Assembly (NCBI GenBank): GCA_012270585.1
Contig: JAAXIB010000020.1
Span: 13,187 to 77,186, forward strand
Direction: 5' to 3'
DNA: 64,000 nucleotides
From: Nitrospirales bacterium
GTDB taxonomy: Bacteria > Nitrospirota > Nitrospiria > Nitrospirales > UBA8639
Part shown: piece by piece, positions 1-64,000 of the stretch
Position numbering within the stretch: position 1 is the first letter of the stretch
How the letters are laid out: each line of letters opens with the position of its first letter
Notes under the pieces: generated by a model
The model's database searches: none
Seen by the model: only the letters and a program-made list of their open reading frames with translations
What the model was told of the DNA's origin: nothing
Made by a program: the position numbers and the translations under genes

Positions 1-150
1 GAGCCGGTGGAAGACGCGCTGCAGCGAATGACGGAGCACTCGCTGACGGTGATACCGGTGAGGGACCGGGAGTCCCGGAAGTTTCTGGGTGTGGTCAACA
101 TCCGGCAGATTCTGGAACTCATCACCCGAGAAGCCACCGGCGAATATTAA
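1..150 (+). CDS. C-terminal end of a CBS-domain protein (5' end outside window)
   Basis: Frame 1 is open from nt 1 to TAA at 148-150. Translation ...LTVIPVRDRESRKFLGVVNIRQILELI... has the pattern of a CBS motif C-terminus. Confidence 0.45.
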   Translation, partial: EPVEDALQRMTEHSLTVIPVRDRESRKFLGVVNIRQILELITREATGEY

Positions 151-223
151 GCCTATGAATCTCGCATCGACGACCGAATCATATCCAAAAGAGACAAAAG
201 AAAACCTCATGGTCAAGAGACGG

Positions 224-252
224 TTGACAATTCCCAGACAATCAGAAATAAT
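224..252 (+). promoter_or_regulatory. candidate sigma70-type promoter upstream of the 51-aa ORF
   Basis: TTGACA (224-229), 17-nt spacer, AATAAT (247-252), in an AT-rich intergenic stretch. Confidence 0.35.
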
Positions 253-324
253 ACAATTTGTAGAATTAGCAAAGAAAAGAGAAGGGTTCAATGACTTTCA
301 GATCATTGGATAAGAAGGTGCGCT

Positions 325-480
325 ATGGATGAAAAAACAAATAAGGACGTAGAGCCCGAGAAGGTGGAGTCCGAGCCCCTGGAGTCTGAACTCCTGGATG
401 ACGACGAGATGGACAAGATCGTCGGCGGCAATGCGCCCTACAGCCACGCGCCTGATGGCACGCCTTGGAAGCCCCAGTAA
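325..480 (+). CDS. 51-aa peptide with double-glycine-type leader motif (candidate secreted or modified peptide precursor)
   Basis: ATG at 325 preceded by GAAGGTG 5-6 nt upstream, TAA at 478-480. Translation is MDEKTNKDVEPEKVESEPLESELLDDDEMDKIVGG|NAPYSHAPDGTPWKPQ. Below the 60-aa cutoff of the ORF track. Confidence 0.5.
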   Translation: MDEKTNKDVEPEKVESEPLESELLDDDEMDKIVGGNAPYSHAPDGTPWKPQ

Positions 481-637
481 TTTTCCCCTCGTCTGTCCCT
501 TCACCTACCGTTGGTGCCTTTCTTCGAGTCGGGCTCACCATGCCGACGTGTCGCTCGCCTGTTTGACCCCGTGACGTTGCGGCCCCGAGTCGCCTTCAAC
601 CGCCTATCTCCCGGCATCCTGCCGCCCCATAATTGCC

Positions 638-1936
638 TTGATAGGCAATTTTCATTATAGTGTTCAACCAAGAACAGGCCCAAAGTCTTTCCTCGAAGCT
701 TGTCCCGGTCCAGTCCGGAATGAGATCTTTCGGGAGGGTATCAGAATCAGATACCGTCCGGAAACGCCTCTGATGCTAGAGCCACCATCAGCCTATGTCG
801 AGGGTTATGCGAAGGCCCGTCTTTCGGATCAGTTAGGGGCCGACAACTACGTCAAGCATACCACCATGGGTGATCCCGTGCTGGATCCGGTCATGGAGGA
901 ACTCTCCTCCTTGCCGCCTGCCGCCCTGCATCGGTTTCTCGAGGCGGGGATAGAGCAGGATGAGGATGATCTTCGGGATGCGCCGCAGGCCCTGCGCGAT
1001 TTCTTCAACAATTTGGAAGAGCCTCCCTGGCTGGACTACCAAGCGTTTCGTCCGGGAATTCTGGTCTTCAACGAAAACGTCCAACTCATGCTCGTCGCCT
1101 TCGTGACGGGGGTTCTGGTGGAAGGCTTCGCGACGATGATCGCCAAGTCTTTCAATATTACCAAGCGGGTGGCATTGACCACCAGACGCCTCCGGCAGAA
1201 TAACCGCCAACTGCTGGAAATCTTTTACCCCGGCGGGTTGCGAAGAGACGGGGACGGCTGGAAACTTTCTACGCGCGTGCGCTTCGTGCATGCTCGCATC
1301 AGGAACCTGTTGGCGAAATCCGACGATTGGAAACATGACGCGTGGGGCACACCGCTGAGCGCGGCACACTTGGGGTTTGCCATCTCCGTCTTTTCCAAAC
1401 GCCTGCTGGATTATTCGTCGTTGGTGGGGGCGCGTTTCAGCGAGGAAGAAAAAGAGAGTGTACTGGCCGTGTGGCGCTACGCCGGCTATCTCATGGGCAT
1501 CCCTGAAACCATCCTCTATACCGACGGCGCGGAGGCGGACAAGATTTACCGCATCGGGTATATGTGCGAGCCGCCGCCGGATGTCGATTCCATCACCATG
1601 GCGAATGCCTTGATCCAGTCCATTCCCGTAGTAGCGGGCATTACGGATCCGGGGGAAAAGCAAAAACTGATCGGGTTGGCCTACCGCCTTTCACGCGCGC
1701 TCCTTGGGAACCAACTCGCTGATCAGTTCCAGTATCCAAAGGACTCGACCATCGGAACATTGTTTCTTTTCCGGAACAAACAACGCATGCAACGCTGGGG
1801 CAAACGCTGGTTCAAGAAAGGCGGGGTCAGATCAGAAAATTTTTCTCAACTTCTTCAAATCTCGGTGTATGACGAAGGAGGCTTGAGTTACAAGTTGCCT
1901 GATCATGCTCACACCTCAAAATCGAATCCCTGGTAA
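638..1936 (+). CDS. DUF2236 / MpaB-like oxygenase family protein (start uncertain)
   Basis: 432-aa ORF. The central segment ...RRLRQNNRQLLEIFYPGGL...WKLSTRVRFVHARIRNLL...WGTPLSAAHL... resembles the MpaB/DUF2236 core. The annotated start is a non-ATG codon inside a hairpin; ATG at 773 (MLEPP...) is an alternative. Confidence 0.5.
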   Translation: MIGNFHYSVQPRTGPKSFLEACPGPVRNEIFREGIRIRYRPETPLMLEPPSAYVEGYAKARLSDQLGADNYVKHTTMGDPVLDPVMEELSSLPPAALHRFLEAGIEQDEDDLRDAPQALRDFFNNLEEPPWLDYQAFRPGILVFNENVQLMLVAFVTGVLVEGFATMIAKSFNITKRVALTTRRLRQNNRQLLEIFYPGGLRRDGDGWKLSTRVRFVHARIRNLLAKSDDWKHDAWGTPLSAAHLGFAISVFSKRLLDYSSLVGARFSEEEKESVLAVWRYAGYLMGIPETILYTDGAEADKIYRIGYMCEPPPDVDSITMANALIQSIPVVAGITDPGEKQKLIGLAYRLSRALLGNQLADQFQYPKDSTIGTLFLFRNKQRMQRWGKRWFKKGGVRSENFSQLLQISVYDEGGLSYKLPDHAHTSKSNPW

Positions 1937-1998
1937 ATGATGTTCGTGATTAAACGACAGCTTCGCCGTGTTCCGTTTGTCGTCGCTCTCAGCCGCTG

Positions 1999-4296
1999 AT
2001 GGTCACCGCGATGACACCTTTGGACCGCTACATCGTCGCAATTCTGCGCCGCCGGTGGTCGGTCGTTGTGCTGGCTACGCTGCTCATGCTGGTCATGACG
2101 GCGGGTGCTCGCTTGATCATGGTTTCGAACGATTACCGTATCCTGTTCGGCGAAGACAATCCTCAGCTCCTCACGTTCGACGCTCTGGAGAACACCTACT
2201 CCGCGTCGAATTCGGCACTGATCGCCATCGCGCCTCGCGAAAGCTTGGTGTTCACCCGGGAGACGCTCGGCGCGATTGAGGAATTGACCGAAGCCGCGTG
2301 GCGCACCCCGTATTCCATTCGGATCGACTCCCTCACCAACGTTTTTCACAGCGAGGCGTTCGGCGACGATCTGGTCGTCGCCCCGCTCGTGGAGGACGCC
2401 CGATCGAGGAGTGATGAGGAACTGGCGCGAATCGAGACGATCGCGTTGAACGAATCCCAGATAGCCGGGCGGTTGATCTCCGCTGACGGGCGCGTGGCCG
2501 GACTGGCCATCAATTTCGTCCTGCCGGAGAACCCGGACCGGGCCGTGATCGAAATTACCGATTATCTCAATTCGCTCTTGGACCAGGCCCACGCGAGTCA
2601 CCCGGACATCGACTATTACATGACCGGCTACGTGGTTGTGAACCGGGCTTTCGCCGACGTCACACAGGAAGAGATGCAAACCCTGGTGCCGATGGGGTTT
2701 CTCTTCATTATCGGCTTGGCGATCATGCTCCTGCGCTCGGTTCTCGGAACGGTAGCCATTGTCGCCGTTCTCCTCTTCGTTATCAACTCCACCATGGGAT
2801 TCGCCGGCTGGAGCGGCATGGTGCTGAGCCCCACCAACTCCGGCGTGCCGGTGATCGTCATGGTGATAGCCATTGCGGATTCCATTCACATCGTCACGAG
2901 TGTTCTCCTGGGTATGAGGCGCGGTCTGGACAGAAACGCGGCGATTGTCGAATCGATTCGCATCAATACCTACCCGGTCTTTCTCACCTCGATCACGACT
3001 GCGATCGGATTCCTCAGCCTGAACGGCTCGGATTCGCCGCCTTTTCACGTCCTGGGTAACCTTGTGGCCTTCGGCGTCTTGTGCGCCTTCGTCTACACCA
3101 TGACGCTGCTGCCGGCTTTGCTCTCGATTCTGCCGTTGCGCGCACCCCGAGTCCGGTCGGAGGGAACCGCCTTCTTCGACCGCTTTGCCGACTTTGTCAT
3201 CGCCCGACGCACATTTCTGCTCTGGTCCTTTACCCTGGTCGTCGTTGGTCTGATCACCGGCATTCCCCGCATCGAGTTGGGCGATAACCTGACGCAGTTT
3301 TTTGATAAGCGTTACCAAGTCCGGCGCGATGCCGATTACATCGTTGAAAACCTGACCGGCTTGGAGAAGCTGGAATATTCCCTGAATGCCGGACGTGAAG
3401 GGGGCGTGACCGACCCCGACTATCTGCGCAAGGTCGAGGCGTTTACCGAATGGTACCGGCAGCAACCCGAAGTGACCCACGTCCAAGCTTTTTCGGACAT
3501 TATGAAACGTCTCAACAAAAACATGCACGGCGATGACCCGGCCTTCTATCGCCTGCCTGAAAACCAGGATCTTGCGGCGCAGTACCTGTTGTTGTACGAG
3601 TTTTCGCTTCCGTTCGGCAGCGACCTCAACGATCGCATTGACGTCGCCAAATCCGCGACGCGCATGGCCGTCGTGACCAAGGACGGGAACTCTCGATCAC
3701 TGCGGGAACTCGATCAGCGCGCACAGTTCTGGCTCCGCACCAATATACCCGATTTTGCGCAGGAGGCCTCCGGGCTGAGCATCATCGTGGCTCATATGAC
3801 GCAACGAAACATCGACAGCATGTTGGGCAGTACGATCTTCGCCATGGCCCTTATCTCCTTCATCCTGATCGGGGTGTTCAAGAGCGTCCGGATCGGCCTC
3901 CTCAGCCTTCTCCCCAATTTCATCCCTGCACTGATGAGCTTCGGCTTGTGGGGCCATTTCGTCGGTCGCCTGGGCATCGTCTCTTCAGTGGTCGTCGCCG
4001 TCTGCTTCGGAATCGTGGTGGACGATACGATTCATTTTCTGAGCAAATATCTGAAGGCCCGCCGGGAGGGGCTTTCAGCACCCGAGGCCGTGCGCTCCAC
4101 CTTTCACACCGTGGGCCATGCGTTATGGACCACGACCGCGGTCCTGTCGGCGGGTTTTCTGGTGTTCACCATGTCGGGCTTCGAACTCAGTTGGGTGCTC
4201 GGTCTTATGGTTACGATCACGATCGTCTTCGCGATCGCCGCCGATTTCCTGCTGCTTCCTCCTCTGCTGATTGCCCTGGACCGGAGAAATCAATGA
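1999..4296 (+). CDS. RND-superfamily (MMPL/HpnN-like, COG1033-type) exporter
   Basis: 765 aa with two repeated halves. Each half has a large loop followed by a hydrophobic bundle (e.g. ...SIHIVTSVLLGMRRG... and ...DDTIHFLSKYLKARREG...), typical of RND/SSD exporters. Confidence 0.85.
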   Translation: MVTAMTPLDRYIVAILRRRWSVVVLATLLMLVMTAGARLIMVSNDYRILFGEDNPQLLTFDALENTYSASNSALIAIAPRESLVFTRETLGAIEELTEAAWRTPYSIRIDSLTNVFHSEAFGDDLVVAPLVEDARSRSDEELARIETIALNESQIAGRLISADGRVAGLAINFVLPENPDRAVIEITDYLNSLLDQAHASHPDIDYYMTGYVVVNRAFADVTQEEMQTLVPMGFLFIIGLAIMLLRSVLGTVAIVAVLLFVINSTMGFAGWSGMVLSPTNSGVPVIVMVIAIADSIHIVTSVLLGMRRGLDRNAAIVESIRINTYPVFLTSITTAIGFLSLNGSDSPPFHVLGNLVAFGVLCAFVYTMTLLPALLSILPLRAPRVRSEGTAFFDRFADFVIARRTFLLWSFTLVVVGLITGIPRIELGDNLTQFFDKRYQVRRDADYIVENLTGLEKLEYSLNAGREGGVTDPDYLRKVEAFTEWYRQQPEVTHVQAFSDIMKRLNKNMHGDDPAFYRLPENQDLAAQYLLLYEFSLPFGSDLNDRIDVAKSATRMAVVTKDGNSRSLRELDQRAQFWLRTNIPDFAQEASGLSIIVAHMTQRNIDSMLGSTIFAMALISFILIGVFKSVRIGLLSLLPNFIPALMSFGLWGHFVGRLGIVSSVVVAVCFGIVVDDTIHFLSKYLKARREGLSAPEAVRSTFHTVGHALWTTTAVLSAGFLVFTMSGFELSWVLGLMVTITIVFAIAADFLLLPPLLIALDRRNQ

Positions 4297-4364
4297 TTCC
4301 CACCCGCGAAGAAGGTTCGACCATTTGACCGCTTGCAAGTGAACCCCTTGCTCAGGAGCATACG

Positions 4365-5738
4365 ATGGAAACAAAACGAGTCGTCGTAATCGGCGGAGGA
4401 GCGGCCGGGCTGAGTGCCGCCTACACCCTGAAAAAGCACGGCATCAACGCCATCTTGCTTGAGGCTAACGACCGGGTCGGCGGACGTCTGGGCGGGGACA
4501 GGGTCAACGGCTTTTTTATAGACGAGGGTGCCGACTTCTTCACGCCTTCCTACGACGTTGCTTTTCGCTTGTGCGAGGAATTGGGATTGCCCTTGCTTCG
4601 CTCGAAGATGAACCTCGGCTGGTATAGAAACGGTCGGTGGCTTGCGACTTCCCCGATCGTCTCCCTTCGCACCTTCATCCAGAACGTACCAAGTTTTTGG
4701 AGATTGGGAATGTTGTCCCTTGGAGCCATGAAGTTTGTTAAGATGGTCAAAGATCAATCGGAGTACCTGAATTTCCACAGCGACTGTCGGATCGTCGAGC
4801 TGGACGGGGAGGAGAACGCCCATGACTACATGGAAAGGGTCGGTGTGCCCGAGCACCTGAGGGTGACGTTGCAGGGATTCCTGGAGATGACCATGGGCAC
4901 GCTCGAACAAATGGGTGCTGCCTACGCACTGACGTACTTGTCCGATATCATGATGAAGGCCGATAAACTACTTGTGCCGGAGAAGGGAGTCGGTGCCCTG
5001 TCCCACGCGCTGGCCGACAAATTGGGAGACATGATTCGCGTCTCCACACCCGTCAGAAAAGTGATCATCAAGGAAGGGGTTGTGACCGGCGTGATCGTGG
5101 ATGACGGCCCCATCGAAGCGGAGGCGGTCATCTGTGCCACCTCTGCCTCTATGGTGCCCAAAATCATTTCCGACCTGCCCGACGGAATTCGCCAGGTGCT
5201 CAGCAAGGTAGGCTATTCCAAGGGCTGTCGAGTGGTGATCGGCTTAGACCATCCCCCTCTTCCCCCGGGATGGCATGGGGCGTTGTATCCGGAGGACGAA
5301 ACTCCATTGCTGCTGGACCGCTCCATCAACCTGCCCGCCTGCGTGCCGCCGGGTAAGAGCACGCTCGACCTGCTCGTCGGTCGTGACCGCGCCGAGGAGT
5401 TGTTCCCACTGGACGACGAGGAAATCAAACGCCGGATGCTTGGCGATGCGCGCCGGAACCCCCCGCCTGGTTCCAATCTCCCCGGCGACGACGAGGGGTT
5501 GTTTACTCGCGTGTACCGCTGGCGGGAGGCGGTGTGCATGGGGCCGCCCGGCATGTTCAAGGCAGTGGCCCGGATGCGCCAACGCGACCGGGCTGTGAAG
5601 AACCTTTTCCTGGCAGGCGACTACATGCGGGTGCCCTGCGTGAATGGCGCCTTGGCCAGCGGCGTCGATGCGGCCGAGGAGGTTGTGGAACTTCTGGGAT
5701 CTCGTCCCTTGCAAGAGCGGGCGTCCGGTGCTTTTTGA
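4365..5738 (+). CDS. FAD-dependent oxidoreductase (amine oxidase / phytoene desaturase-like)
   Basis: N-terminal dinucleotide fold VVVIGGGAAGLSAAYTLKKHG...LEANDRVGGR, C-terminal FLAGDY motif, 457 aa. Confidence 0.75.
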   Translation: METKRVVVIGGGAAGLSAAYTLKKHGINAILLEANDRVGGRLGGDRVNGFFIDEGADFFTPSYDVAFRLCEELGLPLLRSKMNLGWYRNGRWLATSPIVSLRTFIQNVPSFWRLGMLSLGAMKFVKMVKDQSEYLNFHSDCRIVELDGEENAHDYMERVGVPEHLRVTLQGFLEMTMGTLEQMGAAYALTYLSDIMMKADKLLVPEKGVGALSHALADKLGDMIRVSTPVRKVIIKEGVVTGVIVDDGPIEAEAVICATSASMVPKIISDLPDGIRQVLSKVGYSKGCRVVIGLDHPPLPPGWHGALYPEDETPLLLDRSINLPACVPPGKSTLDLLVGRDRAEELFPLDDEEIKRRMLGDARRNPPPGSNLPGDDEGLFTRVYRWREAVCMGPPGMFKAVARMRQRDRAVKNLFLAGDYMRVPCVNGALASGVDAAEEVVELLGSRPLQERASGAF

Positions 5739-5763
5739 GTCCTAACATTGATAGGAGGAACGT

Positions 5764-6585
5764 ATGATCAACGCTTATTCCCCCAGATCGGTGCTCTTGT
5801 TTGTGGCACCCTGCTTGGCCTTATTGTCTTGGCTGGGGATGCCGCCCCTCGTGCACTCGGCCACCCCCGAGGAAATCGGGCTCAACATCGCGACTGCCGC
5901 CAGCGACAAGGATGAGGGATTTGGCAATTTCACGGCCACCCAAGTCATGGTGCTGCGTAACAAGCAAGGGCAGGAGAGCCGGCGTCAACTCCACGTCAAG
6001 GTGCTGGAGGTCGCCGACGACGGCGACAAAAGCCTGATGCTGTTCGACGAGCCGCGCGACGTCAAGGGGACCGCGCTGCTCACCCACGGCCATAAGCAGG
6101 AGGCGGACGACCAATGGCTCTATCTCCCCGCGCTGAAACGCGTCAAGCGGATCAGTTCGTCGAACAAATCCGGCTCCTTCATGGGTAGCGAATTCTCCTA
6201 TGAGGACCTGAGTACCCCGGAGGTGGAAAAATTCACCTATCGGTACCTGCGGGACGAACCGTGCGGGGACTTGACGTGCACGGTTACGGAGCGGTTCCCG
6301 GTGGACAAGAAAGCCTCGGGCTACAGCCGCCAAGTGGTCTGGCGCGACAAGGACGAACTGCGCACCTGGAAAGTCGAGTACTACGACCGCAAGGACGCGC
6401 ATTTGAAGACGCTCACCATCGGGAAGTACCAGCAATACCTGGACAAGTACTGGCGCGCCGGTGAGATGAACATGGTCAATCATCTCACGGGCAAGAGTAC
6501 CGTGTTGACCTGGACGGATTATCAGTTCCGGACCAAACTCAAAGATCGTGACTTCAGTAAGACCGGATTGAAACGGGCGCGGTGA
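5764..6585 (+). CDS. outer-membrane lipoprotein-sorting (LolA-like) protein
   Basis: Signal peptide, then DQWLYLPALKRVKRISSSNKSGSFMGSEFSYEDL, a signature of the LolA-like family that accompanies COG1033 exporters. Confidence 0.75.
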   Translation: MINAYSPRSVLLFVAPCLALLSWLGMPPLVHSATPEEIGLNIATAASDKDEGFGNFTATQVMVLRNKQGQESRRQLHVKVLEVADDGDKSLMLFDEPRDVKGTALLTHGHKQEADDQWLYLPALKRVKRISSSNKSGSFMGSEFSYEDLSTPEVEKFTYRYLRDEPCGDLTCTVTERFPVDKKASGYSRQVVWRDKDELRTWKVEYYDRKDAHLKTLTIGKYQQYLDKYWRAGEMNMVNHLTGKSTVLTWTDYQFRTKLKDRDFSKTGLKRAR

Positions 6586-7958
6586 TGCGAGGTCGTGGCG
6601 CTCGTTACCCCGTGGCCCTCACGGCGATCTGGCTGGTGGCAGCGATTGTTGCCGCCGAAGCCCATGCGGAATTCGAGATCGTGGCTCAGGAATTGTCCGG
6701 GCGCGTGAGCCTGGAAGGCCGTGCCTTTCCGGAAACCGGCATTGATCCCACGCATCAGCGCTCGTATACGACAGGCTTTGTGGTGGAGCCCAAACTCTAC
6801 TTGGAAGAGGCCGAGGGGAGCAGTTTCACCCTGGTGCCGTTCTTTCGCTACGACAGCGCGGACTCAGTCCGCACCCACTGGGATCTGCGGGAAGCGTACG
6901 TTCTGCTGTTCGGCGAGCTCGGCGAGGGCGAATGGGAGGTGCGGCTGGGCGTGGACCGGGTGTTCTGGGGTGTCGCCGAATCGCAACACCTGGTCGACAT
7001 CATCAACCAGATCGACTTCCTCGAACATCCCAACGGCGAGGTGAAGTTGGGGCAACCCATGGTTCACGTGACGTGGACCGGCGATTGGGGTGCCTTGGAA
7101 TTCTTCGGGCTGCCGTATCACCGCCCGCGTATCTACCCGGGCCAAGGCGGTCGCCTGCGCTTTGCAGGACTCGTGAACCGCGATCAGGTGGAGTATGAAA
7201 GCGGGGCCGAAGAGTGGCATCCGGATTTCGCGGCCCGTTACAGTCACAGCTTCGGCCCCCTGGATATCGGCCTGAGTGTGTTCAATGGTACAAGCCGGGA
7301 AGCGAGCCTGATTTGTATGCCGCCTGCTTGTAAGCTGACCGGGGTCAGTGATGTCTCCAATGTCTGGATTCCGTACTACACGCAGATCCGCCAGTTTGGG
7401 CTGGATGCGCAACTGACGCTCGACGCCTGGCTGTTCAAGTTTGAGGCGATGCATCGCTCGGGCGAACGCAACCTCCTCGGTCGGGAACAGGAGTTCGTAG
7501 AGGAGTACATGGCTGCCGCGGTAGGGGCAAGTGGATTCGACGATCTAGCCGGCACCCTTCGGGAAGAAGAATACATGGCCGCCGTGGTGGGAGGCGAATA
7601 CACGTTCTATTCCGTCTTTGGTTCTACGGCCGACATCGGCCTGCTGGCCGAATGGAATTATGACGAGCGGGGCCGGCGAGCGCTTCCCAGGCGCCAGCCC
7701 ATGACTCTAGACAACGATTTTTTCCTGGGTGCGCGTTTTGCGTTCAACGACATCCAGAGCACCGAGATCACTGCCGCGTTTTTGACGGACGCGAGCCGTG
7801 AAACCCGCACGTTGGCCGTCGAATTCGACCGGCGGCTCTTCGATCAATGGTCCCTGTACGCGGCGGCGAACATGATTCTCAGCATCGACCCATTGGATCT
7901 TCAATACGTGGGGCGACGCGACGGCTTCTTCGAGTTCCACTTGGAGTACAATTTCTAG
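6582..7958 (+). CDS. putative outer-membrane beta-barrel protein
   Basis: Overlaps the upstream stop by 4 nt. Has a signal peptide (…AAEAHA|EFE), alternating hydrophobic pattern and a C-terminal ...HLEYNF aromatic terminus. Confidence 0.5.
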   Translation: MMRGRGARYPVALTAIWLVAAIVAAEAHAEFEIVAQELSGRVSLEGRAFPETGIDPTHQRSYTTGFVVEPKLYLEEAEGSSFTLVPFFRYDSADSVRTHWDLREAYVLLFGELGEGEWEVRLGVDRVFWGVAESQHLVDIINQIDFLEHPNGEVKLGQPMVHVTWTGDWGALEFFGLPYHRPRIYPGQGGRLRFAGLVNRDQVEYESGAEEWHPDFAARYSHSFGPLDIGLSVFNGTSREASLICMPPACKLTGVSDVSNVWIPYYTQIRQFGLDAQLTLDAWLFKFEAMHRSGERNLLGREQEFVEEYMAAAVGASGFDDLAGTLREEEYMAAVVGGEYTFYSVFGSTADIGLLAEWNYDERGRRALPRRQPMTLDNDFFLGARFAFNDIQSTEITAAFLTDASRETRTLAVEFDRRLFDQWSLYAAANMILSIDPLDLQYVGRRDGFFEFHLEYNF

Positions 7959-8015
7959 CCGGTTCATGAACGGACAACCACGGGGGTTGTCCCTACACAG
8001 ACATTGGCCTTGTAG

Positions 8016-8047
8016 GGGACGGCCCCTGTGCCGTCCCGAATATTTTT
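8016..8047 (+). terminator. rho-independent terminator of the export-like operon
   Basis: GGGACGGC-CCCTGT-GCCGTCCC stem-loop followed by GAATATTTTT. A second hairpin GGACAACC-ACGG-GGGTTGTCC lies just upstream. Confidence 0.6.
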
Positions 8048-8055
8048 CCGCGCTC

Positions 8056-10353
8056 TCATTCTGTTGTGTTTTCCATGCTGCTGAGGGCTTCCGCAGGGGG
8101 CTCCAGCGGTAACAAGACGCGCATCTCGGTGTAGTGTCCCTCTTCGGTGTCGACCTGGATGGAGCCACCGTGACGAACCAGAATGTCTCTGGTCAGGGAC
8201 AGCCCCAGACCAGTGCCCTTCCCCGGTTCCTTGGTCGTCACAAAAGGCTCAAAAATCTTGTGGCGCATGTCCTCCGGGATACCGGTTCCATTGTCCCGGA
8301 TCGAGAACTCCACGTGATCCTTCACCTTCCGGCTGGAGATCGACAGTTCCGGTGCGTAGTCGCCATCGGTCTTTTTCTGTTTTTCGTTCAGCGCCTGAAA
8401 CGCGTTGGTGGCGAGATTGAGGAACACGCGACAGATATCCTGTGGGATGACCACAATCTCTTCGAGGTTCGGGTCCAGATCTTTCTTCATCTCCGCGTTG
8501 AAGGAGTTATCTTCGGCGCGCAGCGCGTGATAGGACAGGTTCACGTACTGTTTCAACAGGGCGTTCAGATTCGTCTTGCGCCACTCCCCTTCTTTGCTGC
8601 GGGAATGTTCCAGCATGCTGCGCACGATGTTGTCGGCTCGCTTACCGTGTTCTTTGATTTTACCGAGGCTCGTCCGCAGTTCTTCCAGAATCGACTTGAT
8701 CTCCTCAAGGTCGAGGTCCTGTTGTTCTTTCATCAGTTCCTCGATCTCATCCGCGAGTTCAATCGAGACGTTGGCAAAATTACTGACGAAGTTGAGAGGA
8801 TTCTTGATTTCGTGTGCCACCCCGGCGGTGAGCTGACCCAAAGACGCGAGTTTCTGCTCGGCAACGACCTGATCCTGGGCCTCCTTCAGATTATTCAGTG
8901 CCTGTTCAAGATTCTCATTTTTGGCGTCCAGCTCTTTGGCCAATTTTTCCACAAGATTCAGACGCTGGACCTCACGGGCGTAACGCCGGAACACCTCCAG
9001 TGCCCTGGTCATGTCGGTGACCTCATCATTCCAGATGAAATACCATATGTTCCGCGTCAAGTAATTGGCAGACCCCTTCATCGGTTTGGCGATATCATAC
9101 CCCTCGACTTGGACGGGGACCTCCAGGTCGCCACTGGCCATCTCGCGCATCGCACTGGCCAAGCCCGTCAGGCGGCGTACCAGGTAGCGCCTCACAAACA
9201 GGGAGCCTAACACAAAAGCGCCTACGGTACCGAAAAGGTTGAGGAGGATCAGAAAAAGGATTCCCGTCTTCACGGCGGCGCGGGAAGCCGTGCTGGACTG
9301 AATGGCCTCCTCGTTGATGTACGCGACCAGATTGTTGACTTCCGACACCAGTGATTCCGAGGTGGTTCGCGCCCTTGCCAAGTCGTCCTGCTCCTGTTCC
9401 AGCCTGAACAGGGCCTCCTGGCGCAGTTTAATGACTCCTTCCTGGCCTTCCCCGATTTCGTCCAGACGCATCAGGTTTTCTTGAAGAAGGTCATTCTGCA
9501 TGGAATCCGGCAGCTTCGCATAGGCGTGTATGAAATTCCGGACGGCACTCTGGAAGCGTTCCTCCAAGGGGGTGAGAAACTGGCGATCAGCCAGAACCAG
9601 GACCTCATCCAACAGCAACACGGCAAGATTGGCGGACTGGTTCACGGTAATCAGATTACGATAGGCGGTCAGTTCGTCTTCCGAAGCCCGCTTATTGGTG
9701 GGGTGAACCTTGTCATCAAACTTCCGTAAGCCTGATACCAGGTAAAAGGCCTGATCATCAATGGCTTGGACCAGCAATCGTTCCACGCGCCTGGTGGTTT
9801 CACCGAGTTCGTCAATGAAGACGTGGAGGGCCCGGTCAATTTCCAGGCGCCGGGCGGAGGATTGCTTGATCCCGTCCAGATGTTCGCCAAGTTCCTCCAG
9901 GTTTGACCTGATCAACCGGGTTTGTTCGCCGAAAGCGGAGCGGGCTTCCAGTTCCAGGATGGTGCTTTCGAGTGAGGTTATTTCCCGAGCTATTTCTTCC
10001 ACCACGGCCGTGTGCTCCTCCTTCGAGGAGGCCGACACCAGACGAAAGGCGCCGTTGACCACGATGGCACTTTTCCGGGCCACGTCCACCGAGCTGATCA
10101 GGTTGGGCATGCTGTATTCTGCCAGCCGGATTTCGTGCTTCAATGTTTCGTTGAAGGTGAAGTAAGCCAGCAACGTGGCACCGCCCATAAGGACAACGGA
10201 ACCAAAGAGCAGGAAATACAGCCTTACGCCGACTCCTATCCGGAAATTTTGCTCGGTTTCCGGCTCTTCAATGGCGACAGGGTTCACCTGCCTCCCGGAT
10301 GCGCTGGATTCGGTCAGGTCTTGGGGGGATTCTGTGGGAGGGGATTCGTTCAT
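8056..10353 (-). CDS. membrane sensor histidine kinase (large periplasmic domain, HAMP, HisKA, HATPase)
   Basis: 765 aa with two TM segments. H-box ...[18 protein letters not shown]..., N/G boxes ...[10 protein letters not shown]..., ...DNGTGIP..., ...GTGLGLSL.... Confidence 0.85.
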
Positions 10354-11507
10354 GGCGCCGACATCTTTTCTACCGACTGGAATCGTCCCCTTTTGTTGAT
10401 GCGGGTCAGGTATACCCGATCCGAACCCTGATTGTCATTCACGTCGTAGCGTAGATGAAATCCGCCCAGATTAATGTCTCCGGCCTGAATCAGGGCCTGG
10501 AGAAAGTCCTCTCTGGTAGGAGCGGGTTCCGCCAGCCGCAGACCTTCTATGGCGATGCGGCCTGCGAGGTAGCCTTCCAACGACACGAAGCTCGGTTTGC
10601 TGTTGCCGTCAATTTCCTTTAATGCCTTCTGGTATCGCGCGACGATCGGCAGGGAGGTATCCCGAGGAAAAGGCACAACCTGCGTCACGTACACGCCGGT
10701 TCCGTCTGACCCCAACGCTTTCGCCAGAGCGGCGCTGCCGATGAAGGAAATGTTGATGAAATACGGATTGAAGTTGAGTCGTCTCGCCCACCGGATCATG
10801 GTCGCTGCGGGCTTGTAGGCACCCACGATGACGACGGCCTCGGCGTTGGCCCGGCGCAAATCCAGCAGGGCGATTTTGACGGCCTCGGTGTTGCGGGTAT
10901 AGTACACCTCTTCAATCAGGCTCAGGCCATGGCGATTGACCGCGCGGCGCAACCCGTTCAGCCCGGCCTGCCCGAAGGAGTCGTTCTGGTAGAAAATGCT
11001 GATCCGGTCTATGCCCAGATCTTCGTGGAGTCGGACCACCATTTCCTCGGTTTCCTGGTAGTAGGAAGCCCGTACGTTCACCACGTTGGGATGCTTCTCT
11101 GCGTCCCGCAGAAATTCGGCGCCCGTGAACGGGGCAATATACGGAACGCCCGCCTCCGTGGCGACGGGTTGGGCCGATTTCGACGTTGGAGTGCCCACGG
11201 CACCGATCAGGGCAAAGACCTTGTGATCCTCGATCAAGGTGCGGGTATTGGCAATCGCGGCTTCCGGTTCGTATCTGTCGTCCAGCGATTTGAGGCGTAG
11301 CTGGTAATCGTGTACGCCACCTTCGCGATTGACCTCGGAAAACGCCGCGAGGAGTCCGAGGCGCATGCCGATGCCCAGTTCGCGGGCCGGGCCGGTGAGT
11401 GCCGCGGACTGACCGAACACAATCGTCTGTTGATCGGACTCCGCGCGGGCCGGTGCCCACGGTGTCGCCACAACCACCAACAGAAGCAGGATCATCCCTA
11501 TCGTCAT
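10350..11507 (-). CDS. periplasmic substrate-binding protein (Leu/Ile/Val-binding, Peripla_BP_6-like)
   Basis: Signal peptide MTIGMILLLLVVVATPWAPARA, then ...IVFGQSAALTGPARELG.... I chose the ATG at 11507 because the longer ORF would overlap the upstream gene. The stop overlaps the kinase start by 4 nt. Confidence 0.75.
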   Translation of the reverse strand: MTIGMILLLLVVVATPWAPARAESDQQTIVFGQSAALTGPARELGIGMRLGLLAAFSEVNREGGVHDYQLRLKSLDDRYEPEAAIANTRTLIEDHKVFALIGAVGTPTSKSAQPVATEAGVPYIAPFTGAEFLRDAEKHPNVVNVRASYYQETEEMVVRLHEDLGIDRISIFYQNDSFGQAGLNGLRRAVNRHGLSLIEEVYYTRNTEAVKIALLDLRRANAEAVVIVGAYKPAATMIRWARRLNFNPYFINISFIGSAALAKALGSDGTGVYVTQVVPFPRDTSLPIVARYQKALKEIDGNSKPSFVSLEGYLAGRIAIEGLRLAEPAPTREDFLQALIQAGDINLGGFHLRYDVNDNQGSDRVYLTRINKRGRFQSVEKMSAP

Positions 11508-11520
11508 AGGCAGAACAGGG

Positions 11521-12696
11521 TTATGAGGGAACCGCTGCCAGAAAACGTACCGCCATGCAGGTGATGTCGTCCGATTGCACGGCGTCTCCGACAAATTCCT
11601 GCACGGCGTCCACGACGTCCGTGATCACCCGTTCAGAACTCGCACCGGCAAGGTCGGCCAGCCTCTCGTCGAGTCGCGACTCCATGAACTCGGCGCTCTT
11701 GCTGTCTTCCGCTTCCGTGATCCCGTCGGTGTACAGGAACAGGGTGTCACCCGGCGCAAGCTGGATCTGGTTGTTGCGATACGTGTGGCCCGGTTGGACC
11801 CCCAGTACGATATTGCCGGTTTTCGGCACCACCTCGACCCGGGAATCGGTTCTCAGCGCTCTGGGCGGATTGTGCCCGGCGTTGGAATAGCTCAACTCGC
11901 CGGTCCGCAGGTCAAGCACCCCGAAAAACAGCGTGATGAAGATGCACGACGGGTTGCTCTCGCAGAGCAGGTCATTGACCATGGTCAGGCAATCGCTCGG
12001 CGTGGTGTAGTCCTTCGATGCGACCGCGCGCAGGAGCGCACGGGTCACGGTCGTGAACAAGGCCGCAGGCACCCCTTTGCCGGACACGTCCGCAATGACC
12101 AGTCCGAGACGTGATTCGTCAATGAAAAAGAAATCGTACAGGTCCCCGCCGACTTCACGGGCCGGGATGATCACCGCCTTGACGTCGTGATGCTCATTGG
12201 CCGGCAACGCCTCCGGCTGAAACGACATCTGGACGTCCCGGGCCATATCCAATTCCTGTTTGAGGGCAACCAGCCGATCACGGGTTTCCAAGGCCGCTTG
12301 CATGGCTTGAATGTGCTTGAGACCTTTTTCGATGGTGGCTTCGAGATCGTTGAAATCAATCGGTTTGGTCAGAAAGTCGAATGCCCCGCGGTTCATGGCG
12401 GTGCGAATGTTCTTCATGTCCCCGTAGGCGGAGACGATCACTGCCTGTATGTCCTGTTCCGCGTCGGCAAGCTGGCTCAGCAGGGTGAGACCATCCATCA
12501 CCGGCATGTTGATATCGGAGAGGACCAGGTAGATCTCAGGGTTTTCCTTGAGTACCTCAATGGCCTCTTTGCCATTGTGGGCAAACAGGAACTTGAGATT
12601 CCCCTCGCGGATCCGGCGGCGGAATTTCTGACGGATCAGTAACTCGAGATCTTCTTCGTCGTCGACGACCAGCACCTGAGTCGGTGATTTTCCCAT
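11521..12696 (-). CDS. response-regulator receiver fused to PP2C/SpoIIE phosphatase (RsbU-like)
   Basis: REC domain (VLVVDDEED...LSDINMPVMDG...K), then PP2C motifs (...GGDLYDFF..., ...ADVSGKG..., ...LYTDGITEA..., ...QSDDIT...). Confidence 0.85.
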   Translation of the reverse strand: MGKSPTQVLVVDDEEDLELLIRQKFRRRIREGNLKFLFAHNGKEAIEVLKENPEIYLVLSDINMPVMDGLTLLSQLADAEQDIQAVIVSAYGDMKNIRTAMNRGAFDFLTKPIDFNDLEATIEKGLKHIQAMQAALETRDRLVALKQELDMARDVQMSFQPEALPANEHHDVKAVIIPAREVGGDLYDFFFIDESRLGLVIADVSGKGVPAALFTTVTRALLRAVASKDYTTPSDCLTMVNDLLCESNPSCIFITLFFGVLDLRTGELSYSNAGHNPPRALRTDSRVEVVPKTGNIVLGVQPGHTYRNNQIQLAPGDTLFLYTDGITEAEDSKSAEFMESRLDERLADLAGASSERVITDVVDAVQEFVGDAVQSDDITCMAVRFLAAVPS

Positions 12697-12764
12697 CTCT
12701 TGAATGTCCGGTCAGTGCGCTCGAGGTGTATGCCTTGATCGACCGTTCATGAACAAACGGTTGT

Positions 12765-13115
12765 TCACAGCGCCCCGAGCGCATCGGCCCGGGTGGCGCG
12801 AATGTCCAGAATCTCATTGAACCCGCTGATTTCGAAAATTTCAGCGATGTGATCGGCAAGAGCGCAGAACAGGGCCTTGCCGTCTTCTTTCTGCGTCAGA
12901 CGAGCAGCGATCAGCAGCGCGCGCAAGCCGGCACTGCTGATATAACTCAGATCCTTAAAATCAAAGATCAGAGTCTTATGCCCGGCATTGATCTGTTCCT
13001 GTACGGCACTCTCCAGAATTCCCACACTGGAACCATCCACTCGCCCGATCACGATAAGGATCGTGGCCTTGTCACTATGCTCGGCTTCCACGGATAGCTT
13101 ATATCGTTCTTCCAT
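12765..13115 (-). CDS. STAS-domain anti-sigma-factor antagonist (RsbV/SpoIIAA-like)
   Basis: 116 aa; ...LIFDFKDLSYISSAGLRALL... contains the conserved phosphorylatable Ser context. Confidence 0.85.
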   Translation of the reverse strand: MEERYKLSVEAEHSDKATILIVIGRVDGSSVGILESAVQEQINAGHKTLIFDFKDLSYISSAGLRALLIAARLTQKEDGKALFCALADHIAEIFEISGFNEILDIRATRADALGAL

Positions 13116-13534
13116 AACTTTTCCTCCAATTCGGCCTTACTTGAAAGTCTTTATAAAGTAACACCTGTAGTTCTTCAAGTTCTTCAATCAGTATTGCTTC
13201 AAACACCACCCATGCACAACCTTCCATGAAGTGTTTTCGTTAATTCAAGAAAGAATATCATTCCCTCCATCTTGCTTCAATAGCCATCTCTATACTGCAC
13301 AATATTAGGGTTTCTACATAAATCTCAATCGGTAGAGATGCTGATAGCACTCCATTGGAGTCGGTAGGCCAATGGCATCATGGGGGTTATGGCAGGGTTG
13401 AAGTTGGGCTTGGCTGGTGGCGTGACGGGGGTTGTCTTTTACCATTTGGAATTGGCATGTTGATTCAGCGCAACCCCAAATACCATGCCAAGGCTATACG
13501 AACACGAACGATATGTGTATGATTTGGTTCTATC

Positions 13535-13963
13535 ATGACTGAAATGAAACGGACTTCCCTTACGCCGGACTTGTCCTCGATTACGGAACTGGAGCAGACT
13601 CTTAAAGAGTTCGCCAGTGACCACGAGTTGGATATGGGATTACAGAATCGCCTGAATCTGATGCTCGAAGAACTGATCACCAATAGTGTGAACTACTCCC
13701 TGCAAACGGTGTCCGGACCGGAACTGGAGTTATGGCTGTCTCTGGAAGAAACGTTTGTCGTGGCTCGGCTTGAAGATAACGGACCCGCGTTCAACCCGTT
13801 CAGCGAAGCACCCGAAGCGGATACGACCTCATCCCTGGCGGATCGGCCCATTGGGGGGCTGGGCATCTATCTCACGAAAAAGTTTGCGGATGAATACGCT
13901 TACGAGCGGGTTGGCGAGCGCAACCGGGTGACCTTGCGGTGCAAAATCGGAACCCCCTCGTAA
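13535..13963 (+). CDS. anti-sigma regulatory factor / Ser-Thr kinase (RsbW-like, HATPase_c_2)
   Basis: 142 aa; N-box ...LEELITNSVNY..., ...LEDNGPAFNP..., G-box ...GGLGIYL.... Divergent from the STAS gene across an AT-rich 420-nt spacer. Confidence 0.75.
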   Translation: MTEMKRTSLTPDLSSITELEQTLKEFASDHELDMGLQNRLNLMLEELITNSVNYSLQTVSGPELELWLSLEETFVVARLEDNGPAFNPFSEAPEADTTSSLADRPIGGLGIYLTKKFADEYAYERVGERNRVTLRCKIGTPS

Positions 13964-14075
13964 GCTATCTGTGCGGACCGACTGAATCGCGTCTCAATGG
14001 GTACAAGGCCACTGAGACAACCTTCCGGTGTCAGGCCTGTTCTGCCTCGCAAACGTCTTGTAGCCCGGGGATGAT

Positions 14076-15836
14076 TCACGTCCGGCCGTTCGGAATCGGC
14101 CCTGAAGCTGCTACGCGGACGGTCACGATGTCCGTGTCATGGTATTGCTGGTGGCGAACCGAGGACGTAAGGTGCCGTAGCAGCCGCAGTGAAACTTCCT
14201 GCTCGCACAGAGTTTCGTCGATCCGTGGCCCAAGCAGGGCGATTCGATCCTGAAGATTTTCTTCACCGGTAGAGGCGATAAACTCAAGGACCGCCTCGCC
14301 GTCTTCCTTGTAGGCAACCAAAAGCAAGCGTCGTTTGCGTCCTTCTCCGGCCTCGTCCCGTCGTATGAGCGTCAGTAGCGTCTCCTCGCCGGCGGCGTCT
14401 AGCCGGTTCGCCGTTTCCGCAGCCCAACCGCTTTTGGACGCGAATCCGAGGAGAAACTCCCTGATCTGCGGCAGGGCCGAGACCTTGAACTCCACTTCCA
14501 GCCGGCGGCGGGGTTTTGTCAGATCCGTGAAGAGGGTCATGAGGATGGCCGCAAACCCGCCAGCCGTCATACCGTTCTGCAGAAGACCCCCGGCGAATTC
14601 CGATACAGATTCGGGGAAGATCATGCCGTTTTGGAAGCCGACCCCCACCCAGAAGGCGACGCCACAGACAAGACCCTTGCGATAGTCAATCCCGTCCTGG
14701 ACGACCAGGTTCATGCCGATGACGAACAGCATCGCCAGAAAGACGGCGAGGTAGGCTGCGACGACTGGGCCCGGTATCGCCAGGACCACGGCGAGCGCCT
14801 TGGGAAGGAATGCCAGCACGATGAGTACGGCCCCCAAGGCGATGCCGACGCTTCGGGCGCCGACTCCGGTGAGTTCGGTCACCGAGACGGTCGTGGAGTA
14901 GGTGGTGTTCGGCACCGTTCCGGAGAGGCCGGCCAGCAGCTTGGCGATTCCGGCAGCGGCCACCGCGCCCTGCACCGCCCGGAAATCCACCGCACGAGGC
15001 TGGCGCCAGGACACGTGCTGAATGGCGATCGACGCACTGATTGTTTGCATGGTGTCGATCAGGGCCACGAGCACAAATGCCGGAAGCAGGGTCCAGAAAA
15101 CCGGCGCGAAATCGAGGTCAAAGCCCGGCCATGCGCCCTTCGGAAGACCGCTCCACGACGCCTCGGCGACGCGGTCCATGTCGTAGAGGCCGAATAACCC
15201 GGCGACCACCGAACCGGCAACGACACCGGTAACCAGCGCCCAGAGGCGCCAAGTCCCCGTTCCCTTCAGGACGCTGCCGGCGATGACGAGTATGGTCGCA
15301 AGAGCGCTCAGTGGAGCGGCCACAGCCGGCACCTCATCCGGCACGTCCTTCAGCATGTCGAAGACGTGCGACATCACCGTGACCGGTATCAGCATGATAA
15401 CTGTTCCCGTAACGGTCGGCGTCAGGATTCGCCGGAGCAGCCAGAGCCGTGTGGAAAGCGCAAGCGGAACGAGCGAGGAGACGACAACCAGGGTGGCAAG
15501 CATCGCCGGTCCTCCCTGGGCAAGCGCTGTGATACTGATCGCAATGGAAGCTCCGGAGATGCTCATCAAGAGCACGTAGCCCGAACCGATCTGGCCGAAC
15601 CGAACCGCCTGCAGTACCGTGGTTGCGCCGCAGACCGCGACCGCGGCAAACACCGCCCATGACAGGTAGGATTCAGACTCCCCGGCGGCCCGGATGATGA
15701 TGGCCGGCACCAATACCGTGGCGGCGACACTGAGAATGGCAAGTTGCAGGCCCAGCCCGAAGGCGAGTGCCATCGGTGGTTTTTCGTCGGGTTGGTAGCG
15801 GACGCCTGTGCGACGGTCGGAATAGTTGGACTTCAT
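14076..15836 (-). CDS. NCS2 (xanthine/uracil/vitamin C)-type permease with a ~140-aa cytoplasmic C-terminal domain
   Basis: About 440 aa of multi-TM sequence with Gly/Ala-rich helices typical of NCS2/SLC23. The soluble tail (…LEVEFKVSALPQIREF…AAGEETLLTLIRR…RLLLVAYKEDGEAVLEFIAS…) has an RsbW-like layout. Confidence 0.65.
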   Translation of the reverse strand: MKSNYSDRRTGVRYQPDEKPPMALAFGLGLQLAILSVAATVLVPAIIIRAAGESESYLSWAVFAAVAVCGATTVLQAVRFGQIGSGYVLLMSISGASIAISITALAQGGPAMLATLVVVSSLVPLALSTRLWLLRRILTPTVTGTVIMLIPVTVMSHVFDMLKDVPDEVPAVAAPLSALATILVIAGSVLKGTGTWRLWALVTGVVAGSVVAGLFGLYDMDRVAEASWSGLPKGAWPGFDLDFAPVFWTLLPAFVLVALIDTMQTISASIAIQHVSWRQPRAVDFRAVQGAVAAAGIAKLLAGLSGTVPNTTYSTTVSVTELTGVGARSVGIALGAVLIVLAFLPKALAVVLAIPGPVVAAYLAVFLAMLFVIGMNLVVQDGIDYRKGLVCGVAFWVGVGFQNGMIFPESVSEFAGGLLQNGMTAGGFAAILMTLFTDLTKPRRRLEVEFKVSALPQIREFLLGFASKSGWAAETANRLDAAGEETLLTLIRRDEAGEGRKRRLLLVAYKEDGEAVLEFIASTGEENLQDRIALLGPRIDETLCEQEVSLRLLRHLTSSVRHQQYHDTDIVTVRVAASGPIPNGRT

Positions 15837-16049
15837 GCCGTCACCTGGATTTTCCAGAGAGAAAGGCGGGACCCGGGCAAGAAGACATAGGCGGACATGT
15901 CATGGGGTAACGACGATCCATTGTTACCTCTCTGTCCAAGTGTGTCAATGACGATGTCGTCCCCGCCCTCACTCATCTCCGGATGGATGGACTCCAGTGA
16001 ATTCTCTACACGGTGCTTGGTTGCGTCCCTCATATGGAAGCACAAAATT

Positions 16050-16078
16050 TTGAGGTTAAGCGGAAGGTCTGCTATACT
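16050..16078 (+). promoter_or_regulatory. candidate sigma70-type promoter for the mre operon
   Basis: TTGAGG (16050-16055), 17 nt, TATACT (16073-16078), about 180 nt upstream of mreB. The leader contains a GCGAACA/TGTTCGC hairpin. Confidence 0.3.
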
Positions 16079-16258
16079 AGGTTCCTTATAGTGTAGGTAA
16101 TTCCCGTGTAGGGGTTGATCGGAGAGCGAACACGCCTTGTTCGCCCTTCTCTTCGAACGTCCGTCTCTCCGAAAAGCCGTATTCCTTTTATTGCGGATGT
16201 GAGTTCTCGTCTTTCACGAATTTAGGCCTGAGGCTTCATCTCCGTTAGTGAAAAGATT

Positions 16259-17302
16259 ATGGGATTGATCAGTCAATTTTTGAGCCTCTTCTCAAGTGAT
16301 ATGGCCATTGACCTGGGGACGGCCTATACCTTGGTCTATGTCCAGGGGAAAGGCATTGTGTTGAATGAGCCATCCGTCGTGGCTGTTAAACAGCACACGA
16401 GTAAAATTTTAGCCGTGGGGAGTGAAGCCAAACGAATGGTCGGACGGACTCCAGGAAACATTTCCGCCATTCGTCCGATGAAAGAAGGGGTCATCGCGGA
16501 CTTTGAAATGGCCGAGCGTATGCTTCGCTATTTTATTACCAAGGTTCACAATCGTACGGCGTTTGTCCGGCCTCGGATCATCATTGGCGTTCCTTCAGGC
16601 ATCACGCAAGTTGAACAGCGAGCCGTGAAGGAATCAGCGGAGTTAGCTGGTGCTCGCGAAGTCTATTTGATAGAAGAACCCGTAGCGGCGGCCATTGGAG
16701 CGGGGCTGCCCATCACCGAACCATCTGGAAACATGGTGGTCGATGTGGGAGGGGGCACGACCGATATTGCCGTCATTTCATTGGGAGGCATTGTCTACAG
16801 TGAATCCGTGAAAGTGGCTGGTGACCAAATTGACTCGGCTATTATGAATCACGTGAAGCGTGAACATAATTTATTGATCGGCGAACATATGGCTGAGCGA
16901 GTGAAAATGGGCATTGGCTCCGCCTATCCGTTGGAAGAGAAGGCCCAAATGATGGTCAAAGGACGTGATTTGATTTCCGGTATTCCCCGGACCATTGCGC
17001 TGGAAGACGCTGAAATCCGGGAAGCCCTGCAAGAGTGCCTTGCGGCCATTGTGTCGGCAATCAAGTTGGCTTTGGAACATACCCCCCCTGAATTGGCGGG
17101 AGATATCGTTGATCGAGGGATCGTGTTGACGGGGGGCGGGGCTTTGCTACAGGGGTTGGATGCCCGGTTGCGAGAGGAAACCGGCCTTCCTATTGTCAAC
17201 GTCGATGATCCACTCACTTCTGTCGTTTTAGGAGTAGGGAAAACGCTCGAAGAGCTCGCCCTCCTGCGGAGTGTCTCCTCTATGTCAACGGCCAGTTCGT
17301 AA
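16259..17302 (+). CDS. mreB: rod-shape actin homologue MreB
   Basis: 347 aa; ...[11 protein letters not shown]...NEPSVVA..., ...[18 protein letters not shown].... Confidence 0.95.
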
Positions 17303-17316
17303 AGGAACAACTTCTT

Positions 17317-18219
17317 ATGAGTGGCCGGTTTCAGCCTGGGGTGTTTTGGGGTTCCGGCGTGAAGCGGGTCAGCGTGGCCGTCTTGGCTGTCGCCTTTGTC
17401 GTGTTCGCCCTCCTGCCTCGGCAATCTCAATTCCTCCTCCACACGATAGGCCAACCCTTTGCCGACCTCGTTGCCATTCCTCTTGAGGGCATGGCCGCCC
17501 TTGATCGGAACATGCGTGAATGGTGGATGCAGTATATTGCCCTCCAGGGTCTTTCCGAACAAAACCGTGAGCTTCGGGAAAAAGTCCAGCAACTGACGGG
17601 CGATGTGAATCGATTGCGAGCACAGGCGTTGACTGCGGAACGGTTAGCCGCGCTGTTGAAATTTCAGAAGGACGAGTCGATCCGGACAGTGGCCGCAAGG
17701 GTCATTGGGCGAAGTCTGTCGAACTGGTATCAAGGTGTGATTCTGAATAAAGGAGAAGATGATGGCGTTCGGGAACAAATGGGAGTCATCACACCGGCCG
17801 GAGTCGTGGGGCGAATTGTCAGAACCTCAGGGGCTACGAGCATTGCCTTGTTGACGATCGATCCGAATGTGGCCATCGTGGGAATGGTTCAACGAACGCG
17901 AGAGGAAGGGATGGTTCAGGGAACGTCGCAAGGGCTTGTGCGCATGAAATATCTCCCCCCGCTTTCCTCGGTCAAAAAAGGTGACGCCGTAGTCACCTCA
18001 GGGTTGACGGGCGGGTTTCCGCGGGGGGTGTTGATTGGGGAAGTCTCCCGTGTTGAAGAAAGTGCAGACAATTTGTTCCAAGTCGCCGAAATCGTGCCGG
18101 CGGTGCAATTTCGACACTTGGACGAAGTGCTGATCGTCGTTTCTCCTCGGTCACCGGAAGCCATGATTCCCCTTGATCAAGCGTTGGTTTCCCCGGGGCT
18201 CCAGAATCCAACTCCATGA
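17317..18219 (+). CDS. mreC: rod-shape protein MreC
   Basis: 300 aa. N-terminal TM, coiled coil (…LRAQALTAERLAALL…), beta-rich C-terminus, position after mreB. Confidence 0.85.
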   Translation: MSGRFQPGVFWGSGVKRVSVAVLAVAFVVFALLPRQSQFLLHTIGQPFADLVAIPLEGMAALDRNMREWWMQYIALQGLSEQNRELREKVQQLTGDVNRLRAQALTAERLAALLKFQKDESIRTVAARVIGRSLSNWYQGVILNKGEDDGVREQMGVITPAGVVGRIVRTSGATSIALLTIDPNVAIVGMVQRTREEGMVQGTSQGLVRMKYLPPLSSVKKGDAVVTSGLTGGFPRGVLIGEVSRVEESADNLFQVAEIVPAVQFRHLDEVLIVVSPRSPEAMIPLDQALVSPGLQNPTP

Positions 18220-18704
18220 AGATCAGTGTGTATACGGTTTTTATTCTGGTCCTTTTTTCCTTTCAGGCCGCCTTGTTGTATTCTCTGAATCCTTTTGGGA
18301 TTCAGCCGGATCTCTGTCTCATCATCACCTGTTTGGTAGGATTTCGGGTGGGACAGGTTCCTGGAGTGCTCGTGGGGTTTCCCCTGGGGTTTATCCAGGA
18401 TTTATTTTCTGCCGGTCCGTTTGGGCTGAATACGGTCACAAAAGCCGGAGTGGGGTTCCTGGCTGGCGTCTTCGCCAAAAATTTGGCCAATAGGGCACCC
18501 CAAGCCGCCTTTTTGCCGGTCATGGCGTGTTCCGTTCTTTCGGCGATCGTGTTTTTACTGTTGTCTCGTATGGGAATGGGTCTGGGAGAAATGCTCTATG
18601 GGTTTTCCTCTATCTTGCTTCCTCAAGCGCTATTGGATGGGGTTGTGGCGATCGTGGCCAATTGGGTCCTTGTGCGGTGGCTGCTCGAAGCGCCAAGTGC
18701 CTGA
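18216..18704 (+). CDS. mreD: rod-shape protein MreD
   Basis: 162-aa polytopic membrane protein, 4-nt overlap with mreC, conserved gene order. Confidence 0.75.
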   Translation: MKISVYTVFILVLFSFQAALLYSLNPFGIQPDLCLIITCLVGFRVGQVPGVLVGFPLGFIQDLFSAGPFGLNTVTKAGVGFLAGVFAKNLANRAPQAAFLPVMACSVLSAIVFLLLSRMGMGLGEMLYGFSSILLPQALLDGVVAIVANWVLVRWLLEAPSA

Positions 18705-18734
18705 AGAACGTCCTGAGTTGTCTCAACGTGAGGT

Positions 18735-20618
18735 TTGTCGGTGAAGCAGACAATGACTGATCCTGGTTTCCAATCGACTGGATTGGCAGACATCCAGGGA
18801 CGATTACTTCTCATCAGAATAGTCGTGTTGATCATTGTGGGGCTATTGGTCGTGCGGTTATGGCAGCTTCAAGTTCGTGATGGAGACTACTATCGAAATC
18901 TTTCTCATGATAATCGGACTCGATCGGTTTTGTTACATCCGGTTCGCGGATTTATTTATGACCGAAACGGGATCTTGCTGGCGAATAACATCCCGAGTTT
19001 CAGCTTGTACGTGCAACTCAGCGACGTGCCGGACCGTGAAGCCCTGATGGGAAAACTCATCGAGTTGTTGTCATTGGACAAGAGTGAGCTGAGCAAAAAG
19101 ATTCAGGCCCAAGGAAGGAGAACGCCGATCCGCCTTAAGAAAGGCATCAGTCTCAAAGAAGCGGCCATCGTTGAATCGCATCGGTTGGATCTGCCCGGCG
19201 TGGTGATTCGTCCGGAATTTCAGCGCAACAATCCTCAAGGTGCCTATGCCGCCCACGTGCTCGGGTATGTAGGGATCGCTTCAGAGGAACAACTTGCAGA
19301 CTTGCAAGGACTTCCCCCGGATAGCGTCATAGGCCAATATGGCGTGGAACGGATCTATGAGATGACGTTGCGAGGGCGGGTAGGGCGAAAACTCATCGAA
19401 GTCGATGCTTTGGGTCATGAGAAGCGTATGATCTCTGTGGACAAGCCGCAAGTCGGAAACGACGTATATCTCACGATAGACTTTCGTTTACAGAAATTAG
19501 CGGAAGATTTGTTGGGAGAAGAAGCAGGAGCAATTGTGGCCTTGGACCCGCAAGCCGGGGAAATTCTGGCCTTGGCGAGTCGACCGAGCTTTGACCCCAA
19601 TGCCTTATCCCATGGCTTACGTGCCAATGAATGGAACAACATTCTTCAGGACACGCGCCATCCTCTGACGAATCGAGCGATTCAAGGCCAGTATCCTCCG
19701 GGTTCCACGTTTAAAATTATTATGGCGACGGCTGCCCTTGAGACCAATGCGATCGCTCTCACCGAGACGGTTGATTGTGACGGCAGGTTTCGATTCGGCA
19801 AACGAACCTTTCGGGATTGGAAGAAGTATGGTCATGGCGCGGTCGATTTACAGAAGGCAATCGCCCACTCGTGTGACGTGTATTTTTATCAATTAGGCCA
19901 TCGCATGGGTGTGGAGACTATCGCGGCCTATGCGAAACAGTTCGGGTTAGGAGCGAGAACGGGTATTGACCTCCCTTCCGAAGGAACGGGACTCATCCCA
20001 TCCCCGGGATGGAAACGCCGGACGCGGGGGGAACCATGGTACCCGGGTGAAACGATTTCCGTGTCGATCGGACAAGGTGCTGTCACGGTCACACCACTTC
20101 AAATGGCGAAAGTGATCGCCACGATTGGTAATAATGGGATTCCAGTTCAACCGCATGTCGTTCGTGGAATATGGGAACGAGAGGGCGAATGGATTGAGAA
20201 GTGGACTCCGGCGCAAGTCCCTTCCCTGGCATTACAACCACCTCAACTGGAAGCCATTCAGGCGGCTCTTGCAGCGGTGGTCACCGAAGGGACGGCGCGA
20301 CGGGCTCAATCTTCGATGGTCAGGATTGCGGGAAAAACCGGGACGGCGCAAGTGGTTTCGTCACGCCATGGATCTGAAGAAGACACTCCCAAGCAATTTC
20401 GAGATCATGCCTGGTTTGTCGCCTATGCGCCGTTCGAAAATCCGAGCATTGCCGTGGCAGTGTTGCTGGAGCACATGGGTCACGGCGGGTCTGCGGCAGC
20501 CCCACTGGCAAAAGAACTCATTGAGACTTATTTGTCATATGGGGTCGATGGGAAACACAGCACACGGGCGTTGCCTTCCCACAAGATGATGAAAAAGGAG
20601 AAGCGGTTTTATGGGTGA
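18735..20618 (+). CDS. mrdA: penicillin-binding protein 2 (elongasome transpeptidase)
   Basis: 627 aa. SxxK motif ...PPGSTFKII..., SxN region ...HSCDVYFY..., KTG motif ...AGKTGTAQV.... Confidence 0.9.
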   Translation: MSVKQTMTDPGFQSTGLADIQGRLLLIRIVVLIIVGLLVVRLWQLQVRDGDYYRNLSHDNRTRSVLLHPVRGFIYDRNGILLANNIPSFSLYVQLSDVPDREALMGKLIELLSLDKSELSKKIQAQGRRTPIRLKKGISLKEAAIVESHRLDLPGVVIRPEFQRNNPQGAYAAHVLGYVGIASEEQLADLQGLPPDSVIGQYGVERIYEMTLRGRVGRKLIEVDALGHEKRMISVDKPQVGNDVYLTIDFRLQKLAEDLLGEEAGAIVALDPQAGEILALASRPSFDPNALSHGLRANEWNNILQDTRHPLTNRAIQGQYPPGSTFKIIMATAALETNAIALTETVDCDGRFRFGKRTFRDWKKYGHGAVDLQKAIAHSCDVYFYQLGHRMGVETIAAYAKQFGLGARTGIDLPSEGTGLIPSPGWKRRTRGEPWYPGETISVSIGQGAVTVTPLQMAKVIATIGNNGIPVQPHVVRGIWEREGEWIEKWTPAQVPSLALQPPQLEAIQAALAAVVTEGTARRAQSSMVRIAGKTGTAQVVSSRHGSEEDTPKQFRDHAWFVAYAPFENPSIAVAVLLEHMGHGGSAAAPLAKELIETYLSYGVDGKHSTRALPSHKMMKKEKRFYG

Positions 20619-21732
20619 ACCGTGGAGTCGCAGGCGCGGATTAGACAGGTTTGATTGGTGCTTTTGCGGTGTCATCCTGGCGTTGTCATCCATTGGGGTC
20701 GTGACCATTTACAGCGTGACGGTCGAGGGGACCGCCAATCAGTTTCCTATTTATTTGAAACAGGCGATATGGGTCGGTGTGGGAACGTTAGCTTTTCTGG
20801 TGGTGTCGCGAATTGATTACCATAAACTCGCTCGATGGTCGTATTTGCTGTACGGACTTGCGTTGCTTCTCCTCGTGGTCGTTCTCTTCAGCGGGAAAAG
20901 CAGTCGCGGTGCCCAACGATGGATTGCCCTGGGGCCCCTGGCGTTTCAACCTTCAGAATTTGTGAAGATTCCGATGCTCTTGGTGTTGGCTGTCTATTAT
21001 TCCACCCAAACTCGGCGAGGATGGTGGTATCGGGTTATCATCCCGGGGTTGATCGCGTTGCCGGGATTTTTCTTGATTCTGAAACAGCCGGATTTGGGAA
21101 GCAGTCTCAGCTTTCTGTCGATTTACGTCACCCTGCTGTTTGCCGTAGGCGTCAAGTCTAAAACTGTGGGGGTGGTGCTCTTGTCGGCGCTGATGCTTTT
21201 CCCTTTTGCCTGGAGTGAATTATGGGGTTCCCTGCATGACTATCAAAAGGATCGGATCTTGAGTTTTGTGGATCCCGACTATGATCCGGGAGGCCGAGGG
21301 TACCAGGGGTTGCAATCCCGCATTGCCGTGGGATCAGGGGAATTAATGGGAAAAGGGTTCCACAGCGGGACGCAAACTCAATTCAAATTTCTTCCGGAAG
21401 GCCACACCGATTTTATCTTTGCAGTACTGGCCGAGGAATGGGGGTTTTTGGGTGGGTTGCTGTTCATCAGTCTTTTTCTCGTGTTGTTGTTGTTGGGTCT
21501 GGAGATAGCGGCGAAGGCCAAGGATACGTTGGGTGCCCTGTTGGCCATTGGGCTCGTCGGCATGCTGACGTTTCAACTGGTGGTCAACGTGGGGATGACC
21601 ATTGGTCTGGTACCCATTGTCGGCATTCCTTTGCCGTTACTCAGTTATGGGGGGAGTGCGACAATTATGACGATGGCCGCGTTGGGCCTGCTGTTCAGTG
21701 TGAAGAGGGAAAGACTGTCGTTATTGGCGTGA
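20611..21732 (+). CDS. rodA: SEDS glycosyltransferase RodA
   Basis: 373 aa multi-TM; ...QPSEFVKI..., ...HTDFIFAVLAEEWGF..., ...PLPLLSYGGS.... Confidence 0.9.
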   Translation: MGEPWSRRRGLDRFDWCFCGVILALSSIGVVTIYSVTVEGTANQFPIYLKQAIWVGVGTLAFLVVSRIDYHKLARWSYLLYGLALLLLVVVLFSGKSSRGAQRWIALGPLAFQPSEFVKIPMLLVLAVYYSTQTRRGWWYRVIIPGLIALPGFFLILKQPDLGSSLSFLSIYVTLLFAVGVKSKTVGVVLLSALMLFPFAWSELWGSLHDYQKDRILSFVDPDYDPGGRGYQGLQSRIAVGSGELMGKGFHSGTQTQFKFLPEGHTDFIFAVLAEEWGFLGGLLFISLFLVLLLLGLEIAAKAKDTLGALLAIGLVGMLTFQLVVNVGMTIGLVPIVGIPLPLLSYGGSATIMTMAALGLLFSVKRERLSLLA

Positions 21733-21896
21733 GCCGTTTACACGAGGCCTTCCCTGCCGCGGGCCGGGATCGACCATTTGACGAAACGTAGAATCCATGT
21801 CACGCTTTTGGGGGAGACGTCACCGGACGGACATGGTCGAGTTTCCCCCGCTGAGTCGCAAGCGCCTCTCGGATAAGGGAATAAAGGAGTAGAAGT

Positions 21897-23420
21897 ATGG
21901 GTCTTGAGATTGCCATCAATATGACGCCGCAAGAAACGCGCGTTGCGGTGTTGGAGAATAAAGTTGTCACGGAATTATACGTGGACCGAGCCAAGAAAAA
22001 GGATTTTGTGGGCAACGTCTATAAAGGCAAAGTCGTGAAAGTCTTGCCCGGTATGCAGGCGGCGTTTGTTGACATTGGGCTGGAACGCGCCGCGTTTATG
22101 CACGTGTCGGATCTGTCGGTGGGCACTGAACCCGGCGATATCCTGGTTGAAAGCGACGAAGATGAGAAAGGGCCGGAATTCCCGCGTCCTCGACGGCAAA
22201 CGGTGTTGCCCATTCAAGAGTTGTTGGAAGAAGATCAGGAACTCGTCGTGCAGATTTCCAAAGGCCCGATAGGAACCAAAGGCCCCCGGGTGACGTCCTA
22301 TTGCTCATTGCCGGGCCGTTTTCTGGTGCTGATGCCGAACGTCGATCATATCGGGATCTCACGACGGATTGCCGAGGAGGATGAGCGAAGTCGTCTCAAA
22401 GACATCATGAAACGCATTCGTGAACCGGGCTATGGATACATTGTCCGGACGGTCAGCGAGGGAGTCAGCGAGGAGGATCTCAAATCTGACGTCGGGTTTT
22501 TGACCGCGATGTGGCAGGATATTGTCAAGAAGCAGGATGTCTATCCTGCTCCTGCCGCGTTGCATACGGATTTGGATCTGACGCTTCGGGTGGTGCGGGA
22601 TTTATTTACCAAAAACGTCAAGAGGCTGCTCATCGATTCGAAAGAGGAATGTGAAGCGGTCAAAGAGTTTGTCCGGCGGTATCTTCCTGACCAAACGTCT
22701 CGAATTTTTCACTATGACAAGGATGAGAGTTTGTTCGATCATTTGGGGATTGAGATGGAAATCTCTCGCGCCTTGAGCCGAAAAGTCTGGCTCAAGTCCG
22801 GCGGCCACATTGTGATTGATCATACGGAAGCCATGACGGTCATCGACGTGAACACGGGGCGTTACGTTGGAAAGCGCGATCAGGAAGAAACGATTTTGAG
22901 AAACAACCTGGAAGCGGCTCGCGAGATCGCCTACCAGATTAAACTTCGCGGAATAGGGGGAATAATCATTATCGATTTTATCGACATGGAACGAGGACGG
23001 AATCGTGACAAAGTCTATCAAGCCCTCGTAGACGCGATGGCCAATGACAAAGCGCGCACGCGTATTTCCCGTATCAGCGATCTGGGGTTGATCGAGATTT
23101 CCCGGGAACGCGTGCGGGAAGATTTGCTCAGGACGCTCTCAGACGTTTGCTCCGATTGTGATGGTCGTGGCTATACACGATCCGCGCTCACGGTGGTGTA
23201 CGATATTTTTCGCGATATCCGCCGAATCGGGCGAGCAGCCGGACAGCAAACCGTGGTGCTCGGAGCACATCCTCATATCGTGGATATGCTGCAAGAGACC
23301 GAGCCCGAAGCGCTTGAGCAACTCCAACGAGAATTTCATTATCAGATTATCGTGAATGCCGACCCCCTGCTCCCGCTTGAGCAGTATGATATTGTGGTGT
23401 TAGGCGACGGTGCAGGCTAG
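21897..23420 (+). CDS. rng: ribonuclease G (RNase E/G family)
   Basis: 507 aa. S1 domain (...GNVYKGKVVKVLPGMQAAFVDIG...), catalytic ...VIDHTEAMTVIDVNTG..., ...GIIIIDFIDM.... Confidence 0.85.
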   Translation: MGLEIAINMTPQETRVAVLENKVVTELYVDRAKKKDFVGNVYKGKVVKVLPGMQAAFVDIGLERAAFMHVSDLSVGTEPGDILVESDEDEKGPEFPRPRRQTVLPIQELLEEDQELVVQISKGPIGTKGPRVTSYCSLPGRFLVLMPNVDHIGISRRIAEEDERSRLKDIMKRIREPGYGYIVRTVSEGVSEEDLKSDVGFLTAMWQDIVKKQDVYPAPAALHTDLDLTLRVVRDLFTKNVKRLLIDSKEECEAVKEFVRRYLPDQTSRIFHYDKDESLFDHLGIEMEISRALSRKVWLKSGGHIVIDHTEAMTVIDVNTGRYVGKRDQEETILRNNLEAAREIAYQIKLRGIGGIIIIDFIDMERGRNRDKVYQALVDAMANDKARTRISRISDLGLIEISRERVREDLLRTLSDVCSDCDGRGYTRSALTVVYDIFRDIRRIGRAAGQQTVVLGAHPHIVDMLQETEPEALEQLQREFHYQIIVNADPLLPLEQYDIVVLGDGAG

Positions 23421-23469
23421 CCGACTGATGCCCATCCCCCCCACGTCTTGTGTGCGGTTCTTCTGAACC

Positions 23470-24597
23470 ATGGAATGGCTGGAAGCGTGGTTGATCTTGC
23501 GGTCAGTGCAAGGATTAAGCGACGGCACCCTCTGTGCCCTCGTTCGCCATTTTGGCGGGCCGAAGGAGGTGCTGGCTGCTTCTTCGTCCGAGTTGCGGCG
23601 CGTGACCGGCCTTCGCCCTTCCGTGGTCGCCGCCATACGAAAAGCCCCTGACTCAAGCGTCGTGGCGCAGGTTCGCAAAGAAATGCGGCTGGTCGAAAAG
23701 GGCGCGAGTTCGATCGTCACACTGTTGGACGACGCCTATCCTCGCCGGCTGGCGATGATCCCGGACCCACCGCCTGTTTTGTACGTTCGCGGCACGCTGC
23801 CTTCGTCTGAAGATCACGCCGTCGCCATTGTGGGATCAAGAAGAGCCACACCGTCGGGGGCGCTTATGACGCAAGAACTCAGTCAACGTTTGGCCGAGAT
23901 GGGGTTTACGATCGTGAGCGGGTTGGCCAGGGGAATCGACGCGGCAGCCCATCGCGGCGCGTTGGCGGCCAAGGCCGGGACGATTGCCGTCGTCGGGTGT
24001 GGAGTCGATCGAACCTACCCGCCCGAACATCAACAACTACGACGGGACATTGAAGACAATGGCGCCGTGGTGTCGGAATTGCCGCTCGGGTCCCCGCCGC
24101 TGCCCTACCATTTTCCCCGCCGGAATCGGATTATCAGCGGATTGTCGTTGGGCGTGATCGTCTCGGAGGCCGATCAGAAAAGCGGCGCGTTGATCACGGC
24201 ACGATTTGCGCTGGAACAGAACCGGGAGGTCTTTGCCATCCCCGGTGCCGTGAAGCAAGGCAGGCATCGAGGGGCGCATGCGCTCATCAAGCAAGGAGCC
24301 AAACTCGTCGAGGAGGCGCGGGACGTTGTTGAAGAATTGCTCCCACAGCTTGACGAGCCCTTTCGCGATCGAGTAAAGAATGCCGGTTTTCAGGATACGG
24401 CCCCTCCGGTCTTGACGGCCAAAGAGCGGCAAGTGCTGTCTCTGGTTCATGATGATCCCGTATCGATTGACGAGGTGTTGACGGAAGCGCCGTTTGATCG
24501 TGCCGAGGTGATGAGCCTGCTGCTGAATCTGGAATTGCGAGGGTGCATTCAGCAGTCACCCGGTTCCTGTTATATCAGGAGTTCGGGTCAGGGATAA
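23470..24597 (+). CDS. dprA: DNA-processing protein DprA
   Basis: 375 aa; ...AIVGSRRATPSG..., ...GLARGIDAAAHRGAL..., ...VVSELPLGSPP...FPRRNRIISGLS.... Confidence 0.9.
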   Translation: MEWLEAWLILRSVQGLSDGTLCALVRHFGGPKEVLAASSSELRRVTGLRPSVVAAIRKAPDSSVVAQVRKEMRLVEKGASSIVTLLDDAYPRRLAMIPDPPPVLYVRGTLPSSEDHAVAIVGSRRATPSGALMTQELSQRLAEMGFTIVSGLARGIDAAAHRGALAAKAGTIAVVGCGVDRTYPPEHQQLRRDIEDNGAVVSELPLGSPPLPYHFPRRNRIISGLSLGVIVSEADQKSGALITARFALEQNREVFAIPGAVKQGRHRGAHALIKQGAKLVEEARDVVEELLPQLDEPFRDRVKNAGFQDTAPPVLTAKERQVLSLVHDDPVSIDEVLTEAPFDRAEVMSLLLNLELRGCIQQSPGSCYIRSSGQG

Positions 24598-24646
24598 ACG
24601 GACTTCCCCGGAGAACGTCGGCCGGTCAAGCATCGCGGAAAATGGT

Positions 24647-27307
24647 TTGATAATGCCTTCTCGTACGTCTGCCGCGCCCAAGAAAAAGACTCGCCCGGCC
24701 CTTGCCCAAGGAACGGGCAAGGCCTTGGTCATTGCCGAGAAGCCCTCGGTGGCCCGGGACATTGCCAGGGCGCTCGGCGGGTTTCAAAATAAGAAAACCT
24801 TCTTTGAAGGGCCGGACCACGTGGTCGCGTCAGCGGTCGGCCATATGCTTGAGTTGGTTCCACCCGAAGGAGCCGAGGTGGCGCGCGGCAAGTGGTCGCT
24901 CGCCAATCTGCCGGTGATTCCCGATCATTTCGACCTGAAACCGATTCAGAAGAATGAATCGCAACTCAAACTGATCCAGAAACTCTACGCGCGGAAGGAT
25001 ATCGACAGGGTCATCAACGCCTGCGACGCCGGCCGCGAAGGCGAATTGATCTTTCATTACCTCATCCGGCATTTCAAGGGCTTAAAGCCGGTGCAACGCC
25101 TGTGGCTGCAATCCATGACCCCGCACGCGATTCGCGACGGGTTCGAACGTCTTCGCGACGGCGAGAAATTATTGCCGCTCCAGCGCGCCGCCGTGTGTCG
25201 TTCGGAGTCGGATTGGCTGATCGGGATCAACGCCACCCGGGCGATGACCGCGCTGAATTCGAGCGGCGGCGGGTTTTCACTGACCACGGTTGGGCGCGTG
25301 CAAACCCCGACGCTCGCGCTGCTTGTCGACCGCGAGAAAGAGATCCAGAACTTCGAGCCGCGTGCGTATTGGGAGGTCAGGGGCACCTTCGCGATTGCCT
25401 CCGGCCGGTACGAAGGGTATTGGATTGATCCACAGGTGCAAGCCCGCTCGAAGCAGGGGGCCGCACAGGGAACGACCAAGGATCAGCATGGCACCGCCAA
25501 GCCGGAACGCATCTGGGACAGGGCCCGGGCCGAGGCCATCGTGGCGACATGCGCGAATCGGGAGGGTCGCGTTTCCGAAACCACGAAACCGTCGAGCCAG
25601 CAGCCACCGATGCTGTTTGACCTGACCTCGCTCCAACGGGAAGCGAACAGGCGGTTTGGTTTCTCGGCCAAGGCCACGCTCGGCATCGCGCAGGCGCTGT
25701 ACGAACGCCACAAGGTCCTGACCTACCCGCGCACCGATTCACGGACGTTACCTGAGGATTACCCGGAGACGGCCAGAACAATCATACAGTCGCTGGTCTC
25801 GTTCGACAACGGCCCGGGTGCCATGCCGCCTGACGGCGAAGGCGACCGACCGATCAGCCACTGGGCCGAACAGGTACTTCAACAAAACTACATCAACGGT
25901 AAAAACAAGCGCATCTTCAACAACGCTCAGGTGTCCGACCACTTTGCCATCATTCCAACCGGGGAGGTGCCTGGCAAACTGAAAGAACAGGAGCGTCGCA
26001 TCTATGAACTGGTCACGCGCTGTTTCATCGCAGCGTTCTATCCTCCGGCCCGCTTTGAGAACACGTTGCGCCGCACCGTCGTGGAACACCAGACTTTTGA
26101 GACCCGCGGGCGGGTGCTGATCGAGAGCGGCTGGTTGCAGGTGATGGGGCGCAAGGAAAGCAACGAGACGTTACCTCCGCTCTCGGGCGCCGCCAAGGAC
26201 GGCGCTGAAAAGGCCAGGACGGAAGAAATCGCAATAGAGGGCAAGCAAACCAAGTCTCCACCGCGCTACAACGAGGCGACCCTGTTGTCCGCGATGGAAG
26301 GCGCGGGCAAATTGATGGAGGACGGTGAGTTGCGCGAAGCCATGCAGGGTCGCGGTCTCGGCACGCCAGCGACGCGCGCTGCAATCATTGAGGAGTTGAT
26401 CCGCAACCGTTACATCCTGCGCGACGGCCGTGAATTGATCCCGACCTCCAAGGCCACGACGCTGCTCAGGTTGTTGCGCGCCCTGAAGATTGATGAATTG
26501 ACCACGGCCGAATTGACCGGCGAGTGGGAAAAGAGACTGAAACAGATCGAAAGCGACCAGTTCTCCTCCGATGAGTTCATGCGGCACATTCGCAGGATGA
26601 CCGTGGATATTGTCGAGGCCGCCCGGCAGTGTGACGTTGACCGGATTGACGACGAATACGCCGTTCTCGCCGTGCCCTGTCCCAAGTGCGGTACGGGCAC
26701 GGTGAAAGAGAACTATCGCAAATTTGTGTGCGAAACGTGTGATTTCTCGCTTTGGAAAACCATCGCCGGGCGGGAGTTGTCAGCCGACGAGGCGGCTAGT
26801 CTGTTGCGTGACCGTCGCCTTGGCCCGCTGAACGGTTTCCGCAGCCGTCTCGGCCGTGAATTTGCCGCGGAGTTGATGATCAAGGACGATTTCACCGTGG
26901 CCTTTGATTTTGGTGAGACCGCCGGAGACGACGACGTTGATCCGCAGAAGTGCGACCAAGTCGGTCCCTGCCCTAAGTGTAACGCGCCGGTGCTTGATAC
27001 GCCGAGACGCTACGTCTGTCTCAACGGTCTGGGTGACGAACCGGCCTGTGATTTCAAAATTGGTCGTCGGATCCTGAATCGCCCTCTCGATGCCGGTGAG
27101 GTGCGGCAATTGCTGGGCAAGGGCAAGACCGATATCCTGCAGGGCTTCCTGTCAAAGAAGAATAAACGGAAATTCGCGGCCCATCTCACGATCGACTTTG
27201 GTTCCGGCAAATTGGGTTTCGAGTTCGCGCCGCGTAAGAACGAGGTGAACGGCGGCAAGAACAAACGGTTCGCGACCAAGAAAGCCGCTCGAAGCTCCGG
27301 CGTCTGA
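24647..27307 (+). CDS. topB: type IA DNA topoisomerase, topoisomerase III-like, with C-terminal zinc ribbons
   Basis: 886 aa. TOPRIM start ...LVIAEKPSVARDIARALGG... is the Topo III type rather than the Topo I VESPAKA type. Active-site region ...LTYPRTDSR..., and CPKCG/CxxC ribbons near the C-terminus. Confidence 0.7.
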   Translation: MIMPSRTSAAPKKKTRPALAQGTGKALVIAEKPSVARDIARALGGFQNKKTFFEGPDHVVASAVGHMLELVPPEGAEVARGKWSLANLPVIPDHFDLKPIQKNESQLKLIQKLYARKDIDRVINACDAGREGELIFHYLIRHFKGLKPVQRLWLQSMTPHAIRDGFERLRDGEKLLPLQRAAVCRSESDWLIGINATRAMTALNSSGGGFSLTTVGRVQTPTLALLVDREKEIQNFEPRAYWEVRGTFAIASGRYEGYWIDPQVQARSKQGAAQGTTKDQHGTAKPERIWDRARAEAIVATCANREGRVSETTKPSSQQPPMLFDLTSLQREANRRFGFSAKATLGIAQALYERHKVLTYPRTDSRTLPEDYPETARTIIQSLVSFDNGPGAMPPDGEGDRPISHWAEQVLQQNYINGKNKRIFNNAQVSDHFAIIPTGEVPGKLKEQERRIYELVTRCFIAAFYPPARFENTLRRTVVEHQTFETRGRVLIESGWLQVMGRKESNETLPPLSGAAKDGAEKARTEEIAIEGKQTKSPPRYNEATLLSAMEGAGKLMEDGELREAMQGRGLGTPATRAAIIEELIRNRYILRDGRELIPTSKATTLLRLLRALKIDELTTAELTGEWEKRLKQIESDQFSSDEFMRHIRRMTVDIVEAARQCDVDRIDDEYAVLAVPCPKCGTGTVKENYRKFVCETCDFSLWKTIAGRELSADEAASLLRDRRLGPLNGFRSRLGREFAAELMIKDDFTVAFDFGETAGDDDVDPQKCDQVGPCPKCNAPVLDTPRRYVCLNGLGDEPACDFKIGRRILNRPLDAGEVRQLLGKGKTDILQGFLSKKNKRKFAAHLTIDFGSGKLGFEFAPRKNEVNGGKNKRFATKKAARSSGV

Positions 27308-27391
27308 ATGATGGGGGCCTGACGGATTTGGTGTCGATGGGGGCGTGGGGCCTCAATCGTCCCGGCGATCAGGATGTTTGCGATCCACTCG

Positions 27392-28651
27392 TTACGAGCC
27401 GACCGCGGGTTTCATGCTCTTGGACGGTTCAAGAAATGTAAACGGTTCGACCTTCTTCAAAATCACGTCTTCGGTAATCACCACTTCCTTGATCTCGGTT
27501 TGAGATGGGACCTCGTACATAATATCAAGCATGACCTCTTCCATGATCGCGCGAAGACCCCGTGCTCCGGTCTTTTGTGCATGGGCTTTTCGGGCAATCG
27601 CATGCAGTGCCCCATCCGTAAATTTCAGTTTCACTTTGTCGAAGGACAACAGTTTTTGATACTGCTTGGTTAAGGCATTTTTGGGCTCGGTCAAAATTCG
27701 CACTAACGCTTTTTCATCCAACTCTTCAAACGTGGTCACCACCGGCAAGCGCCCGATGAATTCGGGAATCAATCCATATTGAAGCAAGTCTTCCGGTTGG
27801 ATATGGGCCAATAGGGAAGAAGAGCGTTCCTTCGTTGAGACGGATCTGTCCGATTTAAAGCCCATGCGGTTTCGATTCAGGCGTCGTTCGATAATGGGTT
27901 CAAGTCCGACAAAGGCCCCACCACAGATGACCAGGATATTTTTGGTATCGACCTGGATGAATTCCTGGTGCGGATGTTTTCTGCCGCCTTGCGGCGGCAC
28001 GTTGGCCACGGTGCCTTCGATCAATTTGAGCAGGGCCTGTTGCACGCCTTCCCCCGACACGTCGCGGGTAATGGAAGGGCTGTCAGCCTTCCGCGTGATT
28101 TTGTCGATCTCATCAATATAAATGATGCCGCGCTCCGCGCGTTCCACTTCATAGTCCGCGGCTTGCAGCAGTTTCAAAATAATGTTCTCGACGTCTTCCC
28201 CGACGTACCCCGCCTCGGTCAAGGTGGTGGCATCGGCCAAGGTAAACGGCACATCGAGATAATCGGCGAGGGTTTGGGCCAATAAGGTTTTACCGGTTCC
28301 CGTCGGCCCGATCATCAGAATGTTGCCCTTTTGGAGCTCGACGTCTTCGGCTTCATTAGCGGCGATGCGTTTATAGTGATTGTGAACGGCAACCGAGAGA
28401 ATTTTTTTGGCGCGGGTCTGGTCGATGATGTATTGATCCAGGTGGCGATTGATCTCGGCGGGTTTTCGAAGTTTTGAGGAGATTTCTTCTTTGGTGTCTT
28501 GCCACTCTTCGGCCATGATTTCATTGCACAGGCCCACGCATTCGTCACAAATGTACACGGTGGGACCTGCGATCAGTTTACGCACCTGATCGCGGCTTTT
28601 CCCGCAGAACGAACACCGAAGATTCTCGTCTGATTTAAGTTGCCTGGCCAT
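27392..28651 (-). CDS. clpX: ATP-dependent Clp protease unfoldase ClpX
   Basis: 419 aa. N-terminal zinc finger CSFCGK...CDEC, Walker A GPTGTGKT, ...IIYIDEIDK.... Confidence 0.95.
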
Positions 28652-28674
28652 GGGGATGGTGAGGTGTTCAGAGG

Positions 28675-29286
28675 TTAGGCGCCGTTCGCGCCGGAAGTCT
28701 CCTTTTCCGATGCTCTGACGATGACTTCATCAATGAGGCCGTAATCTTTAGCTTCCATCCCTGACATGAAATAATCCCGCTCGGTATCCTGGCTGATTTT
28801 CTCCAACGTCCGACCCGTATGTTCCGACAGGATCTGGTTGAGTCGCTCGCGAATTTTCAGGATCTCACGCGCGTGAATGTCGATCTCCGTCGCCTGTCCC
28901 TGAAATCCTCCCATCGGTTGGTGAATCATCACCCGGGCGTTGGGAAGGGCATAGCGTTTGCCTGGGGTGCCGGCGGCCAGGAGAAGGGCGCCCATGCTGG
29001 CGGCTTGACCCAAACAAATGGTCGTAATCGGTGGTTTCACGTATTGCATGGTGTCGTAAATACCGAGGCCCGCGGTGACGCTGCCCCCTGGTGAATTGAT
29101 ATAGAGATTGATGTCTTTTTCCGGATCTTCGGCCTCCAGGAACAGTAATTGCGCAATGATGAGGTTGGAAAATACATCGTCGATGGGCGCGCCGAGAAAG
29201 ATAATGCGATCTTTTAACAGGCGGGAGTAAATGTCATACGCTCGTTCACCCCGGTTCGTACTCTCAATAACCATTGGAATTAACAT
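28675..29286 (-). CDS. clpP: Clp protease proteolytic subunit ClpP
   Basis: 203 aa; ...[13 protein letters not shown]..., ...[11 protein letters not shown]..., ...MIHQP.... Confidence 0.95.
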
Positions 29287-29329
29287 ACGGTTTCGACCCT
29301 TTCTGAGAAAAACTGGTTTTCGGAGCGCC

Positions 29330-30655
29330 CTACCCTTGGATTACCGCAAATTGGTAGACCAATTGAAGCGTTTTTTCGGCCCGGATGCGATCCTCGAGCT
29401 CCTGACGTGAACTTTGCCCTCCTGATTCCACCATCTTTTGAATGTCTTCCAGCGGAACTTGAAGGCTCCGGGCGAGTTTGGTGAATTCGTCCTGAATTTC
29501 CTGCTCACTTACGGAGACTCCTTCCTTGTCCGCAATGGCTTCCAACACCAACCCGAGCTTGACTCGTTTCTGCGCTCCCGGAGCGACCTCTTTTTGGATG
29601 CGTGTCGCTTCCTCTTCCATATGGATTTGATCATTCATCGAGAGCGTTCCGTCTTTTTTCCGTTGCTCTTCCATGAGGCGCTGCCGAACCATCGTGCGAA
29701 TTTCCCGTTCGATCAGGGCTTCAGGGAGATCAAAATGATGCATTTCCAACAGGCGTTCGATAATTTGATCCTTATAGCCTTCTTCGATGTCCCGTTTGAG
29801 GGCCGCTTCCAATTCGGATCGGATCTTGTCTTTGAGCGCTTCGAGGGTGTCATAGGCCCCACAATCTTTGGCAAATTCATCATCTAACGCCGGGAGAATC
29901 TTTTGCTTCACCCCGAGGATTGAAACGCGAAACGTGACGACTTTGCCGGCCAGACGGGCATCCGGATGCGTGGCAGGATATTCCTGATGAATCTCGCCAT
30001 GGTCCCCTTCCTTTTTTCCCACCAGTACCTCGTCGATGGTCAGACCCAGCACGGGTTTCTGAGTCCCCACTTTGTGGAGAAGGCCTTCTTTTTTCGACCC
30101 TTCCACGGGCTCGCCATCCAAAAAGCCTTCAATCGTCACGACCGCATACAAGCCCTCAGCCAGGAGGGTTCCGGAGGGTACGGCATCAAGCCGGGACTGT
30201 TGTTCTCGAAATCGTTCCAGGGCTTTTTCCACGTCCTGATCCGCAATGGTCCGGGAATCGGGCTTCAAGGAAATCGGATTGGGTGGCCGATAATCGCGTA
30301 ATTCAATCGACGGCTTGATTTCAACGGTGGCGGTGAAGGTGAGCGACGTGTTGCGGTTGGCTTTCAATCGCTCCAAAGGAGGAATTTCAACCAGGACGGG
30401 TGCCACACCGGCTTCTTGTATCGCCCTCTGATAGTAGGTCGGGACCAAGCGCTGAATGACATCCTGTTCGACGGCCTTTGCATAACGTTTTTCCAACATG
30501 GCGACCGGTGCCTTACCGGGTCGGAAGCCCGGGATGCGCACCTGGCGTTTCAGATCGGTATACACCCGGTCAAATTCCCGGTTGACGGCGTCTTCCGGCA
30601 CTTCGATTTTAATCGCACGTTTAACCGGGCCTAATTCCGTGACTTCCAATTTCAT
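29330..30655 (-). CDS. tig: trigger factor
   Basis: Start set at [13 protein letters not shown]... (ATG 30655). The longer track ORF runs through the tRNA-Leu gene. ...GFRPGKAP... is the ribosome-binding signature. Confidence 0.9.
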
Positions 30656-30691
30656 GTTGAATCCATTCGCTGATGAAAGACAGCGGGGAAA

Positions 30692-30774
30692 TGGTGCGAG
30701 AGGGGGGATTTGAACCCCCACGGTCTCCCACGAGATCCTAAGTCTCGCGCGTCTGCCAGTTCCGCCACTCTCGC
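30692..30774 (-). tRNA. tRNA-Leu (anticodon TAG)
   Basis: Reverse complement GCGAGAGTGGCGGAACTGGCAGACGCGCGAGACTTAGGATCTCGTGGGAGACCGTGGGGGTTCAAATCCCCCCTCTCGCACCA. Has the long variable arm, a CTTAGGA anticodon loop, GGTTCAAATCC T-arm and encoded CCA. Confidence 0.85.
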
Positions 30775-30942
30775 TTCTCGAAATCGCTTCCTTTTCCCGG
30801 GAGCACTCGAAACGGTGCGGCTGGAGCCCAAAAGGCAACAAGTTTAGCCGTTTTTGCTATTTACCCATACGGTGCGCAGGGTGTCAACGCCTGCCTCGCC
30901 TTCCCATCAACAGGTTCTTGCCAGAATCCGATGGAGTAGGCT

Positions 30943-31194
30943 ATGGTGCTCAGTATGGACCTCAAAAAACTGTACCTGAACATTTACGAGCAATTCATCC
31001 AAACGCGGGATGCGCACAAAGGGTTTCATTTTCAGGAGGAGCCACTCAAAAGCGTGGCGCCCAAAGCGGTTTCGTTTAAGGAACGCGTGAAATGGTGGAC
31101 CCTTGACCGGCCCAGCCGTTTAAAGAAAATTGAACGGGAACGGGACCGGCAACAACAGGAAATTCTTGCCCTCAAGCAGAAATCGTCAGGCTAA
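30943..31194 (+). CDS. hypothetical small protein
   Basis: 83-aa ORF with a charged, coiled-coil-like C-terminus. No recognisable family. Confidence 0.35.
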   Translation: MVLSMDLKKLYLNIYEQFIQTRDAHKGFHFQEEPLKSVAPKAVSFKERVKWWTLDRPSRLKKIERERDRQQQEILALKQKSSG

Positions 31195-31220
31195 TCGTCC
31201 TCCACTTGCCACGATGACGC

Positions 31221-32036
31221 ATGTCGGAGTTCGTCCCAGCGACTCTTCAACTCTATCGTCAAGCGTTGCTCGCGACCTGGCGGTCGTTGACCAGAAACTG
31301 GTTGCTCATACCGGCGGTCGTCATCCTGGCCGTTCTCATGTACTTGGTCACCGGTGTGGCCATGGCCCTCGGCATGCTGGGAGGCTTGTTGCTCGGCGTA
31401 GCCAACGCCTTTGTGGTCGGGGCGTTTCTGGGTTTACTCGAACAAGCCGTGATGGGCGCCCGGCAAATGGTCTGGCGCGATCTGTGGGACGTGGCGGGCA
31501 GCTATTTCTGGGACGTGATCACCGTCGGCTTTGTCGTGTGGGTGCCCTTGCAAATTCTCGAACTCGGCATGCAAGCCAATCCCTATGGGCCGGCGATTGT
31601 CTCGGCCGTCTTTCTGCTGTTGTTTATTTTGCTCAACCCCGTCCCTGAACTCATTTACCAGGGGCGTTCGGGTGCCTCACTTGAGATCCTGAAGGACAGT
31701 TACGAATTTGTCCTGGAAAATTGGATTGAATGGTTTTTGCCCCTTGCCGTGGTCTTTGCGCCTTTTGGGTTATCCTTTTTCTTTTCGATTTCGAGCCGAA
31801 GCGGGCGGCTGATCGGACTGGATTTTTTTCAACTGTTGGGATTGCCTTTCGCCGTGTTGAGCCAGTGGTTCCAATATCTCGGGCTGTCCTCCTCGACGGC
31901 CGTGCTCCTGGTTCTTTGTCTGACGCCCGTCGGGGCGGTCTTGATGATGCTGTTTCGCGGCCATCTCTATAAGGCGCTGACGGGGTCGACCCGACGCCAG
32001 CGATTATTTCAACGACGCCAGTCATTGGGTACCTGA
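31221..32036 (+). CDS. hypothetical polytopic membrane protein
   Basis: 271 aa with about 6 hydrophobic helices. No recognisable family. Confidence 0.55.
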   Translation: MSEFVPATLQLYRQALLATWRSLTRNWLLIPAVVILAVLMYLVTGVAMALGMLGGLLLGVANAFVVGAFLGLLEQAVMGARQMVWRDLWDVAGSYFWDVITVGFVVWVPLQILELGMQANPYGPAIVSAVFLLLFILLNPVPELIYQGRSGASLEILKDSYEFVLENWIEWFLPLAVVFAPFGLSFFFSISSRSGRLIGLDFFQLLGLPFAVLSQWFQYLGLSSSTAVLLVLCLTPVGAVLMMLFRGHLYKALTGSTRRQRLFQRRQSLGT

Positions 32037-32184
32037 CCCACGCTTTATCACTCCCCCTTGCGGGGGAGTCGCAGAAGTCAAGCCGCCAGGCGCCGGCTGA
32101 TGCGGTGGGGGGCAAACGAGTTGCCTTGTTGCTCCATAGGACCCGTGCTAAGATGACGAACTTTTACCGTAATTCCCACAATGC

Positions 32185-32296
<112 letters not shown>

Positions 32297-32541
32297 CGGT
32301 ATGGCTTCCCGTGAAGCCCCACGTGGGCAAGGGGATTTCGTCACTACAGCGTGGAGGGAGCCTAGCAACGCCCCGATCTGTTCGAGCGACGGCGGTCGGT
32401 GATGCAAAAGTGGTCCACCGATGTGCCACGTGCCGACGTGATCCCGTTGCACGGATGATTCTGACCTACCCGTCTTCTTTCCCGGCCTAGATACTCTTGC
32501 TTCCCGCCCCCCCCTTGGACGCTCGCCAAACCACTCACGGC

Positions 32542-32781
32542 TTAGCCCGTCTTTTCACAAATCAGCAACCGTTCATCGGCTTTCATAGGCCCAAAAGCCA
32601 CCCATCTCCCCTCTTTGACCGAATAACAAAACGAGCAGGTTCGATCCTCAAAGGGAGAGAGCCCCATCAACCAATCGGAGGAAAATCCGGATTGATATTC
32701 CAGAGGCAAAAAGGCGGCAAAGGATGAAACCACTCCCGCTTGGCGTGCCGGGGGTTTGCCTTCCGGGAGTTGTTCGGTCAT
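32542..32781 (-). CDS. hypothetical protein (79 aa)
   Basis: ORF whose start overlaps the upstream stop by 4 nt (32778-32781), suggesting coupling. No family recognised. Confidence 0.35.
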   Translation of the reverse strand: MTEQLPEGKPPARQAGVVSSFAAFLPLEYQSGFSSDWLMGLSPFEDRTCSFCYSVKEGRWVAFGPMKADERLLICEKTG

Positions 32782-33461
32782 CCGACCCCGCCTCCCGTTT
32801 CTGCGACCCCCGCTTGATGCAGGCCCCGCACCGTCTCGGCCAGCCGGTAAATGGTGTGCGCCGTAATATCCCGGAACGACAACAAGGCATCTTCATGGCC
32901 GGCCTGAGCACATAGAGCCATCGTATAGCAAGAGGTCCCCCCTCGGACGATTTTCAGTGTGAGATTGGCTTGGTGGCAATGAACTCCGACAAATAACCCG
33001 ACATCGATCCGATTATGCCAGATGGTTAAGTTGGGATGATTGGGATTAATCTCCACCTCCGGATTAATCTTGGGGTATTTGGGCCGGTAATCAGGCATAG
33101 GGATCAACATCGCCCGTTGGTGGGGCATCACGCAGGACTTAATCGTCTCATAGAGATGGCGTACCGCCCTGGCTTTTTGAGCGGCAGCCTCATTCCATGC
33201 CCAGAGCACCAAGGGGCCAGGAAAGATCGTCGGCACCTTGGCCAGCAGGAACTGTCGCGCTGCCTCTTCAAGGGCCGTCTCCTGGGATACCAGATGCCCA
33301 TAAAGAATGGCCTGCCCGGGGTCCGGAAGCCGTACTCCCATGTTGGCGGCAGCCGGAGAAAGGAAATGCTCGGGGCCCGGACGCACTTCATAGGATGCTT
33401 TCATTAATCCACTCCGCTCCTGGTTATCCACACGATTGACATGGCTCGGTGATGCCATCAA
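32778..33461 (-). CDS. hypothetical protein (about 210-227 aa)
   Basis: Well-behaved ORF (…LLAKVPTIFPGPLVLWAWNEAAAQKA…). I cannot assign a family with confidence. The start may be the internal MKASYEV.... Confidence 0.45.
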   Translation of the reverse strand: MMASPSHVNRVDNQERSGLMKASYEVRPGPEHFLSPAAANMGVRLPDPGQAILYGHLVSQETALEEAARQFLLAKVPTIFPGPLVLWAWNEAAAQKARAVRHLYETIKSCVMPHQRAMLIPMPDYRPKYPKINPEVEINPNHPNLTIWHNRIDVGLFVGVHCHQANLTLKIVRGGTSCYTMALCAQAGHEDALLSFRDITAHTIYRLAETVRGLHQAGVAETGGGVG

Positions 33462-33701
33462 TCACATCTCTCACCTGGGCCACGCCGCAACGTTCCAGCA
33501 CGACAACTTCAATATGATACATCCAGTTGACGGCGGATTATTCTTTCCAGCCCCGCAGGTCGCAAGACTTCTTCAATCAAATGTCGATTCCTCCATTTGA
33601 ATAATCAGATTTTACAATGCACCGTCATCCTCTATGAATGACGTATCCGATCAAATCACACCAATCGCATCGCCCTTGTTCCCCTTATTCGAAAGACTTC
33701 C

Positions 33702-34301
33702 TCATGCTCCATTCCTGCCCGCCAAGGCTCGAAGTTCATCACCCGCGTCTCTCGGGAGCTGGCCGCCGGCCATGAGCGTTCCCCAAACGGCATCCCAGGG
33801 AATTTGACGGGGCCAGACAAAACACGGCCAATCCTTCACCTGATCCACCATGGCCTCGGTCGGCGGCTGCACGACTTGATTCCACACGACACAGGCCCCA
33901 CCGGCCTGCTCTTCCGTTTGCAGACGGGCATGCAAGGCAAACAGATGTTCAAGAGCCCAGATATCCGGCCATGAAGGACGCACCGGCACAACGATTTCCC
34001 CGGCCGCCCGGATGATGCTGGCTGTCATCTCGGACACGGTCGGCGGGCCGTCTACAATCATCCAATCGAATGTTCGTCCGAATCTGCTAGCTTGGTCATG
34101 AATGACCGGCAGAATCTGGGACCGAACCACCACACGCCATCGCTCACCTCATCGTGTGCCCCATTCGCTCGCAGTCCCTTGCGGGTCGGCATCCATCAGG
34201 AGCACCCGCGCACCGGTTTCCGCCAGGGCCATGGCTGTCCCGATGGCCAGTGTGGTTTTCCCGGTTCCGCCTTTTTGATGGATGAATCCGATGGTCCGCA
34301 T
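33702..34301 (-). pseudogene. ParA/MinD-like ATPase interrupted by an in-frame TGA
   Basis: From ATG 34301: MRTIGFIHQKGGTGKTTLAIGTAMALAETGARVLLMDADPQGTASEWGTR-TGA(34149-34151)-GERWRVVVRSQILPVIHDQ...DWMIVDGPP.... Deviant Walker A KGGTGKTT, same frame on both sides of the stop. Confidence 0.7.
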
Positions 34302-34389
34302 TGCCCACCTTATTCGTCTTTCCCCGTACCCAACTCGTCTTCCGTGACCAGCGCCGCATCCAAGTCTGCTTCAATCCGCTCACGGTTGG

Positions 34390-34860
34390 TTAGAGTTGGG
34401 TGGGATTGGGGGCGTCACCATAGACCTTCTGGGGGTCGAAAACCTTCTCCATCTCCGTAAATTCCAGCGGCTGGCCAGCCTGGTCGCCAAAGGGCATGGC
34501 TCGGTAGAAACAGGAGCGATACCCTACATGGCAACTGGCCCCGCCTTGGACGTCCACGCGCAGCCAGATGCAATCCTGGTCGTCATCGATTCGCATCTCG
34601 CGGACGCGCTGCACCAGGCCGCTCGTTGCGCCCTTGTGCCAGAGACGCTGTCGGCTCCGGCTCCAGTACACGGCTTCGCCCAAGGTGATCGTTTGCGTGA
34701 GCGCCTCGGCGTTCATGTAAGCGTGCATGAGCACTTCACCGGACGAGAAGTCCGTGGTGATGACGGGGATAAGCCCGTGCTCATTGAACTTGGGAGCCAG
34801 ATCGACGCCTTCCTCGACCTGCTCGATGCTCTGTCTTTTCGAACGGGGTGAACCACTCAT
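34390..34860 (-). CDS. hisI: phosphoribosyl-AMP cyclohydrolase (island copy of HisI)
   Basis: 156 aa; ...GLIPVITTD...[14 protein letters not shown]...[21 protein letters not shown]...[37 protein letters not shown] upstream. Confidence 0.85.
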
Positions 34861-34881
34861 GTGCTTGTTCTCCTGGTTACG

Positions 34882-35028
34882 TCAGTTCGCGAACCTCGCG
34901 TCTCGACACCGACGTTTTGATGCATCATAGAGTTCACCCGCGCGCAGCACGAAGGTGTTGTCATCGAAGAAGAACATCCCAACGACCTCGGCGCCGCGAT
35001 AGCCGCCTTCGAGTTGGGGCAGGATCAT
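34882..35028 (-). CDS. 48-aa ORF translationally coupled to hemB (possible gene remnant)
   Basis: ATGA overlap with the hemB stop. MILPQLEGGYRGAEVVGMFFFDDNTFVLRAG... faintly resembles a DsrE/TusD-type segment. Confidence 0.2.
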   Translation of the reverse strand: MILPQLEGGYRGAEVVGMFFFDDNTFVLRAGELYDASKRRCRDARFAN

Positions 35029-36053
35029 TGTTGCCAGTTGAAAGGTGGAACAGAAGCCAGCAGCCTCGCAGCATCGAGCGCACCGTAGGTCACGATCAGA
35101 TCGGCGCCGGCTCGGCGCAGAGAGCCGAGCGATTCCAGCAAGACTTCTTCGTATCCGAATGCGCCGGCGGCCGATGCCGCCTTGAGCATGGCGTATTCGC
35201 CGCTTACCTGGTACACCGCGACCGGAAGCACCGTATGGGCTCGCACCAGACGCACGATGTCCAGATACGGCAAGCCAGGTTTCACCATCAGCCAATCAGC
35301 GCCTTCTTCTTCATCCAGCTGGATTTCCCGCAACGCTTCCCTGCGATTCCCAGGATCCATCTGATAGGTCCGCTTATCGCCGACACGCGGCGCACTCTCC
35401 AAGGCGTCACGAAACGGTCCATAAAATGCCGAAGCATACTTCACGGCATAGCTGCAGATGCCGACATGTGGATAGCTGGCCTCATCCAAGGCCCGACGGA
35501 TCACACCGATCCGGCCATCCATCATGTCCGAGGGAGCCACGAGGTCTGCTCCAGCCTGTGCCTGCACGAGGGCCATCTCTGCCAACAACGGCAGTGTCGC
35601 ATCGTTGTCGATCTTTCCATTGATCACCACGCCGTCATGTCCATCCGATGAATAGGGATCGAGTGCCACGTCGCTGAGGACCAGAAGGTCCGGCGCAGCG
35701 GCTTTCACTGCGCAAATCGCCCTAGCCATCAGTCCCTGCCGGTTGCAGCTCTCCCGGCCTCGGGGATCCTTGAGACGATCCGGCACAACCGGAAATAGCG
35801 CAATCCCGGCCAGTCCCGCGGAAGCGGCTTCCGCGGCCTGCTCGACGGCCCGGTCGATCGAGACCCGCGCGCAGCCCGGCATGGAGGCAATCGGGGTCAC
35901 CAGATCGTCCCCTTCCTGCACAAACAGGGGCCATATCAGATGCTGCGGCGTGAGCCTGCCGGTCGATCGCCTCGTTCGGAATGCCGCTCGTGCGCGATGG
36001 AGCGGAGGCGAGTCGTCGAGCGGAGTCGGGATCGAATGGAGGCTCATTCCCAA
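35025..36053 (-). CDS. hemB: porphobilinogen synthase (delta-aminolevulinate dehydratase), Asp-rich (Cys-less) metal-site variant
   Basis: 342 aa; ...PLFVQEG..., active-site lysine region ...DWLMVKPGLPYLDIV.... The metal-site segment reads DVALDPYSSDGHDG instead of the Cys-rich DxCxCxY..GHCG. Confidence 0.9.
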   Translation of the reverse strand: MGMSLHSIPTPLDDSPPLHRARAAFRTRRSTGRLTPQHLIWPLFVQEGDDLVTPIASMPGCARVSIDRAVEQAAEAASAGLAGIALFPVVPDRLKDPRGRESCNRQGLMARAICAVKAAAPDLLVLSDVALDPYSSDGHDGVVINGKIDNDATLPLLAEMALVQAQAGADLVAPSDMMDGRIGVIRRALDEASYPHVGICSYAVKYASAFYGPFRDALESAPRVGDKRTYQMDPGNRREALREIQLDEEEGADWLMVKPGLPYLDIVRLVRAHTVLPVAVYQVSGEYAMLKAASAAGAFGYEEVLLESLGSLRRAGADLIVTYGALDAARLLASVPPFNWQQ

Positions 36054-36080
36054 GGCTCCTTCACGAGCAGCACCAGGCAG

Positions 36081-36344
36081 TCAACCGCACCGGTCGTGAG
36101 CGGTTGACCTTCCATCGCATTCGACCAGACCGCTTCCCACCGGATGGGAATCGAAAGTTGCCTTACGTCGGCCCCGCGCCGCATTGGAGCGATACTCAGC
36201 CTGTTGGTTTTGCTCCAGCCGACGTGAGAGTTTGTCGTGAATGGCCCGCAATTGTTGCGCTTCAGCGGCGTACATCGGTTCGTTGAGGGTGTGCTCAAGA
36301 ACCTGAATGATCCAGCGAGCGTCGTCGGCGCTGATCCGGGGCAT
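36081..36344 (-). CDS. hypothetical small protein
   Basis: 87-aa ORF starting 7 nt after the upstream stop. The first ~55 aa look helical and protein-like; the tail is low complexity. Confidence 0.3.
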   Translation of the reverse strand: MPRISADDARWIIQVLEHTLNEPMYAAEAQQLRAIHDKLSRRLEQNQQAEYRSNAARGRRKATFDSHPVGSGLVECDGRSTAHDRCG

Positions 36345-36350
36345 GGCGAT

Positions 36351-37538
36351 TCACCGGGATTGCAGGGCTTGGTTGAGGCGGTGCAGGGCGTCTAGGCCGC
36401 CGTCGGCTACCTTCTGGAAGCATTCATCGGCTCCGCCCCAGGCTTCGCCGTGATAGCTGCGGAACAACGCCAGCATGGGTTCGATGACCTCAACCCGGGG
36501 CTCTCCCCGGCCGTCGTAGGGTTGATTCAGCACCACCGAAAAATAGCCATCCCACTTGTAGGGGTTGCCGGATCGATCGCCGGTGAGGAACCAGATGGTG
36601 AAGTTGAGGCGTCCTCCCTGGCAGGGCGTTGGTTCAGCAACGAATTGCACGCCGGTGATGGCGTAGAGGTCCATATGACAGTGTGACTGTTTGTAGCCGC
36701 CGATCTGCCAGGACACGTAGCCCTGTTCTACAAACTTAAACACACCCTCCAACTGACCGGTTTGCAGTTCCACAAGCGTTCGCTCGCGCAGAATGACCAA
36801 TGACGCTTCCGGCAGATCCAGGGCCTGCTTCAACAATGGCAAGACCAGCGGCTCGGCGGTCGGCTCGGCGGGCGCGGGCATTTGTGGCTTGGGGCGAAAA
36901 ATGCAAAGCGCTTGCTCCCAGGCCTTTGGGGCGGACGGATTGATCCCGGCGACGCGGCACAGCGATTGCTCAATCTGCGGCCCCGCTTCGGATGACCACA
37001 CTTCGGGGTCAATCCACAGCCCGGCCCAGCCGGGTTGACGTCGGCATAAATCGGCGGCCTCCTCTACAAACGCGTTCAGGCAGGCTTCGTCAAGACTACC
37101 GTTGAGATATGGGTTTTCCACCATCGCCGCCAGCGACCAGCGTTCGCTGGCCGATCCGTCCGGACCGGCGAGCATGAAGCGAGCCTCAAGGCTGGGCTTG
37201 AAGCCAAAGCACACGCTCAGGCTGAGACAGTATCGCACTGTGTACACCCGGCCGAGGTCCACATGCAGGTGATGCGGCTGTCCCTCCAGGCGAATGTCAC
37301 AGACCCCGGCGAAACAGTCCTTGTAGCGGGCGCTAAGTACCTGTCCGCGACCGACCGGATTGAACTCCCCGACCGCGCCCTCGCTCCAGCGCCCACAGGC
37401 CAACACCGTGTCCGGCCGCGCCAGCCACCGCTGAAGCACGTCGCGCAGGAAACCGATCCGATCATGAAACACCTGCTGATCGTCGAGAGTCGCCGTCATT
37501 GATTTGGTCATGACTCCTAAACCTTTAGGGATTGGCAA
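36351..37538 (-). CDS. hypothetical two-domain protein (internal tandem duplication)
   Basis: About 390 aa. N- and C-halves share a pattern (...HHLHVDLGRVYTV...NPYLNG... versus ...SHCHMDLYAITGV...NPYKWDG...). No family recognised. Confidence 0.5.
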   Translation of the reverse strand: MPIPKGLGVMTKSMTATLDDQQVFHDRIGFLRDVLQRWLARPDTVLACGRWSEGAVGEFNPVGRGQVLSARYKDCFAGVCDIRLEGQPHHLHVDLGRVYTVRYCLSLSVCFGFKPSLEARFMLAGPDGSASERWSLAAMVENPYLNGSLDEACLNAFVEEAADLCRRQPGWAGLWIDPEVWSSEAGPQIEQSLCRVAGINPSAPKAWEQALCIFRPKPQMPAPAEPTAEPLVLPLLKQALDLPEASLVILRERTLVELQTGQLEGVFKFVEQGYVSWQIGGYKQSHCHMDLYAITGVQFVAEPTPCQGGRLNFTIWFLTGDRSGNPYKWDGYFSVVLNQPYDGRGEPRVEVIEPMLALFRSYHGEAWGGADECFQKVADGGLDALHRLNQALQSR

Positions 37539-37621
37539 AAAAACGGGGAATCATCATTTCTCATCACAATGTTCAAGACGGAAGGGTGACCACCCGCGGA
37601 TCGAGACTTGGCCGGCGCACG

Positions 37622-37768
37622 TCACGCCACAACCAAATCCGTCTTATGCAACACGATCACATTCGCAAATTCGACTTGTTCGGTCAGCAGATCGGCGACC
37701 GTTCGTGGGCGTCTACCGTGGCCAATTGCGAACGTAAAGGTGTCGATGACGGGGAGCCTTCGTGTCAT
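37622..37768 (-). pseudogene. remnant of a COG0523 (CobW/ZigA-like) GTPase gene
   Basis: 48-codon ORF MTRRLPVIDTFTFAIGHGRRPRTVADLLTEQVEFANVIVLHKTDLVVA. It matches only the ...PV.ETF.F... and ...[16 protein letters not shown]... segments of the intact paralogs. ATGA overlap with the upstream stop. Confidence 0.5.
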
Positions 37769-37995
37769 TTTCGATCCTCAGCCATTTCGTCGGCCGCACG
37801 ACGGAACCAGGCGATCGTTCGCTCAAGATGATCGACTCCATAGAGCCTTGCAAATTCTCTGGTCTTTGCCTGCTTGTCATCTTGCAATTCAGCCAAGCGT
37901 TCGCGGATAAACGTCGGCGTCAACCGGATTTTGCAACGGATCTCGATGCAGTTTCGCCATTGCTTGTACGAACGAGGAGTGACGTCATCGCTCAT
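37765..37995 (-). CDS. hypothetical protein (76 aa)
   Basis: MSDDVTPRSYKQWRNCIEIRCKIRLTPTFIRERLAELQDDK.... ATGA overlap with the upstream gene. Confidence 0.4.
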   Translation of the reverse strand: MSDDVTPRSYKQWRNCIEIRCKIRLTPTFIRERLAELQDDKQAKTREFARLYGVDHLERTIAWFRRAADEMAEDRK

Positions 37996-38606
37996 GGCTG
38001 ACTCGGCCCGAGGAACGCATTGAAATTGGATGCAACTCGAAGCGACAACTCGCGCCAGGCCGACGCAAAATTCTCGGCTGGCACGGCTGGTCGCGTGCCG
38101 TCGTCCCACTCAAGCAGCGTTGATCGCCGGTACTCGATCCCCAATTGCTCGACGATGTTTACCTCGTAACGCCGCATCCAATCGATCAAATCCAAGGTCA
38201 ACGTTGCGCACGCATTTCGCTGGGATTCAGTCGGCGTGTTCAACTTCGGAAGATCTGCATCGGACCAGGGCGGACAATCCAGCGTCGCATGAGTTGTATA
38301 TCGAGGTTGAAACTCGTAGCGGGGCAGAAAGACGCCACCCCACTGACCATCTCCGTAGAACACACCAAATCCACGCAGCACAACACATCGTCTCCGCGGC
38401 ATCGCCAAGACATACACGCTCGCACAGTCTTTGCGATCGGCGGGCGGCTCGATGCGGTCAAAGCCGATATCGAGCAGCCAATTGCCTTCCGGTCGCAAAA
38501 TGTCGCGACCCCAGCACCACACCTGTTGGCTGAGCAAGCTCACCGCTTGTTCAAGGAGTTCACCTTCAGCACGTTCGTGATCATTCACTTGAAGTGCTAC
38601 CGACAT
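37992..38606 (-). CDS. hypothetical protein (~204 aa)
   Basis: Start set at MSVALQVNDHERAEG.... The longer track ORF would overlap the upstream gene. No family recognised. Confidence 0.45.
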   Translation of the reverse strand: MSVALQVNDHERAEGELLEQAVSLLSQQVWCWGRDILRPEGNWLLDIGFDRIEPPADRKDCASVYVLAMPRRRCVVLRGFGVFYGDGQWGGVFLPRYEFQPRYTTHATLDCPPWSDADLPKLNTPTESQRNACATLTLDLIDWMRRYEVNIVEQLGIEYRRSTLLEWDDGTRPAVPAENFASAWRELSLRVASNFNAFLGPSQP

Positions 38607-38607
38607 C

Positions 38608-38907
38608 TCAGTCAGCCTCGGCAGTCGCAATCGATGCGATGTTTGCCAACAGCCATGCGGAGGCAGCAAACAACTGCAGCCAATCCCCACTGGAGCTGAT
38701 CCCGTAAGTCAGCATGCTGGCAATCCAGCAAACGCTGGCAACCGTTTGTCCGAGCCATTCGGCGCGCAGCGCCCGTGCTAGTCGGCTTTGCCCCGCGCCA
38801 GACGCGATCCCCCTCCTCGCGGCCTCGCTCGTCGCGTTCGGTCCGCTCGAAGGCGCGGCGAGCGCCCACCCGGCGACCCCTTCGTCGTTCCTCGTCAACA
38901 TACGCAC
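38608..38907 (-). CDS. hypothetical small membrane protein
   Basis: 99 aa. The C-terminal half has two hydrophobic helices (...TVASVCWIASMLTYGI...WLQLFAASAWLLANIASIA...). Confidence 0.4.
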   Translation of the reverse strand: MRMLTRNDEGVAGWALAAPSSGPNATSEAARRGIASGAGQSRLARALRAEWLGQTVASVCWIASMLTYGISSSGDWLQLFAASAWLLANIASIATAEAD

Positions 38908-40025
38908 TCCTCCCCACAGCAGGAGAGGTCATCGAGATACATGCCCCACTTGCGGTAATTCTCCAACTCTTCAGCCGGCAGCCCCAGGGAACCGGCAATC
39001 GCCTTGGCAACCACGGCGAATCGCTGTCGATATTTGTAGATAAAGCAAAAGGAATGGTTATTGTGACGCACGGCGGGCCCGCACAGAAACAGACCCGGCA
39101 CAATTGTTGATTCATCGTGCTCGCTCATGAGCGGAAAGCCGTCGTCGCGTCGCTCGAACAAATCTGCGACCAGCTTGTGACTTCCTTCAAATCCGCCCGC
39201 CCAGAGTGGCGGAACGCTCGTTTGAAACCGGCGTCCGTCCTGCGCCGTGACTTCATACGTGGCGCCCACGCGGGTGACAGAGGCTATTGGCGTTTGCGGA
39301 AACAATTCCACATACTCCTCAAACCAATCTTCTCGCATCCGTTCGAGCGAATACGTGGACAGCGCGACACTGGGATCGGAACTTTGGTCTTTCCATGGAC
39401 AACCTTTGTCGAACAACCGTACCCGTTTGTCGCGATACGCCAGGTGGTAGGCCGCGTCGACGCCACTCTCGTAGCCACCGACAATGATGAAGTCGTCTCC
39501 GTCAAGATCTTCATAACTGGCAATTGTTGCCGTGTGTCGACAGAGTCCGCTGCCGACAAACCCGTTCAGACGTGGGTATTGGAATTCACCGGCCGCCCAA
39601 ATGACATGCCTGGCTCGCAAGGCCTCGTCGGCCGTATCGATGCGAAAAACGTCGCCAACTTTTATGATCCCCGTCACGCTGGTCTTCTCGCGTATCGGTA
39701 ACTCGAAAAACTTCGCGACTCCCCGCAAGTGCGACGCGTATTCCTCGCCCGTCGGATGCTCAACCTCCAAGCTGAACGCGGGCGAAACACCAATCGCGAT
39801 CGAGTTCAAATCGAGCATGCCAATCGAATTGGTCGGAAACGAGGGGGTGATGAATCGAGTCTCGGCCGGCCATGAGGCAAACGACGATCCGACCGTGTGT
39901 CGCTCGAGCACGATAAAGTTCTCAATACCCGCATGCCTGAGGGCTATCGCAACCCCCACACCCGCGGCACCACCACCGACAACTACGACATCGTAAGTCT
40001 TGACGTTACTTGCAATCGTCATCAA
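38895..40025 (-). CDS. FAD/NAD(P)-binding oxidoreductase with Cys-rich C-terminal tail
   Basis: 376 aa. YDVVVVGGGAAGVGVAIAL dinucleotide fold, a second fold ...FIIVGGYESGVDAAYHL..., and the C-terminus ...DDLSCCGEECVC. Confidence 0.7.
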   Translation of the reverse strand: MMTIASNVKTYDVVVVGGGAAGVGVAIALRHAGIENFIVLERHTVGSSFASWPAETRFITPSFPTNSIGMLDLNSIAIGVSPAFSLEVEHPTGEEYASHLRGVAKFFELPIREKTSVTGIIKVGDVFRIDTADEALRARHVIWAAGEFQYPRLNGFVGSGLCRHTATIASYEDLDGDDFIIVGGYESGVDAAYHLAYRDKRVRLFDKGCPWKDQSSDPSVALSTYSLERMREDWFEEYVELFPQTPIASVTRVGATYEVTAQDGRRFQTSVPPLWAGGFEGSHKLVADLFERRDDGFPLMSEHDESTIVPGLFLCGPAVRHNNHSFCFIYKYRQRFAVVAKAIAGSLGLPAEELENYRKWGMYLDDLSCCGEECVC

Positions 40026-40203
40026 GCGCTCCCCTCGGTAACTTCACTGCTGCAACAACCACACAGACAACCGTAACGGCGGTTCAGCAGGCGAGCGGAA
40101 ACCGGCACGATTCCGCCCGGCATGTATGAGCACGGCCTGCCCTTCCTGCGGATAAGCAAACTCGGCGAACATTTCACAAAGCTGTCCCACGCGCATCATG
40201 CCC

Positions 40204-40362
40204 CTACCGCTTTTCTTTATGGAGGGCATGCTTCCGGCAGTACGAACAATATTTTTTCAGTTCGATCCGGTCGGGATCGTTTTTCTTATTTTTGGAGGTC
40301 CAATAGACCGATTTGCCCGGCGTCTCACATCCGGTGCAGGCAATGGCAATCGTGATACGCAT
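40204..40362 (-). CDS. rpmG: ribosomal protein L33 (island copy, four-Cys C+ form)
   Basis: 52 aa, below the track cutoff: [60 protein letters not shown], 21 nt after rpmB. Confidence 0.8.
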
Positions 40363-40383
40363 ACTCTCAACTCCTGAGGCCCG

Positions 40384-40626
40384 TTAGATGTGTTCACCGG
40401 CCGCCCGCATGTCGGCGACGACGCGGGCCAGCCCCTTTTTATCGATAATTTTCATGCCGTGGGTTGAAACCGACAGGGTAATCCAACGATTCTCTTCCTG
40501 CAGAAAATAGCGCTTCCGATGCAGATTCGGAAAAAACCGCCGCTTGGTTTTGTTATTGGCATGACTCACACGATGGCCGGACATCGGTCGCTTTCCGGTG
40601 ACCTGACAATATCGTCCCATCAACAC
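40384..40626 (-). CDS. rpmB: ribosomal protein L28 (island copy, C- form)
   Basis: ...[38 protein letters not shown]...[17 protein letters not shown]...; single Cys, E. coli-like. GGAGG RBS. Confidence 0.85.
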
Positions 40627-40654
40627 ACCTCCTTATCATCGCGTCAACCATTTA

Positions 40655-40666
40655 AATGTGAACATT
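40655..40666 (-). promoter_or_regulatory. inverted-repeat box AATGTTCACATT in the rpmB leader/promoter (candidate Fur-family/Zur operator)
   Basis: Lies about 30 nt upstream of the rpmB start, next to TTTAAAT (a possible -10). Related boxes occur at 53376-53385, 44251-44265 and 44817-44833. Confidence 0.3.
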
Positions 40667-40817
40667 CCACCTTCAGTGACTCCGACCGGGAGGCTCCTGC
40701 CGTGGCCATTGAGCCTGCCTGTTTTCCCAGCCTGGTCTTCTAAACGGATCGACAAACGAAGTTCACAACTCCTCATTCAGCAGCGTGGTCAGACCGGCGA
40801 TATCCATTTAGCTGCGT

Positions 40818-42068
40818 CTAGGCATCGGGAGATTCCGGTGACAACCAGTCGGGAAACGGATCGGAAAATGACCTCCACCCCTCGGCCCCCAGGCTCATCT
40901 CGGCATCCGTCAGCAAACAGGCGTCCAATCGCCGACTCAGTGCCGCTTGATCGACATTCTGTCCGATCACGACGAGTTCCTGCTGGCGGTCACCATAGAC
41001 CGGATCCCAAATCGTCTCCAATCGCTTTCGCTCTTCGTCATCCACCTCCCACTGATCACGGGGGAGCGTCGCATACCAGCGTCCTCCACCCTGTAAGACG
41101 CCTGTCCCACCGGCCTGGGACCAGATCCCAACCCAATCGGGACGAGAGGTCAGCCAGATAAATCCTTTTGATCGCAAAACTCCCTTCCAATTTTTCTGAA
41201 CCATTGCCCACAGACGCTCAGGATGAAAGGGCCGCCGGGCCACATAGACGAAACTCCGAATGCCGTATTCATCAGCTTCCGACCGCCATGCCCCCCGCAA
41301 GATCTGCATCCATCCCGCTGCGCGGCTCGCCCGCTCCAAATCAAACCGGTTTGTCCGGAGCACCTCCACCAAGGACACCCGTCCCTGTTGGGCCGGCACG
41401 ATCTGCGCATCCGGATTCAGTACCCGCAGAATGGCGGTCAACTCGGCCAGTTGCGCATCCGACACCGTATCGATTTTGTTGATCACCAGCACGTCCGCAA
41501 ACTCCACCTGGTCAATCAGCAGATCCGTCACCGTCCGTTCATCCTCTTCACCCAGTTCGAGCCCCCGCTCTTTCAGGTCCTCGGACGCCTGATAGTCGGC
41601 CAGAAATGTTCCCGCATCCACCACGGTGACCATCGTATCCAATCGGGCCACCGAGGAGAGCGACCGTCCCATCTCATCCTGAAAGAAAAACGTCTCGGCC
41701 ACGGGCAAGGGCTCGGAAATTCCGGTGGATTCGACCAACAAATAATCGAAGCGTCGGGCTTCAGCCAGCCGGGCCACTTCCTGGAGCAAGTCCTCACGGA
41801 GGGTACAGCAGATGCAGCCGTTACTCATTTCCACCAGCTTTTCTTCGGTCCGGCTCAGGGCCGCCCCACCCTGGGCGATGAGAGCGGCATCCACATTCAC
41901 ACTGCTCATATCGTTGACGATGACCGCCACCCGCAGGCCCTCCCGATTATGCAGAACATGATTCAACAACGTCGTTTTCCCCGCCCCCAGGAACCCGGAC
42001 AGCACGGTCACCGGCAATCGCGCATCACGGACCACAGCCCCATTCATTTCCCTCTCAGCCACATCCAT
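40818..42068 (-). CDS. COG0523 (CobW/ZigA/YeiR-like) metallochaperone GTPase, paralog 1
   Basis: Start set at [10 protein letters not shown]... with a GGAGCAGGAGG RBS. P-loop [12 protein letters not shown], metal motif [10 protein letters not shown], ...[14 protein letters not shown]..., ...VINKID..., CobW_C domain. Confidence 0.85.
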
Positions 42069-42078
42069 CCTCCTGCTC

Positions 42079-43347
42079 CTATTCGGACTCACGTTCATCT
42101 TCCTGCAGATCAATTTCCAAGGCCGCCTGCGCGAAAGGATCCTCAAACCGGCGCCAACACTCCAGACCCAGCTTCGACTCCGCCGCTGTCAAGAGACATG
42201 ATGCCAGCCGTTGAAACAACCGCTCCCGATCCAACCGGTAGCCGATACAAGCCAAGGCCTGTCGACGATCACCAAACTCCAACGACCAATCCTGGCTCAA
42301 CTCTTTGCGAAAGGCTTTATCGTCAGGCCAATCCGCACAGGGAATCGACGCCCACCAATCCCCGATATATTCGAAAAATCGGCCGCCGGCCGTCTGAGAC
42401 CAGAGAAAACACCGATCGGGTTGTGAGGCAATCCAGAAATGACCTTGGCACCGCAGAATTCCCGGCCAATCGGACTCGATCAGTTCCCATAGCCGCTGCG
42501 GGTGGAAGGGGCGCGTGGCTCGAAAGACCCCCATCGTCCAATAGGACGATCGAATCGTCGGCATCGGCGCTCCCTGGATCAGCTTCGCCCAGCCTGGTTG
42601 AGAACTGATCGGCATCGAGGCAGGAGTACGCTCGTTGACAATCTGTCCCACCACATCCAACCCCTCCGCTATCGATAGGATCGTGGCTTCCGGGTTCAAC
42701 GTCTCGAGCAAGGAGCGGAGACGAGTCTGCTTAGCCAATGACAGCCCCTCGGTTTTGGATATCACCAGCACCGTGGCATACTCCACCTGCTCCACCACCA
42801 GTTCCGACACCGTCCGTCCATCGTCCGTCCCACAACTCGCGCCTCGGGTCTGTAAATCGTCTTCAGAATGCAGATCGTTCCATAACGTCCGGCCGTCGAC
42901 GACCGTGACCAGGTGATCAAGCCACGCCTTCGATGCCAAGGGTTCGCTGTTCTCCCAGGCGTCGTTGAACACTTCGGCGACCAAGACCGGCTCCATCAGG
43001 CCCGAGCACTCGACCAGCACCCGATCAAACCGCTGCATGTCGGCAATCGCCGTGATGGCGCTCGCCAAACTGTCGCGCAAGGAACACCCGACACACCGTT
43101 GAATCAACTCGGCCAAGACTTCACCGAGACGGAAGACTTCGATCCCCAGCGATCGACAGAGGTCCGCATCCAATCCTGCGTCGCTGCGGTCATGGACCAG
43201 CACGGCCAACCGACCGGACGACCGGCCGGCGACAACTTTCTGCACCAACGTGCTCTTCCCGGCTCCGACAAAACCACAGACCACGGTGACCGGAAGCCGT
43301 GTGATCTCGGCTGGACGATAGCCTTTGGGATGGATACCGGGTTTCAT
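42079..43347 (-). CDS. COG0523-family GTPase, paralog 2, variant metal motif and L31-like N-terminus
   Basis: Start set at [12 protein letters not shown].... P-loop [20 protein letters not shown] replaces GCICC. ...[11 protein letters not shown]..., ...VISKTE..., CobW_C-like end. Confidence 0.8.
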
Positions 43348-43496
43348 GGCATCTCCTTGTTCTTCAGCACGAGCACTCACTCTCAGCTCGATTTCCGCAC
43401 ACCAGGGATCTGACCCTGGAGTGCGAGCAGACGAAAATCGATCCGCGCACACTCACCTCCCTACTTCGAGATTGAGAGCTCCAGGCCCTGACTCCA

Positions 43497-43751
43497 TCAG
43501 GATTCGGACTGCCGACCGAACGGTAACAGCGCCATGTGTCGCGCTCGCTTGATCGCTCGTGCAATCTCCCGCTGCCGATGTTGACTATTGCCCGTCATTC
43601 GTCGAGGCAGGATGCGCCCGTTTTCCGTTATGAACCTCCGCAGCCACTCCGCATTTTTCCAATCCACCGGTGTCGTATCGTCGATCACGCGACGGCGTCG
43701 TCCTTCAAGCATGCTCGTTTCTCCATATACGATGAATTGCGCTTGTTTCAT
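43497..43751 (-). CDS. rpsR: ribosomal protein S18 (island copy, Cys-free)
   Basis: ...[50 protein letters not shown].... Start uncertain (M at 43751 or 43712). Confidence 0.75.
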
Positions 43752-43853
43752 GTGGCCCGGACTGAAGCCCTCCCCGATGGCGCTCACGGATACACGTGAG
43801 GTTGCCACACACGGACACGCGTTCAGCCGGACGATCAGAACAATGTGACGAGA

Positions 43854-44162
43854 TCAAACCGCGGCGGGAGGACCCCGCGAATAAGGGACGGACACGAGCA
43901 GGCTCGAAAACTCTTGCACTGAGGGAATCGGCAGGATAGCCGACGGCAACAGCACGGACGGCAGGACAAGGCCAGTTTCAGACAACGATGAACTGGCAGC
44001 CCACTCCAGCCAGGCGTGAACATCGGCATCAGAGTGGTCGGGATCGCCGGCTTGTACGGCGGAATAGTGATCGATCAGCAGGTAGGGCAGGGGCAGAGCG
44101 ACCAGCCCATACAGCATCGCAACGGCGGCGATGAACATCACTCGAATCAACCTGGCCTGCAT
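43854..44162 (-). CDS. hypothetical single-pass membrane protein
   Basis: ORF with one TM (...VMFIAAVAMLYGLVALPLPYLLI...) followed by a His/Asp-containing segment. Weak coding evidence. Confidence 0.25.
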   Translation of the reverse strand: MQARLIRVMFIAAVAMLYGLVALPLPYLLIDHYSAVQAGDPDHSDADVHAWLEWAASSSLSETGLVLPSVLLPSAILPIPSVQEFSSLLVSVPYSRGPPAAV

Positions 44163-44250
44163 CCTTCCTGCCACTCCGATACACTCATCCGTAGCGCGCC
44201 TCGCATGTGAGAGCGCTCTCGTCGAACCCTTGTGAGCCTGATCCAATCCA

Positions 44251-44311
44251 CTCGAATATTTTTCCAGCGCGACCGATCCGGCTTATCCCCGCCTCCGGAA
44301 TGGGCGGTCCG
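44251..44311 (-). promoter_or_regulatory. conserved hairpin element plus adjacent box, copy A
   Basis: The 48-nt core 44264-44311 is 45/48 identical to 53391-53438. On the minus strand: GGACCG-CCCAU-UCCGG-AGGCGGGGAUAAG-CCGGA-U-CGGUC, then GCGCUGGAAAAAUAUUCGAG. Confidence 0.45.
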
Positions 44312-44341
44312 ACGGCCTAACCGCTATTCATGTCCAGCCCT

Positions 44342-44647
44342 CTACCAGCTCGACTTTCTCACTCCGGGAATACCCCCTCGTAATGCCAACAAACGAAAAT
44401 CGATGCGGGACATGCCGAATCGTCTCAGGAACCCACGGGTCCGGCCTGAAATAAGACATCGGTTTCTCACTCGGCTTGGGCTGGCATTGCGGGGCAGCGC
44501 CTGCAGCCCCCGCTGCGCCTCCATCCGCTCTTCCAAAGAAGACCCAGGATTTCTGATAACTTCCTTTAAAATGGTTCGTTGTTGGGCGTACTGCTTCACC
44601 ACTTCTTTTCGTTTTTCATTTTTAATGATGCAACTTTTTTTGGCCAT
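44342..44647 (-). CDS. rpsN: ribosomal protein S14 (island copy, long 101-aa C- form)
   Basis: [24 protein letters not shown]...[43 protein letters not shown]. Start set at ATG 44647. Confidence 0.85.
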
Positions 44648-44816
44648 AGGACCTTCCTTTTCCTCAAGGTGTGAAGCTTTCTCCATATCCTCTTTTTGGA
44701 TAAACCATTGTTTTGGGTAATTCGTCCACCAATCTCGACCAACCAATCGTTCCCTGAATACGCTGGCTGGTTGGCAATCAAGCACAACTGGGCAGTGAGA
44801 GAAACGAGCTTAGGGG

Positions 44817-44833
44817 TTGAAAATGATTTGAAA
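44817..44833. promoter_or_regulatory. TTGAAAATGATTTGAAA, Zur-box-like imperfect palindrome upstream of rpsN
   Basis: From memory it matches 12 of 15 positions of the actinobacterial-type Zur consensus TGAAAATGATTTTCA. It lies about 175 nt upstream of the S14 start in a lower-GC spacer. Confidence 0.3.
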
Positions 44834-45248
44834 CGCCAACTGAAGGCTAGCTCACCAGCGATAGTTTCTGCCGTGTATACTTATATGCGGACACTTCGCT
44901 TTCATGAATAACTTTTCAATGAGCATCCAAAACTATTAAATGAAAGGTATGTTTTCTGGGGACGAGTGTACGACGAAGAGGAACGGTCGAACGAAGAAAT
45001 GTGGGATTTTCACAAGTTCGTTTGATGGCTTTCTGAACTTCGGTGGGACGGTAGCCAAGATTAATCAACGCAGGGGCATGGCTTGTCGGATAAAAACGGC
45101 TTGGGTAAAAATATACGCAAGCCGTTGTCAAGTTCGACGGGAATTCGGTGAACCGATTTTCAGCTACTCAGGCGAATAATAGACTTCGTAGGCAAACTGT
45201 CAAGCCTATGATCGCGTAGCCCGCGCGCGGATTGAAACTCAGTTGCAG

Positions 45249-45404
45249 TTAAATACGGCTTGAGGATTTGCAGCGCCCGCTGCAGCAATCACCACATACG
45301 CATGACGCGTCACAGCGACAAACTTCAGTTCCACAACAGCAGTCACACGCCGTTGTCTTGCATGCACACTTGCCATTTTTGCAGCATCCACAGGAATCTT
45401 TCAT
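45249..45404 (-). CDS. 51-aa cysteine-rich metallothionein-like peptide
   Basis: MKDSCGCCKNGKCACKTTACDCCCGTEVCRCDASCVCGDCCSGRCKSSSRI has 16 Cys in 51 residues. GGAGGAG RBS 7 nt upstream, 13 nt after the merR-like stop. Confidence 0.6.
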   Translation of the reverse strand: MKDSCGCCKNGKCACKTTACDCCCGTEVCRCDASCVCGDCCSGRCKSSSRI

Positions 45405-45417
45405 TGCTTTCTCCTCC

Positions 45418-45852
45418 TCATTTTTCGCAGCACTCCCAATTGTTTTCAAAGCAATCCAGGAGCCTGCATTCAGAATCATTCGACGCTTGACTTCCACAGA
45501 TTAGGGAAAACTCGTGGAGCATTCCCACCATCCTATTCAAGTCGGCTATCTTCTGTTCAATTTGATCGATCTTCTCGTGACAAGTCTTTGCAATAAACGG
45601 TCGTGTTTCTCGGGAACAAAGAGCAAGGTCCAGGAGATCTTGAGCGTCTTTGAGAGAGAATCCAAGCCCCTGAACTCTCTTGACAAACTTGATAATCCGC
45701 ACATCAGATTCCGAGTACTTTCGAAAACCTGACGTTCGAAACGGCTTATCCAGAAGACCCTTCCTGTGATAAAAGCGGACTGTCTCTACCCCAACCCCGG
45801 CTGCCTTGGCTAGGGTTCCAATCGTCATCAGTTCTTTATCGGTCTTTTTCAT
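45418..45852 (-). CDS. MerR-family metal-responsive transcriptional regulator
   Basis: HTH ...MTIGTLAKAAGVGVETVRFYHRKGLL...R...GFRKYSESDVRIIKFVKRVQGLGFSL.... Cys residues in the dimerisation helix and C-terminal loop (…LICGSQASNDSEC…) plus the tail NNWECCEK. Start is ATG 45852 or 45828. Confidence 0.85.
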   Translation of the reverse strand: MKKTDKELMTIGTLAKAAGVGVETVRFYHRKGLLDKPFRTSGFRKYSESDVRIIKFVKRVQGLGFSLKDAQDLLDLALCSRETRPFIAKTCHEKIDQIEQKIADLNRMVGMLHEFSLICGSQASNDSECRLLDCFENNWECCEK

Positions 45853-45857
45853 ATCTG

Positions 45858-45890
45858 AAGTATGCACTCCGTACCTCAGTACGGAGTCAA
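45858..45890 (-). promoter_or_regulatory. mer-operator-like promoter (long spacer with perfect dyad)
   Basis: Minus strand: TTGACT-CCGTACTGAGGTACGGAGTG-CATACT. The dyad ACTCCGTAC-N4-GTACGGAGT (45866-45887) sits between -35 and -10 with a 20-nt spacer. The half-sites TCCGTAC/GTACGGA are those I recall from Tn21/Tn501 merO. Confidence 0.55.
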
Positions 45891-46365
45891 GTTTTTTTTC
45901 ACCCGCACCCGCTGGCCGCGAGCACGGGAAGAGGGGAGTGACCCTATACGGCGAGCCACAACGGCCGCGAATCGTCGAGTGGTTCCAGCAGTTCGATTGA
46001 TCTGAGAGGAGAGTCCTCTTGTAAGCTTCCTGACATGGTATTCTAACGTCATACTGTAGGCCTGAGCCTGGGAATAAGAATTATAAAAGGCCTTTTTGGG
46101 TAAGCGGTAACCTACCAAAGGCCCCGTGCCGGGTCAATTTGCCGACAGTCCCGTCTGATATCTGGAAGTGCCTCCTGCGAAGAGGGGCTGACCGGCCCAT
46201 TTTCCCTGGATCGGGGCAGGTTGTCGCTCCATGGTGGCGGGTGCGAGCCGAAAACGGGTACAGGGAGCCTGTCTGGTCGAGTGGCGACCCGGACTCCGGC
46301 GAGAGGTTAGGCGGTCTGTATGAAGGGGGCGAGACGGGCCGTGAGGGTGGGCCCTCTCGAGAAAG

Positions 46366-46689
46366 CTAGTCGGTCTCGTAGCCCGGCGGGTACCAACGTC
46401 CCGGCGGCTCCCACATCCCGTCGTCGTTTTGAACGGTGAGGACGCGCACGCCGTCTTTCGTGACCGCCAGGGTGTGCTCGCATTGGGCTGATAGTTTGCC
46501 GTCGATGGTGACGGCGGTCCAACCGTCGTCGAGGATCTCCATCTCCCAAGCACCTTCGTTGATCATGGGCTCGATGGTGAAGACGAGGCCGCTCGACTCG
46601 TAGAAATTGACGCCGTTGGTGTTCTCTTTCATCACACGGTGAATAGGAAATTTAAAAGGCCTTTTTGGCTTGAACTGGAAAGTCGCCAA
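46366..46689 (-). pseudogene. map: 3' fragment of a methionine aminopeptidase gene
   Basis: Only the last ~75 residues match Map (...[52 protein letters not shown]...). The N-terminal two-thirds of the enzyme are missing. Confidence 0.6.
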
Positions 46690-46928
46690 GACGGTACGAA
46701 TGGGTCAATCAGGGATCGGAAATGGGGTCGGGTCTTGCCATAACCCATCCCCCTTGAGGTAATCCTCGTAGCCTGATTCCCAAGGAGAGTGACGAGCGGG
46801 CGTCGAGTCGAAATTGTAAAAAGATTCCTGGGAGATGTGGCATGGCAAGCCTTGAAGTGGCCCCATATCCTGCTTTGGCAATTGAATAGAATATGACGTG
46901 TCACGTTTTGGCCCGCACATCGGAAACC

Positions 46929-47243
46929 TCAGTGCTTGCCATGTGAATGCCCTCCATGCGACCGGCAATCATGTCCACAGCCTTGTATGCCCAACCCGCC
47001 ACCGTAAATGTTTTTGAGCGTGGGAGGAGGAGCGGTCGAGCCCGGTGGAGGATCCGATGACGCCCGGCTTTGGGCCATAACATCAGCCCCTGCCGAAAAC
47101 ACTGACGGGGTCTTCTCCAACGGTGCCCCGCATTCGCGACAGGCCGTCACCGGGGCATCATGCATGTTCTGCCAAAAGGCAAACCGCTTAGGACAAAACA
47201 GCGATTTCAAACAATATTCGGCTTGATATTCATAGATGGGCAT
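46929..47243 (-). CDS. FmdB-type zinc-ribbon-like small protein with degenerate first CxxC and a His-rich tail
   Basis: MPIYEYQAEYC...CPKRF...ACRECGAPLEK.... The C-terminus is ...GCGHDCRSHGGHSHGKH. Start set at ATG 47243. Confidence 0.5.
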   Translation of the reverse strand: MPIYEYQAEYCLKSLFCPKRFAFWQNMHDAPVTACRECGAPLEKTPSVFSAGADVMAQSRASSDPPPGSTAPPPTLKNIYGGGLGIQGCGHDCRSHGGHSHGKH

Positions 47244-47577
47244 ACACTTCCCTTTCTTTTTGCCCAATCAGCACCAAGGCATGATCCGGTTCTTCCCGGA
47301 GTTGAATGGGGCCGACCCACCGCCAGGCGGGTCGTGAAAATTGCACCTCATGCAAAGCATTGGAGTCAGCAAATCGACAAAACCCTTTCACCCGTTCGAT
47401 CCCATCGGGCAGGTGTTCACACCATTCAAGAAACCGTGCACGATTCAGGGGACGCGGCAACGGAATCGTCGCCACCATCGGATGACAAGACGGATAAGAA
47501 AAAACCGTCCCCTGCCTTGCTTTATGCCTCATACTCGCCAAGCAGGGTTGACGGAACGGGCTGTTTGACTGCAACAT
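47230..47577 (-). CDS. stand-alone CobW_C-like domain protein (possible COG0523 remnant)
   Basis: ...FSYPSCHPMVATIPLPRPLNRARFLEWCEHLPDGIERVKGFCRF...HEVQFSR...ALVLIGQ... resembles only the C-terminal domain of COG0523 proteins. Start uncertain (47577 or 47532). Confidence 0.45.
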   Translation of the reverse strand: MLQSNSPFRQPCLASMRHKARQGTVFSYPSCHPMVATIPLPRPLNRARFLEWCEHLPDGIERVKGFCRFADSNALHEVQFSRPAWRWVGPIQLREEPDHALVLIGQKEREVYAHL

Positions 47578-47585
47578 TGCCCACC

Positions 47586-48887
47586 TTATTCGTCTTTCGT
47601 TCTTTGAAACACCGTTACCCCGACGACCATTGTCCGGACCGCCGCACCGCGAAGTCGCCACCCCGCAAACGGGCTGTTCCGCCCCTTCGACCGAAACCGT
47701 TCCGGATCAACCGTCCATTCCATCCTTGGATCGATCAACACCACATCAGCCTGTGCCCCGGCGGCCAACGTCCCGCACGATAGACCCAACAAACGGGCCG
47801 GGGCTGACGTCAGTTTTTCTATCATGGATTCCAGGGACAACAGGCTCTCTTCTACCAGCCGAAGAGAAAGCCCTAAGGCCGTTTCAAGTCCGACTATTCC
47901 AAAAGGAGCCTTGGACAATCCCCACTGCTTCTCATAGGCAGCATGCGGAGCATGATCGGTGGCTATGGCATCAATGGTGCCATCCTGCAACCCGTCGCGG
48001 ACCGCCTGGATATCCGCATTTCGACGGAGGGGAGGATTCATTTTCGCCAATGCGCCTCGGTCCCGCACCGCCTCTTCGGTCAGCATGAAATGATGGGGGC
48101 AAGCTTCCGCAGTCACCCGAATTCCGGCGACCTTGGCCGTCCGGACGGCCTCCACCGCATTCGCCGTACTGATATGCGCGATATGCAGATGGCATTCCGT
48201 TGCCTTGGACAACGCGATATCCCGTTTCACCATCTTGGATTCCGCTTCAGAAGGGATGCCTCGGACTCCCAAGAGACGGGAAAGGGGGCCCTCAGCCATA
48301 CATCCGCACCCGGCCAATGACAGATCTTCGCAATGATCGATCACCGGCAGATCCAAGGCCCGAGCCTCTAACATCGCCTGTCGCATGACGGCATTTTTCA
48401 TCACGGGACGGCCATCATCCGAGACAGCCACACATCCGGCCCCACGTAAGCCCCGAAGGTCTGCCGGCTCTTTCCCTTGTAATCCTTTGGTGATGGCCCC
48501 GATTGGATGTACGCGAACCAACCCGGTAGCATGCACACGGTCGTGGATGGTCTGGGTCACAGCAGGGGAATCATTAACGGGATTAGTATTGGGCATGCAA
48601 CAGACGGTCGTAAACCCACCGGCAGCGGCTGCAGCGGTCCCAGTCTCAATGGTTTCTTTGTACTCGAACCCCGGTTCCCGGAGATGGACGTGCAGATCCA
48701 CCAAACCTGGCGCCACAATCAACCCGTCGGCCTTGAAGTGGTCGGCATGTGAGGGAAGAGCCGTCTGTGGAGGCGTCACCTCGGCGATACGACCCTGCCT
48801 GATCCAGACATCCCCCCTACCGTTCCATCGTCCAGGGTCGATAACCCAACCGCTTACGATGATGAATAAATCGGCAGGATGGTTCAG
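47586..48887 (-). CDS. pyrC: dihydroorotase (island copy); start codon unresolved
   Basis: ...DLHVHLREPGFEYKETIETGTAAAAAGGFTTVCCMPNTNP..., ...ATDHAPH.... The track ORF extends into the ZIP gene. No ATG/GTG/TTG lies between the ZIP stop and the conserved N-terminus; CTG at 48887 after GGGGGA is the best candidate. Confidence 0.8.
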   Translation of the reverse strand: MNHPADLFIIVSGWVIDPGRWNGRGDVWIRQGRIAEVTPPQTALPSHADHFKADGLIVAPGLVDLHVHLREPGFEYKETIETGTAAAAAGGFTTVCCMPNTNPVNDSPAVTQTIHDRVHATGLVRVHPIGAITKGLQGKEPADLRGLRGAGCVAVSDDGRPVMKNAVMRQAMLEARALDLPVIDHCEDLSLAGCGCMAEGPLSRLLGVRGIPSEAESKMVKRDIALSKATECHLHIAHISTANAVEAVRTAKVAGIRVTAEACPHHFMLTEEAVRDRGALAKMNPPLRRNADIQAVRDGLQDGTIDAIATDHAPHAAYEKQWGLSKAPFGIVGLETALGLSLRLVEESLLSLESMIEKLTSAPARLLGLSCGTLAAGAQADVVLIDPRMEWTVDPERFRSKGRNSPFAGWRLRGAAVRTMVVGVTVFQRTKDE

Positions 48888-48895
48888 GGATCCCC

Positions 48896-49690
48896 CTAGT
48901 GCGGGAACATGGTCAGCATGCCGATGGTCACCATTCCGGTCAGCATCATGGCAAACGGCCAAGCCCCACTGGCCGCCCCGTGTCGGCCATGTAAGCCGGG
49001 AACCAGATCGGCAAGACCGATATACAAAAAACTGGCGGCGGCCAACATCAGGGCATAGGGCACGATCGGCTCCGCATAGGCCAAGCCCCCAAACGCCAAC
49101 ACCACCCCTGCGAGGGTCGCCATACCAGACAGGGTATTGGCCCAAAACGCCTGCCACCGGGAAAATCCGCTCGACAGCAGAATGGTGAAGTCACTCAACT
49201 CCTGCGGAATTTCATGACCCAGAACCGCCAACGTCGTGACCAGACCCAGAGCAGGGGATACGACACAAGCCACGCCGATGGCAATACCATCGGCAAAGTT
49301 ATGAACAGCATCGCCGACCAGGATCAATGTTCCGGCTTCTCGGCGAACCGTCAGGCCCTTCGCATGCCCGTGAGGCTTGAGCTCAGCAGCCTCCCCGTGC
49401 GCATGACGCCAGATCACCATCCATTCCAGAACAAAGAACAGGACCAGCCCCGCCAACAAAGCGATGCCCGCCTCATTAATCGAAATGTCTTCGAGTGCCT
49501 CGGGAAGCAGCCCGATGGTCGCGGTCGCCAGCATCGTGCCGGTCGCAAATCCCAGCAGATTCGGCATCATCCATTGCCGCCACCCATCCGGAATAAACAG
49601 AATCAGACCGGCAGGTAATAAGGCGCCCAAGCTGCCCAGTAACCCCATCAAGACGACAAACATCCATGTGGATTCTTGGGGCAGGTTCAC
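48896..49690 (-). CDS. ZIP-family (ZupT/GufA-like) divalent metal transporter
   Basis: 264 aa, about 8 TM. ...GDAVHNFADGIAIG..., ...LAVLGHEIPQELSDF.... Histidine-containing loop HAHGEAAELKPHGHAKG. Confidence 0.85.
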   Translation of the reverse strand: MNLPQESTWMFVVLMGLLGSLGALLPAGLILFIPDGWRQWMMPNLLGFATGTMLATATIGLLPEALEDISINEAGIALLAGLVLFFVLEWMVIWRHAHGEAAELKPHGHAKGLTVRREAGTLILVGDAVHNFADGIAIGVACVVSPALGLVTTLAVLGHEIPQELSDFTILLSSGFSRWQAFWANTLSGMATLAGVVLAFGGLAYAEPIVPYALMLAAASFLYIGLADLVPGLHGRHGAASGAWPFAMMLTGMVTIGMLTMFPH

Positions 49691-49753
49691 GCGTTTGGTC
49701 CGATCTGGTCAGGGCCACAGACCTGACCATGATACATCGAACCCCACTTGGTG

Positions 49754-50332
49754 TTAGCCATGCCCATGGACCGGTGGCTGTTCATGTTTGACACGTGGCA
49801 ATAATTCGGTGAGGTTGCAAGGGCGATGATCTATGTCGAGCTGGGGAAGGATGATCTGTTCCATGCCCAAGCGGCAGGCTCCGGTCGACCCCGGCAGCAG
49901 AAACACAATGGTGTCGCCGCACACCCCGGCATCCGCCCGGGATTGAATGGTAGAGGTCCTGATTTCACGGTAACTCAGCCAGCGAAATAATTCACCGAAG
50001 CCCGGAATCGGCTTGGAAAACAGCGAACGGATGGCCTCCGGCGTCACATCCCGTTGGGTCACGCCGGTCCCGCCCGTCACGATCACGAATTCCACCGCCG
50101 GGTCCGCCACCCAGGCGGCGATCGTTTCCCGAATGGTCTCATATTCATCCGGACACAGTTTGCGGTCGACCACACGATGCCCAGACCACATCAATCGATC
50201 AACAATGGTGGATCCACTCGTATCCGTTTCGATCGTTCTGGAATCTGAGACCGTCAAGACCGCCACCGCCACGCTGAGGCCGGCTCTTTTAAAGTCTGCT
50301 GTTTCCGTGGTTGCACCGTCTGCCTGACTCAT
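49754..50332 (-). CDS. moaB: MoaB/MogA-type molybdenum cofactor biosynthesis protein
   Basis: ...[10 protein letters not shown]...DTSG..., ...[18 protein letters not shown]..., ...[11 protein letters not shown].... His-containing tail ...[10 protein letters not shown]. Confidence 0.7.
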
Positions 50333-51024
50333 CCCATCACCTCATGGTTCGATAACATGATCATCCGTGTGCTGACTCTGCCGTTCTCTCCGAATGACAC
50401 GCGCCGGCCGGCCGGAATCCAGATGCCGGCCACCTCCACAAATTCGTTGACATAACTTTCCATCCCGATCACCGTCTGACCATCCAGCGAAAAGTAGGTC
50501 ATCACGTAATGACTGGACACTTGCCGGCCATCCGGGGCGGTGTCGTACCGTTCTATGGTATTCACCCGACGTTCGGCCATGGGGGTGATGCGTCCGATTT
50601 GCGTATATTGTCGGTTCTTGATGCGGTACCAGGACTCGAGTCGTCCTCCGGTCAACAGCACACGGCGCCCCCGGGGATGAGCACAACCGGCATCCTCTTC
50701 GGAATCGAAGGATAAGATGTAGCGGCCGTCACCATCCTCAAACGGCGAATAGGCCAAATGCATTCCCTGCGTCCACAACCGTTCGCGCACCCATTCCTGT
50801 AACGCCGGATCAGCACCCGGCAAGTCCACGGTGGTTTCTTTTCGAGGCACCAGATGAACCGCTCCCCAGACAATCGTTCCGTTGTGGTTGAGGGTGACGT
50901 CGGCTCGATACCCGCCAAACTCTTTGGGCCACTTGTACATCCGGGCATGGGCCTCTCTGACCAGACGTCGCACCTCGGGGTCGTCGGTCAGCTTCAGGCC
51001 GTTTGCTATTGTTGCGTCAGTCAC
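50329..51024 (-). CDS. hypothetical protein, possibly DUF3386-like
   Basis: 231 aa. ...[27 protein letters not shown]... resembles my recollection of DUF3386. 4-nt overlap with moaB. Confidence 0.4.
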
Positions 51025-51041
51025 GCCGTTTCCCGGTTTTC

Positions 51042-51338
51042 CTATACATCGTGGCTTCTATCATCATGATGATGTTCCCCATCCAGCGCCATGGTTTGCA
51101 CATCCTGTTGCGTCACCTCATCCGCCGTTTTATGAATCTTGAACTGGGTCGTCTTTCCCGGCCCTTCCAAAAGCGCAATGACCGTTTCAATGGGCGGACA
51201 ACCGGGCTCCCGGCACTCCAATTCGGTCACCATGACCGTGGTCTCTTCCGGCAAAGACCAGGCCGAACGAACCCAGGATTTGATGCGATCCGCCTGATCC
51301 GGATCAATGCGGGGGCGCCCTCCAAATAAATTCATCAT
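51042..51338 (-). CDS. hypothetical small protein with His-rich C-terminus
   Basis: 98 aa. ...VTELECREPGCPPIETVIALLEG..., tail ...DGEHHHDDRSHDV. 4-nt overlap with the WD40 gene. Confidence 0.45.
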   Translation of the reverse strand: MMNLFGGRPRIDPDQADRIKSWVRSAWSLPEETTVMVTELECREPGCPPIETVIALLEGPGKTTQFKIHKTADEVTQQDVQTMALDGEHHHDDRSHDV

Positions 51339-52390
51339 TTCTCTCCCACGCCTTCCACGGCAAAGAGCGCCACCGTTCCGTCATCGGCGCCCGCCGCCAG
51401 ACAGACATCAATCGGACTCCAGGCCGCACAGGACAATCCTCTCGACACACGCAGTTCCTGACTCACCATCGGCTTCTTCTTCCCTGGCTCCCACAAGCAG
51501 AGCACCCCGTCCTCCCCTACCGTAGCCACCACCCGCTGACGAGGGTGACAGGCAATTGCTTGAATCCACCCCAGATGGCCGCTCAAAAGCCGACCATTGG
51601 ATCCTTCGAAGTTTTGGGCCGACCACGTCACCAAATCAGGACCGGCTGCTGTCCATAAAGATTCTCCATAGGGATCGAAGACCACATGCCCGACCTTGCA
51701 GGGATATCCGGCCATATGCCAATTCCGCTTGGTCGAGACACTCCATAAATGGACCGACCCGTCCAAATTTCCCGCTGCCAGATATTGCCCGGTCGCACTG
51801 ATTGATAACGACAGGAGGGCTCCATCGTAGGGAAACGTATTCACGGGGGAGTCCATCCCGACCTGCCATAAGGTGACTCCTCCGAAACAGGAGGAAAATA
51901 TTTGGCCCGGATATCCTTTTCGCCAACAAAGATCGGACACCGAACTCTTATGATCAGAGGTCTCCCATTCCACAGAACACCCGCCCGACTCCGACCACTT
52001 CAGGATCTGCAGGGTTTTTCCCGCGGTCATCGCCAATCGTTCGCCGCCGGGCTCCCACGCCAGATGTTCCACCCAGCCTTTTCCATCTCCAACCGGAACC
52101 ACGGCACGCTCTTCTCCGGAATCGACGTCCCACACACGCCCCACTCCGTCTTCCCCGGCGGTCGCGAGAATTTTTCCTCCGGGATGCCATGCCTCCGCCA
52201 GCACCGCACCCTGATGTTGCGAGATACGGGAGACGCCCTGCTGGGACGATACATGCCACACCGCGACTTGGCCGCTCGCATCTGCGGCCACCAGCCGGCT
52301 GCCGTCCGGGGAGAACCTCACGGCATGGATGTATTCATCCAATTGAAACGTTCCGATCGGCCGCAATCGAACTCCGGCCCGAGGCCGCAC
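51335..52390 (-). CDS. WD40-repeat (beta-propeller) protein
   Basis: Repeated ...SPDGSRLVAADASGQVAVW..., ...GGKILATAGEDGVGRVWD..., ...GQYLAAGNLDGSVHLW..., ...VVATVGEDGVLCLW..., ...LAAGADDGTVALF.... The GTG start at 52390 shares one base with the upstream TAG. Confidence 0.7.
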   Translation of the reverse strand: MRPRAGVRLRPIGTFQLDEYIHAVRFSPDGSRLVAADASGQVAVWHVSSQQGVSRISQHQGAVLAEAWHPGGKILATAGEDGVGRVWDVDSGEERAVVPVGDGKGWVEHLAWEPGGERLAMTAGKTLQILKWSESGGCSVEWETSDHKSSVSDLCWRKGYPGQIFSSCFGGVTLWQVGMDSPVNTFPYDGALLSLSISATGQYLAAGNLDGSVHLWSVSTKRNWHMAGYPCKVGHVVFDPYGESLWTAAGPDLVTWSAQNFEGSNGRLLSGHLGWIQAIACHPRQRVVATVGEDGVLCLWEPGKKKPMVSQELRVSRGLSCAAWSPIDVCLAAGADDGTVALFAVEGVGEK

Positions 52391-53361
52391 TAAACGAGGC
52401 ACGATCGAAATCCTTCGGTCAGTCGGACGCGATCGAGGTTGCGGCCGATGAACACCATTTGGTTCCCTCTCGGCTCCGTGGCCCGCCACGGCCGATCCGG
52501 GCGACCGTCGAACAACATATGCACCCCCTGAAACACGAAGCGCTCATCTTGTCCCTTCACATTCAAAATCCCTTTCATGCGAAAAATATCGGTGCCCATC
52601 CCCGACAAGACCTCCCGCAGCCAATCATTGACTTTGGCCTCGTCCACCTGTCCGGTCTCGGCAATCGACACGGAGTAGACCGACGGATCATGCTCATGCG
52701 CTTCCTCGCCTAAAAAGTTCGGATCGATTTCCAGTTTCCGGCTCAGGTCAAACGCCCCCACATTCAACAACCGTTCGATTTCCAACCGGGCATCACGGGT
52801 CCGGTAGATTTGGGCCATGGCATTGATGGCCCGAACACGGCTCTCCAGCCGCTCCACTTTCCCTTCGTCCACCAGATCGATCTTGTTCAGAAGAATGACA
52901 TCCGCAAAGGCAATTTGTTCCTTGGCCTCTGGACTGGTGTCCAGGTGTTCCCAGATATGCTTGGCATCCACCACCGTCACAATGGCATCCAACATCAACC
53001 GGCGCTTCATGTCATCATCGACGAAAAAGGTCTGTGCGACGGGTGCCGGATCGGCCAACCCCGTGGTCTCGATAACCATATAGTCGAACCGTTCTTTTCG
53101 TTTAAGCAAATTGGAAATAATCCGGATCAGGTCTCCGCGAACGGTACAACAGATGCACCCATTGTTCATTTCAAAGATTTCTTCGTCCGCTCCTACCACC
53201 AGTTGATTATCAATTCCGACTTCACCGAATTCATTCACAATCACCGCCACCCGTTTCCCATGCTCGGTGGTCAGAATACGATTCAACAAGGTTGTTTTGC
53301 CCGCACCAAGAAATCCCGTCAATACAGTGACCGGGACTGGAGCTTGCTCTTCGACTTTCAT
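52390..53361 (-). CDS. COG0523 (CobW/ZigA/YjiA-like) metallochaperone GTPase, paralog 3
   Basis: 323 aa. [25 protein letters not shown], ...[13 protein letters not shown]..., ...LLNKIDLV..., CobW_C domain. AAGGGGG RBS. Confidence 0.9.
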
Positions 53362-53375
53362 ACTTGCCCCCTTTC

Positions 53376-53438
53376 TGTTCGAACATTTTCCCAGCGCGAC
53401 CGATCCTGCTTATCCTCGCCTCAGGAATGGGCGGTCCG
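53376..53438 (-). promoter_or_regulatory. conserved hairpin element plus adjacent palindromic box, copy B (leader/promoter of the COG0523 operon)
   Basis: Core 53391-53438 on the minus strand: GGACCG-CCCAU-UCCUG-AGGCGAGGAUAAG-CAGGA-U-CGGUC, then GCGCUGGGAAAA. The perfect palindrome TGTTCGAACA (53376-53385) lies 15 nt before the ATG. Confidence 0.45.
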
Positions 53439-54309
53439 TGCGATTCCTAAAACCTCTACTCTGGGACTCCCACGGGTAATGGTGAGTCTTACCCGGACGG
53501 CGAAGCGAACATGAATCGCCTCGGAACTGAAGCAAACTGGTGAGTTAAACTTAGCCGAATATACGAAAACGGCAACGAGATTTTCATGAATGGTCCAATT
53601 GTTTCCTTGATTCTCCCCAATACGGCTATGAAGCAGTCTATTTCATTTTTTCTTCTCCTGGCTGCAAACAGGGGAATCTGTGAGCCCCGTAAGCTTCCCC
53701 GTCAAGGAGACAATTCAATTGACCAACCAGTTTCCCTGAGAAACTGCGCGGTATTTTTGGGGACAATCGGAGGAGGGCGCGACACGGAACGGGAGGGACG
53801 GGTTCACGTCGCGTGATGGGCTCCATGGACGAAGGCGGCCATTCACACCGTGACGCGGAGTGCCCCATCATCGGACTATGTTCCGACACAAATACGGGGC
53901 GACCTGTTCAAAAGTCATGGGTTCGATGGCGTGCATGACAAAAGTTTGCGATCGAAAGACGGTTTTCATGTAGCCCTTTCGATAGGAATGCTGCTACTAT
54001 GGTTGACGGCTGTGGGTCGAGAGTAGCAAAGATCCCGTATTCGTTTGGCCGACGAGACCCCACGGCCGACGACGCGCTGATCAAAAAGATTTCGGACCAC
54101 GTGTCGTGGCCACTTCAGGACCATGGACGTGATGCCCGTCCGCTGAAGTGAAATCCAGGTCTGGCAGATATAGCCTGGCCTGAGCCCCGTAGCACGGAGA
54201 CCCATCCTGCGGGGGCCGCGCCTACGGAGGTGGGAACAAACTTGGGAACACAAATTACATGGTCTGCGAAACGCTACTGTTTATAGGGTTTCGCGCATCA
54301 TTGAAAGAA

Positions 54310-54345
54310 CACCCTCTCCACCATAACGTCGAAAGCTGTACTATA
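54310..54345. repeat. right copy of the att-like direct repeat (partial tRNA-Ser 3' end)
   Basis: CACCCTCTCCACCATAACGTCGAAAGCTGTACTATA; 33/36 identical to 32261-32296. Confidence 0.65.
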
Positions 54346-54424
54346 GGGAGTGGAGCCATGACCTCATGTACTGGCCGGAGAAGAAGGTGGGGTTCGAACC
54401 GGGGGATCTGAAGGGGGTGGGGAG

Positions 54425-54754
54425 ATGCCGAATTTCATGATTGCCTATTACGGAGGAAACAAGCCGAATTCACAAGAAGAAGGTATGGCTCAAATGGAAA
54501 AATGGAATGCTTGGGTTAAAGGTCTCGGTGAAGCGATCGTGAATCCGGGAACACCGTTACCCGTTTCAAAAATTGTCACGTCCAGTCGCGTTGAAGATGA
54601 TACTGATCCGAATTCGATGAAAGGATTTGCCGTTGTGAAGGCAGAAAGCATGGCGGCTGCCGTTGAAATAGCTCAATCCGATCCGTTTTTGGAAAATGGC
54701 GGGACAATCCGCGTTTCTCAGATGATGGAGATGAACGAGCAGGGCTCATGCTGA
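54425..54754 (+). CDS. YCII/DGPF-like small protein
   Basis: 109 aa; MPNFMIAYYGG...MEKWNAWVKGLG..., ...GFAVVKAESMAAAVEIAQSDPFLENGGTIRVSQ.... Confidence 0.55.
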   Translation: MPNFMIAYYGGNKPNSQEEGMAQMEKWNAWVKGLGEAIVNPGTPLPVSKIVTSSRVEDDTDPNSMKGFAVVKAESMAAAVEIAQSDPFLENGGTIRVSQMMEMNEQGSC

Positions 54755-54838
54755 ACATTTGTTTAAGCGCATTAAAGGGGAAGAAAGCCGCCCTTTGTTC
54801 TTCGTCTCCATTTTGCCTTCATCCACCCAAGAGGGAAA

Positions 54839-54939
54839 GGGGCTGGGCCCTGTGCAGCAGAATCTTGTGAACCCCGCCAGGTCCGGAAGGAAGCAACGGT
54901 AAGCAGGCGAGTCTGTGTGCTACAGGATCACCCGGCCCC
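54839..54939 (+). ncRNA. ffs: signal recognition particle RNA (small/4.5S type)
   Basis: GGGGCUGGGCC...GUGAACCCCGCCAGGUCCGGAAGGAAGCAACGGUAAGC...CCCGGCCCC. Contains the conserved domain IV CAGGUCCGGAAGGAAGCA motif, the ends pair, it is followed by GGTTTT, and it sits in the classical position upstream of dnaX. Confidence 0.8.
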
Positions 54940-55015
54940 GGTTTTGACGATCCTCGCGCGTAAAAAGTGATTCCGTGACGGTGCAGCAAGAGATGAAGCG
55001 CGTGATGCAGGACGA

Positions 55016-56833
55016 GTGATGGAATACCAGGTTTCCGCCAGAAAATTTCGTCCGGGCACGTTTGAGGAGTTGATCGGGCAGCCGCACGTCGTGCAAACGC
55101 TACGGAACGCCATCCTTCGGCAACAGGTGGCCCATGCCTATCTCTTTTCCGGAATGCGTGGGGTGGGAAAGACCACGGCGGCGCGTATTCTGGCCAAGGC
55201 GCTGAATTGCGAAAAAGGACCGATCCCGGAACCTTGCGGGCAGTGCGAGAGTTGTCTGGAAATTGGGCGTGGCAACTCGGTTGACGTCATTGAAATCGAT
55301 GGGGCCTCGAATACCGGGGTGGACGACGTCCGGGAACTTCGCGAAAACGTCAAATTTTCTCCCTTTCGAGGCACCTATCGGATCTACATCATCGACGAAG
55401 TGCATATGCTCTCCAATTCGGCGTTTAACGCCCTGTTGAAGACGTTGGAAGAGCCCCCGCCGCATGCGGTGTTTATCTTTGCGACGACTGAAGTCCATAA
55501 GATCCCACCCACCATCACGTCCCGCTGCCAACATTTCAACTTTCGACGGATTCCCCGGCGGGAGATCATTGCTCGTCTCCAGGAAGTCGTGAAATACGTG
55601 AACGTCACGATCGGCGAACGAAGCTTGGGAGCGATGGCCAGGGCGAGTGAAGGCAGTATGCGCGATGCCCTCAGCTTGTTGGATCAGGCCGTGGCGTTCG
55701 GCGGCAAAACGATTACCGAGCATGACGTGGACGATATGCTCGGGGCCGTGCCCGACGAACTGGTAGGTCGAATCGTGAACACGGTTGTGACCCAGGACCC
55801 AGCCGCGGCCGTCGCCCTTGTCGGCGAGGTGGTTGATCATGGGTACGACCTGCGGGCTTATTGTGGGGCGGTGGTGGAGCGCATGCGCCACCTGATGATT
55901 GCGGCAGTGGTGCCCGGGTTTGAGCAAGCGCAAGGCTTGATGGATTTACCCGATGAAGACGTGAAACGATTGTTGGCGGAAGCCAAGTCGTTTTCGGTAG
56001 AGCAGGTACAGGAGGTCTTCCATCTCTTTGCCCAAGCCGAAGATCGCCTTCGGTCAACGGCGCATCCTCGTTTTGTCTTTGAAGTGGCGGCAGTGCGCGC
56101 GGCACGGGTGCTCCAACCCGGTGCGCAGGTTCCGCAAGCACCAGAACTGCCAAGGGGTCCTCACCCAAGCGTTTCAAAAACGCAGGTTGAAAAAAGCGGG
56201 CCGACGACCGGGGCATCGCCGTCACCGGTACGATCACCGGGCCTCGGAATGTCCGGGCGACCCTCAGCTCCCGTTCAGGGGGGCAGCCCATCTCCTCCCG
56301 TGCCAGGAGAACCTCTCCCGCCGAAAAACGTGGCGAGTGCTCCTCGCACCGCACGGCCTGCGGTCGAGCCGAAACAGGTCTCTACCCCGCAACCGAGACC
56401 GGCAGCTCCGCCGGCTCTTCGGCAGGAAGACTGGCAGCGGGTCGTCGAAGCCGTGATTCAGAGGTCCCCCAACATTGGAACCTTTTTGGAAATGGGGACG
56501 CTGGTAAAAATCGAAGGGGACCAGATCATCGTGGGGTTTCCCAAAACCGCATCCGTGGCCTGTTCAAGAATCCAGAAAGAAGAGAACCGTGCACGAATCT
56601 CAAGGATCTGTCAGGAAATCGCGGGCGTGAATATTCGCCTGCGCGTGGTCGAGTTGACCGGAGAACCAAGCGACGGGCTCACCATCAAGCAGATGCGAGT
56701 CAAACAGCAGCAACAGGATGACGAGGCCTTACTGGAACAGGCACGAGCGAATCCCATGGTGAAACACGCCATGGAATTATTTGGCGGAAAAGTCGTGAAG
56801 GCAAGTCGCGCGAGGGGAAAGAAGGAGGCTTAA
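55016..56833 (+). CDS. dnaX: DNA polymerase III subunit tau/gamma
   Basis: 605 aa; ...YLFSGMRGVGKTT..., zinc module CGQCESC, ...IYIIDEVHMLS..., Pro-rich linker. Confidence 0.9.
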   Translation: MMEYQVSARKFRPGTFEELIGQPHVVQTLRNAILRQQVAHAYLFSGMRGVGKTTAARILAKALNCEKGPIPEPCGQCESCLEIGRGNSVDVIEIDGASNTGVDDVRELRENVKFSPFRGTYRIYIIDEVHMLSNSAFNALLKTLEEPPPHAVFIFATTEVHKIPPTITSRCQHFNFRRIPRREIIARLQEVVKYVNVTIGERSLGAMARASEGSMRDALSLLDQAVAFGGKTITEHDVDDMLGAVPDELVGRIVNTVVTQDPAAAVALVGEVVDHGYDLRAYCGAVVERMRHLMIAAVVPGFEQAQGLMDLPDEDVKRLLAEAKSFSVEQVQEVFHLFAQAEDRLRSTAHPRFVFEVAAVRAARVLQPGAQVPQAPELPRGPHPSVSKTQVEKSGPTTGASPSPVRSPGLGMSGRPSAPVQGGSPSPPVPGEPLPPKNVASAPRTARPAVEPKQVSTPQPRPAAPPALRQEDWQRVVEAVIQRSPNIGTFLEMGTLVKIEGDQIIVGFPKTASVACSRIQKEENRARISRICQEIAGVNIRLRVVELTGEPSDGLTIKQMRVKQQQQDDEALLEQARANPMVKHAMELFGGKVVKASRARGKKEA

Positions 56834-56835
56834 GC

Positions 56836-57159
56836 ATGTCCAAGAATCCTTTTGGCAACATGGGAAATTTGTTGAAACAAGCCCAAGCCATGCAGGAGAA
56901 ACTGGGAAAAATTCAGGAAGAAGCAGCCGCGAAAACCGTCCAGGCATCGGCTGGGGGCGGAATGGTCACGGTCACGGCCAACGGAGGGATGCAAATCACC
57001 AAAGTGGCGATCGAGCCCGACGTTTTGAAGTCGGACGATCCCGACATGTTACAGGACCTCCTCGTGGCTGCCACCAATGAAGCGTTGCGTAAAGCCAAAG
57101 AATTAATGGCTGACGAAGTGAAGGGATTGACCGGAGGGCTGGGTATCCCCGGATTGTAA
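56836..57159 (+). CDS. ybaB: nucleoid-associated protein YbaB/EbfC
   Basis: 107 aa; ...GNMGNLLKQAQAMQEKL...ASAGGGMVTVTANG.... Confidence 0.9.
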   Translation: MSKNPFGNMGNLLKQAQAMQEKLGKIQEEAAAKTVQASAGGGMVTVTANGGMQITKVAIEPDVLKSDDPDMLQDLLVAATNEALRKAKELMADEVKGLTGGLGIPGL

Positions 57160-57234
57160 CGCATTGAGGATTGTAGATTGCGGATTTGAGAATCCACAAT
57201 CAAAAATCCACAATCAAAAATCAAAAATGCCCTC

Positions 57235-57840
57235 ATGAGCGTACAACAGCGGCAGGGATTATTGGCCAAGCTGGCTAAGGAGTTCGTCCGATTGCCCGGC
57301 GTTGGGCAAAAGACCGCGCAACGACTTGCCTTTCATCTGATGAAGGTCGCCAGGGAAGACGCCCTGCGTTTGGCCGATGCCATTCGGGACGTCAAAGAAC
57401 ATGTGGTATTTTGCGTGCAATGTCGCAATATTGCGGAAAGCGAGTTGTGCGACATTTGCCAGGATCCGGAACGCGATCGGACCAGGATTCTGGTCGTGGA
57501 AGAACCGAGCACCTTACACGCAATCGATCAATGTCGAGGATACAAAGGCCTATATCACGTCCTGATGGGCTCGATCTCGCCGCTGGACGGGGTAGGTCCG
57601 TCCGACATCCGCGCGAAGGAACTGGAAGTGCGCGTCCGGGACGGTGGAGTCCAGGAGGTCATCGTGGCGACGAATCCCACCATTGAAGGTGAGGCCACGG
57701 CGATTTACCTCACGAACCTCTTGAAGCCCTACGGAGTCAAGGTCTCACGAATTGCCTACGGTATTCCCGTGGGCATGGATATCGAATACGCCGACGACGT
57801 GACCCTGACCAAATCCATCGAAGGCCGGCGGGAACTGTAG
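57235..57840 (+). CDS. recR: recombination protein RecR
   Basis: 201 aa; ...LPGVGQKTAQRLAFHL..., zinc finger CVQCRNI...CDIC, Toprim ...ILVVEEP.D.... Confidence 0.95.
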   Translation: MSVQQRQGLLAKLAKEFVRLPGVGQKTAQRLAFHLMKVAREDALRLADAIRDVKEHVVFCVQCRNIAESELCDICQDPERDRTRILVVEEPSTLHAIDQCRGYKGLYHVLMGSISPLDGVGPSDIRAKELEVRVRDGGVQEVIVATNPTIEGEATAIYLTNLLKPYGVKVSRIAYGIPVGMDIEYADDVTLTKSIEGRREL

Positions 57841-57847
57841 CGAATGG

Positions 57848-58038
57848 ATTGTCGGGTTATGCCTTCGGCTAACCCGACCTACGGGTGTATTTGGTCTTTG
57901 CCTTTTCTGTCATCCCCGACATTTTTAATCGGGGATCCAGGGTCTTTGCTTTTTTCTTTCGTCAGAACAACGACCCCGGATTCCTGCTTTCGCAGGAAGG
58001 ACAAGTAGGTCGGATTAGCGCAGCGTAATCCGACAAAT
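57848..58038. repeat. pair of inverted REP-like hairpins flanking two further small hairpins (BIME/MITE-like cluster)
   Basis: ATTGTCGGGTTATGCCTTCGGCTAACCCGACCTAC (57848-57882) versus GTAGGTCGGATTAGCGCAGCGTAATCCGACAAAT (58005-58038), which is its near reverse complement. Internal hairpins are CCCCGA-N9-TCGGGG and TTCCTGC-TTTC-GCAGGAA. Confidence 0.5.
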
Positions 58039-58217
58039 GCGTCTGGTGTGATTAGCTCCGCGTTCCGTTAGCGAATGAATAAAAAATTTCATCCCCTCTC
58101 AGAATTTTCGGAACCTCGAAAATGAGTCAGGAACTGGAAATTCTTCAAATGGTCACGGCCCGCTTGGCGGAAGCCGGCATTCCCTACATGGCCACGTTGA
58201 CAAATGCCGGTTGAATC

Positions 58218-59012
58218 GTGAGCCGGAGAGGCAAGATTCAGATGAAAGTGTTTGTAAGATTCCTTGTTCTCATAGGGGTACTTGGAGTCATAGCCGTGGT
58301 GTTGGTCAGCCTGTCGTTGAACGCCTTGGTCAAAGGCGGGATCGAGACCATGGGCCCACAAATATTGGGGGTGCCGGTGACGCTGGAGGACGTGGACGTG
58401 ACGCTGTTGTCCGGCACGACCATGCACGCCGGGTTGACCCAACTCGTTGTCAATAACCCTGAAGGATATGAGACCGCCTCTGCCGTATCCCTTCCGGAAA
58501 TCCGAGTGCACGTCGATTGGAACTCTCTGTTGACTGATACCGTGGTCATCGAAGAGGTGCTGATCGTGGCACCGGCCATTACCTTCGAATGGTCGTTACG
58601 GGGCAGCAACCTCGGCACGATTCAAGAGAACGTCAAGCGCAATACGCGATCCGGTTCCGATGACAATGGTCGAGAAGAAGGTGACCGGCATGAGGAAGGA
58701 CAAGAACCCGATAAAACCGTTCACATTAAAAAAGTGACGGTCAAAGACGCGATCATCAACGTGAGCCTCATAGGTGGACAAGGCGAAGTCATTCAGTTGC
58801 CGCTGCCTGATCTCGAATTGCGTGATATCGGCAACCCATCCGGAGGCACCACGTTCTCACAAGCGTCAGCCGTCGTTTTCGACGAGATCTACGGCGCCAT
58901 TATCAAGGCCGTCATAAAATCAGGAATGCTCCTGCCTCAGGGTATCGAGCAACTCGGCAAATCCCTCGGGAAGATGGGGAAAGAGTTGTTGAGAGGATTG
59001 TTTGGCAAATAA
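58218..59012 (+). CDS. membrane-anchored hypothetical protein (AsmA/DUF748-like N-terminus)
   Basis: 264 aa. N-terminal TM (MKVFVRFLVLIGVLGVIAVVLV...), beta-rich body, acidic insert. The start is probably ATG 58242. Confidence 0.45.
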   Translation: MSRRGKIQMKVFVRFLVLIGVLGVIAVVLVSLSLNALVKGGIETMGPQILGVPVTLEDVDVTLLSGTTMHAGLTQLVVNNPEGYETASAVSLPEIRVHVDWNSLLTDTVVIEEVLIVAPAITFEWSLRGSNLGTIQENVKRNTRSGSDDNGREEGDRHEEGQEPDKTVHIKKVTVKDAIINVSLIGGQGEVIQLPLPDLELRDIGNPSGGTTFSQASAVVFDEIYGAIIKAVIKSGMLLPQGIEQLGKSLGKMGKELLRGLFGK

Positions 59013-59408
59013 GCGCCTCGAACCCTAACCGGGTCGCAATCCATTGTGGTTAAATGTCTGGGCAAAGTCCACCTTTTCTTTTCCTCTACAAATCAAGCTT
59101 CGTCCGTCACGAACAAACCAATAAAAAGTTTTGAATATTACCTGATTACGTGTAGCGTTGGCTGATATTGGGATAAGCTTCACAGATCTCTGAATATCAA
59201 CACCTACGTGAAAACGTTTCTTATCTATTGATATTATGTTAAATAAAGTCTGTCTTTGCTTGAAAAAAAGCAATGTACTCTCATGAATCGACATGTTGCA
59301 ATTTACCCAAAACTTTTTTGCGCAAGCCCATTGACAGGAATATTTAGGTAAAATAAGGTTTGGTTTGGTAAAATAAATTATTACCACACCTTAACCAAGG
59401 AATAAAAA

Positions 59409-60086
59409 ATGGACATGCAGAAAGAAATAGATCGCATTCAATCACTTTTGTTCGATCAGATTTCGTCTGCCGTCTCAAATCGCGATGTTGCCAAAGTTGT
59501 CAAGCTTAGCAGCCACGCTAAAGAGTGCGAGACACTAAAGACTGAAAATACGGCATTCATTCGTCGTGTGGAAGCACTCAAGAACGCTCTCAATGGTTCC
59601 GGATCTCTATCAACAACCTCACCAAATCCCACTGATCCCGCCGAAGCTGCTTTTCTCTCACGTAGAGAAGTTGGTAAACAGGCGCGCTCCGAATGGATAG
59701 AGAGGCTCCGAACGTTTGGCATCTCTTTAAATAGGCATGGCAAGCAGTATCAAATGGCGCGTGGGCAGTCCGTGGCAGTGGCGTTCGCAAACGAACTCCC
59801 CGAATTGGAAAACCAATGGTTCCTTGGTCTTGCTGACGAGGAACCCACCGCAGCCGCTGTACTTTTATGCAAATCTCTGGGAGGTAAACTCCACGATATT
59901 GTGCTGCCTGTCTCGCTTTTGCGCGAAGTATGGCCTGTCCTCAACAGGAGCGGTAAACAGGTGAAATTCCATATCCAAGAAAGGGATGCTGGCCAGTTAT
60001 TCCTGCGCATTCCCAAAGCCAGTCGGCTGGACATCACTTGGCTGGATGTCACGAGGTACATAGGCAATTATGGGCCACTCCGATAA
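59409..60086 (+). CDS. hypothetical protein in a low-GC insert
   Basis: 225-aa ORF with AAGGAATAAAAAATG context, preceded by about 400 nt of AT-rich DNA. No family recognised. Confidence 0.45.
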   Translation: MDMQKEIDRIQSLLFDQISSAVSNRDVAKVVKLSSHAKECETLKTENTAFIRRVEALKNALNGSGSLSTTSPNPTDPAEAAFLSRREVGKQARSEWIERLRTFGISLNRHGKQYQMARGQSVAVAFANELPELENQWFLGLADEEPTAAAVLLCKSLGGKLHDIVLPVSLLREVWPVLNRSGKQVKFHIQERDAGQLFLRIPKASRLDITWLDVTRYIGNYGPLR

Positions 60087-60189
60087 TACGGCCCCTGGTG
60101 CCCATCGAAGCTCGCCAGCCGCCGATTTGATCCTCCAAAATTCAAAGGGCCGGCACATGGGTCGGCCCCTACTGAGGATGAGGGTTACC

Positions 60190-60444
60190 ATGCGTATTGT
60201 CTCATTTACCGAAGCCAGGAATCGTCTGAAATCAGTGCTTGATGGGGTTGTAAATGATGCCGGCTGTGCGGTCATCACGCGTCGGGATGCGAAAGATGCC
60301 GTGGTGATGTCAATGGATTATTACAACAGCTTAATGGAAACCGTCCATTTGCTGAAATCGCCGGCCAATGCTGCTCATCTGGCTCAATCCATCGAGCAAT
60401 TCAAGACAGGGCAGGTCGCTAAACGAGATATGATGAATAAGTAG
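60190..60444 (+). CDS. yefM: Phd/YefM-family antitoxin
   Basis: [55 protein letters not shown].... Start set at ATG 60190. Confidence 0.8.
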   Translation: MRIVSFTEARNRLKSVLDGVVNDAGCAVITRRDAKDAVVMSMDYYNSLMETVHLLKSPANAAHLAQSIEQFKTGQVAKRDMMNK

Positions 60445-60445
60445 G

Positions 60446-60487
60446 ACGTTTGCGTGGACCGACACCGCTTGGGATGATTATCTGTAA
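60446..60487 (+). pseudogene. remnant of a YoeB/Txe-type toxin gene (first ~13 codons only)
   Basis: Directly after yefM: ...TFAWTDTAWDDYL-TAA. This matches the conserved N-terminus (K.IWSE.AWDDYLYWQ) of YoeB. There is no start codon and the rest of the gene is missing. Confidence 0.5.
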
Positions 60488-60504
60488 AGAAAGGGGCTAA
60501 AACA

Positions 60505-60696
60505 ATGCAAACGCAAAAGTACGTCTATTGGCAAGATGGGGACATGTGGCTCGGATTTTTTGCAGAATATCCCGACTACTGGACACAAGGTGAAACGAAA
60601 GAAGAATTAGAAGAAAATCTGATGGACATATACAACGAACTGACGAGTGGTACCATTCCTTGCGTCCGAAGAGTTGACGAATTACAAGTCTCATGA
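60505..60696 (+). CDS. hicB: HicB-like antitoxin
   Basis: 63 aa; ...WLGFFAEYPDYWTQGETKEELEENLMDIYNEL.... Confidence 0.6.
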   Translation: MQTQKYVYWQDGDMWLGFFAEYPDYWTQGETKEELEENLMDIYNELTSGTIPCVRRVDELQVS

Positions 60697-60869
60697 AAAG
60701 ACGAGACGTGATACGTGAATTAGAGAAGATGGGTTGTGTGCTCATTCGTCATGGGGCAAAGCATGACTGGTATCAAAACCCAAACACAAAAGTCTCCCAG
60801 CCTGTTCCACGTCATAGAGAAATCAAAGATCATTTGGCAAAGCACGTTATCAATATGCTGAAGGCTTAA
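60693..60869 (+). CDS. hicA: HicA-family mRNA-interferase toxin
   Basis: 58 aa, below the track cutoff: MKRRDVIRELEKMGCVLIRHGAKHDWYQNPNTKVSQPVPRHREIKDHLAKHVINMLKA. ATGA overlap with hicB. Confidence 0.6.
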   Translation: MKRRDVIRELEKMGCVLIRHGAKHDWYQNPNTKVSQPVPRHREIKDHLAKHVINMLKA

Positions 60870-60968
60870 TCCTGCCCTTTCCTGACCAAAGACGATGATT
60901 GGCTCAACATTCGTCAACCAACTGTTGGAAATCTCCGATATAAGTATCAACTGCCTGCAATCCCAACG

Positions 60969-61379
60969 TCATTGAGAAAACGTGACCCCCGTATCCTGTA
61001 CTTCGCGGTAGGGCAGCAACCACACGAGTGATTCATCGTGGAGGTCGACGACCTGGATGCGGTTGCCCCAGGGGTCGCGGAAGTCGCACCGGAAAGGCGG
61101 TTCCAACGTCAGACCGTATTTGTTGACGAGTTTCTCCCGCACTTCGTTGACCTGGTTTTCATCCCGGACCATGATGCCGAAATGTTTCATGCGATCGGGT
61201 TGCAGGGTTTCGACTTCGAAGATGGCCAGGAACTGATGCTCCCCCAGTTTGCACCAGGCGGCTCCCTCTCCTCCCCGCAGCATTTCCAGGTTGAACACGT
61301 CTGAATAAAATTCCACGGCTTTCTGGGCGTCGTCCACTTCGATGGCGACGTGGTTGCATCCATAGACTTGAACGGCCAT
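60969..61379 (-). CDS. VOC-family (glyoxalase/bleomycin-resistance/dioxygenase) protein
   Basis: MAVQVYGCNHVAIEVDDAQKAVEFYSDVFNLE...HFGIMV...DPWGNRIQVV.... Start set at ATG 61379. Confidence 0.7.
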   Translation of the reverse strand: MAVQVYGCNHVAIEVDDAQKAVEFYSDVFNLEMLRGGEGAAWCKLGEHQFLAIFEVETLQPDRMKHFGIMVRDENQVNEVREKLVNKYGLTLEPPFRCDFRDPWGNRIQVVDLHDESLVWLLPYREVQDTGVTFSQ

Positions 61380-61528
61380 TGCTTCGTCTCCTTTGTCATG
61401 ATTGAGCCACTGCGTCTTCGATATATTGATCATAACAGATGACGAGAACGAATCTGTAGGGATCGACCCCCGGCGCAGCAAAGAAAAAAATGGGATGCAA
61501 TCGTGGACCGTTTGGGGGAGAGAACGGC

Positions 61529-61858
61529 TTATGGGACAAAGGTTTCAGACAGAACCGCCAGAACTTTTTGCGCGGTGGAAGGAGCAATTCTTCCCAAGCG
61601 TCGCACTAACCGTTTTTTGTCCACGGTTCGAATCTGATCCAAAACAATGTACCCTTTCTTCCCTTGGAACGTCACCGGCACGCGGGTCGGATAGGCACGT
61701 CCTTTTGTGGTCATTGGGGCAATGATAACCGTGTCGATGGTATGGTTTATCTCATCAGGAGAGATGATGAGTCCGGGACGGGTTTTGCGAATTTCTCGAC
61801 CAACCGTAGGCTCTAAATTGACGAGATAAACTTCAAAACGGGAAGCTACCACGTCCAT
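61529..61858 (-). CDS. mazF: MazF/PemK-family toxin endoribonuclease
   Basis: 109 aa; ...VYLVNLEPTVGREIRKTRPGLIISPDEIN...VIIAPMTT...VLDQIRTVDKKRL.... Confidence 0.85.
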   Translation of the reverse strand: MDVVASRFEVYLVNLEPTVGREIRKTRPGLIISPDEINHTIDTVIIAPMTTKGRAYPTRVPVTFQGKKGYIVLDQIRTVDKKRLVRRLGRIAPSTAQKVLAVLSETFVP

Positions 61859-62100
61859 TCGGTCCTATCCCACTCAGAGCCTGAGAAGAGACCGGGATCA
61901 AGAAGTCGGTCTTCTTTCTTCGATGCCATTTCCCTGAATGCCTGTGTCCAGCCTGCTCTCGGTTTTATCAGGGAACGGATAACCAGTTCTCCGTTTTTCG
62001 CTTCCATTTCGACACAGTCTTCCAAGTGGCATTGTTTTAAAAGGGTTTGAGGGATCCGAATGCCACGGGAGTTTCCGACAGCGACAATTTTGGTTCTCAT
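61846..62100 (-). CDS. mazE: AbrB/MazE-type antitoxin
   Basis: MRTKIVAVGNSRGIRIPQTLLKQCHL...VEMEAKNGELVI.... Overlaps the mazF start. Confidence 0.75.
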   Translation of the reverse strand: MRTKIVAVGNSRGIRIPQTLLKQCHLEDCVEMEAKNGELVIRSLIKPRAGWTQAFREMASKKEDRLLDPGLFSGSEWDRTEWTW

Positions 62101-62187
62101 GGTATTCACCGATAGGATTTTAGTAATTACTTTGTAATTACACAAGAAGGTCTTGTGTGTCAAGGCCGGTGCCGGAGAAAAATACGG

Positions 62188-63795
62188 CTACCCCATCTCC
62201 AGAAGGTCGTGGTCGGGGTTGTGTTCTTTGGCGAAGGTTTTGGACCAGGGAGAGCGGAACAACACGATGGGACGGTTCCGGTGATCCTTGACGATCAGGG
62301 CGTCGCTCGGGGCGCGAAAGGTGGCCACGTCTCCGACCAACCAGGCACTGCACGCATAGCTCAGTGGTTCGAGTCGGGTCTCCACCCGGTATTCATTGCG
62401 CAGGCGAAATTCCAAAACGTCGAACTGGAGCCGGCCCACCGCGGCGACGAGGAAGTCCAGGTCATCGAGGCTCCGGAGAATCTGCACCGTGCCTTCGGCG
62501 GCCATTTGTTCCATGCCTTTGTCAAAGGCTTTGCGTTTACCCACGTCGGTGGGATGAATCCTGGCAAAAACCTCCGGTTGAAACTGGGGAAGCGGTTGAT
62601 AATTGAACCCGTCACTCAGTGAGATGGTATCGCCGACGGCAAACTGGCCCGGGTTGATCACTCCGATGATGTCGCCGGGATACGCCACGTCCACGGTGTT
62701 GCGGCCCTTGGCGACGAGACTGTGCGGCCGGGACAGGCGCACGTCATGCCCCAGTCGATGATGTTTGACCACCATGTCACGCTCGAATCGCCCGGAGCAG
62801 ACTCGTAAGAAGGCCGTGCTATCGCGATGCCGGGGATTCATGTTTGCCTGGATTTTAAAGATATAGGCGCTGAACGGTCGCTCTACCGGGTCTACGACGA
62901 TTTCCGTGCCGTCGTGCCGGTCAGCCGTGCGAGGGATAGCGGCGGGCGCCATCTCCACAAAGGCGTCAAAGAAATTTTCCATACCGAAGTTCGTGAGTGC
63001 CGAGGCAAAAAAGACGGGCGTCACCTCACCGTTGAGAAAAGCCTCCTGCGAATACGGGTTCCCGGCCACGTCCAACAGTTCCAAATCATGGTTGACTTCC
63101 TGCAATGTGTCTTCCCCGATCAGCGCCTTGGCTTCAGGGCTATGCAAAAAAATTTCCCTGCGGGCGGCTTTAGCGGATCCTTGCGCCGCCATTTTTTTGA
63201 ACAGCGAGACCCGTTGGGTGGCGCGGTCCACGACGCCCACGAATTGTTGTCCTGACCCGATGGGCCAATTGATCGGATTGGCATGAATGCGCAGGACGTC
63301 TTCCACTTCGGCCATGAGGTCGAGCGGCATACGTCCAGGCAGGTCCATTTTGTTGATCAACGTCAGCACGGGGATGTTGCGCAACCGGCACACCTCGAAT
63401 AATTTCCGGGTTTGGACTTCGACGCCTTTCGCCGCGTCGATGACCATCACGGCACTATCCGCGGCGGTCAGTGTCCGGTACGTATCTTCACAAAAATCCT
63501 GGTGACCCGGTGTATCGAGGACGTTGATGACGGTATTTTTGTATTGGAACTGCATGGCCGACGCGGTGATCGAGATCCCACGCTCCTGTTCCATTTCCAT
63601 CCAGTCTGACGTCGTTGTCCTGGAGCTTTTTCGGCTTCCCACCATTCCTGCGGTGCGAACCATCCCCGAATAGAGCAGGAGTTTTTCCGTGACGGTGGTT
63701 TTACCCGCGTCAGGATGACTGATGATGGCAAAGGTTCGGCGCTTGTTCGCCTGGACCCGAACGTCGTTCTGAATGTGTGGGGCGGATGTGACCAT
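62188..63795 (-). CDS. prfC: peptide chain release factor 3
   Basis: 535 aa; ...RRTFAIISHPDAGKTTVTEKLLL..., ...LDTPGHQDF..., ...INKMD.... Confidence 0.95.
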   Translation of the reverse strand: MVTSAPHIQNDVRVQANKRRTFAIISHPDAGKTTVTEKLLLYSGMVRTAGMVGSRKSSRTTTSDWMEMEQERGISITASAMQFQYKNTVINVLDTPGHQDFCEDTYRTLTAADSAVMVIDAAKGVEVQTRKLFEVCRLRNIPVLTLINKMDLPGRMPLDLMAEVEDVLRIHANPINWPIGSGQQFVGVVDRATQRVSLFKKMAAQGSAKAARREIFLHSPEAKALIGEDTLQEVNHDLELLDVAGNPYSQEAFLNGEVTPVFFASALTNFGMENFFDAFVEMAPAAIPRTADRHDGTEIVVDPVERPFSAYIFKIQANMNPRHRDSTAFLRVCSGRFERDMVVKHHRLGHDVRLSRPHSLVAKGRNTVDVAYPGDIIGVINPGQFAVGDTISLSDGFNYQPLPQFQPEVFARIHPTDVGKRKAFDKGMEQMAAEGTVQILRSLDDLDFLVAAVGRLQFDVLEFRLRNEYRVETRLEPLSYACSAWLVGDVATFRAPSDALIVKDHRNRPIVLFRSPWSKTFAKEHNPDHDLLEMG

Positions 63796-63813
63796 GGGTG
63801 ATGGTGGGCGGGG

Positions 63814-64000
63814 TTAGAGGTCTTCGAGTCGCCCCTGGGCTCTGGCGAGATCCACGCGCGACGCGTTGAAATTGAACAGTGCTTCGATGAGGTTGTCCCG
63901 GGCTTGCGCCACCCGCGTTTGGGCGTCCGTGACCTCGATATTGGTCGCCAGGCCGACCGCGAAGCGTCGCCGGGCGAGATGGAGTTCCTGGAACGCCAAC
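63814..64000 (-). CDS. C-terminal end of a TolC-family outer-membrane efflux protein (5' end outside window)
   Basis: ...ELHLARRRFAVGLATNIEVTDAQTRVAQARDNLIEALFNFNASRVDLARAQGRLEDL is the typical last OEP repeat. Confidence 0.55.
   Translation of the reverse strand, partial: LAFQELHLARRRFAVGLATNIEVTDAQTRVAQARDNLIEALFNFNASRVDLARAQGRLEDL

Follow-up and report, generated by a model that had tools for sequence, protein, structure and literature searches.

The locus described here raises the question of what a MerR-type regulator controls when its operator matches that of mercury resistance transposons and the gene behind it encodes a small peptide packed with cysteine. The two genes lie within a 64-kb stretch of DNA from a Nitrospirales bacterium, which was analysed at full length and is hereafter called the window. 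A first-pass annotation, made from the letters of the sequence, had read the peptide as an unrecognised thiolate-cluster metal buffer under MerR-type control. The core of this reading is supported by the results below: the peptide matched no known family and stands behind a regulator of the MerR type.

Architecture of the locus

All sequence features described in the first-pass annotation were recovered at the same positions, on the minus strand throughout (Table 1). The regulator and peptide genes are separated by 13 nt, within which the GGAGGAG motif lies. Positions 45249-45890 have a GC content of 47%, compared with 56% in the whole window and 57-60% in the flanks; GC is low from about 44400 to 46000, a zone that includes the coding and promoter part of the cassette. 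The cassette segment is inverted relative to the otherwise collinear flanks in loci L001-L004 and not in L005-L007, and a search for inverted repeats bordering this invertible segment found none. No convincing terminator was found 3' of the peptide gene in the window, so that read-through into the downstream S14 gene may occur here; intrinsic-terminator-like hairpins follow the peptide gene in many related loci.

Table 1. Positions of the cassette features in window coordinates
Feature	Coordinates	Strand	Remarks
-35 hexamer TTGACT	45885..45890	minus	overlapped by operator
Operator, perfect 9+9 dyad ACTCCGTAC-N4-GTACGGAGT	45866..45887	no strand	overlaps -35, fills promoter spacer
-10 hexamer CATACT	45859..45864	minus	20 nt from -35
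MerR-family metalloregulator gene, 144 aa	45418..45852	minus	ATG 45852, stop TGA 45420..45418
Shine-Dalgarno GGAGGAG of peptide gene	45411..45417	minus	6 nt 5' of peptide ATG
Cys-rich peptide gene, 51 aa, metallothionein-like	45249..45404	minus	ATG 45404, stop TAA 45251..45249
Cassette segment (both genes, promoter and a further 300 nt or so upstream)	45230..46203	no strand	inverted in place in some sister genomes

The cysteine-rich peptide

The encoded peptide (MKDSCGCCKNGKCACKTTACDCCCGTEVCRCDASCVCGDCCSGRCKSSSRI; 51 aa, 5.2 kDa) contains 16 Cys (31%) arranged in CCC, CC and CxC motifs, is devoid of His, aromatic, Leu and Pro residues, and carries no signal peptide. A low mass, about 30% Cys, Cys motifs and the lack of aromatics and His together amount to a metallothionein composition, and no second ORF of comparable Cys richness was found in the 64-kb window. 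Family members span 40-51 aa with 14-17 Cys, about one-third of all residues. Across 21 sequences, the core Cys columns were invariant (14/14), with 17 in the long form. The count of 16 given by the first-pass annotation is correct for this genome but not typical, 17 being the number in every other member of the long form (about 45-51 aa); the missing one is explained by a Cys-to-Arg change.

The Cys codons are a mixture of TGT and TGC. Within Nitrospirales the peptide gene evolves with dN/dS of 0.06-0.35, and in Planctomycetota the synonymous sites are saturated while the Cys skeleton is intact. A GGAG-type motif precedes the ATG at equal distance in most related loci; the exception of L010 stems from the start codon used in that comparison, which was later revised. 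Strong purifying selection together with the conserved Shine-Dalgarno motif excludes a chance ORF.

Annotation resources were searched with the peptide at several levels of sensitivity. No match was returned by Pfam (E-value ≤ 1) or NCBIfam, by a word-indexed single-sequence search, or by a profile search of the PDB even at E-value ≤ 10. The bacterial metallothionein model PF02069, a check that had been proposed at the outset, did not match either. Exhaustive HMMER search of 1.84 billion representatives retrieved one 49-aa protein, and a profile of the family retrieved two called members among 5.8 billion protein clusters. Nine predicted peptides, among them those of two RefSeq Psychromonas genomes, were looked up by exact sequence in the protein collection, which contained none of them, and no description of the family was found in the literature, including searches with the motif strings CVCGDCC and CACGDCC. 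An AlphaFold2 (AF2) model of the peptide alone was of low confidence (pLDDT 70), and Foldseek with this model against the PDB gave no match; low confidence is expected of an apo-metallothionein, and the model therefore adds no information. By composition and conservation, the peptide looks like a metallothionein-like metal buffer and would represent a new family of bacterial metal-sequestering proteins.

The regulator and its operator

The regulator matched PF13411 (MerR_1; 61 bits), PF09278 (MerR-DNA-bind; 43 bits) and PF00376 (MerR; 38 bits), all above their cutoffs. Its best NCBIfam model was MerR (TIGR02051), with 104 bits against a cutoff of 150.85 and thus short of equivalog level, and NF010315 gave 91.8 bits (cutoff: 261). 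Because the regulator falls under every NCBIfam equivalog cutoff, the ligand is not readable from homology. Its best PDB matches were Tn501 MerR (5crl) and Bacillus MerR (4ua1), and the AF2 model (pLDDT 85.6) has the canonical MerR fold.

Cysteines occupy positions C79, C91, C119-x9-C129 and C134 and the C-terminal ..WECCEK, in agreement with the helix, loop (C-x9-C) and ECC cysteines listed at the outset. The two loop residues C119 and C129 are invariant in the clade of closest regulators, and C79 at the start of the dimerisation helix is nearly so. C79, C119 and C129 are putative counterparts of Tn21 C82, C117 and C126, with a C-x9-C rather than a C-x8-C loop and with C79 aligning only to within 1-3 residues; the metal loop is one residue longer than in characterised family members. 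The clade also has a conserved C-terminal tail, LLDCFENxWxCC (in degenerate form LL[DE]CF[ED]NxWxCC). These features suggest a metal-sensing MerR-family protein. As the comparison of CueR with ZntR shows, regulators that respond to +2 ions have a Cys where others have Ser in the first of these positions; a divalent thiophilic ion is the most likely metal here.

The dyad of the operator occurs once in the 64-kb window and, with 3 mismatches allowed, was matched in 0 of 100 shuffled windows. Tn21 of plasmid R100 has the sequence TTGACTCCGTACATGAGTACGGAAGTAAGGT in its merR-merT interval, and 2209 plasmids contain it; this confirms the identity to Tn21 merO that the first reading had given for the half-sites. 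The promoter and operator are kept in all 25 clade loci, at the same promoter position and with a spacer of 19-20 nt; an over-long spacer is typical of MerR-family promoters. Of the 23 upstream regions listed, 18 have TTGACT as their -35 hexamer and the others TTTACT, TTGACC or TTGAGT; that of L033, outside the 23 regions and missed by the listing pattern, is TTGCAA. The -10 hexamer in relatives is TATACT, TAGAAT or TATAAT. Two other readings of the dyad were considered and rejected, a plus-strand terminator on account of its terminator-like appearance and an Rfam uup element on account of a weak match below the gathering score, since the plus strand has no gene that terminates at this point, and other phyla, in which the T-run is lacking, have the dyad at a fixed promoter position.

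At this locus the ATG of the regulator lies 6 nt past the -10 hexamer, which suggests a leaderless mRNA that probably starts at or beside the ATG. The distance is 6-7 nt in every Nitrospirales locus; nearly all Planctomycetota loci share it, the exceptions being L013 and L211, which have the ATG farther downstream. The promoter does read into the regulator as first described, but its presentation as a departure from mer operons was too strong, because the layout is widespread: a regulator placed first, an ATG about 6 nt past the -10 and the operator CCGTAC-N4-GTACGG recur in most of loci L020-L044 and in many more distant ones up to L080, and regulator-first is also the arrangement of Gram-positive mer operons. 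With a conserved MerR-type promoter driving the bicistron, we infer that expression of the peptide is metal-inducible.

Distribution and neighbourhood of the pair

The regulator, peptide and operator occur together in 25/25 loci that have a clade regulator. The hosts are Nitrospirales sponge symbionts, marine Planctomycetota, Psychromonas/Alteromonas and Bacteriovorax, which together represent four phyla. The first-pass annotation would have been contradicted by a small ORF that is not conserved beside homologous regulators; the peptide was found next to every clade member examined, across the four phyla. In the genome scan, which was anchored on the regulator, the peptide is present exactly where the regulator ends in LLDCFENxWxCC (1:1); about 60 MerR loci of more distant relationship lack it. 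The two-gene module is real and conserved, and it is spread horizontally among marine bacteria.

Metagenomes were searched with a relaxed Cys-codon DNA pattern without the GSN-GAY codons, which returned only (TGY)n microsatellites and no family member among the 120 loci listed; copies of the peptide without a regulator may exist. The strict pattern, TGYTGYTGY-N12-TGY-N3-TGY-N9-TGY-N3-TGYGSNGAYTGYTGY, had no match in viral contigs. BLAST of the peptide against plasmids gave no match, with a low-complexity filter that may hide members, and the regulator found only ordinary MerR matches on plasmids (≤44% identity).

The genes that flank the pair are otherwise unrelated from locus to locus, which argues that the pair is the functional unit. 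Here it lies within a zinc-limitation island that holds a ZigA equivalog, a second COG0523 protein, long-form S14, S18, a ZIP transporter, DHOase and an FmdB zinc ribbon; no Zur/Fur gene was found in the window with E. coli queries. COG0523 genes also adjoin the pair in Planctomycetota loci L009, L010 and L013, and a MerC-family gene adjoins it in four lineages (L008, L011, L019 and L213). The contexts thus point apart, to Zn (COG0523/ZigA), to Hg/Cd (MerC) and, in the sister clades with ArsI/CadI, to As/Cd. The zinc island further contains a disulfide-reductase-type flavoprotein with a C-terminal CCGEEC, about 5 kb from the pair; in L010, a copy with 76% identity is oriented divergently to the regulator.

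Proposed mechanism and competing explanations

The account that we consider rather probable is a self-contained two-gene operon that senses and sequesters a thiophilic metal. The MerR-type activator would sit on the dyad inside a promoter with an over-long spacer of 19-20 nt and, without metal, keep it off; binding of a soft (thiophilic) metal to the cysteines of the regulator would distort the DNA and switch the promoter on. Transcripts would start at or beside the regulator ATG and be leaderless, so that the regulator is probably poorly translated, and the same transcript would run on into the gene with the strong Shine-Dalgarno motif, which would yield a 40-51-aa cytoplasmic peptide that contains 14-17 Cys. 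The peptide would hold the metal in thiolate clusters in the manner of a metallothionein, and its removal of the inducer would reset the switch. For the identity of the metal, Zn(II)/Cd(II) is favoured by the surrounding zinc-limitation island, the MerC neighbours in four lineages suggest Hg/Cd, and the ArsI/CadI payloads of the sister clades suggest As/Cd.

The strongest competitor is a minimal mer system specific for mercury, in which the regulator would sense Hg(II) and the peptide would sequester it in place of reduction by MerA, with MerC feeding it in some lineages. Half-sites identical to those of Tn21 merO, MerR as the top match in both NCBIfam and the PDB, putative counterparts for all three Hg-ligand cysteines and the adjacent MerC-family gene in four lineages all point in this direction, and a merO-type dyad within a promoter spacer of 19-20 bp is what an Hg-responsive MerR would have. 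However, the score of the regulator stays below the MerR equivalog cutoff, and sister regulators with the same operator precede ArsI/CadI and ArsC, so that the operator is no sign of Hg; a dyad common to non-mer sister clades does not discriminate an Hg-responsive MerR. The merO-like operator reflects a common DNA-recognition helix and not mercury specificity. In the 20 clade loci of the genome scan, the genes up to about 3 kb from the pair included no merA, merT or merP, and tblastn with R100 proteins (E-value ≤ 1e-3) found no merT, merP, merC, merA or merE in the 64-kb window. The absence of mer genes reported in the first reading therefore holds for the window but not for the four lineages with a MerC-family neighbour. 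The neighbours in Nitrospirales and in three Planctomycetota loci are also those of zinc homeostasis, and the conserved extra cysteines C134, C141 and C142 would suggest coordination beyond a trigonal Hg site. On balance we judge a mercury-specific system unlikely.

A metalloid module, with a regulator that senses As(III), Sb(III) or an organoarsenical by three cysteines and a peptide that binds As through three thiols each, is improbable in our view, even though the nearest sister clades (40-50% identity, same operator) precede ArsI/CadI above its NCBIfam cutoff and an LMW-PTP-type ArsC. Arsenic is abundant in marine and sponge-associated settings such as those of the hosts, which also counts for it; on the other side, no ars gene adjoins any peptide-bearing locus, the ArsI/CadI family is linked to Cd too, and we know of no characterised MerR-family arsenic sensor.

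It is very improbable that the pair is a thiol or redox buffer, with oxidants or electrophiles as the signal for the regulator and a peptide that serves as a sacrificial thiol sink. SoxR and NmlR, MerR-family sensors of this kind, are among the weak NCBIfam matches, but the best matches are MerR, ZntR and CueR, and in its Cys triad and loop the regulator agrees with the metal-sensing subfamily. The CCGEEC flavoprotein of the zinc island and its L010 copy would fit such a buffer, yet only 3 of the 20 clade loci of the genome scan have this gene at about 3 kb or less from the pair, and the MerC and COG0523 neighbours are metal genes. We give almost no credence to the idea that the small ORF encodes a precursor from which a modified or secreted peptide (RiPP, toxin) is made, or that it is no gene at all. 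Its shortness and Cys richness would fit, as would the fact that gene finders hardly ever call it; however, its flanks differ per lineage, with no RiPP enzyme among the neighbours, and include no conserved adjacent modification enzyme, transporter or protease, its Cys skeleton begins at residue 5 without a signal or leader-like region, and selection and the Shine-Dalgarno motif speak for a gene.

Returning to the sense-and-sequester operon, a bolder form of it is doubtful yet worth stating: the peptide would be a fourth bacterial metallothionein family that moves horizontally among marine bacteria as an autonomous, leaderless cassette of sensor and sponge. The co-evolving tail of the regulator, CFENxWxCC, may swap metal directly with the peptide, and apo-peptide may strip the inducer off the regulator and turn the operon off, as a built-in feedback timer. 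Lineages with MerC may use the module to import and store a soft metal that is scarce or toxic, and not as a pure detoxifier, and for Nitrospirales a role as storage arm of the zinc island is conceivable.

Few families of bacterial metallothionein are known, namely SmtA/BmtA (including the Pseudomonas proteins) and MymT. Knowledge of these proteins was still called limited in 2026 (PMC13578184). If the peptide binds metal, it would provide a new cluster-type, His-free metallothionein scaffold, a new MerR-subfamily sensor and a compact, portable sense-and-sequester part for biosensing or bioaccumulation. Buffering of Zn, Cd, Hg or As would then be a trait exchanged among sponge symbionts and marine Planctomycetota, based on a peptide family invisible to annotation though conserved in four phyla with a dedicated sensor. 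The cultured hosts Psychromonas arctica and P. aquatilis (loci L016 and L018) make the module directly testable.

Comparison with known systems

With MerR and merO (PmerT) of Tn21/Tn501, the locus shares a winged-helix regulator with a near-identical recognition-helix region and TCCGTAC/GTACGGA half-sites, 4 bp apart in an over-long spacer. It differs in that the regulators are only 39% identical, with a score below the NCBIfam MerR cutoff, and that the spacer is 20 nt here and 19 nt there. The regulator also has C-x9-C instead of C-x8-C, no Pro after the last loop Cys and the extra Cys-rich tail LLDCFENxWxCC, and its non-divergent promoter drives the regulator and a Cys-rich peptide, not merTPCA. 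Gram-positive-type mer operons (Bacillus RC607, pI258) have merR first and the operator in the spacer of a single promoter, as here, but a payload of merT/P/A/B in place of a single Cys-rich peptide. The closest regulators outside the clade (40-50% identity) belong to the ArsI/CadI and ArsC loci of Bacteriovoracaceae and others (L020-L044), which share the operator, the leaderless regulator-first layout and a partly similar C-terminal C-x4-CF; their payload is an enzyme pair, they lack the WxCC tail, and they appear to be uncharacterised as well.

On the side of the peptide, MymT of Mycobacterium and the Cd-metallothioneins of ciliates are likewise small, Cys-rich, cytoplasmic metal-binding peptides, and those of Tetrahymena have CCC and CxCC runs. 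MymT, however, is a Cu(I)-binding peptide much poorer in Cys, the proteins of ciliates have a long, modular build, and neither has detectable homology to the peptide. SmtB/SmtA and BmtA (PF02069) also place a small cytoplasmic Cys-rich buffer beside its own metal-sensing regulator, and with a zinc island at the present locus the zinc role of SmtA is a plausible analogue. Unlike SmtA/BmtA, whose zinc-finger-like fold includes His ligands, the peptide has no His or aromatics and about twice the Cys density, its regulator is a predicted MerR-type activator and not an ArsR-type repressor, and the two genes are probably co-transcribed instead of divergent. In Pseudomonas aeruginosa, the MerR-family Cd/Zn sensor CadR activates zrd, which encodes a small Cys-containing protein that has been proposed to sequester Zn/Cd like a metallothionein; it is of the zinc-ribbon type and has two mononuclear Cys4 sites (PMC12301328). 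Zrd is thus no cluster-type peptide with 31% Cys; CadR belongs to another regulator subfamily, and zrd lies outside the operon of its regulator, whereas sensor and peptide share one operon here.

Conservation of the regulator-peptide pair

Relatives of the window regulator were collected by a word-indexed protein search (n=177), in which about 70 of the 177, from marine metagenomes, shared 60-97% identity with it; the few with a named source were labelled Planctomycetota, Pirellulales, Blastopirellula or Rhodopirellula. A genome scan, limited to a single genome for each species, yielded 80 loci (L001-L080), and in L001-L019 and L033 a Cys-rich ORF of 40-51 aa lay directly 3' of the regulator. 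These loci belong to Nitrospira/Nitrospirales MAGs (L001-L007; the window's closest relatives, regulators 91-94% identical), Planctomycetota (L008-L015; 61-72%), the isolates Psychromonas arctica and P. aquatilis (L016, L018), a Pseudomonadota MAG (L017), Alteromonas (L019) and Bacteriovorax (L033). The same pair occurs at five more metagenomic places, so the search for paired genes in other genomes that the first-pass annotation had proposed returned the peptide beside homologous regulators. The ORF is missing at the remaining ~60 more distant MerR loci, and within the scan its presence coincides exactly with the regulator tail CF[ED]NxWxCC.

The peptide gene

The small ORF encodes exactly the 51-aa, 16-Cys peptide of the first-pass annotation (5.2 kDa; 31% Cys; His, aromatic residues, Leu and Pro all absent), and no second ORF of comparable Cys content was found in the 64-kb window. 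Alignment gave the skeleton C-x-CC-(x4-C-x-C-x4-C)-x-CCC-x4-C-x-C-x3-C-x-C-x2-CC-x2(4)-CC, with 14 Cys columns invariant across 21 peptide sequences (17 Cys in the long form) and one Cys-to-Arg change in the window peptide. Every Cys column mixes TGT and TGC, dN/dS within Nitrospirales is 0.06-0.35, and the Planctomycetota peptides keep the Cys skeleton unbroken with synonymous sites saturated. Most loci have a GGAG-type Shine-Dalgarno before the peptide ATG and many have hairpin-plus-T-run terminators 3' of its stop. Cys columns, mixed codons, dN/dS, Shine-Dalgarno and terminators together indicate, on sequence grounds, that the small ORF is a real protein-coding gene.

Searches with the peptide gave no hit to Pfam or NCBIfam models (E<=1) or to PDB sequences (E<=10), and its low-confidence AF2 model matched no PDB fold. 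In 5.8 billion protein clusters the family is represented only by two called proteins (P0121, P0122), with one additional 44-aa gene call in a MAG; a 15-billion-protein collection contains none of nine predicted peptides, among them those from the two RefSeq genomes of Psychromonas.

Promoter, operator and regulator

Read on the minus strand, all sequence features named in the first-pass annotation were located where it had placed them (see table). The dyad occurs once in the 64-kb window and was absent from 100/100 shuffles with three mismatches allowed. The first-pass annotation had assigned its half-sites to the Tn21/Tn501 mer operator (merO), which is correct for Tn21: on plasmid R100, TTGACTCCGTACATGAGTACGGAAGTAAGGT separates the Tn21 genes merR and merT, and 2209 plasmid records contain it, so that the 7-bp half-sites and 4-bp separation are identical to merO. 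Across loci of the clade (regulators with the C-terminal tail LLDCFENxWxCC), the -35 reads TTGACT or differs from it at one or two bases, L033 having TTGCAA, the dyad CYGTAC-N4-GTACRG keeps its position in all, the spacer stays at 19-20 nt and the -10 is TATACT, TAGAAT or TATAAT. The ATG lies 6-7 nt after the -10 in all Nitrospirales and nearly all Planctomycetota loci, and farther downstream in L013 and the additional locus L211; this spacing argues for a leaderless regulator mRNA.

The regulator carries Pfam MerR_1, MerR-DNA-bind and MerR domains. Among NCBIfam models it scores highest against the Hg(II) MerR equivalog (104 bits, below the cutoff of 150.85), followed by ZntR (89 bits) and CueR (79 bits), and its closest solved structures are Tn501 MerR (5crl) and Bacillus MerR (4ua1). 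In its AF2 model the regulator adopts the canonical MerR fold (pLDDT 85.6), with helix-turn-helix, wing, long helix (84-121), loop (122-130) and short helix. Two cysteines, C119 and C129, are invariant; a third, C79, where the long helix begins, is nearly so. They are the putative counterparts of MerR C117, C126 and C82, respectively. The MerR score is below cutoff, identity to Tn21 MerR is 39%, the loop has one residue more than in MerR, and the conserved tail adds three more cysteines; we therefore classify the regulator as a MerR-family protein that is predicted to sense metal and belongs to a distinct subfamily. Orthology to MerR is not demonstrable by such comparisons.

Genomic context and mobility

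The genes around the pair vary by lineage, and the regulator-peptide pair is therefore the unit. The window pair sits inside a typical zinc-limitation island (40818-49690), whose gene order is shuffled among sister genomes; no Zur/Fur gene was found in the window with E. coli queries. Two kinds of neighbour recur beside the pair: MerC-family membrane proteins (described below) and GTPases of the COG0523 family, the latter in Nitrospirales as well as in the Planctomycetota loci L009, L010 and L013.

Several observations bear on horizontal transfer of the cassette. GC content is 47% in the cassette coding and promoter part, 56% in the window and 57-60% in the flanks, and Nitrospirales and Planctomycetota regulators are ~70% identical. 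In four of seven sister genomes (L001-L004), but not in L005-L007 or the window, the ~1-kb segment with peptide, regulator and promoter has the opposite orientation at the same site between collinear flanks. No flanking inverted repeats were detected, and neither viral contigs nor 72,556 plasmids gave a close relative. Two gene-fragment-like short ORFs flank the cassette, one with a RuvA_C-like piece (Pfam E=4e-5), the other by eye like the C-terminal part of methionine aminopeptidase (no Pfam match); they may be debris of insertion or rearrangement.

A near-consensus sigma-70-type promoter (TTGACA-16-TATTAT; 11/12 matches) lies just 3' of the peptide stop, directed towards the S14 gene, and no convincing terminator was found between it and the peptide gene. 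A Pyr_redox_3 flavoprotein (C-terminus ...LSCCGEEC) is 76% identical between the window genome and Planctomycete L010, where its gene is divergent from the regulator; the same type was noted in L003 and L007. Its top NCBIfam model is YpdA bacillithiol-disulfide reductase, far below cutoff, and its C-terminal vicinal-Cys tail is similar to the ...SCC end of MerA. The flavoprotein might maintain the peptide in reduced form, or act on a metal.

Coordinates of features in the window and at related loci
Feature	Position	Strand	Remark
-35 TTGACT	45890-45885	minus	read from sequence
Perfect dyad ACTCCGTAC-N4-GTACGGAGT	45887-45866		read from sequence
-10 CATACT	45864-45859	minus	20-nt spacer from -35
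Regulator ATG	45852	minus	6 nt past -10
Regulator stop	45420-45418	minus	
GGAGGAG	45417-45411	minus	within 13-nt gap
Small ORF	45404-45249	minus	51 aa, 16 Cys
Invertible segment	45230-46203		
Flanking short ORFs	44916-45131; 46366-46689	minus	
Sigma-70-type promoter	45176-45203	minus	
Flavoprotein	38895-40025	minus	L010: 1692-2822
ZigA equivalog	40818-42146		620 bits, cutoff 600
Second COG0523 protein	42079-43452		
S18	43497-43808		
Long-form S14	44342-44647		
FmdB zinc ribbon	46929-47267		His-rich tail
CobW_C fragment	47230-47661		
Dihydroorotase	47586-49157		
ZIP transporter	48896-49690		
MerC-family neighbours	L008 3669-4538; L011 3729-4334; L019 687-1079; L213 4153-4539		
Sister-clade loci, many with ArsI/CadI payload	L028 3427-4307; L020 3393-3905		examples
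L027 17-Cys protein	2542-2910	plus	122 aa

Metal and mechanism

We consider it reasonably probable that the pair is an autoregulated, probably leaderless bicistron of a MerR-type soft-metal sensor and a metallothionein-like sequestering peptide. The regulator would sense a soft divalent metal and, metal-bound, switch on its own gene and, more strongly, the peptide gene; the cytoplasmic cluster-type peptide would sequester the ion and in doing so take away the inducer. As established for CueR versus ZntR, sensors of +2 ions are distinguished by a Cys at the start of the helix, and the extra regulator cysteines might supply the remaining ligands of a tetrahedral or binuclear site. The zinc-island context occurs in two phyla, and on the evidence as a whole we favour Zn/Cd.

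Hg/Cd is a rather unlikely candidate, to which MerC-family membrane proteins point (Pfam 72-110 bits, cutoff 27.6; Cys in the first transmembrane helix); these adjoin the pair in four lineages, two of them planctomycetal and two gammaproteobacterial. The two that were translated (L019, L011) have CxxHC in that helix and a Cys-rich C-terminus; gene callers often miscall the MerC-bearing region on the opposite strand. The absence of merT, merP and merA from the window, claimed in the first-pass annotation, was borne out by tblastn with R100 MerT, MerP, MerC, MerA and MerE (no match in 64 kb at E<=1e-3). Classical mer genes stand only beside still more distant regulators with a CPILE-type tail.

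The operator and the regulator-first, near-leaderless layout recur with the majority of regulators in L020-L044 and with many of those as far as L080, so this architecture is not special to the peptide-bearing clade. Since sister clades (regulators 40-50% identical) share the operator with other payloads, the merO-like dyad is characteristic of a broad MerR clade whose payloads are interchangeable, and it says nothing about mercury. Many L020-L044 regulators are followed by an ArsI/CadI-family gene (147-152 bits against an NCBIfam cutoff of 116 in three loci scanned), usually also by an LMW-PTP-type ArsC, which looks like uncharacterised MerR-type control of arsenic/cadmium genes. These payloads speak for As/Cd as the metal of the pair, which we regard as quite improbable. 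In a Bacteriovoracaceae MAG (L027), the ORF immediately preceding a sister-clade regulator encodes a protein whose 17 Cys lie in CxxxC-type helical repeats; this protein has no NCBIfam match and may be another Cys-rich metal-storage payload.

A thiol or redox buffer is less likely than the metal reading, and very improbable in itself; a RiPP or chance ORF is effectively excluded.

Comparison with known systems

No description of the peptide family was found in literature searches, and a 2026 paper gives as bacterial metallothioneins only SmtA/BmtA, Mycobacterium metallothionein, a Salmonella report and Pseudomonas proteins (PMC13578184). Regulator and peptide apparently constitute an undescribed metallothionein-like family with a dedicated metalloregulator, and two Psychromonas species in culture would allow the module to be tested directly. 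Its nearest functional parallel in print is CadR-Zrd of P. aeruginosa, in which CadR activates the zinc-ribbon protein Zrd (PMC12301328).

Follow-up and report, generated by a model that had tools for sequence, protein, structure and literature searches.

In Pseudomonas aeruginosa (PA5534-PA5541) and Cupriavidus metallidurans (cobW1), long Zur operons encode a COG0523 GTPase together with back-up versions of zinc enzymes, a dihydroorotase paralog among them; they contain DksA2, FolE2, AmiA and Cam-type paralogs and no known WD40, DUF3386 or MoaB. In eukaryotes, the COG0523 protein ZNG1 (CBWD) has METAP1 as its dedicated client. As for prokaryotes, COG0523 subfamily 5 genes were described as clustered with WD40 genes and znuABC, in some cases behind Zur boxes, and Zur control was predicted for these COG0523-WD40 clusters and also for PyrC and HemB paralogs (Haas et al., 2009; BMC Genomics 10:470; PMC2770081). 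The PyrC2 of Pseudomonas is devoid of zinc ligands (PMC2770081). Finally, AztD of Paracoccus is a periplasmic beta-propeller zinc chaperone often encoded near COG0523 genes (PMC6689063).

The nine-gene cluster analysed here lies in a window of 64,000 nt (the whole stretch of DNA under study) from a Nitrospirales bacterium. We consider, with good confidence, that it is the principal operon of a Zur-type island for zinc limitation, accessory in Nitrospirales, with three functional layers. An earlier note on this DNA had regarded WD40, DUF3386 and MoaB as unfamiliar in zinc regulons. This does not apply to WD40, whose link to COG0523 is already present in Haas et al. (2009; PMC2770081), but it stands for the other two: our literature search returned no paper mentioning DUF3386 and none tying MoaB to Zur, and neither protein is known to us to have had an earlier link to zinc. 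The association of DUF3386, MoaB and a small two-cysteine protein with such clusters appears to be undescribed.

Gene content and coupling of the cluster

All nine ORFs are found on the minus strand (46929-53361) where the earlier note had placed them, and 7 of the 8 junctions are overlaps or gaps of at most 17 nt. The first gene (52390-53361) encodes a COG0523 G3E GTPase of 323 aa, with cobW (213 bits) and CobW_C (89 bits) Pfam domains and with Walker A GAGKTT, the metal motif GCICC, ETTG and NKID all in place; its top NCBIfam models, YjiA-type (254 bits) and ZigA (211 bits), both score under their cut-offs. The GTG start of the WD40 beta-propeller gene (51335-52390; 351 aa; Pfam WD40, 101 bits) has its G in common with the upstream TAG, as described earlier; a second possible GTG start lies at 52402. 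The propeller has no signal peptide, is cytoplasmic and is encoded by one copy in the source genome. The 98-aa His-tailed protein (51042-51338) overlaps the WD40 stop by ATGA and is followed, after 17 nt, by an island-type DUF3386 protein of 231 aa (50329-51024). The latter had been called only possibly DUF3386-like; as it scores 95 bits for PF11866, whose cut-off is 25, its family assignment is firm. Its structural model (pLDDT 91.7) resembles the LolA/LolB fold weakly (TM <=0.38). Another ATGA overlap leads to a proteobacterial-type MoaB of 192 aa (49754-50332; TIGR02667, 234 bits, cut-off 222) with a C-terminal tail of 10 residues, whose letters are not given here. Thus, both 4-nt overlaps reported before are present.

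The sole sizeable gap of the cluster is the 63-nt MoaB-ZIP spacer (49691-49753), which holds a 7-bp hairpin, GGTCAGG-N8-CCTGACC, at 49707-49728 and could be an internal promoter or a processing site. The single promoter-like match in this spacer, CTAACA-17-TATCAT, does not exceed shuffled expectation. Behind it lies the gene for a ZIP-family divalent-metal importer of 264 aa (48896-49690; PF02535, 118 bits), the only ZIP of the genome, whose 65 bits against the ZupT equivalog do not reach the cut-off of 252. The class I dihydroorotase (PyrC) paralog follows (47586-48887; TIGR00857, 419 bits). No ATG, GTG or TTG start is available to it 3' of the ZIP stop, and translation likely begins at CTG 48887, 8 nt past that stop and behind GGGGG, a position at which the relative L011 has GTG.

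The CobW_C-only ORF (47230-47577; PF07683, 41 bits) is missing in about half of the closest relatives (L008, L009, L013, L014, L016) and its homologue in L019, L035 and L037 is the C-terminal part of a full COG0523; it is probably the decaying remnant of a third COG0523 gene, which freshwater Nitrospira have between MoaB and ZIP. The FmdB-like zinc-ribbon protein (46929-47243) remains under both curated cut-offs (PF09723, 30.8 vs 34.4 bits; TIGR02605, 26.9 vs 31.3), and its degenerate first Cys motif, C-x6-C instead of CxxC, and His-rich tail, GHDCRSHGGHSHGKH, agree with the earlier description. ATG 47243 (MPIYEY) is its most likely start, which gives a 14-nt overlap with the CobW_C ORF. A MetAP fragment of 47 residues is found downstream.

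Conservation in Nitrospirales and beyond

Synteny was analysed in 45 species-level Nitrospirales loci, with denominators varying by gene. Upstream of the island DUF3386 gene, COG0523 and WD40 are each found in 37 of 37 species-representative loci and the 98-aa protein in 36 of 37; downstream, ZIP is present in 33 of 33, MoaB in 27 of 39 and PyrC in 25 of 32. At the cluster head, 23 of 33 loci have a Fur/Zur gene. Overall, the order COG0523-WD40-small protein-(COG0523)-DUF3386-(MoaB)-ZIP-PyrC repeats in about 40 Nitrospirales species. Therefore, the gene-neighbourhood comparison proposed in the earlier note shows an arrangement not unique to the source genome, and its idea of a functional unit in metal homeostasis, conserved and not brought together by chance, is borne out. 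MoaB and PyrC are variable add-ons instead of fixed members. The note had underrated the 98-aa protein, a constant partner. In marine Nitrospira-type bacteria the cluster is genuine and conserved, and it probably forms an operon.

The operon is accessory in Nitrospirales. Among 38 genomes, WD40 and the small protein occur together in 18 and are jointly missing in 20, and island-type DUF3386 (16), MoaB (15) and ZIP (15) are confined to the 18 module-positive genomes; core DUF3386 is present in 37 of 38 and core MoaB in all 38. Such co-inheritance may stem from physical linkage alone. DUF3386, MoaB and PyrC could be passengers fixed in a mobile accessory island, with no tie to the chaperone or to zinc. 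The patchiness of the island inside the genus (8 of 19 species), pseudogenised copies of DUF3386 (G088, G289, G297), MoaB (G289) and ZIP (G136), and the CobW_C-only and MetAP remnants in the operon are all consistent with this possibility. We nevertheless find it improbable, since gene order is held between clades whose proteins are just 50-75% identical, with the ATGA overlaps preserved, and since on a distant contig (48% identity) DUF3386 again adjoins a ZIP gene, 7 kb from the trio of COG0523, WD40 and small protein. In addition, the Zur regulons of proteobacteria are already known to include PyrC and HemB paralogs (PMC2770081).

The small protein belongs to a family without a name: it has zero matches in Pfam or NCBIfam, and 1329 clusters (50% identity) match it at E<=1e-3. 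The family alignment reveals an invariant TEL-C-x-E-x-x-C-PP-x-ETV motif (T38, E39, L40, C42, E44, C47, P48, P49, E51, T52 and V53) and a near-invariant H69, and the His-rich tail, here EHHHDDRSHD, varies among relatives. Its AlphaFold model (pLDDT 82) has an alpha-beta-beta-beta-alpha topology and no match in the PDB. WD40 orthologs, aligned over 29-74% identity, have the cross-phylum signature motifs WVEHLAW, SVH(L/F)W and M-x-GYP-x-KV. The trio is also adjoining in Acidobacteriota and Chloroflexota; the cases outside the phylum come from Blastocatellia, Ktedonobacter and Chloroflexaceae as well as from three metagenome contigs, with a COG0523 protein of about 451 aa vs 323 aa here. Its neighbours there are ZnuABC, ZIP, CDF, Fur or an L33 paralog, and the COG0523 clusters of Ktedonobacter and Chloroflexaceae also contain Zn_ribbon_8 genes. 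In two Acidobacteriota loci the trio stands beside CbiMNQO-type importers, which could mean a different metal in some lineages.

Paralogs, regulation and the metal served

DUF3386, MoaB and PyrC are additional to paralogs in the core genome; the same applies to HemB, S14 and S18 of the surrounding island, which holds two more COG0523 genes. The island DUF3386 is about 34% identical to the core paralog at G000:C71, and the two agree in their conserved His, Asp and Arg residues. The island MoaB is the third MoCF_biosynth paralog of the genome; of the others, one is a core gene resembling MoaB (C67), 45% identical and with a His-rich N-terminus, and one is MogA-like (C59). PyrC, 56% identical to the core paralog at C2, keeps the HxH motif (DLHVHLREPG) and all other metal ligands. 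There is therefore no sequence sign of zinc independence for PyrC or DUF3386. Zinc-sparing hallmarks are present in the same island: a Cys-less HemB with an Asp-type site, DVALDPYSSDGHDG, vs the Cys-type site, DVCIDEYTSHGHCG, of the core HemB at C25, a long-form S14, and paralogs of S18, L28 and L33.

The earlier note had proposed a scaffold or client set for metal delivery. In such an arrangement the WD40 propeller would be the platform on which COG0523 loads zinc into DUF3386, MoaB and PyrC as a fixed set of clients, the nine proteins forming one complex. Translational coupling and the retained ligands of PyrC, a zinc enzyme, agree with it, as does the ZNG1-METAP1 precedent; moreover, freshwater Nitrospira have a second COG0523 gene that shares 4 nt with the DUF3386 start and a third one placed between MoaB and ZIP, like chaperone-client pairs. 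However, MoaB and PyrC are missing in between a quarter and a third of the clusters that are complete in other respects, the trio outside Nitrospirales occurs without DUF3386, MoaB or PyrC, and to our knowledge MoaB has neither a zinc requirement nor a zinc site. The existence of core paralogs for all three is an isozyme-substitution pattern, and their status as extra paralogs is explained no less well by the back-up isozymes known from zinc regulons. We consider a single complex unlikely, though somewhat less so than mere passenger status.

Regulatory sequences were sought in the window. A palindrome, TGTTCGAACA (53376-53385 within 53374-53387, no strand), lies 15 nt 5' of the COG0523 start; kept in the marine-clade relatives L008-L016 and without a further copy in the window, it is a candidate operator. 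It is unlike the TGCAA-N5-TTGCA box found 5' of zur in relatives and in the source genome, whose zur ortholog (C72) has two such boxes. Upstream of the relatives' cluster-head Fur gene, a promoter, TTGACA-N17-TAAAT, is overlapped by the same TGCAA-N5-TTGCA palindrome. The window contains neither this box nor a recurrent operator, hence no clear Zur box, and in the marine clade no Fur gene adjoins the operon; for these reasons we only infer Zur control in the source genome.

The Fur-family regulator scores 29.6 bits against the NCBIfam Zur model and is not typed as Zur. Together with the membership of CobW (cobalt) and nitrile-hydratase activators in the COG0523 family, and with CbiMNQO or NicO-like genes flanking the trio in three loci, this leaves a slim chance that the module serves cobalt, nickel or iron. 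Zinc is the more likely metal: ZnuABC or ZIP flanks the trio in most loci, the island carries the zinc-sparing hallmarks, and Zur-box predictions have been published for the COG0523 subgroup in which this GTPase may fall (PMC2770081).

The operon, in the layered organisation that we favour, most likely answers zinc shortage. The first layer would be cytoplasmic metal delivery by the COG0523 GTPase, with its CxCC metal site, and two constant partners with which it may interact physically: the WD40 propeller as docking platform, and the ~95-aa two-cysteine, His-tailed protein as zinc acceptor or shuttle, exchanging metal with the GTPase by ligand swapping. Uptake through the sole ZIP importer would be the second. 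In the third, the DUF3386, MoaB and PyrC back-up paralogs, along with HemB, S14, S18, L28 and L33 of the neighbouring operons, would sustain key pathways under zinc scarcity (among them the supply of pyrimidine and haem, and probably of molybdenum cofactor to nitrite oxidoreductase), either through a lower or zero zinc need or as preferred chaperone clients.

Comparison with described systems

The closest likeness is to the clusters of Haas et al. (2009; PMC2770081), in which COG0523 adjoins WD40 and is linked to Fur/Zur and zinc importers, with PyrC and HemB paralogs in the same regulon. The present operon differs in having a ZIP importer instead of ZnuABC, a short GTPase (323 aa, vs about 451 aa in other phyla), a small two-cysteine protein as constant third partner, and added DUF3386 and MoaB paralogs. 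With the PA5534-PA5541 and cobW1 operons it shares a COG0523 GTPase and back-up paralogs including dihydroorotase; its PyrC keeps the zinc ligands that Pseudomonas PyrC2 is without. The logic proposed for the trio is that of ZNG1-METAP1, in which a COG0523 GTPase has a protein partner of its own when zinc is limiting; here, however, the WD40 propeller and the 95-aa protein would be the partners, and MetAP is present only as the downstream fragment. Finally, AztD (PMC6689063) likewise places a beta-propeller in zinc homeostasis and in the vicinity of COG0523, but it is a periplasmic, non-WD40 protein that passes zinc to an ABC-transporter binding protein, whereas the propeller described here is a canonical WD40.

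Layout of the predicted nine-gene operon

The predicted operon was examined using an ORF list, six-frame reading and Pfam and NCBIfam scans. The nine co-oriented minus-strand genes that the earlier note had described at 46929-53361 are all present, while three details of its gene list had to be changed, namely the start of PyrC, the start of the FmdB-like gene and the status of the CobW_C-only ORF. The first gene, COG0523 (52390-53361), encodes a G3E GTPase of the CobW/YjiA/ZigA type with cobW and CobW_C domains (PF02492, 213 bits; PF07683, 89 bits), in whose translation the motifs GAGKTT, GCICC (the CxCC metal motif), ETTG and NKID are seen; its best NCBIfam models, YjiA-type (254 bits) and ZigA (211 bits), both stay under their cut-offs. 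A 1-nt overlap joins it to the WD40 propeller gene (51335-52390; Pfam WD40, 101 bits), which is linked through an ATGA overlap to the gene of the 98-aa protein (51042-51338), a product with a His-rich tail and no family match. After a gap of 17 nt follows DUF3386 (50329-51024); the protein, called possibly DUF3386-like in the earlier note, can now be assigned firmly to this family (PF11866, 95 bits vs a cut-off of 25, profile positions 3-210 of 211). Its gene overlaps that of MoaB (49754-50332) through another ATGA, and the MoaB product exceeds the cut-off of the TIGR02667 equivalog (234.1 vs 222.4 bits).

The second half of the operon begins, 63 nt further on, with the ZIP transporter (48896-49690), a PF02535 family member (118 bits) that does not reach the ZupT equivalog NF003243 (65 vs 252 bits). 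Eight nucleotides separate it from PyrC (47586-48887), a class I dihydroorotase (TIGR00857, 419.5 bits vs a cut-off of 279) whose translation contains the motifs DLHVHLREPG (with HxH), DHCED, HIAHIS and ATDHAPH, with all metal ligands kept. There is no canonical PyrC start codon downstream of the ZIP stop; the gene probably begins at CTG 48887, and the related locus L011 has a GTG at the equivalent position. The CobW_C-only ORF (47230-47577; PF07683, 41 bits), 2-8 nt beyond PyrC, has no counterpart in roughly half of the closest relatives and seems to be a remnant. It overlaps by 14 nt the last gene (46929-47243), which most likely starts at ATG 47243 and encodes the FmdB-like zinc ribbon. The first CxxC of this protein is indeed degenerate, the pair being C-x6-C; because of this, and because its scores lie under both curated cut-offs (Pfam Zn_ribbon_8, 30.8 vs 34.4 bits; TIGR02605, 26.9 vs 31.3 bits), we call it FmdB-like only.

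In the ORF at 46366-46689, directly downstream of the operon, only the C-terminal ~47 residues of a type I methionine aminopeptidase (MetAP) are present, aligning at 46450-46590 with 55% identity to the full gene on C47, another contig of the same genome. A full MetAP paralog at this place is ruled out, since only the 47 C-terminal residues align, and the fragment was not found in the related loci. In eukaryotes, the COG0523 protein ZNG1 has MetAP1 as its known client.

Conservation of the gene order and of the proposed chaperone module

Homologs of the island DUF3386 were used to collect 45 species-level Nitrospirales loci, which were searched by tblastn with all proteins of the window; the counts take in only those loci that extend far enough on the given side. 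COG0523 and WD40 both lie upstream of the island DUF3386 in 37/37 loci and the 98-aa protein in 36/37, while a second COG0523 gene overlapping the DUF3386 start occurs in 26/37 and a Fur-family gene heads the cluster in 23 of 33. Downstream, ZIP is present in all 33 loci, MoaB in 27 of 39 and PyrC in 25 of 32. By these counts, the order is not unique to this genome and recurs in Nitrospirales; it must also be old, since the between-clade protein identities are 50-75%.

The distribution of the genes was then considered in 301 Nitrospirota genomes, 38 of them in detail. The 98-aa protein is found in 18 of the 301 genomes, all of which belong to a single order; in the genus of the window itself, only 8 of 19 species have it. 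Among the 38 genomes, WD40 occurs in exactly the same 18. These module-positive genomes contain the island-type DUF3386 (16/18, three copies being broken), the island-type MoaB (15/18) and ZIP (15/18), and none of these genes, nor WD40, was detected in the 20 module-negative genomes. On the other hand, core DUF3386 is present in 37 and core MoaB in all 38 of the genomes. This pattern of co-inheritance indicates that the operon is an accessory unit, and that its DUF3386 and MoaB are extra paralogs of core genes. The patchy occurrence of the island (8/19 species) suggests that, for marine and sponge-associated Nitrospira, scarcity of zinc is a pressure that defines the niche.

The WD40 orthogroup keeps its signature motifs WVEHLAW, SVH(L/F)W and M-x-GYP-x-KV across phyla. 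An AztD-like role of the propeller was ruled out, as the protein is a canonical WD40 and has no signal peptide. In one Nitrospira lineage (L005:8748-9731 and, identically, L006) the WD40 gene is missing; here the called 327-aa gene has the small-protein sequence at its start and runs into the second COG0523, and thus looks like a deletion-made fusion of these two genes.

The 98-aa family shares the invariant motif T-E-L-x-C-x-E-x-x-C-P-P-x-E-T-V and a near-invariant His69, followed by a variable His- or Cys-rich tail. Pfam and NCBIfam scans gave no match for this family, and a profile search recovered 1329 clusters (50% identity) at E<=1e-3. The predicted fold is alpha-beta-beta-beta-alpha (pLDDT 82), with both cysteines in the loop joining strands 1 and 2, and Foldseek returned no significant PDB match for the model. 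Outside Nitrospira, a 98-aa homolog is encoded at most a few genes away from a COG0523 (~451 aa)-WD40 pair in six of six contexts (Blastocatellia, Ktedonobacter and four metagenome contigs), whose neighbours include ZnuABC, ZIP, CDF, Fur and an L33 paralog; at a Chloroflexaceae locus, COG0523-WD40 adjoins Fur. This constant small partner appears to be undescribed. In three non-Nitrospira loci (L056:7590-7988, L059:5596-5979 and L061:5584-5988) a conserved Cys-rich protein of 127-134 aa (GCCCGR ... SGCLGPCD) is encoded directly before the small two-cysteine protein. It was checked as a possible DUF1636, and a Pfam search at E<=0.01 found nothing; this protein may be a fourth, optional partner.

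The surrounding island and its regulation

The operon lies at the upstream edge of a ~19-kb zinc-limitation island, where it is followed on the same strand by a MerR gene accompanied by a Cys-rich peptide pair, S14 and S18 paralogs, two long COG0523 genes, a flavoprotein and a HemB paralog. The cargo typical of a Zur regulon, i.e., a zinc importer, COG0523 and zinc-independent paralogs of ribosomal proteins and enzymes, is all found here: ZIP, three COG0523 genes, the S14 and S18 paralogs and an Asp-type HemB. Core copies exist elsewhere in the 2.5 Mb Nitrospira-type genome for PyrC (56% identity), MoaB (45%), HemB (51%), DUF3386 (~34%), S14 and S18, and for MoaB there is a MogA-like gene in addition; no second copy exists of ZIP, WD40 or the 98-aa protein. 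Of the two HemB proteins, that of the island carries an Asp-type site, DVALDPYSSDGHDG, and the core one a Cys-type site, DVCIDEYTSHGHCG; the combination is the textbook case of zinc sparing given in Haas et al. (2009; PMC2770081). Between the S14 and S18 paralogs lies a predicted membrane protein of 130 aa (43854-44246) for which Pfam gave no match. It shows weak similarity (33%) to a protein of 104 aa whose gene immediately follows zur in freshwater Nitrospira, where copies of the latter protein precede S18 too.

The first gene of the cluster in freshwater Nitrospira is zur, whose TTGACA-N17-TAAAT promoter is overlapped by a TGCAA-N5-TTGCA palindrome. The zur ortholog of the window's genome, located on contig C72 far from the island, carries two such boxes; upstream of position 35884 of this contig, three TTG(C/T)AAT repeats spaced by 11-12 nt, behind a TTGACA promoter element, make two overlapping TGCAA-N5/6-TTGCA-like boxes. 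The TGCAA-N5-TTGCA box was not found in the window. Since the window lacks a box of the zur type, we infer Zur control in this genome from the cargo and the synteny. Only a palindrome, TGTTCGAACA (53376-53385), located 15 nt before the COG0523 start, is conserved in the marine clade. The following were rejected as evidence of a Zur box: the freshwater box ATGCAA-N5-TTGCAT with <=3 mismatches (27 matches in the window vs 25.9 expected), half-sites of the TTGCAAT type (no clustering at island promoters), the palindrome AATGTTCGAACATT (4 matches vs 2.8 expected, no more than chance) and AAATGTTC, which lies at three island sites and whose overall counts are as expected. A scan for promoters and terminators did not rise above shuffled expectation, and a scan of the window and four relatives at the Rfam gathering threshold found nothing in the operon leaders.

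Freshwater Nitrospira possess a structured element of ~135 nt, located between the gene after zur and the COG0523 start (L041:6428-6562, L029:6451-6586, L019:6471-6605 and ~20 other loci). It consists of a long closing helix and two hairpins around a conserved CTCAAGGGGTTGG; 20 of its 45 predicted pairs have compensatory changes, and the sense strand scores 144-151 bits vs 34-40 for the antisense. The element has no Rfam match, and its covariance model found no match in the window or its marine clade. We regard it as a candidate leader RNA that would regulate the zinc operon in cis. A description of a Nitrospira zinc regulon was not found in the literature searched.

Proposed role and relation to known zinc regulons

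The best-supported interpretation is that of a Zur-type zinc-limitation operon with three layers, in which COG0523, WD40 and the two-cysteine protein would act as a chaperone module, ZIP as the importer, and DUF3386, MoaB and PyrC as back-up paralogs. The latter may either replace the core proteins as zinc-frugal versions or be clients that the chaperone prefers, and two observations point in different directions. For PyrC, in which all ligands are kept, a client or a higher-affinity enzyme is favoured. In freshwater relatives, DUF3386 and ZIP each come immediately after a further COG0523 gene (the second and the third, respectively), an arrangement that hints at pairs of chaperone and partner. 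As for DUF3386, its conserved residues are mostly Arg, His, Asp and Tyr and are common to island and core paralogs, whose comparison gave no sign of a lost metal site. The protein has no signal peptide, and its confident model (pLDDT 91.7) weakly resembles LolA/LolB-type open barrels (TM <=0.38); a PDB sequence search returned spurious designed proteins only. The operon offers a first functional context for DUF3386, whose island version is an accessory, zinc-linked counterpart of the core paralog.

The core MoaB paralog on contig C67 reaches only 150.8 bits on TIGR02667. This MoaB-like protein (C67:13905-14372, outside the window) has a His-rich N-terminal extension, SSPHHPHAHEPGH; the island MoaB carries a His-rich tail (10 residues) at the C-terminus instead. 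The nitrite oxidoreductase of Nitrospira, the basis of its energy metabolism, depends on the molybdenum cofactor, and it is possible that in nitrite oxidisers the zinc response is, unexpectedly, tied to a MoaB paralog. A bolder proposal, which we hold to be unlikely, is that the trio is a three-part zinc-delivery machine widespread in bacteria, whose Nitrospira version is wired to DUF3386 and the extra MoaB and couples zinc scarcity to molybdenum-cofactor supply. DUF3386 would then be a LolA-like cytoplasmic carrier and the cofactor would serve nitrite oxidoreductase, the enzyme nitrifiers live on; if true, this would provide the first function of DUF3386 and a link between zinc and the molybdenum cofactor.

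Bacterial COG0523 zinc chaperones are widespread, and few of their partners and clients are known. Two candidates for constant partners emerge from the operon and its relatives, a defined WD40 orthogroup and an unnamed two-cysteine family. The earlier note had proposed a functional unit, for example a scaffold or client set for metal delivery, and had placed WD40, DUF3386 and MoaB outside described zinc regulons. This interpretation is partly supported: the conserved order speaks for a functional unit, and the second point appears to hold for DUF3386 and MoaB, since neither a mention of DUF3386 nor a MoaB-Zur link was found in the literature searched, and these two paralogs are the new, testable leads. 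It does not hold for WD40. Haas et al. (2009; PMC2770081) described prokaryotic COG0523 subfamily 5 genes that cluster with WD40 genes and znuABC, some of them behind Zur boxes; the same adjacency to WD40 is seen here in 37 of 37 loci, and the COG0523-WD40 link has been known since that work.
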